Shown here in pieces: positions 1 through 38,744 of a stretch of DNA of 38,744 nucleotides. The notes under the pieces are model-generated. The model had not been told where the DNA came from, did no database searches, and worked only from the letters and a program-made list of their open reading frames with translations. Source of the DNA: an uncultured Campylobacter sp. (GTDB lineage Bacteria > Campylobacterota > Campylobacteria > Campylobacterales > Campylobacteraceae); NCBI RefSeq assembly GCF_938018035.1, contig NZ_CALIJF010000150.1, positions 1-38,744 on the forward strand, read 5' to 3'. Made by a program: the position numbers and the translations under genes. Position 1 is the first letter of the stretch; every line of letters begins with the position of its first letter.

Positions 1-1094
1 GCGATCATATCGAGCCCCACCGAGCAGATCGCGGTCATCGCTTCGAGCTTTTCTAGGCTTAGCGAGCCCGCGCGCACTGCGGCGATCATGCCCTCGTCTT
101 CGGAGACGGGGATAAACGCGCCGCTAAGCCCGCCTACTTGGTTGCAGGCCATCACTCCGCCCTTTTTTACCGCGTCATTTAGCAGCGCTAGAGCTGCCGT
201 CGTGCCGTGCGTGCCGACGCGCTCTAGTCCCATCTCCTCAAGCACGCGCGCGACCGAATCGCCCACCGCCGGAGTCGGAGCTAGCGAGAGATCGACGATG
301 CCAAATTTCACGCCAAGGCGCTCGGACGCCATTTGACCGACGAGCTGTCCGATGCGCGTGATCTTAAACGCCGTCTTTTTCACGGTCTCTGCCACCACGT
401 CAAAGCTCGCCCCGTGCACCTTCTCAAGCGCGCGCTTAACGACGCCGGGGCCCGATACGCCCACGTTTATTACGACCTCGGCCTCGCCCACGCCGTGAAA
501 TGCGCCCGCCATGAAGGGATTATCCTCGACGGCGTTGGCAAATACGACGAGTTTGGCGGCGCCAAGATCGGAAAGCCGCGCCGTTTCTTTGATCACGCGC
601 CCCATGTCAGCGACCGCGCTCATATTTATGCCCGTCTTGGTCGAGCCGATATTAACGGACGCACAGACCTTCTGCGTCGCGGCAAGTGCGGCGGGGATGG
701 AGTTGATTAAAATTTTATCGCCCTTTGCGTAGCCCTTTTGCACTAGCGCCGAAAAGCCGCCGATAAAATCGATACCGACCTTTTTGGCCGCCTCGTCCAT
801 CGCTTTAGCAAGCGGCACGTAGTCAGTAGCGTTCGTCGCCGCGCCGATGATGGCGATAGGCGTTACGCAGACGCGCTTATTTACGATCGGAATGCCGAGC
901 TCTGCTGAAATTTTATTGCCGACCTTTACCAGATCGCGCGCTTTATCGGTGATTTTTGCGTAAATTTTCTCCGCTGCCTTGTCGATATCGGGATCGATGC
1001 AGTCAAGCAGGCTGATGCCCATCGTGATCGTGCGGATGTCGAAATTTTGCTCCTCGATCATCGCGATCGTTTCGGTTACGTTTTTGATGTCCAT
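1..1094 (-). CDS. UPF0210/DUF711 (PFL-like) family protein, runs off the window start
   Basis: Missing from the ORF track because its stop lies outside the window. Manual translation from ATG at 1094 gives [32 protein letters not shown]...[15 protein letters not shown]...DLSLAPTP...[13 protein letters not shown]...[12 protein letters not shown], all hallmark UPF0210 segments. It follows an ACT-domain gene, as is typical for the family. Confidence 0.93.
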
Positions 1095-1103
1095 ATCGGC
1101 GCC

Positions 1104-1370
1104 TTAGATGTTGTGCATGGCGTCAAAGATCGCCGAGCTTTGGATGTTGATCTTAACTTTTAGCTTTTCGCCTAGCTCGTTTAGCTCCTCGCGCAGAGCC
1201 GTGAAGTCCTGCTTTTCGTCGCTGGAAACCACCGCCATCATCGTAAAAAACTCATCCAAAACCGTCTGGCTGATGTCGTCTATGTTTAGCCCAAGCTGCG
1301 CGAGCTTGGCCGAAACGCCCGCTACAATGCCAACTTTGTCCTTACCGATCACCGTTACGATCGCTTTCAC
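1104..1370 (-). CDS. ACT domain protein, UPF0237 family
   Basis: MKAIVTVIGKDKVGIVAGVS...NIDDISQTVL...IFDAMHNI; AAGGAG RBS upstream; canonical partner of UPF0210. Confidence 0.92.
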   Translation of the reverse strand: MKAIVTVIGKDKVGIVAGVSAKLAQLGLNIDDISQTVLDEFFTMMAVVSSDEKQDFTALREELNELGEKLKVKINIQSSAIFDAMHNI

Positions 1371-1425
1371 TCTTGCTCCTTTTTAAAATTTATTTAGCTA
1401 TTTTGAGCGCGGAAGCCCTTTAAAA

Positions 1426-1926
1426 CTACTGAATTTTGCTGCCGTTTGAAATTATCAGCGCAAATACAATTGCGACAAAAGCGTAAAATATTACCGCGAG
1501 CCATATCGCCCATCTATTCACGCCGCCGCCCCGTCTTAGGGCTTCATCGTCCTGCTTATCTAGCAATGAAACAAAACTATCGCAAACGTAATATTTCGCC
1601 ATAGTCCCGCTACTGACGCTAATTGCCGTTCCTATAGTTCTATCATGTCCATCCAAAAACGGAACGAAGCAGGTAGCCACCGCAACGGCAAATAGGGCTG
1701 CGGCAATTTTGTATTCCTTGCGGTACAGAAAAAAGAACAGCGTACCGAAAAAGGCCCACCAACTCCACGTGCTTACGTAAGTTAGCTCGCGCTGCTTGCC
1801 GGCGGCGAAAAATTTCTCGCAGGCACGTGCGTAAATTTCAACCTTGCTAGGAGTTTGCAAGAAAATTTCCAGCTTCTGTCGAAGCAGCTTACCGTCAGAT
1901 AAAATTTCTCTAGCGTAATCCGTCAT
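1426..1926 (-). CDS. DUF2628-like membrane protein
   Basis: WSWWAFF...FFLYRKEY motif plus several hydrophobic segments; GGAGG RBS directly after the trpS stop. Confidence 0.7.
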   Translation of the reverse strand: MTDYAREILSDGKLLRQKLEIFLQTPSKVEIYARACEKFFAAGKQRELTYVSTWSWWAFFGTLFFFLYRKEYKIAAALFAVAVATCFVPFLDGHDRTIGTAISVSSGTMAKYYVCDSFVSLLDKQDDEALRRGGGVNRWAIWLAVIFYAFVAIVFALIISNGSKIQ

Positions 1927-1936
1927 CTCACCCTCC

Positions 1937-2905
1937 TTAGCGATAAATCCCCACGGCGGCGCGAACCTTTTGCATCAATGAAGCAGCCGTCGCAGCCGCT
2001 CTTTGCGCGCCCTGTCTTAGCATCTCATCTAAAATTTCGCGGTGGCTTTGATAGTATTCAAATTTATCTCGCGCATCTTTGAAGTAGCCCTGCACGAGCT
2101 CGTTTAGATACGCCTTGAAGTGCCCGTGCCCCTCGCCTCCGCGCTCGTAGCGAGCCTGCAGTTCCGTCTGCTCCGCTTCGTTTAAAAATAGCTTCGCGAT
2201 ATTATAGACATTGCACCCGCGCCACTGCTTAGGCGCTTCTAGCGGCTCGGAGGTCGTTACGATACTTGAAATTTGCTTCTTTAGCGTCGCGGCATCTGCA
2301 AAAATATCGATCGTATTGCCGTAGCTCTTACTCATCTTGGCACCGTCTGTGCCCGGCACGATCGCCACTTCATCGTTTACGCGCGCTTGCGGAATAGTTA
2401 AAATTTCGCCGTGGGCGTTGTTAAATTTAAGCGCGATGTCGCGGGCGATCTCGACGTGCTGGATCTGATCCTTGCCCACGGGCACGACCTCCGCGCTGTA
2501 TAGCAGGATGTCCGCCGCCATCAGCACGGGGTAGCTAAACAGATCGTGCTTGCTCTCAAAGCCCTTAGCGATCTTGTCTTTGTATGCGTGCGCTCGCTCG
2601 AGCAGCCCCATCGGCGTGTATCCGCTTAAAATCCAGTAAAGCTCCAGCACCTCTTTTACGTCGCTTTGCACCCAAAACACCGTCTTTTTCGGATCGATCC
2701 CCAGCGACAAAAACGCCGCGGCGGCCTCGTAGGTGGAGTTTTTTAGCTTTGCGCCGTCGCTTACGGACGTGAGCGCATGGTAGTTTGCGATAAACATAAA
2801 CATCTGCTCGCCCGCGTTTTGCGCATCCACCATCTGTTTGATACTCGCGAAGTAGTTGCCCAAATGCAGCTTGCCGCTGGGCTGAAGACCCGTTAAAATT
2901 CTCAT
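1937..2905 (-). CDS. trpS: tryptophan--tRNA ligase
   Basis: TGLQPSGKLHLGNY (HIGH-like), YPVLMAADIL, VPVGKDQ, KMSKS motifs. Confidence 0.98.
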   Translation of the reverse strand: MRILTGLQPSGKLHLGNYFASIKQMVDAQNAGEQMFMFIANYHALTSVSDGAKLKNSTYEAAAAFLSLGIDPKKTVFWVQSDVKEVLELYWILSGYTPMGLLERAHAYKDKIAKGFESKHDLFSYPVLMAADILLYSAEVVPVGKDQIQHVEIARDIALKFNNAHGEILTIPQARVNDEVAIVPGTDGAKMSKSYGNTIDIFADAATLKKQISSIVTTSEPLEAPKQWRGCNVYNIAKLFLNEAEQTELQARYERGGEGHGHFKAYLNELVQGYFKDARDKFEYYQSHREILDEMLRQGAQRAAATAASLMQKVRAAVGIYR

Positions 2906-2915
2906 CGTTGCTCCT

Positions 2916-3887
2916 TTAAATCAAAATCAAATCGCCGTCTACGAAGCCCACGGCGACGTGCTTGCACTTAAAAATTTTAGCGCTAGGCATCTGCTCTCGC
3001 AGCTCGCGCAGAACCTGTACGAGCAGTTTTAAAACCTGTCGCCACGAAAGCTCGCTTAAAAATTCAAGCTGCAAGCGCGAGCTTTGCGGATAAAATTCAT
3101 CCTCGTCCTCGCACGCCCAGTAGTCGTCATCCCCGTCGTAGCTGCTCGATCCTGCTAGCTGTAGCGCATAAGGCTCGTAAAGATCGAAGTGCCACGCGAT
3201 CACGCGCTTTGGAATTTCCTCGCGTTCTAAGCCCTCTAGTAGCTCGCGCAGCTTTTGCTTTAGCGCCTCTTTCTTTTTAAGTTTATCGCTTTTGCCCTCT
3301 TTACCGTGCGACTCGGAATTTTTGCCGCCGCCCGGGCACTTTTGTTTAGACATCTTTTTTCCTTTTAAATTTAGCTCGTCGCAGGCGGAGCAAATTTCTT
3401 TTATGATCTTTTTTACGCTTTTATTTTCCACGTCGATTACGATGTCGGCCTTTTTTTCATACGCCCCGTCTCTTTCGGCGTGCAGCGCCGCGGCCTTTTG
3501 CAGATCCGCTAACAGCGGGCGCTTGGCAAATTTTTTCTCCGCGTTCTCGCTGTTTTTTAAGCGCTCGATTATCCCTTCAAAGCTTGATTTCAGATACACG
3601 ACGGTGCCGATTTTGTTTAAATTTTTCACGGCGTAAAAGCCGCCGCCCGTAGAGATCACGGCGCAGCGGACGGACTTTTCTAAAAATTTCGCAAGGCCCT
3701 CTTCCATCTTTCTAAAGCTCTGCTCGCCCTGCTCTTTAAAAATTTGCCCGATCTTTTTATTGGCGTAGCTTTCGATCATATCGTCGCAATCAAGCGCAAA
3801 CATCCCGCTTTGCGCAGCCAGCGCCCGTGCTACCGTACCCTTGCCGACCCCCATAAAGCCGATGAGCACGATATTACCGCTCTTCAT
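2916..3887 (-). CDS. aroK: shikimate kinase with an in-frame C-terminal extension of about 145 aa (unrelated acidic domain)
   Basis: First ~175 aa carry GFMGVGKGT (Walker A), DCD, STGGG and RPLL. The extension begins at MSKQKC (ATG at 3353), which has its own AAAGGA RBS. Confidence 0.85.
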   Translation of the reverse strand: MKSGNIVLIGFMGVGKGTVARALAAQSGMFALDCDDMIESYANKKIGQIFKEQGEQSFRKMEEGLAKFLEKSVRCAVISTGGGFYAVKNLNKIGTVVYLKSSFEGIIERLKNSENAEKKFAKRPLLADLQKAAALHAERDGAYEKKADIVIDVENKSVKKIIKEICSACDELNLKGKKMSKQKCPGGGKNSESHGKEGKSDKLKKKEALKQKLRELLEGLEREEIPKRVIAWHFDLYEPYALQLAGSSSYDGDDDYWACEDEDEFYPQSSRLQLEFLSELSWRQVLKLLVQVLRELREQMPSAKIFKCKHVAVGFVDGDLILI

Positions 3888-5259
3888 CGCTCTCCCCTTT
3901 TTTGCGCGGCAGCAGCACTAGGGGACTTCCCGAAAGGGCAAAGCTTGCGCGCAGTCTGTTCATCAAATAGCGCTTGTAGCTAAAATGCAGCGCTTGCGGG
4001 CGGTTCATCACAAGAGCGATCTTCGGCGGCGCAAAGCCGATCTGCGCGGCGTAGTAAATTTTAACCGATTTGCCCCGCTCGCGAGGTATCGGATGCGCCT
4101 TTATCGCGGCTTCTACCGCTTCATTGATCCTTGCGGTGCCGAGCTTGCGCGTGAAATTTGAATAAACCTCCAAAATGAGCGGGTAAATTTTATGGATCCG
4201 CTTCCTATCCGTCGCGCTGACGCTGATGATCGGCGCGTATGAAAGGAATTTAAACCTATCGCGCAGATCGCGGCAAAACTCGTCGTAATCGCGCTCGCAA
4301 AGATCCCATTTGTTTAAAATTATGATGAGCCCAAGTTCAAATTTAGCCGCAAGCCCCGCGATGCGCTCGTCCAGCTCGTTTAGCGGCTCGCTTGCGTCAA
4401 GCACCAAAAGCGCGATGTCAGAGCTTTGTAAAATTTTTTCGGTGCGATTTAGCGCGAAGCGCTCGATGCCCTCGATCTTGCCACGGCGGCGAATGCCTGC
4501 CGTGTCGATAAACTCGAGCGTGCGCCCCTCAAATTCCGTGCTTTCGTTTACCGGGTCGATCGTCGTGCCCGCATAATCGCTCACGACCGAACGCTGCGAG
4601 CCGACAAGTGCGTTTAGAAGGCTTGATTTACCGACGTTTACCCGCCCGATGATACCTACGCCGATGGTCTTGTCTGCATAAAATTCCTCGTCGCGCCCCT
4701 CTTTCGGCTCGCCCTCGTCGTTAAAGCCCTCTATAAAATCATCAAAAATTTCATCCTCATCCTGCTGCGCGGGCGCAGGGTCTAAAAAGCCATATATCCA
4801 CTCTTTCAGCTCATCGATGCCGCTGTTGTGAGAAACGGAGATCGGAAAAAATTTAACGCCGAATTCGTTAAACTCCCAGCTGCGCTCCTCGTCGCGCTTG
4901 CCGTCGATCTTATTGACCGCTAGGGCAATGGGCTTACCGAGCTTTTGCAGCGAGAAAAATATCCGCCGCTCATCATCGCTCGGAAGCAGCTTACCGTCCG
5001 TCATAAAGATTATCAAATCCGCGCTTTTTGCCTCGCTTAGCGTCTTAGCCTGCACGCGCGCAAACAGCTCGGAGGCGTCGTCCAGACCGCCAGAATCGAT
5101 CACGCGCACGCGACGATCGAAAATTTCGGCTTCGGCTCTATTGGTATCGCGCGTCGTGCCCGCAACGTCGCTCGTGATGGCGATACGAGCGCCCGCTAGA
5201 CGGTTAAAAAGGCTCGACTTGCCGACGTTGGGGCGCCCGATGATGATCAAACTTTTCAC
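3874..5259 (-). CDS. der: ribosome biogenesis GTPase Der (EngA)
   Basis: Two G domains (GRPNVGKS/DSGG/NKID and GRVNVGKS/DTAG/NKWD) plus a KH-like tail. Start moved to GTG at 5259, which has an AAGGA RBS; the ORF-track start lies upstream of the -10 box. Confidence 0.97.
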   Translation of the reverse strand: MKSLIIIGRPNVGKSSLFNRLAGARIAITSDVAGTTRDTNRAEAEIFDRRVRVIDSGGLDDASELFARVQAKTLSEAKSADLIIFMTDGKLLPSDDERRIFFSLQKLGKPIALAVNKIDGKRDEERSWEFNEFGVKFFPISVSHNSGIDELKEWIYGFLDPAPAQQDEDEIFDDFIEGFNDEGEPKEGRDEEFYADKTIGVGIIGRVNVGKSSLLNALVGSQRSVVSDYAGTTIDPVNESTEFEGRTLEFIDTAGIRRRGKIEGIERFALNRTEKILQSSDIALLVLDASEPLNELDERIAGLAAKFELGLIIILNKWDLCERDYDEFCRDLRDRFKFLSYAPIISVSATDRKRIHKIYPLILEVYSNFTRKLGTARINEAVEAAIKAHPIPRERGKSVKIYYAAQIGFAPPKIALVMNRPQALHFSYKRYLMNRLRASFALSGSPLVLLPRKKGESDEER

Positions 5260-5284
5260 GTTCGTCCTTGTAGTTTTTGGCGCG

Positions 5285-5290
5285 ATTATA
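5285..5290 (-). promoter_or_regulatory. sigma-70 -10 box for the der-aroK-trpS run
   Basis: TATAAT on the minus strand, 25 nt upstream of the der GTG. Confidence 0.65.
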
Positions 5291-5705
5291 ACCAAAAATA
5301 GATTAAAGCCAAATTCTACGCGCTCGCTCGCGCAAGTCGGGCGGCAAAATTTTATAAAATTTAGGCGCTAAATTTAGCGAAATTTTATCGCGGCACGAGC
5401 AAAACTCCGCTCGTAAAAAGGCGCCAAGGCGCGCGAGGCGTCGCCGAACATATCGCCGAGGCGGGGCTGTGCGTAAATTTTATAAAATTTTAAAACCGAA
5501 GCCTGTCCGCGAAATCTAGCGGTCGAAGCACAAAAACGGGCGAGGACGCGCGAAAGTATATAAACCCGCAGTTGCGTAAATTTTGACTATTCCGCGCATA
5601 CAAGCGCCGAAGTGCAAAATCGAGCCGTCGCGCCAGGCGCGCAAAAGCAGGCGGCGCGACGAAATATTAAAACGGCGGAATATTAAAATTTAATCATTAT
5701 GCGTG

Positions 5706-5711
5706 TATAAT
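5706..5711 (+). promoter_or_regulatory. sigma-70 -10 box for the DMT genes
   Basis: TATAAT preceded by AT-rich sequence and followed by an AAGGGG RBS and ATG at 5734. Confidence 0.6.
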
Positions 5712-5733
5712 TCCGCAAATTTAAAGGGGCGCG

Positions 5734-5961
5734 ATGAAATACAACAACTTCTTGCTGCACCATCTAAGCGTATATTATATGCTGATGGCGTGCTTTTACA
5801 ACTCTCTTACGGGCGTTTTTGCCAAGCTTTTGGGCGCGCAAATTTCATCGCTTGAGGTCGTACTCTTTCGCAATCTGCCGGGGCTTTTGATCCTACTTTA
5901 TAAAATCAAGGCTCGTCCGCGCGCGGCGCGCTCGTCGCGAATCGAAAGTAGGACGGCGTGA
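5734..5961 (+). pseudogene. truncated DMT/EamA transporter paralogue (N-terminal fragment)
   Basis: HLSVYYMLMACFYNSLTGVFAKLL...SSLEVVLFRN aligns by eye with HLGVYYMLVASFYFALNGALAKVM...SSAEIVFFRN of the next gene, then loses similarity and stops after 75 aa. Confidence 0.75.
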
Positions 5962-6890
5962 AGAAGAAATTTTACTCCGCGTTTTGGCTGAAACATCTGG
6001 GCGTTTATTATATGCTCGTAGCGAGCTTTTATTTCGCGCTAAACGGCGCTTTGGCCAAGGTCATGGCGGAGCGAATGAGCAGCGCCGAGATCGTGTTTTT
6101 CCGCAACGTCGTAGGCATCGCGATCGTGCTGTTTTCGCTAAGGCGGGTAAAAAATCTGGGCCCGGGCGGCAAGCCGTGGCTGCTCGCGTTTCGCGGCTTT
6201 ATCGGCAGCTGCGGTATCTTAGCGACCTTTTACAACATCGCTCACATCGATCTTGGCACCGCTTTTACCTTCCAAAAGACGGCGCCCATTTTCACCGCGC
6301 TATTTTCGGCGTTTTTCTTAGGCGAAAAGCTAAGCTCGCGCGGTTGGTTTGCGATACTGCTGGGCTTTGGCGGGATTTTACTCGTCGTGCGCCCGCACAT
6401 CGGCATCAGCGTAACCGACGCGGTGGGAATTTTCGGCGGCATGTGCGCGGGGCTTGCATACACGAGCGTGCGCGAGCTTCGCAAACACTACGCCACCAAC
6501 CTCATCGTGCTGGTCTTCGTCTCATCCGCTACCTTTCTAAGCGCGATGATGATGGCTGCGGGCTGGGCGCTCGGTGATAGCGAGGTTAAAATTTTAGGAC
6601 TTTTCAGCGGGGCAGATTTGGCGAGGCTTGCTTACTTCAACCCGCCAAGCCTTTTTGGCTGGGTGCTCGTGGCGCTTCTGGGCGTCAGCGGGATCTACTT
6701 TCAAATTTACATGACGCGCGCCTACGCCGCTTCGCGCAAAGCGGGTATCGTCGCTGCGATCAGCTATAGCGACATTCTCTTTAGCATGGCACTCGGCATT
6801 ATGCTAGGCGATCATCTGCCCGGTCCGATCGTGCTAGCGGGCATCGCGGTGGTGATTTTAAGCGGAATTCTAATCGCTCGTGAGCGCTAA
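5958..6890 (+). CDS. DMT (EamA-like) family transporter
   Basis: About 10 hydrophobic segments; FFR, APIFTALFSAFFLGEK and LGD motifs of EamA repeats; GTG start with AGGA RBS. Confidence 0.9.
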   Translation: MKKKFYSAFWLKHLGVYYMLVASFYFALNGALAKVMAERMSSAEIVFFRNVVGIAIVLFSLRRVKNLGPGGKPWLLAFRGFIGSCGILATFYNIAHIDLGTAFTFQKTAPIFTALFSAFFLGEKLSSRGWFAILLGFGGILLVVRPHIGISVTDAVGIFGGMCAGLAYTSVRELRKHYATNLIVLVFVSSATFLSAMMMAAGWALGDSEVKILGLFSGADLARLAYFNPPSLFGWVLVALLGVSGIYFQIYMTRAYAASRKAGIVAAISYSDILFSMALGIMLGDHLPGPIVLAGIAVVILSGILIARER

Positions 6891-7040
6891 ATTTAAATCT
6901 AATTCAAATGCGGCGCAAAGCTAAATTTTATCCGCGCCGCAAGCCTACGCTAAATTTCAGCAGTCTAAAAGCTTAAAAAGACTAACATTCAAATCAAAGT
7001 TCTACGGCGTAGAAATATTTTTCGACGGATTTAAAATTTT

Positions 7041-7817
7041 ATGCATTTTATCGGTATCGACATCGGCTCTACCTCGTCAAAGGTCGCCGTTATGAACGAA
7101 CGCGGCGAATTTTGCGAGCTATTTTTGCTGCCAAGCGGCTTTAGCGCGGTCAAGGTCGCGCGCCAGATCAAGCAAGCCTTAGAGCAAAAAGGCTACGCAG
7201 AGGGCTTCGTGACGGCTACGGGCTACGGACGCGTTAGCGTAGAGTACGCGCAGCTTAGCATGAGCGAAATTTTATGCCACGGGCTTGGGGCACACTTTTT
7301 ATTTGAGCAAGACTGCACCGTCATCGATGTGGGCGGGCAAGACACCAAAGCGATCAAAATAGAAAACGGCAAACCAGCGGATTTTATCATGAACGACAAA
7401 TGCTCGGCGGGCACGGGTAAATTTTTAGAGATCAGTGCGGGCCGCTTGGGGCTTGAGCTAAGCGAAATTTACAAAACCGCCCGAAAAAATCCCGCGATTA
7501 AACTAAGCTCGACCTGCACTGTTTTTGCAGAAAGCGAGATCGTCTCGCTAAGCGCAAATGGGGCTGAAACTAGCGAGATCGCCTACGCTATCGTGGATTC
7601 CTCCGCGCACAAGGTCGCCTCACTCATCAAACGGCTGGAAAATCAAATTTACTTTTTAAGCGGCGGGCTTAGCAACGTGCCGCTCTTTAAACAGCTTCTA
7701 GGCGAGCATCTGGGGGCTGAAATTTTTACTCACGAAAACGCAATCTACTGCGGCGCGATGGGCGCTTCGCTTATCGGCGCACGCAAAGCAAACGAAATTT
7801 CAAAGGAGACGAGATGA
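7041..7817 (+). CDS. ATP-dependent [4Fe-4S] activase (HgdC/YjiL/BadF-BadG-BcrA-BcrD; DCCP-reductase type)
   Basis: GIDIGSTSSK, ATGYGR, IDVGGQDTK, MNDKCSAGTGKFLE, SSTCTVFAESE: ASKHA ATPase motifs with both cluster-ligating Cys. Confidence 0.93.
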   Translation: MHFIGIDIGSTSSKVAVMNERGEFCELFLLPSGFSAVKVARQIKQALEQKGYAEGFVTATGYGRVSVEYAQLSMSEILCHGLGAHFLFEQDCTVIDVGGQDTKAIKIENGKPADFIMNDKCSAGTGKFLEISAGRLGLELSEIYKTARKNPAIKLSSTCTVFAESEIVSLSANGAETSEIAYAIVDSSAHKVASLIKRLENQIYFLSGGLSNVPLFKQLLGEHLGAEIFTHENAIYCGAMGASLIGARKANEISKETR

Positions 7818-8923
7818 AGATGGATTTTGACGCGCTTAAAAAGCGTAACGCAATGGCTCTGCACGATCTAAAAGAGCAAGGCAAACACGTAGTTGGAATG
7901 TTTTGCACCTATTCGCCGAAGGAGCTTATTTACGCCGCGGGCGCCGTGCCGGTTGGGCTTTGCGCCTATGACGAAAGCCCGATAGATGCCGCTCATGCCG
8001 AGCTTCCGCGCAATCTTTGCCCGCTAATTAAAGCAAGCTACGGCTACGCGGTTACGAAAAAATGCCCCTATATGAACGCTAGCGATCTCGTCATAGGTGA
8101 AACGACCTGCGACGGCAAGAAAAAGATGTATGAGCTGCTTGCAAAGCATAAGGACGTCCACGTACTGCAACTGCCGAATATGACTGGCGGCAAGAGTTTG
8201 GAGCTTTTTACCGATGAGCTTAGGAAATTTCGCAAAGTTTTGGAGCAAAAATTTAATACGAAAATCACGGATGAAGCGCTACTTGATGCGGTGCAAATTT
8301 ACAACGAAGAGCGCGATGTGATGTTGGAGCTTTTAGAGCTTGGCAAACTAAATCCGATGCCGGTAGCGGGCAGCGAAATTCATCAAATTTCATTTGCGAG
8401 CGACTTCATATACGACAAGCAGGAGAAGCTTAAAATGATACGCGCCTACATAGCCGCCGCAAAGGAGATGACCCCGCCGAAAACTCGCAAAAAGCGGATC
8501 ATCATCACAGGCTGTCCAAGCGGAGGCGTGTATGAAAAGGTTATCAAGCAGATAGAGGAGCTGGGCGCGGACGTAGTGGCATTTGAAAACTGCTCCGGCA
8601 CCAAAGGCTATCAAAACCAAGTGCAAACGAAGGGCGATCTGGTAACAAATATCGCCGAGCGCTATCTCAAAATCCCCTGTTCGGTGATGTATCAAAACGA
8701 CGCACGCTCGGATATTATCAAGGAATTTATCCATGAGTATCAAGCGCACGGCGTCATCGACGTCGTGCTAAGCGGCTGCCACACCTACGCGATCGAGACG
8801 AACAAGATCAAAGAAGCCAGCCGTGAAGCTGGAGCAAACTATATGTCGCTGGAGACTGATTATTCAAAACAAGACGTCGGGCAAATTCGCACGCGCTTGG
8901 AAGCGTTTATCGAGCTACTTTAG
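7814..8923 (+). CDS. double-cubane cluster protein-like Fe-S reductase (YjiM / 2-hydroxyacyl-CoA dehydratase fold)
   Basis: FCTYSPKELIYAAGA, LPRNLCPLIK, ETTCDGKKKMYE, TGCP, ENCSG, IPCS, GCHTY, LETDYSKQDVGQIRTRLEAF. Single Cys-rich subunit with an ATGA overlap to the activase. Confidence 0.88.
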   Translation: MKMDFDALKKRNAMALHDLKEQGKHVVGMFCTYSPKELIYAAGAVPVGLCAYDESPIDAAHAELPRNLCPLIKASYGYAVTKKCPYMNASDLVIGETTCDGKKKMYELLAKHKDVHVLQLPNMTGGKSLELFTDELRKFRKVLEQKFNTKITDEALLDAVQIYNEERDVMLELLELGKLNPMPVAGSEIHQISFASDFIYDKQEKLKMIRAYIAAAKEMTPPKTRKKRIIITGCPSGGVYEKVIKQIEELGADVVAFENCSGTKGYQNQVQTKGDLVTNIAERYLKIPCSVMYQNDARSDIIKEFIHEYQAHGVIDVVLSGCHTYAIETNKIKEASREAGANYMSLETDYSKQDVGQIRTRLEAFIELL

Positions 8924-8995
8924 CGAGTCTTACTTGAAATTTTGAAATGAAGAATTTTCTAAATTTAAAAACAAACCAAAGAAAGGAGAGGTTGT

Positions 8996-9853
8996 ATGAA
9001 ATTTAAGGAGATAGACGAATCTCGTCGCGGCTTTTTAAAAGGAGCTTTAGCGGCAGCCGCCATCGCCGGACCGGAAGCAATGCTCGCTGGCTATACGCCA
9101 TTTAAGCCCGATTCGCTGCAGGTTTGGTCGTGCGGAGGACTGTCCGAAGCATTTAACGAGCTAAACGCCATTTATGAGTCAAGGACGGGACATAATATCC
9201 AATACACCGGCGCCTTTGCGGGTGCGCTCGGAAAGTCGCTACTGGCCTTGCAGGGCAAGACGGAGGTTTTCGGCGCTCGCGTTTTGGAGCTGTCTCAAAA
9301 ACTGCGTAAGGCTGGCCTTAGCCTCCGCTTTAGACCGCTATGTTTTACCGACTACGTTTTAGTAGTGCCAAAGGGCAATCCTGCGGGCGTTCGCGATCTA
9401 AAGGATTTGGCAGAGCCCGGCGTGCGGGTGATGCTGCCGCTAAGAGCTTCACCTCCTGGTAGCGGACCGGTAAAGGGAATTTTGAAAAATTCAGGTCTTA
9501 CAGGGCCCGTTATGAAAAATATGGTCGCCAACGGCTCATGCGTCATCCAGATGATGTGCGATCTGGTAGAGGGCAAGGGTGATGCGTCCATCATCGAAAA
9601 GCGCCTAACGACGCACGATAGGTTTAAAGACAAAATCGAATATATGCCTATCGACGAAAAGCTCATCCCGCCCGGTCCGCTTACATTTACGCTAAATATC
9701 ATGAAATACGTAAAAGACGAGAAGCTTGCCGATGACTTTGCGGACTTCGTCTGCTCGGACGGGCAGGAAATTTTCGAGCGGCACGGCTTTACCTCCATCC
9801 ATTCGGCACGCGGGCTTGAACTCATAGAAAGGTTTGGTGTAAAAGATGTTTAG
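8996..9853 (+). CDS. Tat-exported ModA-like (type II periplasmic binding fold) protein with five Cys
   Basis: SRRGFLK twin-arginine signal; LVVPKGNPAGVRDLKDLAEPGVRV and GQEIFERHGF are typical of the ModA/WtpA-like fold; strong AAGGAG RBS. Confidence 0.8.
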   Translation: MKFKEIDESRRGFLKGALAAAAIAGPEAMLAGYTPFKPDSLQVWSCGGLSEAFNELNAIYESRTGHNIQYTGAFAGALGKSLLALQGKTEVFGARVLELSQKLRKAGLSLRFRPLCFTDYVLVVPKGNPAGVRDLKDLAEPGVRVMLPLRASPPGSGPVKGILKNSGLTGPVMKNMVANGSCVIQMMCDLVEGKGDASIIEKRLTTHDRFKDKIEYMPIDEKLIPPGPLTFTLNIMKYVKDEKLADDFADFVCSDGQEIFERHGFTSIHSARGLELIERFGVKDV

Positions 9854-10622
9854 TATCGTAAATATGGCAAAGATGAAAAAAGTCTCTAGGCTAACTAAAA
9901 TTCGTCGATTGGTGCAGCTGATTTTTATCGGCGCGATCGGGCAATGGGCGTATTACGGAATTTTTAGATGCCCTTTTATCGTGCCTTTCGTAAACTGCCA
10001 ATCCTGTCCGATCGTTACGTGCTGGGGGCGGATCGCGACCGTGTTTTTCGGCTTTTGGCTGTTTATACCCGTGCTGGTTATTTTCCTTGGGCGCGCGTTT
10101 TGCGGCTGGCTTTGCCCGGGCGGATTCGTAAATCAAATGCTGGGCAAATTTGCCGCTTTTAAGCTCAAGCTAAAAAATAACAGGAAGCTACGATATGCGC
10201 AAATAGGCATGGTTCTAGCCTTTTTGCTTAGCGCGGGCGTGTATTTTATCTACGGCAATCCTCGCGTCATGATCCCTATCCGCACCAGCGACGAGTACTT
10301 AAACGCCGTTATCATGTCCTTTAAATTTTCCGACTGGTACTGGGCGGTTCGCACTGCCGTCGTCGTGGCCCTCATCGCCGCGTCCTTGATCGTCGCAAAT
10401 TTATGGTGCCGCTTCGCCTGTCCTAGCGGCGGCATAATGGAGCTGTTGCGTAAAATTTCAATATTTCGCGTTTATAAAACGAGCGCCTGCGATAACTGCA
10501 ACGCTTGTTTGCGCAAATGCGAAATGGGCACGAGACCGGACGAGATGAACTGCACGAACTGCGGCGATTGTATGGACGTTTGCCACGCAGACGCCATCAA
10601 ATTCGGAAGGAAAAAAGATTGA
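9846..10622 (+). CDS. NapH/MauN-like membrane 4Fe-4S protein
   Basis: About four TM segments, two CxxxCP motifs (CGWLCP, CRFACP), two CxxCxxCxxxC ferredoxin motifs at the C-terminus, and an extra N-terminal Cys cluster. The exact start Met is uncertain. Confidence 0.85.
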   Translation: MFSIVNMAKMKKVSRLTKIRRLVQLIFIGAIGQWAYYGIFRCPFIVPFVNCQSCPIVTCWGRIATVFFGFWLFIPVLVIFLGRAFCGWLCPGGFVNQMLGKFAAFKLKLKNNRKLRYAQIGMVLAFLLSAGVYFIYGNPRVMIPIRTSDEYLNAVIMSFKFSDWYWAVRTAVVVALIAASLIVANLWCRFACPSGGIMELLRKISIFRVYKTSACDNCNACLRKCEMGTRPDEMNCTNCGDCMDVCHADAIKFGRKKD

Positions 10623-11449
10623 TGAATTTTTTCGCCAAACCCTCTTTCGACAACCACCCCTGCTTTAGCAAAAAGGCGTCCGCCGCCTACGGGCGCGTGC
10701 ACCTTCCCGTAGCGCCACATTGCAATATCCAATGCAATTTTTGCAACCGCATCTACGACTGCGCCAACGAAAATCGCCCCGGCGTAACGGGGAGAGTGCA
10801 AAGCCCAGATGAGGCCGTGGAATACGTGGAAAATCTATTTAAATTTAGACAAGATATCTCTGTCATCGGTATCGCAGGGCCCGGGGATCCTATGTGCGAT
10901 GCCGACAAGACCCTAGCGACTTTTGAAAAATGCAAAGCCCGCTTCCCTCACGCCCTACTTTGCCTATCCACAAACGGCCTATCCCTGCCCGAGCACGTGG
11001 ATGATATCGTGCGGATCGGCGTGAGCCACGTGACGGTGACCGTTAATGCCGTAACGCCGGGCGTAGGCGGCAAAATTTATGCGTGGGTACGCCACAAAAA
11101 CAAAATTTACCACGGCGAAGAGGGCGCTAAAATTCTTGCGGAGCGCCAAGAGGAAGGAATTCGCAAGCTAAAAGAAGCCCGTATGATCGTAAAGATCAAT
11201 ACGGTCGTAATCCCCGGCGTCAATATGGATCACGTCCCACGTATCGCCAAAAAAGCCAAAGAGTGGCAAGCCGATATCATGAACTGCATGGCGATGATCC
11301 CCGTGCATGACACCCCTTTTGCAAATATCAAATCGCCCTCGAATGAAGAAATTCGCAGCATGCGAAAGCTGATCGGCAGCTCCATTCATCAAATGACTCA
11401 CTGCAGCAGATGCCGCGCCGACGCATGCGGCAAGCTTTGCGAGAAATGA
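10622..11449 (+). CDS. nifB: NifB-family radical SAM protein (stand-alone SAM domain, no NifX domain)
   Basis: HPC, CNIQCNFC, ENRP, AGPG, TVTVN and CSRCRADACG motifs. Start placed at ATG 10622 (TGATG coupling, GGAAGG upstream); 275 aa. Confidence 0.9.
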   Translation: MNFFAKPSFDNHPCFSKKASAAYGRVHLPVAPHCNIQCNFCNRIYDCANENRPGVTGRVQSPDEAVEYVENLFKFRQDISVIGIAGPGDPMCDADKTLATFEKCKARFPHALLCLSTNGLSLPEHVDDIVRIGVSHVTVTVNAVTPGVGGKIYAWVRHKNKIYHGEEGAKILAERQEEGIRKLKEARMIVKINTVVIPGVNMDHVPRIAKKAKEWQADIMNCMAMIPVHDTPFANIKSPSNEEIRSMRKLIGSSIHQMTHCSRCRADACGKLCEK

Positions 11450-11475
11450 AGACCTGCTTTTAGCGGGTCTTTTAT
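11449..11475 (+). terminator. probable intrinsic terminator closing the nifB cluster
   Basis: AAGACCTGCT-TTT-AGCGGGTCTT stem (one G-U pair) followed by TTAT, directly after the stop. Confidence 0.65.
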
Positions 11476-11653
11476 CCGGCGCAGGATACACGCTCTCATA
11501 GCGCACAAAATTTTATGTAGAGATTTAAATTTAAAATTTGTCTAAATTTAGAGCTAGTAAGCAACCGATAAGCGGCTTTTTAGCGGCGGCGGTTTTTTAA
11601 AATTTAAAAAACGATTTTTCAATAATATTATTTTGCTTTTATTTAACTTTGGG

Positions 11654-11659
11654 TATAAT
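11654..11659 (+). promoter_or_regulatory. sigma-70 -10 box for the flavocytochrome operon
   Basis: TATAAT after a long AT-rich tract; AAGGAG RBS at about 11705. Confidence 0.65.
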
Positions 11660-11715
11660 TCTCCCAAAATTAGGCATCTGAAAAAACCGTATAACGGTAA
11701 AATAAAGGAGACATC

Positions 11716-13266
11716 ATGGAAAACGTTTCAAGACGTGATCTGCTCAAAATGAGCCTAGTTGGCGCGGGTGCTTTAGCGCTCGGCTCCGTAAACGCAAATG
11801 CTGCGGTTAACGCTAAAGACGTCAAATTTGACGAAGAGTGGGACGTAGTCATCGTGGGCTCTGGTTTTGCAGGACTAGCAGCCGGTATCACCGCAGCCGA
11901 AAAGGGCAATAAAGTCCTAATCCTAGAAAAGATGGGACGCGTAGGCGGTAACTCCGTAATTAACGGCGGCATATTCGCCGTTCCAAACAGCGACAAACAA
12001 AAAGCAGAAGGCATCAAAGATAGCAACGAGCTATTTATCAAAGACTGCCTAAAAGCCGGCCGCGGCCTAAACCACGTAGATCTAATCGACACCATCGCTA
12101 CTCGCGCGCAAGACGCATATAAACTAACTCTAAAATGCGGCGCTAAATACATAGATAAAGTTACTCACGCAGGCGGACACAGCGTACCTAGATCGCTTCA
12201 GACCGCTAACGGCTCGGGCTCAGGTATCGTTCAGCCGATGGTAGAATACTTTAAAAATCTACAAGGCTGCGAGCTAAGACAAAGAGCTAAATTTGACGAG
12301 TTCGTACTCGGCGAAGACGGCGGCGTAGACGGAGTGATCATCAGAGAGGATTATAAATTTGATCCAAAGAGCCAAAAAGACGACGCCGAAAACACTACCG
12401 GAACTAAAAAAACTATAAAAGCTAAAAAAGGCGTAGTACTAGCTGCAGGAGGATTTTGCCGCGACGTATTCTTTAGACAAGTCCAAGATCCATCTATCTT
12501 GCCTACTACGGATAGCACCAACCATCCGGGAGCAACCGCAGGCGCTATGAAAGAGGCATTTAGAATCGGCGCAACTCCAGTGCAGCTAAGCTGGATACAA
12601 TTCGGCCCATGGGCATGCCCTGATGAAAAAGGCTTTGGCGTAGGCTCTATGTTTAACGTAAACGGAAGCTTCCGCTACGGTATCTCAGTCGATCCAAGAA
12701 CCGGCAAACGCTATATGAACGAACTAGCGGACCGCCGCACCCGCTCTCAAGCTATGTTTAAAGTAATCGACGCAAAAGCCGATATCTATCCGATCAACTT
12801 CTGCGATAGCGATGGCGTAAAAAATATGGTCATACCTGAGCACTACACCAAACCGCTAGAATCAGGCGTACTAAAGAAATTTGAAACTCTAGACGAACTA
12901 GCCGCAGCTTATAAAATCCCTGCCGCAGAGCTAAAAAAGACCGTCGAGCGATATAATAGCTTCGTTAAATCAGGCAAAGACGAAGACTTTGGCAAACCTA
13001 TGGATAAAACCACTACAAACGGCGTAGATATCTCTAAACCGCCTTTCTACGCTATGCGCGGTACGCCAAAACTCCACCACACCATGGGCGGTATCGATAT
13101 CAATACCAAAGCTCAGGTTATATCTCTACAAACAGAGATGCCGATCCCAAGACTATTTGCCGCAGGTGAGATCACAGGCGGCGTACACGGAGCTAGCCGT
13201 TTAGGTAGCGTGGCGATAGCTGACTGCTTAACGTTTGGTATGATAGCCGGAGAGAATATAGGCTAA
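11716..13266 (+). CDS. fccA: Tat-exported flavocytochrome c flavin subunit (FccA/Fcc3/UrdA-like reductase)
   Basis: SRRDLLK Tat signal; VVIVGSGFAGLAA FAD-binding motif; GGNS, GGHSVPR, HHTMGG and GEITGGVHGASRLG motifs. Confidence 0.85.
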   Translation: MENVSRRDLLKMSLVGAGALALGSVNANAAVNAKDVKFDEEWDVVIVGSGFAGLAAGITAAEKGNKVLILEKMGRVGGNSVINGGIFAVPNSDKQKAEGIKDSNELFIKDCLKAGRGLNHVDLIDTIATRAQDAYKLTLKCGAKYIDKVTHAGGHSVPRSLQTANGSGSGIVQPMVEYFKNLQGCELRQRAKFDEFVLGEDGGVDGVIIREDYKFDPKSQKDDAENTTGTKKTIKAKKGVVLAAGGFCRDVFFRQVQDPSILPTTDSTNHPGATAGAMKEAFRIGATPVQLSWIQFGPWACPDEKGFGVGSMFNVNGSFRYGISVDPRTGKRYMNELADRRTRSQAMFKVIDAKADIYPINFCDSDGVKNMVIPEHYTKPLESGVLKKFETLDELAAAYKIPAAELKKTVERYNSFVKSGKDEDFGKPMDKTTTNGVDISKPPFYAMRGTPKLHHTMGGIDINTKAQVISLQTEMPIPRLFAAGEITGGVHGASRLGSVAIADCLTFGMIAGENIG

Positions 13267-13329
13267 TTTGCGGCGTCTTTCGGACGCTTTTTGCGGAGCT
13301 TGCTAAAATTTTGCTTAGCAGACTATTTT

Positions 13330-13455
13330 GTCTAGCCTGCGCAAAATTTTAGCCACGCAACCTCAAAAATCGCCTCGAAATACTTGCAAATCTTATTTTG
13401 TATCGCAGGTCAAATTTAAGATTAAATTTGAAAATTCGGTCTGCGATACTTTTAA
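13330..13455. repeat. dispersed intergenic repeat, copy 1
   Basis: GTCTAGCCTGCGCAAAATTTTAGC...AAAAATCGCCTCGAAATACTTGCAAATCTTATTTTGTATCGCAGG...TCTGCGATACTTTTA matches 17777-17880. Confidence 0.85.
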
Positions 13456-13511
13456 ATTTGAAGCCGAATTTGCAGTTAAATTTGTAAATTTGACATCCGA
13501 AAGGAATTCGC

Positions 13512-13952
13512 ATGAAACATAAAGCGTTTCTCGCCTTGTGCGCATCTATGCTACTATGCTCTTTTGCATTTAGTGCAGAAGCCTTAGGCGCAAAGATAAC
13601 GTCTTTAGTCGATCTTAACGTCACCGATGAACTGCGAGCCAAACACCCGCTAAAGCCTCATCATGAAAAGCTAAGCTTCACCTGTCTTGATTGTCACGAA
13701 GGACAAGGAAACGACGCTAGTAAATTTAAATCTATCGGCGATAAAGGCTGTTTATCCTGTCACGGCGACAAGAAAAAGATAGCTAAAAGACTAGAATACA
13801 TGGATCTGCTAAAAGCAAATCCCCACAACTCGGTTCACGACGGCCCTACGCTATACTGCGACGAGTGCCACAACGAGCATAAAAAATCAACCAATATGTG
13901 CACGGAGTGCCACGAACACGAAGTTCCGCAATGGATGGGGGTAACGCCATGA
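13512..13952 (+). CDS. fccB: periplasmic tetraheme cytochrome c (c3-like, FccB type)
   Basis: Sec-type signal peptide and four CxxCH motifs (CLDCH, CLSCH, CDECH, CTECH), plus NPHNSVH. Confidence 0.88.
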   Translation: MKHKAFLALCASMLLCSFAFSAEALGAKITSLVDLNVTDELRAKHPLKPHHEKLSFTCLDCHEGQGNDASKFKSIGDKGCLSCHGDKKKIAKRLEYMDLLKANPHNSVHDGPTLYCDECHNEHKKSTNMCTECHEHEVPQWMGVTP

Positions 13953-14620
13953 AAATTTCAAAGAAAGTACTAGCGCTTATTATATTGGTAAGCGGCATTA
14001 TAGGGTTTTTGGTCGTACTGCCCGTACATTACACCCTAGAAGAAACTAGCGGAGAGAAGTTTTGCGTAGTATGCCACGAGATGGATCCTATGGTTATAGC
14101 TTATAGTAACGACGTACATAGCGGCAAAGGCAAAAGCGGAGTAAGGGCTAAATGCGTAGACTGCCACATACCTCACGACAACCTAGCCAAATACGTCCTA
14201 GTTAAAGCCAAAAACGGACTAATGGAGGGATATATTCATTTCTTCAAAGACCCCGAGGCTATAGACTGGCATAAAAATAGAGAGAAAAGAGAGCACTTCG
14301 TATTTGATAACGGTTGCGTTAGCTGCCATACGAATTTGGTAGATAATAAACTAACAAGCCCGCAAGCTCAAAAGATGCATGCTCACTATCAAAGCTTGCT
14401 AAATACGGGTAAGCAACTAACCTGCGCTAGCTGTCACGCCGAGGTAGGCCACAGCGGGCTAAACAATATGCTAAACTACTGGAAGCCTGAATACAAAATC
14501 TACGAAAAGAAAGCTGCAATCAAAAAAGAAGAGATAAAAAAGGCTTATTTCGGGGAGGATTATGTGGGGCCGAAAGAGGTGAAGACTGAAGATAAAGAAG
14601 GCAATGCCACCAAAAAGTAG
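13949..14620 (+). CDS. fccC: NapC/NirT-family membrane tetraheme quinol dehydrogenase (FccC type)
   Basis: N-terminal TM helix; CVVCHEM, CVDCHIP, CVSCH, CASCH. Start moved to ATG 13949 (ATGA overlap). Confidence 0.9.
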   Translation: MKISKKVLALIILVSGIIGFLVVLPVHYTLEETSGEKFCVVCHEMDPMVIAYSNDVHSGKGKSGVRAKCVDCHIPHDNLAKYVLVKAKNGLMEGYIHFFKDPEAIDWHKNREKREHFVFDNGCVSCHTNLVDNKLTSPQAQKMHAHYQSLLNTGKQLTCASCHAEVGHSGLNNMLNYWKPEYKIYEKKAAIKKEEIKKAYFGEDYVGPKEVKTEDKEGNATKK

Positions 14621-14626
14621 GCTAAA

Positions 14627-14692
14627 ATGAAGAAAATTTTGCTCGTTAGCGACGACGTGGAGATACAACTAAGTCTCAACGCCGCGCTTTAG
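14627..14692 (+). pseudogene. remnant of a response-regulator receiver domain (21 codons)
   Basis: Manual translation MKKILLVSDDVEIQLSLNAAL*, matching the receiver beta1-alpha1 pattern (KILLVEDD..I...L...L). Confidence 0.5.
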
Positions 14693-14733
14693 CAAGGATC
14701 CGGTAAATTTTAAATCAGTAAAATTTCGCGCGA

Positions 14734-14756
14734 TAACGGGAGTTTATCTCCCGTTA
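14734..14756. terminator. hairpin downstream of the fcc operon
   Basis: Perfect 9-bp inverted repeat TAACGGGAG-TTTAT-CTCCCGTTA; no strong U tract. Confidence 0.45.
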
Positions 14757-14873
14757 CGATCTTCGGAAACAGACTATCTCTACGCTTTATTAGAATTACT
14801 CGAGAATAAATTTAAACCAAAAGCTCGCATCTACTCAGCTCAAAACATAAAATTTAAAATAAGCCGTTTTCGA

Positions 14874-14879
14874 TATAAT
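14874..14879 (+). promoter_or_regulatory. sigma-70 -10 box for proB
   Basis: TATAAT 23 nt before the ATG, with a GGAG RBS in between. Confidence 0.6.
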
Positions 14880-14902
14880 TTTCAAAAATTTCGGAGCGGA
14901 AA

Positions 14903-16024
14903 ATGGGTAGAAAAGAGCTTCTGGGCGGCGCAAAACGTATCGTCGTAAAAATCGGTACTTCGACGCTTACGAACGCGGACGGTTCTCTAAATGAGCGGCT
15001 TATCAAAAGTCTAGTCGCGCAAATTTGCAAGCTAAAAGATGCGGGCTTTTGCGTGGCTTTGGTAAGCTCGGGCGCCGTGGGCGCGGGCATGGGGCTGCTA
15101 GGTATCGCGCAAAGACCTAAAATTTTAAGCCGCAAGCAGGCTCTAGCGGCGGTCGGACAGGTCGCGCTGATGCATCTTTACGAGCGGCTGTTTTGGGCGC
15201 ATGACCGCATTATCGCGCAGCTGCTGTTAAGCCGCGGCGATTTTAGCGACAGGGCGCGCTATCTTAGCGTGCGAAACGTCTGCGCGGAGCTACTCTCGCG
15301 CGGCATCGTGCCGATAATAAACGAAAACGATCCCGTCGTAGCAGATGAACTGAAAGTGGGCGACAACGACACGCTAAGTGCGCTAGTAGCGGGGCTAATC
15401 GATGCTGATCTGCTCGTGATTTTAAGCGATATCGACGGGCTGTACGACAAAAATCCGAGCGAGCACGCGGACGCAAAACTTTTAAGCTTTATCGAAAAAA
15501 TCGACGAGCACGTCGTCAAAATGGCAGGCGGCGAGGGCAGTAAATTCGGCACGGGCGGCATGGCGACCAAGATCGCGGCGGCGCAAATGGCAAATCAGAT
15601 CGGCACTAGCCTGATCATCGCAAACGGGCGTACGGACGGAATTTTGCTTAAGATAGCGGCGGGCGATGAGGTCGGCACTCTCTTTAGCACGGGCGCGGCG
15701 CGGCTTAGCTCGCGTAAATACTGGCTCGCATACGGCGCGATTAGCAAAGGCGCGGTGATTATCGACGCGGGGGCGGCAGAGGCGATAAAATCGGGCAAAA
15801 GCCTGCTTGCGGTCGGGATTGCCGAGGTGCGCGGCGAGTTTGAGCGCGGCGAGATCGTAAACGTCTGCGCGACTGACGGCAAGCTGCTGGCGCACGGCAT
15901 TAGCAACTATTCAAGCTGCGAGCTTGCGCGCATAGCGGGCGCAAAAAGCGATGAGATAGAGCATGCTTTAGGCTACAAAAGCGACGATGACGCGATCCAC
16001 GCGGATAATATCGCGCTGCAATGA
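14903..16024 (+). CDS. proB: glutamate 5-kinase with PUA domain
   Basis: VVKIGTS, VSSGAV, AAVGQ, NEND, GDNDTLSA, GTGGMATK; C-terminal PUA domain (DAGA...SLLAVGI...GEFERGE). Confidence 0.97.
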   Translation: MGRKELLGGAKRIVVKIGTSTLTNADGSLNERLIKSLVAQICKLKDAGFCVALVSSGAVGAGMGLLGIAQRPKILSRKQALAAVGQVALMHLYERLFWAHDRIIAQLLLSRGDFSDRARYLSVRNVCAELLSRGIVPIINENDPVVADELKVGDNDTLSALVAGLIDADLLVILSDIDGLYDKNPSEHADAKLLSFIEKIDEHVVKMAGGEGSKFGTGGMATKIAAAQMANQIGTSLIIANGRTDGILLKIAAGDEVGTLFSTGAARLSSRKYWLAYGAISKGAVIIDAGAAEAIKSGKSLLAVGIAEVRGEFERGEIVNVCATDGKLLAHGISNYSSCELARIAGAKSDEIEHALGYKSDDDAIHADNIALQ

Positions 16025-16070
16025 AATTTTAGCCGTGTTCGCGCGTTTAAATTTTAAACGGAGGGCGTAG

Positions 16071-16226
16071 ATGAAAAAGATTATGTTTTTTGCGCTACTT
16101 TTGACGGGCGCGGCGTGGACGGCAAAATTTGACGAACCGGACGCCGATAAAAACGGCGAGCTAGACGTTTTTGAACTGCGCGGATATGAGCCGGCGGATT
16201 ACGTAAAAGCGCTATGCGCGAATTGA
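16071..16226 (+). CDS. small secreted EF-hand-motif protein (51 aa), or 5' part of a decayed gene
   Basis: GGAGG RBS; MKKIMFFALLLTGAAWTA signal-like N-terminus; DADKNGELDVFE canonical 12-residue EF-hand loop. Shorter than any ORF in the track. Confidence 0.55.
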   Translation: MKKIMFFALLLTGAAWTAKFDEPDADKNGELDVFELRGYEPADYVKALCAN

Positions 16227-16432
16227 AATGAGAAGGTTGGGCGTAATGCCTGGCGAGTAAGCGAAATTTTGACGCAAGAAAATCCGAAATAAAATGGCCC
16301 AAAGCGCGCTAAATTTAAGCCGTCGTGCGCGGATAAAAATAAGACGCACTGGAATTTTAGACGCGATAGAAGCGACGCTCGCGGCATTTTTATACGCAGC
16401 ATGCGATTTGATTTATAGATTAAGGAGCGAAA

Positions 16433-17692
16433 ATGAACGAAATTTTAGATATCTGTAAGCGCGCAAAGGCCGCTTGCGGCGAGCTTTTGAGACTTGGTAG
16501 CAAAGCTAAATTTGAAATTTTAAACGCCGTGGCGGATGAGCTGCTCGCACAAAAGGACGCGATAAAAGCGACAAACGCCAAAGACCTTACAAACGGCGAG
16601 AGATCAGGCTTGAACGCAGCGCTGCTAGACCGTCTAAGGCTAACCGACGCCCGTATCGAGGCGATGGCGCAGGGCGTGCGCGAAGTGGCGGGATTTGCAG
16701 AGGTCGTGGGCGAAAATCTAGGCGGCTGGAGCCATCCAAACGGCATGCAAATCAGCCGCGTGCGCGTGCCGCTGGGGGTGCTCGGTATCATCTACGAGAG
16801 CCGCCCAAACGTCAGCATCGACGCGGCGGCTTTGGCGCTAAAAAGCGGCAACGCGGCGATCCTGCGAGGCAGTGCTAGCGCGCTAAATTCGAACATCTTT
16901 TTAGTAAATTTATTTAACGAAGCCGGGGCGAAATTTGGCTTACCGACGGGTGCAGTGCAGCTCGTGGAGAGCGCCGAACGCGAAGTAGTGGCGAAAATGG
17001 CGAAAATGAGCGAGTATATCGACGTTTTGATACCGCGCGGCGGCAAGAGCTTAAAAGATTTTATCGCGCAAAACGCGACCGTGCCGATCATCATGACGGG
17101 CGCGGGGGTGTGTCACATCTTCGTCGATGAAAGCGCAAATTTAAGCGAGGCCGCAAAGATAATCAAAAACGCCAAAACCCAGCGCCCTAGCGTCTGCAAC
17201 GCCGTAGAGTGCGTGCTTTTGCATGAGCGCGTGGCGGGCGAAATTTTGCCTGAGCTTGTGCGCGAAATGCCAGAGGTCGAGTTTCGCGTGAGTTCGGAGC
17301 TTTTTAATGCGTGCGAGTCGGAGTTGCGAGGCGCAAAAAACGTCAAAACGGCTAGCGAGAGCGACTTTGGCGCCGAGTTTTTGGATCTCGTGCTAGCTGT
17401 GCGTGCCGTGCGGGATACGCAGGAGGCGATTAGCTTTATAAATGCGCATTCTAGCGGCCATTCAGACGCGATTTTAAGCGCCGATTACGCAAACATCGAG
17501 CGGTTTTTAAACGAAGTCGGCAGCGCGATCGTCTACGCCAATGCCTCGACGCGCTTTAGCGACGGCAGCGAGTTTGGATTCGGCGGCGAGATCGGCATCA
17601 GCACGCAAAAGCTGCACGCCAGAGGGCCGATGGGGGTGAGGGAGCTCACGACCTATAAATACGTCGTCCGCGGAGGCGGGCAAATTCGTTAG
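16433..17692 (+). CDS. proA: gamma-glutamyl phosphate reductase
   Basis: VPLGVLGIIYESRPNV, KSGNA, PRGG, CNAVE, NASTRFSDG, GISTQKLHARGPMG. Confidence 0.98.
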   Translation: MNEILDICKRAKAACGELLRLGSKAKFEILNAVADELLAQKDAIKATNAKDLTNGERSGLNAALLDRLRLTDARIEAMAQGVREVAGFAEVVGENLGGWSHPNGMQISRVRVPLGVLGIIYESRPNVSIDAAALALKSGNAAILRGSASALNSNIFLVNLFNEAGAKFGLPTGAVQLVESAEREVVAKMAKMSEYIDVLIPRGGKSLKDFIAQNATVPIIMTGAGVCHIFVDESANLSEAAKIIKNAKTQRPSVCNAVECVLLHERVAGEILPELVREMPEVEFRVSSELFNACESELRGAKNVKTASESDFGAEFLDLVLAVRAVRDTQEAISFINAHSSGHSDAILSADYANIERFLNEVGSAIVYANASTRFSDGSEFGFGGEIGISTQKLHARGPMGVRELTTYKYVVRGGGQIR

Positions 17693-17776
17693 CGGCTCGT
17701 CTTTTTCAAAAGGATCATCTTGCGAGCGCTTTTGAGAGAAATTTTGCTTCTCTTGCGCTCGCAACTGCAAGCAGAA

Positions 17777-17880
17777 GTCTAGCTTGCGCAAAATTTTAGC
17801 TTCTAACTCAAAAAATCACCTCGAAATACTTGCAAATTTTATTTTATATCGCAGGCTGAATTCCTTCTGTGATACTTTTA
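17777..17880. repeat. dispersed intergenic repeat, copy 2
   Basis: GTCTAGCTTGCGCAAAATTTTAGC...AAAAATCACCTCGAAATACTTGCAAATTTTATTTTATATCGCAGG...TCTGTGATACTTTTA; preceded by the hairpin TTGCGAGCGC...GCGCTCGCAA. Confidence 0.85.
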
Positions 17881-18023
17881 CCTAATAAACTTGAAATTTT
17901 ATAAATCACCTCTGTCAAAATTTTAAAAATATATGACGCTAAAGTTTTGTCATGCAGGCGAAATTTTGTATCACATCTTACTAAAATTTAAAATTTTTAA
18001 TAAAAATTATATATTCCGCACGA

Positions 18024-18029
18024 TATAAT
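18024..18029 (+). promoter_or_regulatory. sigma-70 -10 box for the amino-acid ABC operon
   Basis: TATAAT after an AT-rich tract; AAGGAG RBS before ATG 18079. Confidence 0.6.
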
Positions 18030-18078
18030 CGCGCATCTGCTCGCAGCGCGAGCGATAGCTAAATTTCAAGGAGATTCA

Positions 18079-18822
18079 ATGAAAATATTTAAAGCCCTGC
18101 TCGCAACAGCGCTGATCACCGCCACCCTAAGCGCTAAGACGCTCAAAGAGGGCACGCTCGTAATAGCCACAGAGGGGACTTACTCGCCGTATTCTTTCTA
18201 TGACGAGAAAAATAATCTTACCGGCTTTGATGTCGATATCGCTCGCGCACTAGCAAAAGAGCTAGGGCTAAAGGCGGAATTTTTAACCGCGCCGTGGGAT
18301 GCGATGCTCGCGGCATTTGACGCAGGCAAAGCGGACATAGCGATGAATCAAGTAAGCATCACGCAGGAGCGCAAGAAAAAATATAATTTCAGCGAGCCTT
18401 ATACCGTGGCTTATGCTGCGCTAGTAGTGCGAGCTGATAACGAGGAGATTAAGAGTTTTGCGGATCTTAAAAGCAAAAAAAGCGTCCACTCCGCTACCAG
18501 TAACTGGGCAGACATGGCACGCAGCTACGGCGCCGAGATCGTTACAGCAGACGGATTTAGCAAGGGCGTGGAGCTCATAATAGCTCGTCGCGCAGACGCT
18601 ACGATCAACGACAATATCACATTTTTCGACTATATGAAGCAGCGCCCAAACGCCCCGCTAAAGATCGCAGCTCAAGGCAATGAGCCGATCTATTCCGCCG
18701 TGCTGCTTAAAAAGGACGACGAGCTGACTGCGCAGATAAATTCCGCGCTAAAATCGCTAAAGCAAAAAGGCGTGCTGAAAGAAATTTCACTTAAATATTT
18801 CGGCAAAGACATTACGGAGTAA
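18079..18822 (+). CDS. polar amino acid ABC transporter substrate-binding protein (cystine TcyA/FliY-like), copy 1
   Basis: Signal peptide; TEGTYSPYSF, GFDVDIA, WDAML, NQV, YFGKD (SBP family 3). Confidence 0.9.
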   Translation: MKIFKALLATALITATLSAKTLKEGTLVIATEGTYSPYSFYDEKNNLTGFDVDIARALAKELGLKAEFLTAPWDAMLAAFDAGKADIAMNQVSITQERKKKYNFSEPYTVAYAALVVRADNEEIKSFADLKSKKSVHSATSNWADMARSYGAEIVTADGFSKGVELIIARRADATINDNITFFDYMKQRPNAPLKIAAQGNEPIYSAVLLKKDDELTAQINSALKSLKQKGVLKEISLKYFGKDITE

Positions 18823-18915
18823 ATTTTACGACCGCTTAGTTGAAGCGTGGAATTTTAAACTTAGCTGAGTGGAATTTTGCATTTTAAATTTCGCTCATAA
18901 AATTTTGGAGGAATT

Positions 18916-19665
18916 ATGAAAAATTTAATAAAAACTTTGCTTGCGTGCGCGCTTTTAATATGCGGCGCAAACGCTAAAACGCTACGCGAAGGTACGCTTA
19001 AAGTAGCTACTGAAGGCACCTTTTCGCCATTTTCGTATTATAACGACAAAAATGAGCTCGTAGGATACGACGTAGATGTCGCGCGCGCAGTCGCCGAAAA
19101 GCTTGGTCTAAAAATAGAATTTCTAACCGCGCCTTGGGATGCGATGCTTGCAGCATTTGATGCAGGCAAGGCAGACGCTGTATTTAATCAAGTAAGCATC
19201 ACTGATGAGCGCAAGAAAAAATATGAGTATTCTGTGCCCTACACCGTCGTTTACGGAGCTATCATCGTGCATAAAGATAACAACGACATTAAAAGCTTCG
19301 AGGATTTAAAAGGCAAGAAAAATGCGGACTCCGCTACCAGCAACTGGGCGCAAGTCGCTAAAAAATACGGCGCGCAAAACGTAACCGTCGATAGTTTTGC
19401 TAAAAGTATGGAGCTGCTGATCGCTCGCCGCGTAGATACCGTCGTGCGCGACAATACCGTATTTTACGACTTTTTAAAACAACGCCCGGGCGCTCCGATT
19501 AAGATCGCTACAAAGCTAAAAGACGTCGATTATAGCGCCGCAATAGTTCAAAAGGGCAATAAAGAGCTCGCAGATCAAATCAGCAAAGCCTTAAACGAAC
19601 TCAAAGCCGAAGGCAAGCTAAAAGAAATTTCACTTAAATATTTCGGCAAAGATGTGAGTGAATGA
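18916..19665 (+). CDS. polar amino acid ABC transporter substrate-binding protein (cystine TcyA/FliY-like), copy 2
   Basis: Paralogue of the preceding gene; TEGTFSPFSY, GYDVDVA, NQVSITDERKKKY. Confidence 0.9.
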   Translation: MKNLIKTLLACALLICGANAKTLREGTLKVATEGTFSPFSYYNDKNELVGYDVDVARAVAEKLGLKIEFLTAPWDAMLAAFDAGKADAVFNQVSITDERKKKYEYSVPYTVVYGAIIVHKDNNDIKSFEDLKGKKNADSATSNWAQVAKKYGAQNVTVDSFAKSMELLIARRVDTVVRDNTVFYDFLKQRPGAPIKIATKLKDVDYSAAIVQKGNKELADQISKALNELKAEGKLKEISLKYFGKDVSE

Positions 19666-20330
19666 ACGAAACAAGCAGAATTTTAGAGCTTGTTAGCAGC
19701 TCGCTAGAGCCGATGGCGCTAGCCCTGCTGCAAGTTACGATCCCGCTTACGATAATCTCATTTCTACTAGGGCTTGTGCTTGCGGTGCTGACGGCGGTCG
19801 CACGCATCGCAAATTTTAAAATTTTAAAGCAGCTAAGCGAAATTTATATTTGGATTTTTCGCGGCACTCCGCTTTTGGTGCAGCTTTTTATCGTCTATTT
19901 CGGGCTTCCAATCATCGGGATCACACTTGATGTTTGGGCTGCTGCGATCATTACCTTTAGCCTAAATATCGGAGCTTACGCTTCAGAAGCGGTACGAGCT
20001 GCGATCCTATCGGTACCAAAGGGGCAGTGGGAAGCAGCTACCTCACTAGGCATGAGCTACGCTCAAATTCTGCGCCGCATTATCGCTCCGCAAGCAGCAC
20101 GCATATCGCTACCGCCGCTATCAAATATATTTATCTCTACGCTTAAAGACACTTCGCTCGTAGCCTCGATTACGATGGTCGATATGTTTATGGTCGCTCA
20201 ACGTATCGCTGCACGGGCATTCGATCCGCTTACGTTATACGTACTGGCGGCGCTATTTTATCTAGCAGTCTGCACCCTTCTTACGTTCTTACAATCCAAG
20301 CTAGAGCGACGATTTTCAAGGTTCGTGTGA
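19662..20330 (+). CDS. polar amino acid ABC transporter permease (TcyB/YecS-like)
   Basis: FRGTPLLVQLF, AYASEAVRAAILSVPKGQWEAA (EAA loop), LKDTSL. Confidence 0.93.
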   Translation: MNETSRILELVSSSLEPMALALLQVTIPLTIISFLLGLVLAVLTAVARIANFKILKQLSEIYIWIFRGTPLLVQLFIVYFGLPIIGITLDVWAAAIITFSLNIGAYASEAVRAAILSVPKGQWEAATSLGMSYAQILRRIIAPQAARISLPPLSNIFISTLKDTSLVASITMVDMFMVAQRIAARAFDPLTLYVLAALFYLAVCTLLTFLQSKLERRFSRFV

Positions 20331-21064
20331 TGATAAAATTTACGAACTTAACTAAGCGCTTCGGCGATCACGTCGTGCTAAATGGGCTAAGCTTAGAATT
20401 TCGCGACGGGCAAACGACAGTGATTTTAGGAAGCTCCGGCTCTGGCAAATCCACGATGCTGCGCTGCATAAATCTGCTCGAAATTCCAAGCGGCGGCGAG
20501 CTACAGCTAGGCGAGTTTAAGATAAATTTCGATGCTCCGCATAAAACAAGCGAATATCATCCATTCCGCGCGCATACGGGCATGGTTTTTCAAAGCTTCA
20601 ATCTCTTTCCGCACCTCAACGTCTTGCAAAACGTCATCGAAGCGCCCGTGCACGTGCTAAAGCAACCACGCGAGCTTGCCGAGGCAAATGCAATGGCGCT
20701 GCTAAAAAAAGTCGGCATGGCAGATAAAGCTGGCGCATATCCGGCTCGCCTTTCCGGCGGTCAGAGCCAGCGCGTGGCGATCGCGCGGGCGCTTGCGATG
20801 CAGCCTGAGTTTTTGCTACTGGATGAGCCTACGAGCGCGCTTGATCCCGAGCTTGAGGCGCAGGTGTTAAAGACTATCGCCGAGCTTGCCGCAGAGGATC
20901 GCTCACTCATCATCGTCACGCACAATATGGGCTTTGCACGCAAGATCGCAGATAGAATTTTATTCTTAGACGGCGGAGTTATCGCATTCGACGGCGACGC
21001 AGAGGAATTCTTCGGTAGCAGCGACGAGCGCATAGCTAAATTTATCGGAGCGATGAGCTTTTAA
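20330..21064 (+). CDS. polar amino acid ABC transporter ATPase (TcyC-like)
   Basis: GSSGSGKST, LSGGQ, LLLDEPTSALD, VTH; TGATG coupling. Confidence 0.94.
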   Translation: MIKFTNLTKRFGDHVVLNGLSLEFRDGQTTVILGSSGSGKSTMLRCINLLEIPSGGELQLGEFKINFDAPHKTSEYHPFRAHTGMVFQSFNLFPHLNVLQNVIEAPVHVLKQPRELAEANAMALLKKVGMADKAGAYPARLSGGQSQRVAIARALAMQPEFLLLDEPTSALDPELEAQVLKTIAELAAEDRSLIIVTHNMGFARKIADRILFLDGGVIAFDGDAEEFFGSSDERIAKFIGAMSF

Positions 21065-21089
21065 ATCCATTAAATTTCAAGGAGAAAAG

Positions 21090-22226
21090 ATGAAAGTAGA
21101 TACCCTAATCGTAAAGGGCATAGAGGCCAAGTCCAACCCCCACAACGCGGTGATTCCGCCGATATATCTAGCCAGCACCTTCGTGCAAGAAAGCCTGGAT
21201 GACTTCGGCAAATACGCCTACTCGCGCGGCGCAAATCCTACGCGCAACGCCTTCGAAGAGCTTTTTGCAAAATTTGAAGGCAGCAAATACGCCTTCGCGC
21301 TAGCCTCGGGTATGGCGGCTACGAGCGCTGCATTCGCGCTGCTTAAAAGCGGCGATCGCGTGCTGTTAAATAACAACGTCTACGGCGGCACCTATCGCTA
21401 CGTAAGCGGTATTTTTAAAAATCAAGGGATAAATTACGACTTGGTGGATGATCTAAATTTGATCACCGAAATTCCAAGCGACGTCAAAATGGTCTTCATC
21501 GAGACGCCATCAAATCCGCTTTTGCGCGTAACCGACATTGAGCGCATCAGCGAGCTCGCGCACAAAAACGGCGCGCTTGTGGTTATGGATAATACCTTTT
21601 TGACCCCATATTATCAGCGCCCGCTAGAGCACGGCGCAGACGTCGTGGTTTATAGCGCGACAAAATACATAGGCGGGCATGCCGATCTGATCGCCGGCAT
21701 CGTTACGACGAACGACGACGAGCTTGCCGCAAGAATTCAGTTTATGAAAAACACTCTGGGCGCGACGCTGTCGCCTACCGATGCGTATTCGCTAATACGC
21801 GGACTTAAAACGCTAAGCGTGCGCTTCGACCGCCAGAGCGAAAATACGCTAAAGATAATAGAATTTTTACGCAGCAATCCTGCGGTAGAGGCGGTAAATT
21901 TCGCAGGCTCGCATTCTGCGAGCGAAAAAAAGATACAAGATCGCCAAGCTAGCGGCATCGGAGCGGTTATCTCGCTGGTGCTTAAGCCGCAATACGACTA
22001 TAAAACCTTTGCGCGCAGCCTTGAGCTATTTGATCTAGCCGTGAGCCTGGGCGGCGTAGAGAGCCTGATCTGCCACCCCGCGTCGATGACGCACGAGAGC
22101 TATCCGCGCGAGCTGCAAGAGCGCATCGGCATCAGTCAAAATTTGCTGCGCCTAGCCATAGGCATCGAAAACGCGGACGATCTCATAGCAGACCTTGCCG
22201 CCGCGCTAGAAAAATCAAAAAAATAG
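21090..22226 (+). CDS. PLP-dependent transsulfuration enzyme (cystathionine gamma-synthase/gamma-lyase family)
   Basis: YSRGANPT, SGMAA, YGGT, ETPSNP, DNTF, SATKYIGGHAD (PLP Lys), SLGGVESL, LRLAIGIE. Confidence 0.93.
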   Translation: MKVDTLIVKGIEAKSNPHNAVIPPIYLASTFVQESLDDFGKYAYSRGANPTRNAFEELFAKFEGSKYAFALASGMAATSAAFALLKSGDRVLLNNNVYGGTYRYVSGIFKNQGINYDLVDDLNLITEIPSDVKMVFIETPSNPLLRVTDIERISELAHKNGALVVMDNTFLTPYYQRPLEHGADVVVYSATKYIGGHADLIAGIVTTNDDELAARIQFMKNTLGATLSPTDAYSLIRGLKTLSVRFDRQSENTLKIIEFLRSNPAVEAVNFAGSHSASEKKIQDRQASGIGAVISLVLKPQYDYKTFARSLELFDLAVSLGGVESLICHPASMTHESYPRELQERIGISQNLLRLAIGIENADDLIADLAAALEKSKK

Positions 22227-22322
22227 GCGGCACGGAATTTACGCAAGCTCGCGGAATTTTTATGCAGGCTTGTAAAAATTTGCGCGGGCGCGCAGAATTC
22301 ATGTCAAAATTTAGTCCGAAAT

Positions 22323-22352
22323 CCTTATAGCTTCGCTCGTGAAGCTATAAGG
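22323..22352. terminator. strong hairpin between convergent genes
   Basis: Perfect 12-bp stem CCTTATAGCTTC-GCTCGT-GAAGCTATAAGG. Confidence 0.6.
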
Positions 22353-22863
22353 GCGCGGTCTTTACGAATCGGCGCGCATGGCGGGTTTAAAAAGACCTGC
22401 CGCCGATCATTTCATCTTACAAAAATTGCTTTTTGCAAAACCCATGTCCATTTTCTTGCGGGCTAAATTTTGTATGGATTTTCACTCGTTAAATTTTACG
22501 AAGCGCGCGGCTTTTCGTAAAATTTAAATTTAAAAATTTCGTCACTACGGCGTTGAAATGAAATTTTAATTTATACGCACGGCAAGATTTATCCAGACCT
22601 CTTGCTAAAACACATCGTTTAAATTTAATTCGGATAAATCTATCTAACCGCCGTTTGATATTGCCAAGCGGAGAGCTTAAATTTAATCAAAAATTTAAAG
22701 ACGGCGGCGATCTGTGCCGCACCACGCCAGCTGCTCGGTCTAAATTTAGCGCGATTAAATCTATCAAACGAGCAAATTTAGGCTCCGTCTTGCTCAAAAT
22801 TTAAAATTCTGCACGCCGTTTAAATTCCACTTAAATTTTAGCCGCGTTTTAAATTTAGCGTAG

Positions 22864-25680
22864 TTACTTCAGCTCACCCCAGCGCTTGGCGATATTTAGG
22901 CTCGTCTTAAGCGGCACGTTTAGGCTTGCCGCGCTTTGCATTATCTCCTGCGCGCGCTCGCCGAAGCTCTGCGCCAAATCGTCCCGCACCTCGAAGATCA
23001 GCTCATCGTGGATCTGCAATATCAGCCGCGCCTCGTCGCTTAGCAGCGGCGAAATCTCAACCATCGCCTTTTTGATGATGTCGGCTGCGGAGCCTTGAAA
23101 TTTCGTATTTACCGCCTCGCGCTCGTAGCTTGCATAGACCATGTTGTTACGCGCGTTTGCGAAGTCGAAGTAGCGCCTGCGCCCAAAAAGCGTGCTTACG
23201 TAGCCGCCTTCTTTCGCGTCCGATTTTATGCTTTGCAAAAACTCCTTGATCGTGGAAAATGCCGCAAAATAGCGCTCGATATAGCCTTTCGCCTCGGCGC
23301 GCGCGATGCCTAGGCTATCGCTTAGCTTACCCGCGCCCATGCCGTAGATGAGGCCGAAATTTATGCTCTTTGCGATCGTGCGGTGCGCGGGCTGCGCGTC
23401 GCCGAAAATGCTGATCGCCGTGCGCGCGTGAATGTCCTCATCCGCCCTAAACGCCGCCAAAAGCGCAGGATCGCGCGAAAAGTGCGCGAGCAGGCGCAGC
23501 TCGATCTGCGAGTAATCAAGCGAGATCAGCGAGTAGCCCCCCTCTGCTAGGAAGCAGTCCCGTACGTCCTTCGCAAAGGTGCCGCGCGCGGGGATATTTT
23601 GCAGGTTCGGATTTTTGCTCGCTAGCCGCCCGGTAGCCGTGCCGGTCTGCAAGAAATTCGATCTGACGCGGTTTTGCGGATCTGCAAGGGCAAGCTGTAG
23701 CAGCGGCTCGCAATAGGTGCTTTGCAGCTTAAACAGCTCGCGGTAGTCTAGAATTTTACCCACCGCGGGATGCAGCGCCGTAAGATCCTTTAGCACGCTT
23801 TCATCGGTGCTGTAGCCCGTCTTGGTGCGCTTCGCCGCCGGAAGTCCTAGCCGCTCAAAAAGCACGGCGCCGAGCTGAGCAGGAGAGTTGATGTTAAACT
23901 GCTCGCCGCAAAGCTCATAAATTTCATCCGTGAGCGCTCGCAGGGACTTTTCGTTGCGCGCGATAAGGCCTTTTATCATCTCCGCGTCTATCTTGATGCC
24001 GCATCTTTGCATCTGCCAAAGCACCCGCACGAATGGGAACTCAAGCTCCTGCGCGAGCTTAAAAAGCGAAGGCTCAAGTAGCTGTTTGAGCTTAAAATAC
24101 AGCCTCAGCGTCACCCACGCATCCTCGCTCGCATAGATCGTAGCGGCGTCCAGCTCCACGGAGGCGAAGGTCTCGCCCTTTTTGACGACGTCGCCGAAAT
24201 GCACCGTCTCGTACCCAAGATACCGCGGCGAGATAGAGTCCATCCCCACGGCGTTTGCGGGATCGAGCAGCCACGCTAGCACCATCGTATCGGCAAAACG
24301 CGCAGCAGGCTCGATATTAAAATTATTTTTCACGATCTCAAAATCGTATTTTAAATTTTGCCCCACGACATATCCGCGAAACAGAGAGCCGATCGCGGCC
24401 TTTGCGGCATCCGAAGAAATTTGAGCCGGAGCGCCCAAATAACTATGCGCTAGCGGGACGTAGTAGGCGCGCTCCTCGTTAAACGCGAACGAAAAGCCCA
24501 CGATCTTGGCGTTTTTGCTATCGACGCTAGTGGTTTCTGTATCGAAGCTCACCAAGGTCTCGGCACTGACGCTCTCGCACAGCCTCGCAAGCTCCACTGC
24601 ATCGGTAATGCAAATAGGCTCAAAGGGCGTTTTAAAAGCGCGCTCGGAATTTTGCCCGCCGCAAGCAGAGCCGCTAGGGATAGAATTTTGCCCGTCTAGC
24701 CCCCCTACGGCAGCGTCCAAGATAGATCCGCCGCGAGACGACTCTGCGCCGAAGCTCTTCCCGCCTGCGCCCAAAACGGAGCTTTTTGCGCTTGCGCCTT
24801 TACCCTCGCTCCAAAGATCAAGCCCGTTTTGCTCCTGCAGGCTTAACGCGGACAGCAGTCTGTTTAGCGCGTAATCTTTTAAAATTTCGCGGATTTTAAA
24901 AAGCGGATTTTGCTGCGGAAATTTCGCGTCCTCTAAAGGCGGGATTTCCAACTCATCGTAAAGCGTAGCCAGGCGCTTGCTTATGTAGGCGCTCTGCCTT
25001 CCCTCTATCAGATACTCGCGCTGTTTGTTTTGCGGCAGGCGGTCTAAATTTGAATAGATCCCCTCAAGCGAGCCCCACTCGTCTAAAAGCTTCTTCGCCC
25101 CCTTATCGCCGATGCCCCGCACGCCCGGGATATTATCGGCGCTGTCGCCGCAGATCGCCAAAAAGTCCACGATCTGCTCGGGATAGACGCCGTAGCGCTG
25201 CAAGCACTCCTCTCTTCCGTAAAGCATCTTTTTGCCGTGGCTGTAAATTTTAACGTTTTCGCCGATGAGCTGATACAGGTCCTTGTCGGAGGTAACGATG
25301 TTGATTTTATGCGTGGCGCCGTGCTTTTTGACGACGCTTGCGATGAGATCGTCCGCCTCGTAGCCCTCGCGTCCGAGCGAGTAAAGCCCCATCTTTTCGA
25401 TCATCTCGATGCAGACCGGCAGCTGTTGCAAAAGCGCGGGCGGCGGGGCTTGGCGGTTGGTTTTGTAGTTGGGATCGATATCCGAGCGGAAGGTCTTGCC
25501 CTTGCTATCCAGAGCGAAAATTATATAATCGCTCTTAAATTCCTTCGAAAGATTTGCGATGAAGCTCGCAAATCCGCTCACCATGCCGCTGGGTTTGCCG
25601 TCTTTGGTCTTTAGCCCGCTCATAGCGTAGTAGAGCCTGAAAAAAAAGCCGAACGTATCGATGATCGTGATGGTCTGCAT
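22864..25680 (-). CDS. polA: DNA polymerase I
   Basis: 5'-3' exonuclease (YEADD, SDKD, GDSADNIPGV), 3'-5' exonuclease (FDTET), polymerase motifs (DYSQIELR, KSINFGLIYG, QIHDEL). Confidence 0.98.
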   Translation of the reverse strand: MQTITIIDTFGFFFRLYYAMSGLKTKDGKPSGMVSGFASFIANLSKEFKSDYIIFALDSKGKTFRSDIDPNYKTNRQAPPPALLQQLPVCIEMIEKMGLYSLGREGYEADDLIASVVKKHGATHKINIVTSDKDLYQLIGENVKIYSHGKKMLYGREECLQRYGVYPEQIVDFLAICGDSADNIPGVRGIGDKGAKKLLDEWGSLEGIYSNLDRLPQNKQREYLIEGRQSAYISKRLATLYDELEIPPLEDAKFPQQNPLFKIREILKDYALNRLLSALSLQEQNGLDLWSEGKGASAKSSVLGAGGKSFGAESSRGGSILDAAVGGLDGQNSIPSGSACGGQNSERAFKTPFEPICITDAVELARLCESVSAETLVSFDTETTSVDSKNAKIVGFSFAFNEERAYYVPLAHSYLGAPAQISSDAAKAAIGSLFRGYVVGQNLKYDFEIVKNNFNIEPAARFADTMVLAWLLDPANAVGMDSISPRYLGYETVHFGDVVKKGETFASVELDAATIYASEDAWVTLRLYFKLKQLLEPSLFKLAQELEFPFVRVLWQMQRCGIKIDAEMIKGLIARNEKSLRALTDEIYELCGEQFNINSPAQLGAVLFERLGLPAAKRTKTGYSTDESVLKDLTALHPAVGKILDYRELFKLQSTYCEPLLQLALADPQNRVRSNFLQTGTATGRLASKNPNLQNIPARGTFAKDVRDCFLAEGGYSLISLDYSQIELRLLAHFSRDPALLAAFRADEDIHARTAISIFGDAQPAHRTIAKSINFGLIYGMGAGKLSDSLGIARAEAKGYIERYFAAFSTIKEFLQSIKSDAKEGGYVSTLFGRRRYFDFANARNNMVYASYEREAVNTKFQGSAADIIKKAMVEISPLLSDEARLILQIHDELIFEVRDDLAQSFGERAQEIMQSAASLNVPLKTSLNIAKRWGELK

Positions 25681-25754
25681 AATGGTCCTCGGATTTAAAA
25701 TTTTAACGCATAGTGTATTAAAATTCGGCTAAATTTACAAATTCCAAATAGGAC

Positions 25755-25768
25755 TTGATCTGCCTCAT
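25755..25768 (+). promoter_or_regulatory. candidate Crp/Fnr-family (Nss/Dnr-type) binding site
   Basis: TTGAT-CTGC-CTCAT (7 of 8 match to TTGA-N6-TCAA), centred about -41.5 relative to a start inferred from TATAAT at 25791-25796. Confidence 0.5.
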
Positions 25769-25790
25769 TTCAAAATTTTAAAATTTGCTA

Positions 25791-25796
25791 TATAAT
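25791..25796 (+). promoter_or_regulatory. sigma-70 -10 box
   Basis: TATAAT upstream of an AAGGA RBS and ATG 25825. Confidence 0.65.
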
Positions 25797-25824
25797 CGCG
25801 CGAAATTTTAAAAAAGGATCAAGT

Positions 25825-26169
25825 ATGGATTTTTTCACAGACTGGCAGGAGTTTGACGCAGCGGGCGCTACGGTGAAATTTTATAAAAAATCGCAAGGCG
25901 GCGTGGAGTACATCGGCTTTGATTCGCGCAAATGCGTCCCGCCCGAGCCGATGGTAAATGCGCTGGTGGCGTTAAATTTCGTAAAAGACGAAACCAAAAA
26001 GGTCGTCATGGTCAATCATAAATTCCCAATGGGACTGATCCCGAAGATCGAGTCTAAATTTGACATTGCCCGCGAGGATCTGGACGGCGACGCGGTCAAG
26101 CTCACCATCAGTCTAAAGCCCGGCGCGGTCAATGAGGGCTTCGACACCAACGCGAAGTGCCACGGCTAA
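25825..26169 (+). CDS. small protein with TusA/DUF2249-like features
   Basis: DSRKCVPPEPMVNAL and NHKFPMGLIP resemble the D-x-R...P-P-E-P and N-H/D-x-x-P-x-x-L patterns of DUF2249/TusA-like domains; C-terminal CHG. Confidence 0.6.
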   Translation: MDFFTDWQEFDAAGATVKFYKKSQGGVEYIGFDSRKCVPPEPMVNALVALNFVKDETKKVVMVNHKFPMGLIPKIESKFDIAREDLDGDAVKLTISLKPGAVNEGFDTNAKCHG

Positions 26170-26186
26170 AGGGCTTTAAAATTTAG

Positions 26187-27362
26187 ATGAATATCACGAC
26201 CTTTTCGCCGCCGTTTCGCATCGTAGGCGGCTATTTCATCTGCGGCTTTATCTTTTTGCTGTTAAGCGCGGCGAGCTTTTTAAAGGCCGATTTCGGCGCG
26301 ATCCAAGCGCCGCAGACGGCGAGCTTTTTTCACGTATTTTTGCTGGGATTTGTAATCAGCATAATCATCGGAGCGCTCTATCAGCTCACCTCCGTCATCA
26401 TCCAAAAGGAATTTTTCACCGTCAAATTTGCGTTTTTAAATCTACTCGCCTACGGCGCGAGCGTAGCGCTGCTAAGCGCGGGGTTGCTGCTTTCAAATAT
26501 CGCATTATTGCACGCAGGCGGCGCCGTTTTGCTGCTTAGTCTATTTTATTTTACGATATGCTACGCACTAAGCTTCATCGGCACGCCCAAATGGAGCTTC
26601 CCCGCCGTAGCGCTTGCGATCTCGGCTGCGTTTTTGGCGGTAGGGATCAGCCTTGGCTTTGCGCTCGTGCTAGCGCTTAGCGGCGTGGAGATTTTCGGAG
26701 TGTATTTTTCAGAAATTTTATCCTATCACATATACTTCGTGCTGGGCTTTGTGTTTTTCGTTATCGTAGGTGCCGCGTGCGTGCTGCTGCCGATGTTTAG
26801 CTTGGCGCACGATCTAAGCTTCGCGCTAGCAAAAGCTTCGCTGGCGCTGTATCTGCTAGCGGGGCTGTTTTTACTAAAAGACTTTGGAATTTTTATCGCA
26901 TTTGCCGCGCTTGCGAGCTTTGCGGCTCAGGCGATCTATATCCTAGCCAGGCGCGTGCGAAAAGCGATCGATTATTGGAATTTAAACGTCTATATCTCGC
27001 TGGCGGCTTTGGGATTTAGCGCGGCATTTTGGCTCGCGGATCGCGCGGATACGGCGGCGTTTTGGCTGCTATACGGCTTTTTGTTCGCCTTCATCGTCGC
27101 GCACCTTTATAAAATCGCGCCCTTTCTCATCTGGTACCACTACGTCTCGCCCTTCGTCGGCAAGCGCAAAATCCCTATGCTTGAGGATATGATAATCAAA
27201 AAGATCGCCTACGCAGCCTGCGTGCCGAACGTATTGGCGCTTGCGTGCGCGAGCTTTGGAGCGCTAACGCCTGCGGTGATCTTGCAAGCGGCAAGCATAA
27301 TTTTGGTGCTAATCAACATCGTAAATATCTTTAACTACATCAAATTCGGAGAGGAAAAATGA
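26187..27362 (+). CDS. polytopic membrane protein (about 12 TM) with intramembrane His; NnrS / heme-copper-oxidase-subunit-I-like
   Basis: FHVFLLGF..IIGALYQL, YHIYFVLGF, HLYKIAPFLIWYH; hydrophobic throughout. Confidence 0.6.
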   Translation: MNITTFSPPFRIVGGYFICGFIFLLLSAASFLKADFGAIQAPQTASFFHVFLLGFVISIIIGALYQLTSVIIQKEFFTVKFAFLNLLAYGASVALLSAGLLLSNIALLHAGGAVLLLSLFYFTICYALSFIGTPKWSFPAVALAISAAFLAVGISLGFALVLALSGVEIFGVYFSEILSYHIYFVLGFVFFVIVGAACVLLPMFSLAHDLSFALAKASLALYLLAGLFLLKDFGIFIAFAALASFAAQAIYILARRVRKAIDYWNLNVYISLAALGFSAAFWLADRADTAAFWLLYGFLFAFIVAHLYKIAPFLIWYHYVSPFVGKRKIPMLEDMIIKKIAYAACVPNVLALACASFGALTPAVILQAASIILVLINIVNIFNYIKFGEEK

Positions 27363-27664
27363 AAGTAACGAAGGAGCAAATTTACGACGCGCTTCGCGCC
27401 GTGGTGGACCCTGAGGTGGGCTTTGACGTCGTGTCGCTGGGGCTCATCTACGACGTAGCGGTAGATGAGGCGAACAACGCCAAAGTCACGATGACGCTAT
27501 CGACTCAGTCGTGCCCGCTGCATGAGATGATGGTAGAATGGGTGCGCGCAGGTGCCGAGAGCGTGGAAGGTATCGGCGAGGTGGAGATTGATCTCGTCTT
27601 TGAGCCGATGTGGAATATCGATATGGCGGAGGATCACGTCAAAGAGGCTCTGGGACGGTTTTAG
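27359..27664 (+). CDS. DUF59 / SufT-like metal-sulfur cluster assembly factor
   Basis: VVDPEVGFDVVSLGLIY, TLSTQSCP, LVFEPMW: the DPE...T...CP DUF59 signature. Confidence 0.92.
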   Translation: MKVTKEQIYDALRAVVDPEVGFDVVSLGLIYDVAVDEANNAKVTMTLSTQSCPLHEMMVEWVRAGAESVEGIGEVEIDLVFEPMWNIDMAEDHVKEALGRF

Positions 27665-28396
27665 GGCTCGCGCGAAGGATATTTGCGGATTGCCTAGAAC
27701 GCCACACTCGTCGTCAGGCACTTCTACATATCGCCTCGGTCGTTGCGCGGATTGTCGGGGCGCTTTTCTGCGAATCGCCCGAAGCGCTGCGCGAGATACT
27801 GGAACGCCGCATGAAATCTCTTGGTACTGCACTAAATTCTGAAGCGATGCGTGATTACTGGGATATTGCACGAAATTTCGGAGCGCTGCGCAGATAGCTG
27901 GGCATTCTTGCTCTGGCGCGATTTCTCGTCGCCGTTTTAAATTTGAGCGATTTAAAATTTAACTCAATTAAATTTCGCGCCGCCGTTTGATTATCGCTTA
28001 GTTATAAATTTGCACGATCTAAAATTTGACCGCATAACCGCGATTTGGCGAGCGTCATCAAACGATTTGTGTTTGCAAAATACCGCGCGGCGCAATATTT
28101 TAAATTTAATCGCGCCGCCTGTGCCCCTGCCTGCATCTGGTTAGCTCGCCTGCTCTCCCGTCTGTGCGCTTGCTCGCCGACCCGCTCACCCATCTACTTT
28201 CCTTTTTTCCAAAACGCAAAACGCCGCCGTGCAGGGCGCGAATCGCAGCTTAAATTTAACCGCAAGAGCCGCGAATAGCGCTGCGAAATATTGTAAACCG
28301 CGCAATGAAATTTTAAAAAAGCATGAAATTTAAATCACTTTGTATAAGCGTGTAGCCAGAAAATCTCGCGGCAAGCGGTTAAATTTAAAGCTAAAT

Positions 28397-29839
28397 TTAG
28401 ACGAAATTTACGGCGAAAATTGCGGGCTTTGCGAGCTTTTTAAGGCTTCCTTTAAGCATTATCAAATTATCGGCGCCGGAGATTTTAAGAGTGGAATTTT
28501 CAAAGCTAAATTCTAAATTTTTCAGCGCGTTTTCGCTTAAGAGGCGCGCAAGCTCCAAAATATAGCTGAGCCACGCGAGCTTGCCTGCGTCAGGCAAAAT
28601 CGCGCTCAAAGGCGCGAACGTAGCACCCAGCTCGCGCCTTCCGTGCATCGAGATGATCGCGGCTATGAGCGCCTTTTCTTTATGCGTCGTGCGGTAGTTC
28701 AGCCCGCCGAGCACCATATCCGCGCTGGTTTCGTGCTTGGCATAAAAGCCGATCGCCCGCCCGATCTCGCAAAGCGATGCTGCGGTCTGAAGAATTTTAA
28801 TATATTTTTCGCTCAAGCCGTGTAGAGGCGATAGCGCGCAAAACAGCGCCTTTGCGAACTTCGGAGCCTCGCTGGGCTCGGAAGCGAAGCGATCTTTAAG
28901 GCTTCTTAGGCTCGGATTAAAGCCTCTAGGTAGGTTTGCGCCGCGCAGAATCGAGCTTAAAAACGCCCCCTCGCGCACTCCCACACCGCTGGTGATGATC
29001 TTTTTCGCCCCTAGGCGCCTTACGATCTTATCAAAGATGATGGCGCCCTCTCTTATCGTGTCGTAGCGGTCTTTTTTGATCGGGAATTTCGCCAAATCAA
29101 GCGTCTTTGCACTCATTAGCTTGGCAAAAAACGGCGCGTATTTTTCATAATCGTAGCTAAAATTATGCACGATCTTTAGCGGATGGTTTTGCAGGCTCAT
29201 CACGGCGCCGGAGAGCGCTCGCGCAGAGCCGCCCATTACGATTAAATTTTGCGTGCGAAACTCGGTGCCTACCTGGGATATCGCACTATTTATGTATTTC
29301 TCCAGCCCCTTTGTGTCGCCGCGGTCGAAAAACAGCTCCTTTAACCGCACCGTGCCTAAATTTAGAGAAATTTTATTTTCTATCCTACCGTTTTTTATGT
29401 AAGCAAGCTCGGTCGAGCCGCCGCCAATATCTAGCGTAACACCCTCGGAAAAGTCGCTAAGCAAATTCTGCGCCGCATAGGCGCCCAGATACGCCTCCAT
29501 CTGCCCGTCTATCTTGCGGATCGCAATGCCCGTTTGCTTGCGGATGAGATTTATAAACTCGGCTCCGTTTGGCGCATCGCGAAGCGCGGATGTACCGATG
29601 CAAAGCACGCGTTTGGCCTTGTAATTGCATACGAGGGTTTTAAATTTTTTAAACGCCAGCAGGCATTTTTGCATCGCTTCGGTGGTTAAAATTCCGCCGT
29701 TTTCATAAGCGCCCTCGCCTAGGCGGATCTTGATCTTGTGCTCTGCTAAGATAAAAAATCCGAGCCTACTCGTGCGCTCGAAAATCACGGCTCTGGCGGA
29801 ATTTGAGCCCAGATCTATGACGGCGACGCGCTTGGGCAT
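28397..29839 (-). CDS. ppx: Ppx/GppA exopolyphosphatase
   Basis: AVIDLGSNS, GTSALRDAPN, DIGGGSTE, GVREG. Confidence 0.95.
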   Translation of the reverse strand: MPKRVAVIDLGSNSARAVIFERTSRLGFFILAEHKIKIRLGEGAYENGGILTTEAMQKCLLAFKKFKTLVCNYKAKRVLCIGTSALRDAPNGAEFINLIRKQTGIAIRKIDGQMEAYLGAYAAQNLLSDFSEGVTLDIGGGSTELAYIKNGRIENKISLNLGTVRLKELFFDRGDTKGLEKYINSAISQVGTEFRTQNLIVMGGSARALSGAVMSLQNHPLKIVHNFSYDYEKYAPFFAKLMSAKTLDLAKFPIKKDRYDTIREGAIIFDKIVRRLGAKKIITSGVGVREGAFLSSILRGANLPRGFNPSLRSLKDRFASEPSEAPKFAKALFCALSPLHGLSEKYIKILQTAASLCEIGRAIGFYAKHETSADMVLGGLNYRTTHKEKALIAAIISMHGRRELGATFAPLSAILPDAGKLAWLSYILELARLLSENALKNLEFSFENSTLKISGADNLIMLKGSLKKLAKPAIFAVNFV

Positions 29840-30085
29840 TTAAATTTCCATATGGACGTGTTTGTATTTCAGCTCGTCCGCCGTCTCGATATTATCGGGA
29901 TCGGTGATGATGCACTCGACTGGGCAGACTACGATGCAAGCGGGCTCAGAGTAATCATCTACGCACTCGCAGCATCGATCGGCATCTATGATGTATATCG
30001 GCTCATCCTCAAAAATCGCTTCATTAGGGCATTCCTCGCGGCAAGCGTCGCAACTAATGCATTCTTTTGTAATCAACAATGACAT
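29840..30085 (-). CDS. YfhL-family 2x[4Fe-4S] ferredoxin
   Basis: CISCDACREECP and CCECV...CIVVCPVEC. Confidence 0.93.
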   Translation of the reverse strand: MSLLITKECISCDACREECPNEAIFEDEPIYIIDADRCCECVDDYSEPACIVVCPVECIITDPDNIETADELKYKHVHMEI

Positions 30086-30134
30086 ATAATTTTACCTTAC
30101 GAAAAAATTTATGGCGTTTATACCATAAAAAGCT

Positions 30135-31442
30135 TCATTTTGTTTTAAAATAGCGGAATTTCGGGCTATTTCTTAAATTTTTTAGCGGAAGTTTGAAAAT
30201 CGCGACGATTAGCGAGCGCGCTTCATCGTTTTTAAGATCTACTTGCGCACCCATCGCTTGAGCGGCATTTTTGGCTAAAAATAGCCCGAGCCCGGCTCCG
30301 GGCTTGCCGCCGTAGCGCTTAAAAGGGGCGAAATAATCGATCTCTTCGTTAAGCGGCTCGCCTTTGTTTGCGACCCGCACGATGAAATTTCCATCCGAAA
30401 TTTCGCTCTCGATCAGTACCTTTTCGCCGTCCGGAGAAAATTTTATGGCGTTTTGGATAAAATTTTGAATCACATGCATAAAGAGGCTTTTCTGCACCGA
30501 AATTTCAAGCTGTTCAGGCTTAAGATCCATCGTCAAGTCCTTGCCCGCCGTACGCGCTAAAATTTTAAAGCCTACGCATAGCTCCCGTAGATACGCGATC
30601 ATATCGGTCTGCTCGGGCGCCTCAAACTGCGCCCCCTCCTGTCGCCCGATCTCTAGGATGGAGCTGATCATCTTATTCATATTATCGATCGAGTCGTTGT
30701 TATTTTTAAGCGCCTCGATATATTTCTCTCTCTCTCGCGGCTTGATGAGCGTGACTTCGTTTTTGGTTTTCATCACCGCTAGCGGGGTCTTAAGCTCATG
30801 CGCAATACCGATGAAAAGCTCTTTTTGATATAAAATAAAGGTTTCAATGCGCTCAAGCAGGCGGTTTATGCTGTTTGAAAGCATATTAAATTCGCTCGGG
30901 ATTTCGGCCCCGTCGATCGGCTTTAGAAATTTTTCATCCACCGAAGCAAGCCTTTGACTGATCAGCTTAATCGGCATTAGTAGCATGCGCGAAAGAAACA
31001 TCGCGTAAAACACCACCAAAAATATCATCGTCAAATTTACCAAAATGATGTCGATGAGTATTTGATTTACAATGTTTGCATAGACGCTCACGTCGGCTCG
31101 GATACTTAAAATTTTATCCTTACCATAAGGATAGTGCAGCTGTAAATAGCTCCTGCCGCCCTCGGAGCTTTCGATAAATTTAGGCTTATTGATACTTTCG
31201 TTTTCGATGATTTTGCTTTCGTATTCACCAGATGCGTCTTGTAAAAAAGATGAAATTTTCTCAGGCGGCACGGAGGCGTCTACGATTTTTTGTGCTCTTT
31301 GGATTAAATTTTGAACGGGAGTTTCGAAGATGGTAATTCTCATATAATTATAGAGCATTACCGAAAAAATGACAATTAGCATCAACGAAGCGGATGCTAA
31401 TTGTATTACAAAGCGGACTCTTAGGCTTTTTGTGGAAAGCAA
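30135..31442 (-). CDS. cosS: sensor histidine kinase (CosS-like)
   Basis: Two TM segments, AHELKTPL H-box, NAIKFS N-box, GAGLGL G-box; overlaps the cosR 3' end. Confidence 0.85.
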   Translation of the reverse strand: MLSTKSLRVRFVIQLASASLMLIVIFSVMLYNYMRITIFETPVQNLIQRAQKIVDASVPPEKISSFLQDASGEYESKIIENESINKPKFIESSEGGRSYLQLHYPYGKDKILSIRADVSVYANIVNQILIDIILVNLTMIFLVVFYAMFLSRMLLMPIKLISQRLASVDEKFLKPIDGAEIPSEFNMLSNSINRLLERIETFILYQKELFIGIAHELKTPLAVMKTKNEVTLIKPREREKYIEALKNNNDSIDNMNKMISSILEIGRQEGAQFEAPEQTDMIAYLRELCVGFKILARTAGKDLTMDLKPEQLEISVQKSLFMHVIQNFIQNAIKFSPDGEKVLIESEISDGNFIVRVANKGEPLNEEIDYFAPFKRYGGKPGAGLGLFLAKNAAQAMGAQVDLKNDEARSLIVAIFKLPLKNLRNSPKFRYFKTK

Positions 31443-32092
31443 AATCTATATCCGCGTCTGCGAACGGTCTCGATCGTAGAGATATTTAGAGGCTTATCCA
31501 TTTTCTGGCGAATTTGATTGATCGCGACTTCGATGACGTTTGGCGTAACAAGCTCAGGCTCCTCCCAGATAGCGTCTAGCAGCTGCTCTTTGCTTACGAT
31601 CTGATCGCTATGGCGCGCAAGGTGGGTTAGCACCTCAAATGGCTTGCCCTTAAGCTCGATCTCTTGACCTAGATATGTGATCTTTTCCTCATCCGGATCA
31701 ATGATTAGATCGTCGATCTTGATGATATTTGAGCCACCGAAGCGAAGTCTAGCCTCAAGGCGCGCTACTAAAACATCAAAATCGAAAGGTTTTTTGATAA
31801 AATCGTCCGCGCCCGCGCGAAGTGCTTTGATCTCGCTTTCTTTATCGTCTTTTGCAGATAGCACGACGACGGAGGTGCGCGCGGATTTTTGCTTAACCAA
31901 TGCGATGAGATCGATGCCGTTGCCGTCAGCTAGCATCCAATCGGTTAGCACCAAATCATAATTTCTAATGCCGATATAATACTCTGCGTCCTTAAAACTC
32001 TCGGAAGTATCCGTCTGATAGCCGAACTCCATCAAGCCCTCCGCTATCGTCTTGTTTAAAGTCACCTCGTCCTCGACTATTAAAATTCTCAT
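31421..32092 (-). CDS. cosR: OmpR-family homeostatic response regulator CosR/HsrA
   Basis: YYIGIRNYDLV, LKGKPFEVLTHLARH, WEEPELVTPNVIEVAINQIRQKMDKPL, TVRRRGYRFCFP; conserved synteny with folB, plsY and ppx. Confidence 0.93.
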   Translation of the reverse strand: MRILIVEDEVTLNKTIAEGLMEFGYQTDTSESFKDAEYYIGIRNYDLVLTDWMLADGNGIDLIALVKQKSARTSVVVLSAKDDKESEIKALRAGADDFIKKPFDFDVLVARLEARLRFGGSNIIKIDDLIIDPDEEKITYLGQEIELKGKPFEVLTHLARHSDQIVSKEQLLDAIWEEPELVTPNVIEVAINQIRQKMDKPLNISTIETVRRRGYRFCFPQKA

Positions 32093-32122
32093 TTAATTTC
32101 CTTGCCTTAAAATTTTGCGGCG

Positions 32123-32131
32123 ATTTTAACA
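32123..32131 (-). promoter_or_regulatory. extended -10 promoter for cosR
   Basis: TGTTAAAAT on the minus strand, upstream of an AAGGA RBS. Confidence 0.55.
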
Positions 32132-32168
32132 TATTTTAAGCAAAATTTCAAGATTTTTTAAAGAAATT

Positions 32169-32486
32169 TTAAAATTTTATCTCGATTTCCGCGCCGACAT
32201 TTGCGTCTTGTAAAATTTCGGGCTTTAAAATTTTCATATAAAAATAATCCATCGATCGAAATTTTGAGTGAAACTCCTGCGCGAAGTATTTTAGCGCGTC
32301 CTCTACGAGGCGAAATTTTTTCTCGCGGAACTCCGCTTTGATATATTCGCAAACCCGCGCATAGTCGATAAATTCCTCCGCTCCGAACTTCGCCCACACC
32401 CAGACGCGCTGCTCGCGCTTGCGCTCAAAATCCAGCGTCCCGATTATCGTGCCAAATTCCAGCTTTTCGATTAAAATTTTAATCAT
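32169..32486 (-). CDS. folB: dihydroneopterin aldolase
   Basis: IIG..DFER..EQ, IDY, LVE, KP motifs; position between plsY and cosR. Confidence 0.85.
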   Translation of the reverse strand: MIKILIEKLEFGTIIGTLDFERKREQRVWVWAKFGAEEFIDYARVCEYIKAEFREKKFRLVEDALKYFAQEFHSKFRSMDYFYMKILKPEILQDANVGAEIEIKF

Positions 32487-33139
32487 ACTACGCGCTTTTC
32501 CTCGCCCTTAAGCAGCCTGGCAATATTCGGCGCGTGTTTGTAAAATACGATGAAAACTATCAGAAAGATCGGCGCATGAGTGTTGATCGCGGGCATCTGC
32601 GGATGGATCACGTAGCTTGCTACGACTAGCGCAAGCGCCGCTGCAAGCGAGGCTACGGATGAAATTTTAACCGTCTTGCCGACCACGAACCAAACGGCAA
32701 GCGCAATAACAATCTCGATAGGAATAAAGCAAGCAAGCACGCCGGCTCCCGTCGCAATGCCCTTGCCGCCGTTAAATTTCAGATACGGGCTAAAGCAATG
32801 CCCAAGCACCGCAAAGACAGCCATGCTCCACAGCACGTTTTCATCAAAGCCCAAAGCACGCGCAATCAGTATCGGCAGGACGCCCTTTAGCGCGTCGCAG
32901 GCAACCGTGAGGATCGCGAGCTTTTTTGCTTTTTGCGGATCGCGAGTTTTTAAGACGCGAAGGACGTTGGTGGCGCCTATGGAACCACTGCCCTCGCTTT
33001 TGATATCCACGCCGCCTAGGTATCTGCCGATCAAAAGCCCAAAGGGGATCGCAGCGATCAGATACGCCGCGACGTAGCACCAAAAATTTGGCGCCATAAT
33101 GATGCTAAGTAAAAATTCTAAAATTCCCGATTTTTTCAT
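32483..33139 (-). CDS. plsY: glycerol-3-phosphate 1-O-acyltransferase
   Basis: GSGSIGATNVLR, DALKG, GHCFS, GGKGIAT, KH..NI.RL..GEE. Confidence 0.96.
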   Translation of the reverse strand: MKKSGILEFLLSIIMAPNFWCYVAAYLIAAIPFGLLIGRYLGGVDIKSEGSGSIGATNVLRVLKTRDPQKAKKLAILTVACDALKGVLPILIARALGFDENVLWSMAVFAVLGHCFSPYLKFNGGKGIATGAGVLACFIPIEIVIALAVWFVVGKTVKISSVASLAAALALVVASYVIHPQMPAINTHAPIFLIVFIVFYKHAPNIARLLKGEEKRVV

Positions 33140-33148
33140 AAAATCCCT

Positions 33149-35434
33149 TTAACTCTTCCAAAGTAGCGAAATTTTCTCGTCGTAGATGTCCGTTTTCTTC
33201 GGCGAAATTTCTTTCGTTTCGAGTTTAATATTTTTCAGATCCAGGCTCTGTTTTAGCGCGTCCACTTCGGCCTCAAATTTCTGTGTGAGCACCTCCAGCT
33301 CCTCTTGCAGCGCGCTTAGGCTGTTTTCGGCATTTTTGGCTTCGCTTCGTTCATTTAAAATTTTATGCGCGCTCTTGGCGCCGCTGATCGCTTTAGAGAT
33401 ATTGCTAGCGCTGCGCGAGCGGCCTAAAAACGCGCCTAAGATCGCTCCGCCTATGTTTAGCGCGGCATCCACGCCGCGACTTAGCACGTCGCCTTTTTCC
33501 TTTTCATACTTTTCGCTAGCGCGCAAAATTTTATCCTCAAGGCGCGCCTTTTCTTTCTCAAATTTAGCCGTAATCTCATCAGTTTTAGCCTCTAGAGCTT
33601 CATTTGCCTTATCGCCTAGGCGCACGAAAAACTCCTCCCTGCTCTCGCCCGGTTTTGAGAGCAGATCAAGCGCGCTAAAAAGTTCTAACCTTTCGTTGCG
33701 GTAAAGCCACTCCTTAAAGCTTTTAAGCTGAGCGTTTAAATTTTTTGCTCCCGCGATGAAGCTAGGAAGCGCGCCGTAGAGCGAGCCCGCCTGCTCCTGT
33801 CCGCTTAAATTTGCAACCTCTCGCGTGCTAGCTTCATTCCAATCTATTTCGCCCCCGTCCGAAATCGAAAGCAAAAAGGAGCGCTGCTGCGTAAAATCGA
33901 CTCCCTTGTCGCAAAATCGCATCTTTGCGCTTGCATACAGATACGGGCTTAGCTCAAGGCTCGCGCCGTAGCTGTAAAGCTGCGAAATTTCAGCAGAAAC
34001 TACGGGCTTGGCGGCGCCGGCGGATTTAACGCCTTGCGCGGCGCCGGACGAAATTTCAGCCTTTTTGTCTTTCATTAAATTTGAAATTTGTTCGTTGCTT
34101 AAAGGACCCTTTAGATAGCTTAGCGCAAAGCGCGTCTCGATTACCCGCAGCACGTCCTCGTTGATGTTTTTTACCAAAAAATTTCGCTTTTTAAGGTTTG
34201 AAATTTTTTCCATAAGCACGCTTTTGTCGATCGGATTTGAGCCGATACCGCTTAAGCCGCTGATGACGCGCTCTTTATCCTGCGCGGTCTGCAAGCGCCC
34301 GATAAACCACGTACCGATGTTGCTAAGCCCCTTGTAATCGAGATCGACCGGGTTTTGCGTCGATAATACGCAGCCAAGACCGAATGCGCGAGCCTGCTTT
34401 AGCAGCGTAAGCATCGGGGTTTTGCTCGGCGGATTGCCGTTTGGCGGGAAGAAGCCGTAAATTTCATCCATATAAAGCACTGCGCGCAAGGAACTCGTGC
34501 CGCTGGTGGTGCGCATCCATTTGATCATCTCGCCCAAAAGTAGCGTGACGAAAAACATCCTCTCATCGTCGTTTAGATGCGCGATGGAAAATATATTCGC
34601 CCTTGCTTTACCGTTTTCATCAAAGAGCATCTTGGCGATATTTAGCCGCTCGCCCTCACACCAAAGCTTAAAACTCGGGCTTGCGATGAGTGCGTTAATC
34701 TTCATCGCAAGCGCCATTCGCTTATCGCTCGGAAAGAAGGTATTAACGTCGAAAACGCCAATTTTATCGAAAGGCGGATTGCCGATCTGCGCGATGAGAT
34801 CCACCACGCTCACCCCCTCGCCTTTGTTAAAATGATAGGTTAAAATTTGGCTGATTAGTAAAAATTCCGGCGAGCTGAGATTATCGCTGCTAATCCCTGC
34901 GAGGCTTAGCACGCTAGTAGCGATACCGCCGACGTAGTTATTCAAATCCTCTTCGTTTAAGCCCTTCGGCGCTTCAAAGTCGCTTAGCAGGCTGATCCCA
35001 AGCCCTGCGCTTGATTTGGGCGTATAAATTCTAAAATCGGCGCTGTTTTTCAAAAGCTGTACTCGCGCCAGGTCTTGATATGAGCCCTCGATCCCTTCGC
35101 GCCAGGTATTTGCGGTCTGCTCGGCGAACTCGCGCACGCTAAGGCCTTTGTTTTGCGCCTCTGCCTCGTCGATATAGGGCTCAAAATCCTCAGCCCTCAT
35201 CTGCGGAAAGGTAAGAGCCAAATTCGTTAAATCGCCCTTTGGATCGATGATGATGGATGGGATATTATCGATCGCGGCTTCCTCTAGCAGCGTGATGCCA
35301 AGTCCCGTTTTACCGCTGCCGGTCATTCCGATGATAAGCGCGTGGGTCGTCAGATCCTTGTTTTTATACAAAAACGGCTCGCCGTTTTCAAGCCCCAGAT
35401 AAAAAAGCTTTAAATTTTCTTGAAGCGTTTTCAT
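33149..35434 (-). CDS. HerA/FtsK-superfamily (DUF87/DUF853-like) ATPase with C-terminal coiled coil
   Basis: THALIIGMTGSGKT (Walker A), IDPKGD, VLYMDE (Walker B), QARAFG, STQNP; extended -10 TGATATAAT at 35465-35473 on the minus strand. Confidence 0.85.
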   Translation of the reverse strand: MKTLQENLKLFYLGLENGEPFLYKNKDLTTHALIIGMTGSGKTGLGITLLEEAAIDNIPSIIIDPKGDLTNLALTFPQMRAEDFEPYIDEAEAQNKGLSVREFAEQTANTWREGIEGSYQDLARVQLLKNSADFRIYTPKSSAGLGISLLSDFEAPKGLNEEDLNNYVGGIATSVLSLAGISSDNLSSPEFLLISQILTYHFNKGEGVSVVDLIAQIGNPPFDKIGVFDVNTFFPSDKRMALAMKINALIASPSFKLWCEGERLNIAKMLFDENGKARANIFSIAHLNDDERMFFVTLLLGEMIKWMRTTSGTSSLRAVLYMDEIYGFFPPNGNPPSKTPMLTLLKQARAFGLGCVLSTQNPVDLDYKGLSNIGTWFIGRLQTAQDKERVISGLSGIGSNPIDKSVLMEKISNLKKRNFLVKNINEDVLRVIETRFALSYLKGPLSNEQISNLMKDKKAEISSGAAQGVKSAGAAKPVVSAEISQLYSYGASLELSPYLYASAKMRFCDKGVDFTQQRSFLLSISDGGEIDWNEASTREVANLSGQEQAGSLYGALPSFIAGAKNLNAQLKSFKEWLYRNERLELFSALDLLSKPGESREEFFVRLGDKANEALEAKTDEITAKFEKEKARLEDKILRASEKYEKEKGDVLSRGVDAALNIGGAILGAFLGRSRSASNISKAISGAKSAHKILNERSEAKNAENSLSALQEELEVLTQKFEAEVDALKQSLDLKNIKLETKEISPKKTDIYDEKISLLWKS

Positions 35435-35464
35435 TGCGTTCCTTAAATTTGCAATTTGCTCGGC

Positions 35465-35504
35465 ATTATATCATTTAAATTTTTAAATTTAAATTTGCTA
35501 AAAT
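35465..35504. promoter_or_regulatory. back-to-back extended -10 promoters
   Basis: TGATATAAT on the minus strand (35465-35473) and TGCTAAAAT on the plus strand (35496-35504), separated by a nearly pure A/T spacer. Confidence 0.65.
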
Positions 35505-35528
35505 GTGCGAAAAATCAAGGAATGGCAA

Positions 35529-36452
35529 GTGTTAAAAGAAAAAATTAGAAACGGAAAAAGCGGAATTTTGCTCTACGGCATCGTTCCGCCTAAAATCACG
35601 TCCTCTCAAGACGAGCTCGAGCACCTGGGTACGGCGTGGTCACAACGCCTAAGCGAATGCGAATGCGACGGCATCGTCATCTACGATCTACAAGATGAAA
35701 GCGCACGCACGAAAGATGAGCGGACCTTTCCTTTTGTGCATACAATCGATCCTGCGCGCTATTACACGCAGTATCTACACACCGATAAAGAAGCGATCAT
35801 CTACCGCGCGGTAGGCAAATATGATGAAGCGGAATTTTGCGAAATTCTAAGGCATGCCGCAAGCGGACTGGGCGTTTTCGTGGGGGCGAGCTCTAAAAAC
35901 GAAGAATGCAAACTGCATCTAAGCCACGCCTATGAGATCAAGCGACTCGTGGCGCCGCATCTTTGTCTAGGCGGCATCTGCATACCCGAGCGCCACGAAA
36001 AGAGCCGCGACGAGCACCTAAAAATCGCGGAGAAGACTGCGGACGGGTGCGAATTTTTTATCACTCAGGCGGTTTATAATGTGCAAAATGCCAAAGATTT
36101 CATCGACGATTACGCCGCTTTGGAGTGCAAAAAGGTGCCGATAATCTTTACTTTTACGCCGTGCGGTAGCCTAAAGACGCTTGAGTTTATGAAATGGCTT
36201 GGCATCTCGGTGCCAGATTTTTTGCAGCAACGGCTGCAAAGCAGCGTCGATATCTTACAAAGTTCAACAGCGCTGTGCGCGGAGATGTTTGATTTCATCT
36301 ATAAATACGCCCTCGCAAAAGGCGTAAGCGTAGGCGCAAACGTCGAGAGCGTAAGCACCCGCCGCGTCGAAATCGAAGCCTCGCTCAGCTTACTAAAAGA
36401 GATCAGAAAAATTATCCTTAAGCACGAGAATTTGGGATTTTACGTTATTTAA
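35529..36452 (+). CDS. divergent methylenetetrahydrofolate reductase-like protein
   Basis: PPK near the N-terminus, GGICIPERH, K..DGCEFFITQAVY, PCGS...FMKWLGISVP. Start moved to GTG 35529 (AAGGA RBS, downstream of the -10 box). Confidence 0.7.
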   Translation: MLKEKIRNGKSGILLYGIVPPKITSSQDELEHLGTAWSQRLSECECDGIVIYDLQDESARTKDERTFPFVHTIDPARYYTQYLHTDKEAIIYRAVGKYDEAEFCEILRHAASGLGVFVGASSKNEECKLHLSHAYEIKRLVAPHLCLGGICIPERHEKSRDEHLKIAEKTADGCEFFITQAVYNVQNAKDFIDDYAALECKKVPIIFTFTPCGSLKTLEFMKWLGISVPDFLQQRLQSSVDILQSSTALCAEMFDFIYKYALAKGVSVGANVESVSTRRVEIEASLSLLKEIRKIILKHENLGFYVI

Positions 36453-36689
36453 AATTTAAATCGGGTACACGAGCAACACTCTAGATAGTCCAAGCTAACG
36501 GAGGAATTTTAGATAATTTCGGATCACTTTCTAAAAAATAATCGAAATTTTATCCGAATGGAATTTGAACTTAAAATTTATAAAAAATTGTCTTAATAAT
36601 ATGCTTTAATACCTGTCGTCCGTAACTGTGAGATGATATTTCGTGCTAAAATTTTCAATACTTGCAATGGCATTGAGCTAGACCTACCA

Positions 36690-37290
36690 TCAAAACCTAT
36701 AAACCGCTGTAGCTTTCGCACTAAAACTAAACGCATTGACCGTTTAAGTCTGCAGCTGACGCGACCGCACCTTCCGGCTTGCCGCTGGATAATTTTAATA
36801 TCCTATCCTTTTTTAGAGCATATTGTATAGCGGAGAGATGGGATAACTGGAGGTTTTAACGAACCCGATATAGATACGACGCTCCTGTACTCATGACATA
36901 GCGTCCCTTATTGTTCCATTCGTAGTATTTGATTTAAATTTACCAGCGTTTATGCTAAATTTCAAATCTAAGGCAATTTGATGCTTGCTGTTATGAGCGT
37001 TTTGGTATTTGAATTTTATTCTACAGCCTATGTGTAGGTCATTTAAAAGATCCACATACGCCGCCCGTAAAAATACTTACCGAGCTTTGCAGCTATAAAA
37101 GCCATTAATGCAGAATCGGCTGAAATTAACGCCCATTTAAGCTATCGAATATTTGATTTCTTTTGTATTTGAAAAGCCCATCGTCAAAAGCGATAGGCGC
37201 TCAAACTAATGTCGTTTTATAATCTCGCACAGAAAACCAATACTCAAACTACGCAATATTATAATATGCTTTCAATCGCAAATGCTTCAT
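36690..37290 (-). pseudogene. heavily decayed gene, possibly an outer-membrane beta-barrel (omptin-like)
   Basis: Fragmented frames; the last fragment ends NAFSFSAKATAVYRF*, a typical OMP C-terminal beta-signal. Composition differs from the RAATTY/GC-patch spacers elsewhere. Confidence 0.35.
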
Positions 37291-37409
37291 TTTAAAATTT
37301 TGAAACCTAGCTCAGAATAAATATAAATTTAAAATTAGTTTTGTAAATAAGCTTGGAATTTTAACTCTTAAATATGGCGAAATTCAAAGATAATGAAAGT
37401 TCAAAGGCG

Positions 37410-38408
37410 CTAGTTTATGCTCTTACCGCCGAATTTCAAAAGCGCGCTGCCCCACGTAAAGCCGCCGCCGAACGCATCCAAAAGCATAAGCGAGCCGTTT
37501 TCGAGCCTGCCGCTCTCGTAAGCGTCATTTATCGCCATCGGGATTGACGCCGAGCTCGTGTTACCGTATTTACCGATCGTAAGCACGCACTGCTCATCGC
37601 TAAATTCCAGTCTAGCCTTGACAGCCTCGATAATGCGTAAATTTGCCTGATGCGGGATGAAAAGATCGACCTGCTCGGGCAAAATTTTATTTTTCGCCAA
37701 AATCTCCACGACGTCGTTACTAAGCGTCGGTACCGCGATTTTAAAGACCTCGCGCCCCGCCATCTGCATGAAGCCCAGCTTTTCATCGATGATTTTTTGG
37801 CTGAGTGGATTGACACTACCCGGGGCTGCGGTGATTAGAAGATCGCCCTTGCTGCCGTCGCTAGCAGTATGAACGTCGATGATTTCGTTATCGTCGCGTG
37901 CCGCGATAACCGCAGCGCCTGCGCCGTCGCCGAAGAGTATGCACGTAGCGCGGTCGCTCCAATCGACTATTGAGCTGAGTTTTTCCGTGCCGATTATCAA
38001 CACGTGTTTTTTAGCGCCGCTTTCGATGAGAGATTTTGCAAGCTCTAAAAGATAGATGAAGCCCGTACAGGCGGCATTTATATCAAACGCCGTGATGCCG
38101 AAGTTTAAACCCAGTTTATCCGCGATGACGCACGCGGTCGAGGGCATGCAGAAATAATCGGGCGAGATCGTGGCGCAGATTATCGCATCGATCTCGTTTT
38201 TTTGCAAACCGCTACGCTCGATCGCAAGCGCTGCAGCCTTCATGCCCAAATCGCTAGTGGTCTCGCCCTTTGCTATGCGGCGCTCATGAATGCCTGTGCG
38301 CTTGACAATCCATTCATCAGTCGTTTCAACCATTTTTTCAAGATCGAAATTAGTTAAAATTTGACTCGGCGCGTATGCTGCGATCGAGATCATCGAGGCT
38401 TTTTTCAT
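37410..38408 (-). CDS. fabH: beta-ketoacyl-ACP synthase III
   Basis: [32 protein letters not shown]. Confidence 0.98.
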
Positions 38409-38744
38409 TTTTGCTCGTTTGAAGAAATTTCGCTTTCTATCGCGGAGTTGATTTTAGAATCTGCAAATTTAAGCGCTTGAAAGATCGCGTTTTTAACGGC
38501 TTTCGGAGTGCTTTTGCCATGGCTTATGATGACGCATTCTTTGACGCCTAAAAGCGGCGCACCGCCGTATTCATCGTAATCTGTGCTTTTTTTGATTATC
38601 TTAAAAACGCGCTTCATCAAGATGGAGCCAGCGATGGCGATCGGGGATTTTTTCGTTTCGTTTTTAATAAGTTTGCCGATAGCGCTTGCGACACCTTCGC
38701 TGGATTTTAGCATAATGTTGCCGATAAATCCATCGCACACGACC
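38405..38744 (-). CDS. plsX: phosphate acyltransferase PlsX, 3' part only
   Basis: [24 protein letters not shown]; directly upstream of fabH and cut by the window end. Confidence 0.95.

Follow-up and report, generated by a model that had tools for sequence, protein, structure and literature searches.

A stand-alone NifB beside a Tat-signal ModA-fold protein and a NapH-like membrane protein in an oral Campylobacter: a candidate NifB use without nitrogenase, possibly in selenium handling

We analyzed a 38,744-nucleotide stretch of DNA (the window) from an uncultured oral Campylobacter and found a locus whose core is a widely conserved three-gene unit. This trio encodes a ModA-fold protein with a twin-arginine (Tat) signal (SBP), a NapH-like protein, and a short NifB. 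Its presence in a nitrogenase-free genome suggests a role of NifB not yet described, perhaps in the handling of selenium. We propose that NifB equips the exported protein with a complex iron-sulfur cluster and that this protein acts, with the NapH-like protein as its conduit, probably in the acquisition of selenium or another chalcogen. We give this reading a probability of about 45%. The first-pass annotation knew of no characterized system with such a composition, and our literature search found no printed description of one.

Layout of the locus and its genomic setting

The genome is 99.96% complete, and positions 7041 to 11449 of the window hold five intact, co-oriented ORFs on the + strand. 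ORF listing and profile searches returned the coordinates and families given in the first-pass annotation and bore out its picture of five genes with overlapping junctions and a single 72-nt gap. The features are as follows.

7041..7817, + strand: HgdC/BcrAD-type ATP-dependent activase (DCCP reductase partner), 258 aa; PF01869 1.5e-50; TIGR00241 224 bits
7814..8923, + strand: double-cubane-cluster reductase (DCCP, NF040772), 369 aa; 482.7 bits
8924..8995, + strand: AT-rich spacer, 72 nt, with ribosome-binding site AAAGGAGAGG ahead of the third gene's ATG
8996..9853, + strand: Tat-signal ModA-fold protein (SBP), 285 aa; PF13531 2.6e-39; invariant C46, C116, C182
9846..10622, + strand: NapH-like four-helix membrane Fe-S protein, 258 aa; Fer4_5 x2; 16 invariant Cys
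10622..11449, + strand: stand-alone NifB, radical SAM domain only, without NifX domain, 275 aa; TIGR01290 6.9e-98
11448..11472, + strand: terminator-like hairpin 3′ of nifB; −15.3 kcal/mol, z −3.1

Stops and starts overlap at 7814-7817 (4 nt), 9846-9853 (8 nt), and 10622 (1 nt). The spacer at 8924-8995 is the sole gap between the five genes, and a consensus scan of it found no promoter-like site. The nifB ORF is open from 10505 to 11449; an internal ATG at 10622 gives the 275-aa protein that we used as the query in family profile searches. The terminator proposed after nifB corresponds to the hairpin at 11448-11472, which 2 of 200 shuffles matched in folding and which UUUUAU directly follows, yet a pattern scanner for terminators did not have it among its listed sites. 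The activase, whose gene overlaps the start of the DCCP gene, matches BcrAD_BadFG and exceeds the TIGR00241 cut-off of 125 bits. The DCCP (HGD-D) matches NF040772 over model positions 1-372 of 372, above the cut-off of 350 bits, and has seven Cys in family order (C31, 50, 69, 99, 260, 289, and 322). The seven-Cys expression printed in the available part of the preprint by Haft and Gwadz does not match it, the spacings being off by 1 to 6 residues.

Judged by its sequence, the NifB of the window is genuine. It scores 328.2 bits against the nifB model TIGR01290, below the equivalog cut-off of 343.65; lacking a NifX domain, it can match the 441-position model only over 9-278. Solved NifB structures match it at 3.7e-80 (6y1x) and 5e-72 (7bi7 and 7jmb). 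In a residue-by-residue comparison with 6y1x and 7bi7, the shared NifB motifs (HPC, AGPG, C-STNG, CxxCRADA) and the radical SAM CX3CX2C all align. Across 45 trio-linked sequences, H12, C14, H27, C34, C38, C41, C114, C261, and C264 show no variation, and conservation of C47 reaches 98%; C34, C38, and C41 are the radical SAM cysteines, and the further invariant Cys and His we take to be cluster ligands. The protein is 51-58% identical to NifX-fused proteins annotated as NifB, and a FastTree phylogeny of 134 rows separates 29 of 31 trio-linked NifBs from all 24 NifX-fused ones.

This nifB is single-copy in the genome, and the earlier claim that it stands without a nitrogenase or nitrogenase-like proteins held up when extended from the window, which has no nifH/D/K/E/N, to the whole genome. 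There, PF00148 (NifD/K family) and PF02579 (NifX family) gave 0 matches each, leaving NifB without a NifEN/NifDK-type client there. PF00142 gave three weak matches in two genes, ParA-like and ApbC-like, and no true NifH. The genome thus lacks the NifD/K-family and NifH-family subunits of a nitrogenase or nitrogenase-like (Nif, Mar, Cfb, or Bch) system. Within the window's genus, 0 of 37 genomes have a PF00148 match; the sister genus yields one among 38 genomes, and it is sub-threshold.

A conserved three-gene unit

Among metagenome loci, the NapH-like gene lies 3′ of the SBP gene in 75 of 80, and the remaining 5 loci break off within 102 nt. Of the 62 loci long enough to include NifB, 55 have it, leaving 7 without an adjacent copy. 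These counts make a conserved unit of the Cys-bearing Tat protein, NapH-like protein, and NifB that had been grouped in the first-pass annotation. Dozens of unrelated contigs repeat the SBP-NapH-NifB order, which takes the arrangement far outside what chance would give. Across phyla the trio proteins share about 50-60% identity, and NifB and SBP are even fused in frame in some ORFs (P0245 and L169/L171). In our sample of the phylum, the same 14 genomes of one genus (g1) hold both SBP and NifB; in another (g2), 35 of the 36 SBP-carrying genomes have NifB.

The SBP belongs to the SBP_bac_11 family. Its N-terminus, SRRGFLKGALAAAAIAG, has an S/T-R-R-x-F-L-K motif (SRRGFLK) and then a hydrophobic stretch. 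RR never varies among the 36 sequences aligned, and RRx[FL][LIVM] is present in 63 of 66, while the Tat signal model TIGR01409 is marginal (16.3 vs 16.7). Residues 1-37, the signal region, have pLDDT <50 in an AF2 model that scores 80.6 as a whole. The best PDB fold match of this model in Foldseek is the ModA-type 4kd5 (TM 0.84, E = 3.7e-18), and profile comparison with ModA-type proteins gives E = 1e-11; the modA model TIGR01256 reaches 26.1 bits, under its cut-off of 62.5. The three cysteines are invariant in 66 of 66 sequences, and this alignment has no invariant His. In the AF2 model they sit where strands end or helices begin, and we judged their convergence from these positions and from the alignment to ModA. 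Compared with 4kd5, C46 aligns in ModA's first anion-binding motif (by the residue numbers that we assume for it), two residues before a Ser that is Gly in the SBP. No ABC permease or ATPase lies within five genes of the SBP in the window, the nearest, of cystine type, being at 18-21 kb. Tat signals are typical of cofactor-loaded proteins, and the exported protein, as far as its sequence and predicted structure indicate, looks like a cofactor protein.

The NapH-like protein has two Fer4_5 domains and ferredoxin motifs. We considered canonical NapH and rejected it: the protein falls under both cut-offs (61.4 bits vs 213 for TIGR02163; 58.8 vs 234 for NF007013), it has no NapG-type partner or nap operon, and its neighbors are a ModA-fold protein and NifB. 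Cysteines invariant in 53 of 53 sequences are C42/51/54/59, C86/90, C188/192, and those of two CxxCxxCxxxC motifs; C86/C90 and C188/C192 form two CX3CP motifs. A topology read from hydropathy and charge, in which the first helix is weak, places the C42/51/54/59 segment between predicted helices 1 and 2, with 1 K/R vs 8 in the next loop.

A proposed role and its alternatives

The neighborhood of the trio in other lineages held something that the first reading of the window did not foresee: YedE, YedF, SelD, and an EF2568-type desulfurase. TIGR04112 (YedE) scored 464-505 bits in 5 of 5 tested neighbors. YedE lies beside the trio in five lineages and YedF in one or two; near it we also found SelD in L137 and L174, YedF in L174, a TIGR01977 desulfurase in L142, and, at some loci, SaoA/SaoP-like ABC genes. 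YedE and YedF are presumably the FdhT and FdhU of C. jejuni. At least one selenium gene adjoins the trio in 7 of 43 lineages only, and none does so in the window or in C. concisus. The genome's own YedE and SelD are on other contigs, SelD with an in-frame TGA. In the available part of the work of Haft and Gwadz, 955 of 970 DCCPs are reported from SelD genomes, and DCCPs adjoin selenium-linked transport loci (SAO) in 21 of 52 species (bioRxiv 10.1101/2022.07.06.499078).

In the mechanism that we favor, the stand-alone NifB would make a complex iron-sulfur cluster, for which the [8Fe-9S-C] NifB-co type is the likeliest. The cluster would be inserted in the cytoplasm into the ModA-fold cleft, the three invariant Cys replacing the oxyanion site, and the folded holoprotein would leave via the Tat pathway, whose signal it carries. 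At the outer membrane face it may work with the NapH-like protein. Electrons could pass across or along the membrane via the cytoplasmic ferredoxin domain of the latter, its two CX3CP motifs, and its extra four-Cys loop. The activase/double-cubane pair would act as a separate cytoplasmic ATP-driven low-potential reductase. Because the trio neighbors YedE, YedF, SelD, an EF2568/SclA-like desulfurase, and SelD-tied DCCPs, its most likely role is to capture or reduce selenium (or another chalcogen) outside the cytoplasm for use in selenoprotein synthesis.

The same genes might instead form a thiol-based relay for selenium (or As, Sb, Te, or another chalcogen or metalloid), in which the SBP cysteines bind the element directly, with no cluster, the four-Cys outer loop of the NapH-like protein re-reduces them, and NifB serves the NapH-like protein or a cytoplasmic enzyme. 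Three invariant Cys with no invariant His would suit such chemistry, as would the oxyanion binding of the ModA family, the YedE, YedF, and SelD neighbors, the extra invariant four-Cys segment in its K/R-poor loop, and the seven loci that hold SBP and NapH without adjacent NifB. A relay leaves unexplained, however, why NifB is adjacent in 55 of 62 loci, co-occurs exactly with the SBP in Campylobacter, and is fused to it in frame; moreover, the Tat signal, of a class typical of cofactor-loaded proteins, is invariant, and NapH-type proteins function without NifB in most organisms. We consider the relay unlikely. A molybdate or tungstate unit, with the SBP binding the oxyanion and the NifB-like and NapH-like proteins making or reducing a Mo/W(-Fe-S) species for, e.g., formate dehydrogenase, strikes us as very improbable. 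In its favor are the ModA fold, the database naming of such proteins (e.g., "molybdate transport system substrate-binding protein"), the weak MoaA-type matches of the radical SAM protein, and 6 lineages in which the trio has formate dehydrogenase alpha subunits or Mo-pterin oxidoreductases close by. But that protein scores 328 bits as NifB against 54 as MoaA, and the SBP fails the modA model (26 bits vs 62.5), has Gly for the Ser of the presumed anion-binding motif in which C46 falls, adjoins no ModBC, and carries a Tat signal that an apo binding protein would not need.

The first-pass annotation treated all five genes as one system, with the DCCP receiving a NifB-modified cluster as one option, and it allowed that pair and trio might never co-occur elsewhere. 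They do: a DCCP and/or activase adjoins the trio in 13 of 80 loci (10 of 43 lineages; 7 of 19 well-flanked ones), in several gene orders, and 10 of 10 such DCCPs tested pass NF040772. The adjacent, co-oriented genes with overlapping junctions in the window also favor an obligatory five-gene system, with the DCCP as NifB's client or the activase as obligatory reductant of the exported protein, as does the resemblance of the [8Fe-9S] double cubane to NifB's substrate pair. The adjacency thus recurs, but it is not obligatory. No DCCP is adjacent in 12 of 19 well-flanked lineages. One deletion shared by four sister genomes joins activase 1-173 to DCCP 270-369, G265 and G396 carry different lesions in the pair, and the activase is truncated or frameshifted in sister genomes; the trio stays intact there, 91-99% identical, and no other DCCP was found at E <= 1e-30 in those with a lesioned pair. 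In C. concisus the trio is distant from any DCCP, or the DCCP is absent, and our tally for the sister genus gives 14 genomes with the trio and no DCCP and 15 with a DCCP and no trio. Because of these natural deletions and unlinked or absent copies, we conclude that the trio does not need the pair; the locus is two units, the pair being a recurrent but optional neighbor. Of 401 genomes, 95 have an NF040772 protein, and these proteins occur in 20 of 63 Campylobacterota genera, whereas close SBP copies (83% or more) are confined to 2; the family is also present in E. coli, which to our knowledge has no NifB. Given an optional pair and a family so much wider than the trio, it is unlikely that the DCCP receives a NifB-made cluster, and we see little chance for an obligatory five-gene system. 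Within Campylobacter, the trio has the look of an accessory element gained by horizontal transfer, and one might see in it an island that is functionless or decaying in its host. Its spread is patchy, with close SBP copies only in 14 of 24 g1 and 36 of 79 g2 genomes and, elsewhere in the phylum, matches of 26-30% identity in three genomes of three other genera. In C. concisus a variable region that includes a type I restriction system adjoins it, some copies carry stops and frameshifts, and stops or splits affect the SBP in 7 of 36 genomes and NifB in 5 of 35; the trio is partly decaying there and therefore dispensable. In the window's genus, however, 14 of 14 SBP and NifB copies have open frames with 91-100% identity, also in genomes with the DCCP pair deleted, and all five window genes are intact, so a functionless or decaying island in this host is scarcely credible.

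Comparison with known systems

By score, the first two genes are members of the DCCP/DCCP-R family (NF040772; E. coli YjiM/YjiL), paired and with nothing unusual about them; the only novelty of the pair is its recurrent placement beside the NifB trio. Like SAO loci, the trio is adjoined by DCCPs, and it itself neighbors YedE, YedF, and SelD. It lies outside the SAO nine-gene set, and the terms NifB, NapH, and twin-arginine have 0 occurrences in the main text of the SAO preprint, as far as that text was available (bioRxiv 10.1101/2022.07.06.499078). The selenium uptake candidates YedE and YedF are unrelated to the trio proteins and linked to them by neighborhood only. With ModA, TupA, and WtpA the SBP shares its fold (TM 0.84 to 4kd5); unlike them, it fails the modA model, has a Tat signal and no adjacent ABC partner, and has three invariant Cys in predicted cleft-lining positions. 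In NapGH/NosGH/MauMN-type modules, too, a four-helix membrane Fe-S protein combines two CX3CP motifs with a two-cluster ferredoxin domain and is paired with a Tat-exported partner (here, a Tat signal only). The NapH-like protein differs in its extra invariant four-Cys segment, and its partner is a ModA-fold protein, not a NapG-type polyferredoxin.

With nitrogenase cofactor assembly (NifB to NifX/NifEN to NifDK), our NifB shares the radical SAM core and all aligned NifB motifs. In contrast to that pathway, it has no NifX domain, the genome has no NifEN, NifDK, NifH, or NifX, and NifB has as its gene partners a ModA-fold protein with an export signal and a NapH-like protein. Clients of NifB outside nitrogenase have been described, in the parts of the sources available, for the MCR activation complex of methanogens (PMC12176620) and for MarB/MarDK of the methylthio-alkane reductase system, MarB/MarHDK (bioRxiv 10.64898/2026.08.20.746119). 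In both, as those parts present them, NifX-less NifB homologues supply [8Fe-9S-C]-type clusters, and the clients are cytoplasmic NifDK-family or McrC/Mmp proteins. Here there is no PF00148 protein, and the candidate client combines a Tat signal with the fold of a periplasmic binding protein.

A nifB gene in a genome without nitrogenase

The first-pass annotation had listed five co-oriented genes of named families, and open reading frame (ORF), Pfam, and NCBIfam analysis found all of them present.

Genes of the locus, with NCBIfam scores where given
7041-7817, + strand: activase, 258 aa, HgdC-type (TIGR00241, 224 bits versus 125)
7814-8923, + strand: double-cubane reductase (DCCP), 369 aa (NF040772, 482.7 bits versus 350)
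8996-9853, + strand: SBP_bac_11 binding protein (SBP), 285 aa, SRRGFLK twin-arginine signal; failed the modA model (26 bits versus 62.5)
9846-10622, + strand: NapH-like protein, 258 aa (napH, 61 bits versus 213)
10622 (ATG) to 11449, + strand: NifB radical SAM domain, 275 aa (TIGR01290, 328 bits, positions 9-278 of 441)

We refer to the first two genes as the DCCP pair and to the other three as the trio. Where neighbouring genes meet they overlap by 4, 8, and 1 nt, and the sole gap, of 72 nt, carries a strong ribosome site. Folding revealed a hairpin 3′ of nifB at 11448-11472 (-15.3 kcal/mol, z-score -3.1); a consensus promoter and terminator scan found no plus-strand site in the 72-nt gap and also missed this hairpin.

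Two flanking regions deserve mention. Beyond the hairpin comes a 266-nt spacer, and positions 11716-14620 then encode a Tat-signal flavocytochrome c (TIGR01813, 462 bits) followed by a 146-aa multi-CxxCH cytochrome and an NrfH/NapC-like one. The three genes look like a periplasmic reductase module of their own, one that stays beside the trio in the window's genus. Upstream, a 310-aa EamA-like gene (5958-6890) is abutted by a 75-aa ORF (5734-5961) that looks like the beginning of an EamA-type permease. Since relatives hold two full tandem paralogues at this site (45% and 96-99% matches), the upstream copy in the window seems truncated.

We then considered what the NifB might serve. The assembly is 2.5 Mb and rated 99.96% complete. 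A whole-genome profile search returned no match to PF00148, the family of NifD/K/E/N, Mar, Cfb, and Bch, and none to PF02579 (NifX/NafY). TIGR01290 matched the window nifB only. There were three weak PF00142 (NifH family) matches in two genes, which NCBIfam names a ParA-type and an ApbC-type ATPase. The earlier statement that nifH/D/K/E/N are missing from the window extends to the genome, which encodes no known NifB client. PF00148 was likewise absent from all 37 genomes of the window's genus, and its one match in 38 sister-genus genomes scored 18.8 bits, below the cut-off. Real nitrogenase sets are present in other genera of the family-level survey. The genome-collection scan listed only Campylobacter records; for the carriers in Negativicutes, Syntrophus, and Geobacter, nitrogenase and SelD are judged from contig context.

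The window protein matches solved NifBs with E values of 3.7e-80 (6y1x) and 5e-72 (7bi7, 7jmb), and the HPC, CNIQCxxC, AGPG, C-STNG, and CxxCRADA motifs align in register with them. Nine residues (H12, C14, H27, C34, C38, C41, C114, C261, and C264) are invariant in 45 trio-linked NifBs, and C47 is 98% conserved; these Cys and His include what we take to be the K1 and K2 cluster ligands. Judged by its sequence, this is a genuine NifB. Its identity to NifX-fused proteins named NifB by their sources is 51-58%, and other Campylobacterota have a different, long NifB (frames of 452-553 aa, 44-48% identity). For a FastTree analysis, any row with over 92% identity to a retained one was removed, leaving 134 of 166. 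All 24 NifX-fused proteins fell on the same side of a branch whose local support is 94%. Two of 31 trio-linked NifBs, both flagged as long branches, grouped with them, and the other 29 grouped with all 79 short database matches. This was a quick, unrooted tree, so its grouping is no more than suggestive.

The trio and its optional neighbour

Close relatives of the SBP are of near-constant length at 52-57% identity, in records titled Colibacter, Megasphaera, Selenomonadales, Sporomusa, Anaerospora, Syntrophus, Syntrophorhabdaceae, Syntrophobacteraceae, and Geobacteraceae. The family is small with a sharp edge: among 1.84 billion representatives, 20 proteins matched at E <= 1e-30, and at the border identity falls from about 43% to the roughly 30% of ordinary SBP_bac_11 proteins. 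ESM Atlas clusters for the SBP were all "ModA-like, Tat signal." From 241 SBP relatives we kept 80 metagenome loci. The NapH-like gene directly follows the SBP in 75, and the remaining 5 run out in less than 102 nt or at that length. Of the 80 loci, 55 include NifB; in the 25 that lack it, the NapH-like gene is followed by less than 900 nt in 18 and by enough space in 7. In a 401-genome sample of the phylum, close SBP copies (at least 83%) occurred only in the window's genus (14/24) and in the sister genus that includes C. concisus (36/79); three other genomes hold relatives at 26-30% identity. Short NifB was found in the same 14 genomes and in 35 of the 36 SBP-bearing genomes of the sister genus. 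The conserved unit is the trio.

In two lineages, NifB and SBP share one open frame. One is the relative P0245 (562 aa), and the other comprises loci L169 (about 400-600) and L171 (1525-3222); in both, the NifB frame runs without a stop into the SBP, twin-arginine signal included. L169 and L171 retain the Tat motif, with an internal AAGGAGG-ATG inside the junction, ahead of it. Because of this start, a fusion and a separate exported protein are both possible.

In oral Campylobacter, the trio has a patchy, partly decaying distribution. The SBP carries stops, splits, or frameshifts in 7 of 36 C. concisus-type genomes (G090, G224, G164, G064, G107, G281, and G151), and NifB carries them in 5 of 35, with G048, G183, G217, and G133 also among the lesion-bearing genomes. 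The NapH-like gene carries them in three metagenome contigs (L177, L185, and L187). The lesions in C. concisus-type trios may reflect decay, sequencing error, or phase-variable tracts. In the C. concisus loci L186 and L188, a variable region lies upstream of the trio and a convergent metal-sensor-like two-component system downstream; in some records the variable region includes a type I restriction-modification system, and one encodes a 1256-aa protein without assignment.

The first-pass annotation had treated all five genes as one obligatory system. NF040772 proteins are more widespread than close trio copies: 95 of 401 genomes encode one, from 20 of 63 genera, versus two genera for the trio. 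In C. concisus-type genomes the two units are far apart; G112, for instance, has its trio at 744 kb and its DCCP pair, 49-54% identical to that of the window, at 1587 kb. Among 79 sister-genus genomes, 22 have both trio and DCCP, 14 the trio only, 15 DCCP only, and 28 neither. Natural deletions were found in genomes of the window-type synteny (EamA, activase, DCCP, trio, flavocytochrome). Four genomes (G391, G272, G138, and G325) share a common deletion joining activase residues 1-173 to DCCP residues from about 264/270 to 369; G265 fuses activase 1-92 to DCCP 267-369; and G396 combines a broken activase with a deletion inside its DCCP. In all six the trio is open and 91-99% identical (loci L196-L201), and we found no second DCCP at E <= 1e-30. 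Deletions that keep the trio, a pair unlinked in C. concisus, and trio-only genomes make an obligatory five-gene system unlikely.

What did hold is that the pair and the trio co-occur elsewhere. Of 80 loci, 13 have them adjacent; counted by lineage (a lineage being 85% SBP identity), the figure is 10 of 43, and it is 7 of 19 where both flanks extend for 3 kb or more. The pair lies upstream or downstream of the trio, in differing orders, and all 10 DCCP neighbours tested passed NF040772. The DCCP pair is an optional yet recurrent neighbour of the trio.

Anatomy of the SBP and the NapH-like protein

The RR motif of the SBP is invariant in 36 of 36 sequences. Three cysteines, C46 (VWSCGG), C116 (PLCFT), and C182 (SCV), are invariant in 66 of 66, and no His is invariant among these 66. 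The fold is ModA-type (4kd5, TM 0.84; profile E value 1e-11). In the AF2 model (mean pLDDT 80.6, with residues 1-37 alone under 50), all three cysteines sit at a strand end or helix start. With the residue numbers of the ModA anion-binding site as we assume them, C46 aligns in the first anion-binding motif, two residues before a Ser that is Gly here. No split or stop suggestive of selenocysteine variants occurs at the three positions in the 80 loci.

Across 53 sequences, 16 cysteines of the NapH-like protein are invariant. They make up two CX3CP motifs, a pair of CxxCxxCxxxC motifs, and an extra set, C42, C51, C54, and C59. The extra segment holds 1 K/R, versus 5, 8, and 12 in the segments placed inside by our own charge count, which predicts an outer location for it. 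The first helix is weakly hydrophobic by hydropathy. A predicted complex of the NapH-like protein with the mature SBP scored 0.01 versus a mark of 0.32, which argues neither for nor against their interaction.

Selenium neighbourhoods and a proposed role

Some trio loci lie among selenium genes. YedE, a putative selenium transporter (TIGR04112), was confirmed in 5 of 5 neighbours tested (L143, L122, L148, L173, and L174; 464-505 bits versus 200). SelD is beside the trio in L137 and L174, YedF in L174, a TIGR01977 desulfurase (EF2568-type, near SclA) in L142, and a SaoP-like permease in L116. The L174 order is DCCP, activase, an unknown gene, trio, YedE, another gene, desulfurase, YedF, another gene, SelD. 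Overall, 7 of 43 lineages have at least one selenium gene beside the trio. Generic ABC ATPases dominate the neighbour tally (150 of 259 ORFs scanned), and TatC follows the trio in Negativicutes-type loci. Two proteins beside the trio in selenium-rich loci (L174, 1613-3109, 498 aa; L142, 12730-14193, 487 aa) had no NCBIfam match at 1e-12. No selenium gene was found beside the C. concisus trio or the window trio, whose neighbours are the flavocytochrome c, the NrfH-like cytochrome, proBA, and a cystine ABC system. The window's genome (G000) has SelD and, on a different small contig, a YedE-family protein (424 bits), both away from the window (G000:C187:699-1598 and G000:C425:575-1594). This SelD is probably a selenoprotein itself, since it has one in-frame TGA.

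A sulfur or organosulfur role, drawn from Pfam Sulf_transp, rhodanese, and aminotransferase V matches, was considered and dropped; the selenium reading replaced it because NCBIfam assigned those genes to families specific for selenium. In vitro, sulfite is the source of NifB's ninth sulfur and selenite is accepted as well, and reduction of elemental selenium requires very low potentials, so the selenium idea is chemically reasonable. Haft and Gwadz (bioRxiv 10.1101/2022.07.06.499078) report that 955 of 970 NF040772 proteins are in SelD genomes and that, in 21 of 52 species, DCCPs adjoin their selenoprotein locus, SAO. The main text of that paper makes no mention of NifB, NapH, or twin-arginine.

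We propose that NifB would make an [8Fe-9S-C]-type cluster, that the three-Cys ModA-fold protein would receive it before Tat export, that the NapH-like protein would serve as its electron conduit, and that the role of the trio may concern selenium. We give this whole chain somewhat less than an even chance, about 0.45; its first link, the NifB cluster, is the strongest and the selenium role the weakest. It is unlikely, in our estimate, that the trio goes as far as the first extracytoplasmic protein with a complex, carbide-type Fe-S cluster, a Tat-exported, NifB-matured ModA-fold enzyme, fed by the NapH-like conduit, that would reduce or trap scarce selenium (elemental selenium or selenite, for example) at a very low potential. 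Selenium would then be handed to YedE, YedF, and SelD, with the ATP-driven DCCP as a frequent cytoplasmic helper, in the missing dedicated selenium-acquisition system of anaerobes.

NifB would here be locked to a different type of client in organisms without nitrogenase or Mar, and carriers include common inhabitants of the human mouth and gut, from records titled Campylobacter, Veillonella, and Megasphaera. If the SBP carries a NifB-made cluster, nitrogenase-type cluster chemistry would reach the periplasm and a new fold, and those who study NifB would have a small, simple client to use. It might also answer why double-cubane reductases track selenium use and could address selenium acquisition by anaerobes; according to a 2026 review, no specific high-affinity system for transporting selenium is so far identified in prokaryotes (PMC13188914).

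We found no description of the trio in the literature searched, including passages of Lin et al. 2015; the supplementary tables of Haft and Gwadz and of Lin et al. might list these families. The window contributes the DCCP adjacency, the natural deletions that split the pair from the trio, and a distribution in oral Campylobacter that is patchy and in part decaying. For bacteria, NifB had been described as a nitrogenase maturase only, and it is essential in methanogens (bioRxiv 10.1101/2023.10.20.563283); more recently NifB is also the Mar maturase, with MarB/MarDK as precedent (bioRxiv 10.64898/2026.08.20.746119), and the MCR activation complex is a NifB client outside nitrogenase (PMC12176620). 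The clients in these precedents (the MCR complex, methanogen NifB, and MarDK) are all cytoplasmic and have no binding-protein fold, Tat signal, or NapH-like partner.

Follow-up and report, generated by a model that had tools for sequence, protein, structure and literature searches.

NifB has been described in two settings that come closest to the protein considered here. The NifB of diazotrophs, the equivalog modelled by TIGR01290, carries a NifX part behind its catalytic domain. The methanogen enzymes (Methanothrix thermoacetophila, 6Y1X; Methanothermobacter thermautotrophicus, 7BI7/7JMB; M. acetivorans) consist of the same single radical SAM domain without NifX as the protein reported below and, like it, also exist without nitrogenase. 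According to a preprint, the NifB of a non-diazotrophic methanogen makes an [8Fe-9S-C] cluster (bioRxiv 10.1101/2023.10.20.563283). NifB is reported to serve non-nitrogenase clients in methanogens, and L-cluster-type clusters were linked in 2025 to the activation of archaeal methyl-coenzyme M reductase (PMC12176620). Then, could NifB have a client of its own in bacteria without nitrogenase? Here, we describe a stand-alone NifB and its gene neighbourhood in a window of 38,744 nucleotides (the whole stretch of DNA that was analysed) from an uncultured Campylobacter sp. The source organism is a gut or oral Campylobacter. The coordinates are listed in Table 1.

Table 1. Genes of the three-gene unit and its upstream neighbours in the window.
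Gene product	Position	Strand	Evidence
Acyl-CoA dehydratase / DCCP-type ATP-dependent activase, 258 aa	7041..7817	+	TIGR00241
Double-cubane-cluster protein (DCCP-type anaerobic reductase), 369 aa, facultative neighbour	7814..8923	+	NF040772
ModA/PEB3-fold binding protein, 285 aa, proposed NifB client	8996..9853	+	PF13531, alignment, structure model
NapH-like membrane polyferredoxin, 258 aa	9846..10622	+	Pfam Fer4_5, TIGR02163, Cys alignment
Stand-alone NifB-family radical SAM enzyme, 275 aa, last gene of the unit	10622..11449	+	translation, Pfam, TIGR01290, PDB matches

The NifB frame begins with ATG and ends with a stop codon at 11447-11449. A TTG at 10505 would open a longer frame, but homologues do not use it, their alignments beginning only at residue 9-11. 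The original prediction had described an intact NifB with six fingerprint motifs, and all six could be read both in the translation and in the alignment, that is, HPC (residues 12-14), CX3CX2C (C34/C38/C41), ExRP (E50-P53), AGPG (85-88), TxTxN (138-142) and CX2CRxDAxG (C261-G270). Judged from the translation, such a full motif set is far beyond chance. The two residues that had been pointed out as matching additional cluster ligands, the His of RVHLPVAP (His27, in RVHLPV) and the Cys of LCLSTNG (Cys114), are kept in 100% of the clade described below. A NifX domain is indeed absent, with Pfam showing Radical_SAM alone (residues 29-211); the likeness to methanogen NifBs that had been drawn from this absence is architectural only, as the clade lies among bacterial NifB-NifX forms.

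Against TIGR01290 (nifB), the protein scores 328.2 bits (E 6.9e-98) over model positions 9-278 of 441, which is 15 bits below the curated cut-off of 343.65 bits, and model positions 279-441 (linker plus NifX) have no counterpart in it. Since the NifX part is absent and only one of the two methanogen genomes used as controls reaches the cut-off, the cut-off disfavours NifX-less forms; 14 orthologues of the C. concisus group lie above it (344-354 bits). Among the PDB entries, NifB 6y1x is matched with an E of 3.7e-80 (272 bits, residues 11-272) and 7bi7/7jmb with 5e-72. The catalytic domain is the same as in the NifB-NifX proteins of 417-440 aa, for example those of Desulfomicrobium and Megalodesulfovibrio, with 51-58% identity, whereas the NifB of the window has no NifX domain and resides in a genome without nifHDKEN.

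The six motifs are all present in 14 of 14 NifBs with a confirmed unit and in 217 of the 248 NifB-family rows of the alignment. Residues H12, C14, H27, C34, C38, C41, C114, C261 and C264 are universal across the 248 rows and 100% retained in the clade of the unit, as is C47 within that clade, and two Cys are specific to it, namely C92 (97% in the clade versus 4% elsewhere) and C222 (100% versus 19%). The ligand lists and numbering published for MaNifB name C30, H43, C63, C129, C274 and C277, and also C264 (PMC6053413, PMC7145814). With a constant offset applied to this numbering, without the MaNifB sequence itself, C30, C63 and C129 would correspond to C14, C47 and C114 of the window, H28, H43 and H219 to H12, H27 and H204, and C274 and C277 to C261 and C264, while the RS cluster would be bound by C34/C38/C41; for Cys264, no counterpart was found by this mapping. 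The putative K1/K2 ligands so identified (C14, H27, C47, C114, C261 and C264) are all 100% conserved in the clade. We infer that the enzyme performs SAM radical chemistry (SAH plus 5'-deoxyadenosine, carbide insertion). It differs from methanogen NifB in belonging to a bacterial clade, in the extra C92 and C222, and in its partners, which are a putatively exported binding-fold protein and a NapH-like protein and not MCR-activation proteins.

The host had been presumed not to fix nitrogen, and its genome (2,502,547 bases in 425 contigs, 99.96% complete) agrees with this, with no nitrogenase-family, NifH or NifX gene found in it. There are no matches to PF00148 (NifD/K/E/N family) or PF02579 (NifX/NafY; 0 of 5 in that search), and PF00142 (NifH family) gives just three weak P-loop matches, the best with 30.5 bits over model positions 7-65. 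In both Campylobacter genera with this NifB, PF00148 is likewise absent from all 51 genomes sampled per genus. The co-occurrence of NifDK/NifEN and NifH families, the context of a nitrogenase-cofactor NifB, was not found in the source genome.

NifB trees were built with FastTree (248 rows) and IQ-TREE (75 rows), rooted at the midpoint without an outgroup. Both trees place the protein within the NifB family. The NifBs of the unit form one clade with a support of 97 (FastTree) and 99 (IQ-TREE), nested among bacterial NifB-NifX forms; it comprises about 100 sequences from several phyla, in which the NifB-specific residues are invariant, and the nif-type NifBs of diazotrophs in the same family are placed in another clade by both trees. 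Within it, the Campylobacter sequences branch inside Veillonellaceae, so horizontal transfer is likely. For NifB, 1128 pairs from 48 distinct sequences of the C. gracilis-like group give a dN/dS of 0.097, and 210 pairs from 21 sequences of the C. concisus group one of 0.063; the other two genes of the unit gave 0.075 and 0.035, and all three values (NifB, 0.097) indicate purifying selection. Two checks proposed with the original prediction, placement in the NifB family and dN/dS across Campylobacter orthologues (0.06-0.10), both came out in its favour, and its view of a NifB under selection, rather than a generic radical SAM enzyme, gains support from the tree, the retained residues and the dN/dS, while the carbide chemistry itself stays putative. 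This NifB is an intact, selected family member in a genome without a nitrogenase-type client.

In the window, NifB is the last gene of a trio, in which a ModA-fold protein with a Tat signal and a NapH-like membrane polyferredoxin precede it. The genes are translationally coupled: the first two overlap by 8 nt, and the TGA of the second overlaps the ATG of NifB by 1 nt (TGATG). This conserved context was not seen in the original prediction, and it is what hints at a client of NifB. With the binding protein as anchor and enough downstream sequence, the order was found in 65 of 67 metagenome loci, including 9 of 11 such loci below 65% identity, and 15 of 18 non-redundant loci contain all three genes. 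In a family sample of 201 genomes, all 53 genomes with a short NifB carry the binding protein, which occurs in no genome of that sample outside the two carrier Campylobacter genera. The trio is also present in Veillonellaceae and other Negativicutes, with nitrogenase present or absent. In a Negativicutes sample (151 genomes), a short NifB lies about 0.8 kb downstream of the binding protein in eight of the nine genomes that have the latter; four of these eight also have higher-scoring NifB paralogues, and two are without PF00148. Where both types occur (G541, G618, G548 and G551), the copy in the trio is an extra NifB paralogue. Note that the co-occurrence statistics come from the family and class samples because a phylum sample around Megasphaera was too sparse (binding protein in 2 of 301 genomes), and that the counts overstate independence, since genomes within one genus are kin.

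The link between NifB and the binding protein is also seen in 24 natural fusions of 542-594 aa, in which a NifB domain is followed by RRxF[LI]K with a hydrophobic stretch and then by the binding-protein domain. As in the diazotroph NifB-NifX proteins, a second domain thus stands behind NifB, but it is a ModA-fold domain with a putative Tat signal and not NifX. Some loci and genomes depart from the full arrangement. In two loci (L157 and L197, the latter equal to G616), no NifB stands next to the binding protein and the NapH-like gene, the trio of L162 has a NifB from a different clade, NifB frames of 240 aa occur in G425 and G497 (where the match stops at model position 235-237), and the binding protein is split in G443. 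A scan for promoters and terminators between 6800 and 11800 gave nothing convincing that would split or delimit the operon. A joint structure prediction of the NapH-like protein, NifB and the mature binding protein scored 0.00, which, being without controls, counts neither for nor against binding. The trio is an autonomous and probably horizontally mobile three-gene unit.

The binding protein matches PF13531 (2.6e-39), and its structure model (pLDDT 76.5 overall, 52-58 around residues 71-90) is matched by Foldseek to 4kd5 with a TM of 0.86 (relative to the target length); ModA, PEB3 and AcfC rank among the best hits. The protein of the trio shares the fold of these proteins and has weak sequence similarity to them (about E 1e-11), but it differs in having a twin-arginine signal and three invariant Cys, and in having no ABC permease or ATPase in its unit. 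As a ModA importer component it scores only 26.1 bits against TIGR01256 (modA; cut-off 62.5), and neither a permease nor an ATPase was found in the trio at any locus inspected. Its SRRGFLKG sequence fits the S/T-R-R-x-F-L-K motif with a hydrophobic stretch, making it a putative Tat substrate; PF10518 is annotated on several homologues, and tatC adjoins the trio downstream in three loci (L167, L168 and L171). Of the 118 free-standing homologues, 116 retain the RR pair and all have C46, C116 and C182; of the 24 fused ones, 23 retain the pair and 23-24 the three Cys. Going by the predicted secondary structure and by ModA anatomy, the three Cys would be placed close to or right at helix starts bordering the cleft. 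C46 and C182 stand just before helix starts, which we take to match the oxyanion-contacting helix starts of ModA. To our knowledge, there is no precedent for a ModA-fold protein that holds an 8Fe cluster.

The NapH-like protein has about four hydrophobic helices, two CX3CP motifs and two CX2CX2CX3C motifs. A further motif of four invariant Cys (C42, C51, C54 and C59) lies in the loop joining helices 1 and 2; the topology of the protein was predicted by hydropathy and a positive-inside heuristic alone. In total, 16 Cys are invariant across 15 sequences. With so many, this protein could itself be the client, which speaks against the binding protein in that role. It shares with the polyferredoxins of the NapH/NosH/NosR type the four helices, the two CX3CP motifs and the ferredoxin domain at the C-terminus, which has two 4-Cys motifs. 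However, the protein stays far under the NapH cut-offs (61.4 bits versus 213 for TIGR02163 NapH/MauN, and 58.8 versus 234 for NF007013), has no NapG, NapA or NosZ nearby, and carries the first-loop motif in addition. No nap genes lie beside it in the window, and it is not assigned to NapH.

Upstream of the trio lie two genes that fully belong to their families yet remain outside the conserved core. NF040772 gives 482.7 bits on the double-cubane-cluster protein (DCCP; cut-off 350), which places it in the family, and TIGR00241 gives 224.1 bits on the activase (cut-off 125.4), the end of which overlaps the DCCP start by 4 nt. Despite the HMM score, the 7-Cys spacing pattern, taken literally as a regular expression from the text of Haft's preprint (10.1101/2022.07.06.499078), has no match in this DCCP. 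Some relatives have a DCCP remnant or none at all, and most trio loci are without DCCP; an obligate pairing of NifB with DCCP is ruled out by the trio-positive genomes without DCCP. Other flanks hold a putative selenium transporter of the YedE family (TIGR04112, 505 bits; cut-off 200), a PF11823 Se/S-carrier and a cysteine-desulfurase or SclA-like enzyme (TIGR01977, 459.5 bits). YedE adjoins the trio in 6 of the 18 non-redundant loci and the class-V enzyme in 7, and YedE stands beside the trio or a few kb from it in three of seven further Negativicutes loci. Beside the Campylobacter trios, both in this window and in C. concisus, no selenium gene was found. The double-cubane reductase and the selenium-uptake genes are recurrent but dispensable neighbours of the trio.

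Taken at even chances, NifB would make an 8Fe core for the ModA-fold protein, which would be exported and which the NapH-like protein would wire to the membrane; the cluster type, the hand-over and the export are all inferred. An L-cluster-like [8Fe-9S-C] core would arise from two [4Fe-4S] units by the SAM radical chemistry of NifB. NifB would hand this core over while still in the cytoplasm, and the Cys-lined cleft of its binding-protein-fold partner would receive it. This transfer would be direct because there is neither a NifX domain nor NifEN. The Tat pathway would then export or membrane-anchor the folded, cluster-loaded protein, which may act as a redox protein in the periplasm, with electrons moving across the membrane from the cytoplasmic ferredoxin domain and the CX3CP motifs of the NapH-like protein to the four-Cys site on its outer loop. 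A small oxyanion of the selenite or sulfite type is a reasonable guess for the substrate, given the oxyanion-binder fold and the selenium-gene neighbours. More tentatively, the exported protein with its NifB-made, carbide-containing 8Fe cluster might reduce a small oxyanion or gas (selenite or sulfite type) in the periplasm, wired to the membrane by the NapH-like protein, and the whole unit might move as a cassette among gut and oral anaerobes.

The same neighbours could be read differently. The exported protein might capture a selenium or sulfur oxyanion outside the cell for reduction by the NapH-like protein, and the 'ninth sulfur' chemistry of NifB, in which selenite can replace sulfite, might put S or Se into an FeS cluster that perhaps ends elsewhere. 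Such a hand-over would fit the YedE, PF11823 and TIGR01977 genes that recur at the flanks, the oxyanion-binder fold, and the nearly constant co-occurrence of DCCP proteins with SelD stated in a preprint (10.1101/2022.07.06.499078). We hold it to be rather unlikely, as the Campylobacter trios have no adjacent selenium gene, the unit is without permease or ATPase, and a plain binding protein needs no Tat signal. It is also improbable, and somewhat more so, that the cluster is destined for a cytoplasmic DCCP-type reductase, with the exported and NapH-like proteins in supporting roles only. DCCP and its activase do adjoin the trio in contexts unrelated to one another, namely this window, L158 (with two DCCPs of 463.8 and 442.9 bits), L159, L161 and L196, DCCP is found in 25/33 trio-positive versus 6/18 trio-negative genomes of one genus (g1) and in 12/22 versus 8/29 of another (g4), and NifB-type and double-cubane clusters are described as sharing an 8Fe-9S composition (PMC7317905). 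However, 18 of the 55 trio-positive family genomes are without DCCP at E <= 1e-60; four checked genomes among them have only DCCP remnants of 84-112 aa, and one Veillonella genome is without any HGD-D family match, yet all five match the three trio genes. DCCP is also common without the trio, with the E. coli control positive, and Carboxydothermus DCCP expressed in E. coli reportedly carried its cluster without any NifB.

Maturation of the NapH-like protein by NifB, which would build an unusual cluster at the extra four-Cys or the CX3CP motifs and leave the exported protein as a mere periplasmic partner, has a small chance of being right, below those of the two readings just discussed. It would agree with the 16 invariant Cys, which include C42, C51, C54 and C59 beyond the CX3CP and ferredoxin-type motifs, and with a gene that always lies between the other two and is translationally coupled to NifB. 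Nevertheless, the fusions link NifB with the binding protein instead, and the Tat signal and invariant Cys of the latter would be left without explanation. For the view that the gene is decaying after the loss of a nif cluster, or that its product is a radical SAM enzyme of generic type without a role in cluster fusion, one might cite the damaged copies in a few relatives (NifB in G425 and G497, the binding protein in G443) and the 15 bits missing to the TIGR01290 cut-off. This is highly improbable given the low dN/dS (0.06-0.10), the NifB-specific residues invariant across a multi-phylum clade of about 100 sequences, the strict linkage to two partner genes and the separate clade of the diazotroph nif-type NifB in the same family; moreover, the score shortfall is due to the missing NifX part, and 14 orthologues of the C. 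concisus group do pass.

With NifB serving the exported ModA-fold protein as the preferred reading, the trio points to an undescribed bacterial use of NifB cluster chemistry. Literature searches on NifB and its partners brought up no description of it, although bacterial sequences of this kind may be present in published figures and supplements, for example in the NifB tree of PMC12176620 (Extended Data Fig. 9c). The question of a NifB-co client could be addressed at the bench, since the carriers include the cultivable, human-associated C. concisus, Veillonella and Megasphaera. It should also be noted that nifB alone is a poor marker for nitrogen fixation in gut and oral metagenomes. If the proposal is true, this would be the first protein with a nitrogenase-type cofactor core that belongs to neither the nitrogenase nor the MCR-activation families, and also the first located beyond the cytoplasm; NifB cluster chemistry would gain a client of a third kind and a place in the cell that is new to it.

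The gene was originally predicted to encode an intact NifB, and as far as it extends this first reading is correct. All six NifB motifs proposed can be read in the translation (HPC 12-14, CX3CX2C with C34/C38/C41, ExRP 50-53, AGPG 85-88, TxTxN 138-142 and CX2CRxDAxG 261-270), and so can His27 and Cys114. The NCBIfam nifB model TIGR01290 matches with an E-value of 6.9e-98 (328.2 bits) at model positions 9-278 of 441, and Radical_SAM is the sole Pfam domain, in agreement with the claimed absence of a NifX domain. Because the linker and the NifX part are missing, the score lies 15 bits below the TIGR01290 cut-off. The closest solved structures are those of Methanothrix NifB (6y1x, 3.7e-80) and Methanothermobacter NifB (7bi7/7jmb, 5e-72). 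By a constant offset, H28/H43/H219 and C30/C63/C129/C274/C277 of Methanosarcina acetivorans NifB (MaNifB), whose roles are treated in passages of PMC6053413 and PMC7145814, would correspond to H12/H27/H204 and C14/C47/C114/C261/C264; no counterpart of MaNifB Cys264 was found by this mapping.

Features of the NifB gene neighbourhood and other regions of the window
Feature	Coordinates	Strand	Remarks
Activase	7041-7817	+	TIGR00241
Double-cubane-cluster protein (DCCP)	7814-8923	+	NF040772, 482.7 bits
Binding protein with twin-arginine signal	8996-9853	+	PF13531
NapH-like polyferredoxin	9846-10622	+	
NifB	10622-11449	+	ATG at 10622, stop ending 11449, 275 aa
Tat-signal flavocytochrome c, cytochrome c3-like protein, NrfH/NapC-like tetrahaem protein	11716-14620		directly downstream; flavocytochrome TIGR01813, 461.7 bits
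Two ORFs (114, 391 aa), then iron-sulfur cluster assembly protein (101 aa)	25825-27664		ORFs without Pfam match; PF01883; 4-nt overlap
760-aa protein	33149-35434		N-terminal weak HerA/DUF87 P-loop match only

The binding protein, NapH-like and NifB genes form a strict three-gene unit (the trio), which follows the activase and DCCP genes in a head-to-tail row of five; the first two genes overlap by 8 nt and the last two by 1 nt (TGATG). When the proteins of the window were mapped onto 80 related genome loci, this order emerged as the conserved core. It is shared by the C. gracilis-like group and C. concisus with Megasphaera micronuciformis (78%), Anaeroglobus geminatus (74%) and Veillonella (65%), and the flanking genes vary between these carrier groups. 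Alignment A1, built from distant homologues of the binding protein, was used to search metagenomes and yielded 80 loci. At 67 of them the downstream sequence extends for 1650 nt or more, and the NapH-like and NifB genes follow in unchanged order in 65 of these 67, among them 9 of the 11 loci whose binding protein is less than 65% identical; the two exceptions are L157, which lacks NifB, and L170, which meets the contig end. At another metagenome locus (L144, 928-5100), a diverged second binding protein (67%) and a NapH-like gene stand in tandem directly before a full trio.

Phylogenies were built with FastTree (248 NifB-family rows) and IQ-TREE (LG+C20 PMSF, 75 rows), both without an outgroup and with most rows unnamed. 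Both place the gene inside the NifB radiation, as the family identity first claimed would have it. The trio-confirmed NifBs (13/14 in FastTree, 11/12 in IQ-TREE) fall in one clade made up solely of short forms, whose size and support are 106 rows and 97 in the former tree, 31 rows and SH-aLRT 99 in the latter; it is nested within NifB-NifX forms of 417-450 aa. Its small sister group consists of short bacterial sequences, including Anaeromyxobacteraceae and Thermodesulfobacteriota records, and the nif-type NifB of diazotrophs from Campylobacter's own family lies far away. The universal residues of the 248 rows (H12, C14, H27, C34, C38, C41, C114, C261 and C264) are all 100% retained in the trio clade, as is C47, which is 90% conserved outside. 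The clade has added C92 (97% vs. 4% in other rows, most of which have Ala), C222 (100% vs. 19%), H136 and H204. The Campylobacter pair (99) nests stepwise inside Megasphaera (95), Anaeroglobus (98), locus L150 (95) and Veillonella (98), which a transfer of the cassette from Veillonellaceae to Campylobacter explains most simply.

The trio at L162 has a NifB from another clade, and at L157 (7001-9200) and L197 (G616, 7300-10213) the binding protein and NapH-like genes occur with no NifB adjoining, followed by an AhpC-type peroxiredoxin and by two small ORFs without family match, respectively; the L197 genome has two other NifBs. These cases suggest that the pair needs a NifB product rather than the NifB of this clade specifically.

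Uncultured Campylobacter MAGs and one C. gracilis MAG stand nearest among public relatives (NifB 91-98% identical), with C. concisus (77-79%) next. The host had been presumed not to fix nitrogen, and its genome (2.5 Mb, 425 contigs, 99.96% complete) bears this out: there are zero matches to PF00148 (the NifD/K/E/N family), no NifX/NafY domain was found, and the NifH family gives three weak P-loop matches only (best 30.5 bits). In a family sample of 201 genomes, PF00148 is absent from the window's genus (g1, 0/51) and from that of C. concisus (g4, 0/51), and occurs in g9 (2/2), g10 (7/14) and g11 (1/2); full-length NifB (465-516 aa, 511-568 bits) occurs in g9, g10 and g12. Short NifB was found in 32/51 g1 and 21/51 g4 genomes; the binding protein, restricted to these two genera, was found in 33 and 22, respectively. 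It is present in all 53 genomes with short NifB and stands without short NifB in G462, where the gene is near the low-coordinate contig end, and in G375; because these genomes are related to one another, the counts look more independent than they are.

The binding protein is present in nine of the 151 Negativicutes genomes that made up a second, distant sample, and in eight of the nine a short NifB (305-336 bits) lies some 0.8 kb downstream of it. Additional NifB paralogues are present in G541, G618, G548 and G551 (three at 389-426 bits, that of G551 at 246), and among the trio carriers PF00148 is absent from G196 and G633, with one weak match in G629. Therefore, the trio occurs both with and without nitrogenase, and where a nif-type NifB exists, the trio NifB is an extra copy. 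By hand count, more than 20 pairs of entries from the best-120 lists for the binding protein and NifB agree in the length of their longest contig. In M. micronuciformis and A. geminatus (L084-L089; G001, G002; 1.8 Mb), the trio copy is the only NifB, and three nitrogenase-like PF00148 genes (best E about 1e-31) are present in each genome. Another short NifB type (276-277-aa frames, 305-315 bits) was found in five Negativicutes genomes of 2.1-2.5 Mb (G519, G557, G592, G604, G644), which lack the trio binding protein and have 6-10 nitrogenase-like PF00148 matches at about 1e-64.

NifB and the binding protein are also found fused in nature. A search for longer binding-protein relatives found 24 proteins of 542-594 aa with both PF13531 and PF04055, in which a NifB-type domain is followed by RRxF[LI]K (23/24) with a hydrophobic stretch and then by the binding-protein domain (WSCGG and YTGAFA, each 24/24). 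The NifB-type domain keeps AGPG (24/24), CX3CX2C (23/24), CX2CRxDAxG (22/24) and HPC (18/24, the remainder beginning later), and ExRP in 0/24. For example, P0407, a fused protein of a Phycisphaerales MAG, shares 41% identity with the NifB and 48% with the binding protein of the window, and its N-terminal half matches TIGR01290 best (262 bits). The fusions are the strongest single pointer to NifB and the binding protein acting on each other.

The binding protein belongs to a very conserved family, in which Negativicutes, Syntrophus, Syntrophobacteraceae and Geobacteraceae records show 52-57% identity. C46, C116 and C182 are retained in 118/118 free-standing and 23-24/24 fused homologues, and the RR pair in 116/118 and 23/24. 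The nearest PDB sequences are PEB3 and ModA (about 1e-11), and the predicted model (pLDDT 76.5) has a ModA fold (TM 0.86 to 4kd5), in which C46 and C182 directly precede helices 50-64 and 183-191 and C116 ends strand 109-117. Going by ModA anatomy, we take these three cysteines to be cleft positions. We propose that NifB would build an L-cluster-like 8Fe core, that this core would be placed into the Cys-lined cleft, that the folded binding protein would be exported via the Tat route, and that electrons would reach it from the NapH-like protein; for the proposal as a whole, the chances seem about even. The tatC gene immediately follows the unit at L167, L168 and L171. By an estimate from hydropathy and the positive-inside rule, the first loop of the NapH-like protein would face the outside of the cell and its remaining parts the inside.

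A role for the trio in selenium or sulfur hand-over is unlikely, if the best of the alternatives. Its neighbours include a YedE-family putative selenium transporter (TIGR04112, 505 bits; 6/18 non-redundant loci, 3/7 Negativicutes loci), the PF11823 Se/S carrier and a cysteine-desulfurase/SclA-like enzyme (7/18 non-redundant loci). Slightly less likely still, the trio's NifB would supply the DCCP, which together with its activase adjoins the trio in the window, L158 (two DCCPs, 463.8 and 442.9 bits), L159, L161 and L196. DCCP is missing at E <= 1e-60 in 18 of 55 trio-positive family genomes, survives as a C-terminal remnant of about 100 aa directly upstream of the trio in G435 and G329 and as remnants with stops in G479 and G470, and was not found in a Veillonella genome carrying the trio. 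DCCP/activase, the selenium-type genes and tatC recur near the trio but are dispensable. The passages seen of a DCCP review (PMC7317905) make no mention of NifB, radical SAM or operons, and those of Haft's preprint (10.1101/2022.07.06.499078) link DCCP to selenium, not to NifB.

That NifB matures the NapH-like protein itself is improbable; 16 cysteines of that protein are invariant across 15 sequences, namely C42/C51/C54/C59, which lie in the loop that follows helix 1, and those of two CX3CP and two CX2CX2CX3C motifs, and the fused partner of NifB is the binding protein. A relic gene is the most remote explanation. Decay is seen in G425 and G497 (240-aa open NifB frame, match stopping at model position 235-237) and in the split binding protein of G443. 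Pairwise Nei-Gojobori dN/dS across Campylobacter orthologues, the check suggested with the original prediction, is 0.097 for NifB among 48 distinct sequences of the C. gracilis-like group (1128 pairs) and 0.063 among 21 of the C. concisus group (210 pairs), placing the gene under selection; its neighbours give 0.075 (binding protein), 0.035 (NapH-like), 0.064 (DCCP) and 0.095 (activase).

The surroundings also vary among close relatives. DCCP is polymorphic: it was undetected in six loci among L010, L019, L035, L043, L048, L051, L011, L016 and L037, where the activase adjoins the binding-protein gene directly upstream, and a second allele class (77-80% identity) replaces the usual one (94-99%) in others. 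In the DCCP-linked trio of L161, an FmdE-domain protein (PF02663, 6193-6939) lies between activase and binding protein. The genes directly downstream in the window look like a periplasmic reductase module; in L004, L017, L038 and L048, neither cytochrome gene was detected in the interval from the flavoprotein gene to proB, and some relatives have a flavoprotein allele of 88% identity.

The gene is best filed under the NifB sequence family, and it fails as a gene of 'nitrogenase cofactor biosynthesis'. Passages of a 2025 paper on MCR activation (PMC12176620) tie NifB to non-nitrogenase clients in archaea, and the listings, abstracts and passages searched gave no description of the trio. In these campylobacters, NifB is intact and under selection without a nitrogenase-type client, and a new client for NifB is plausible.
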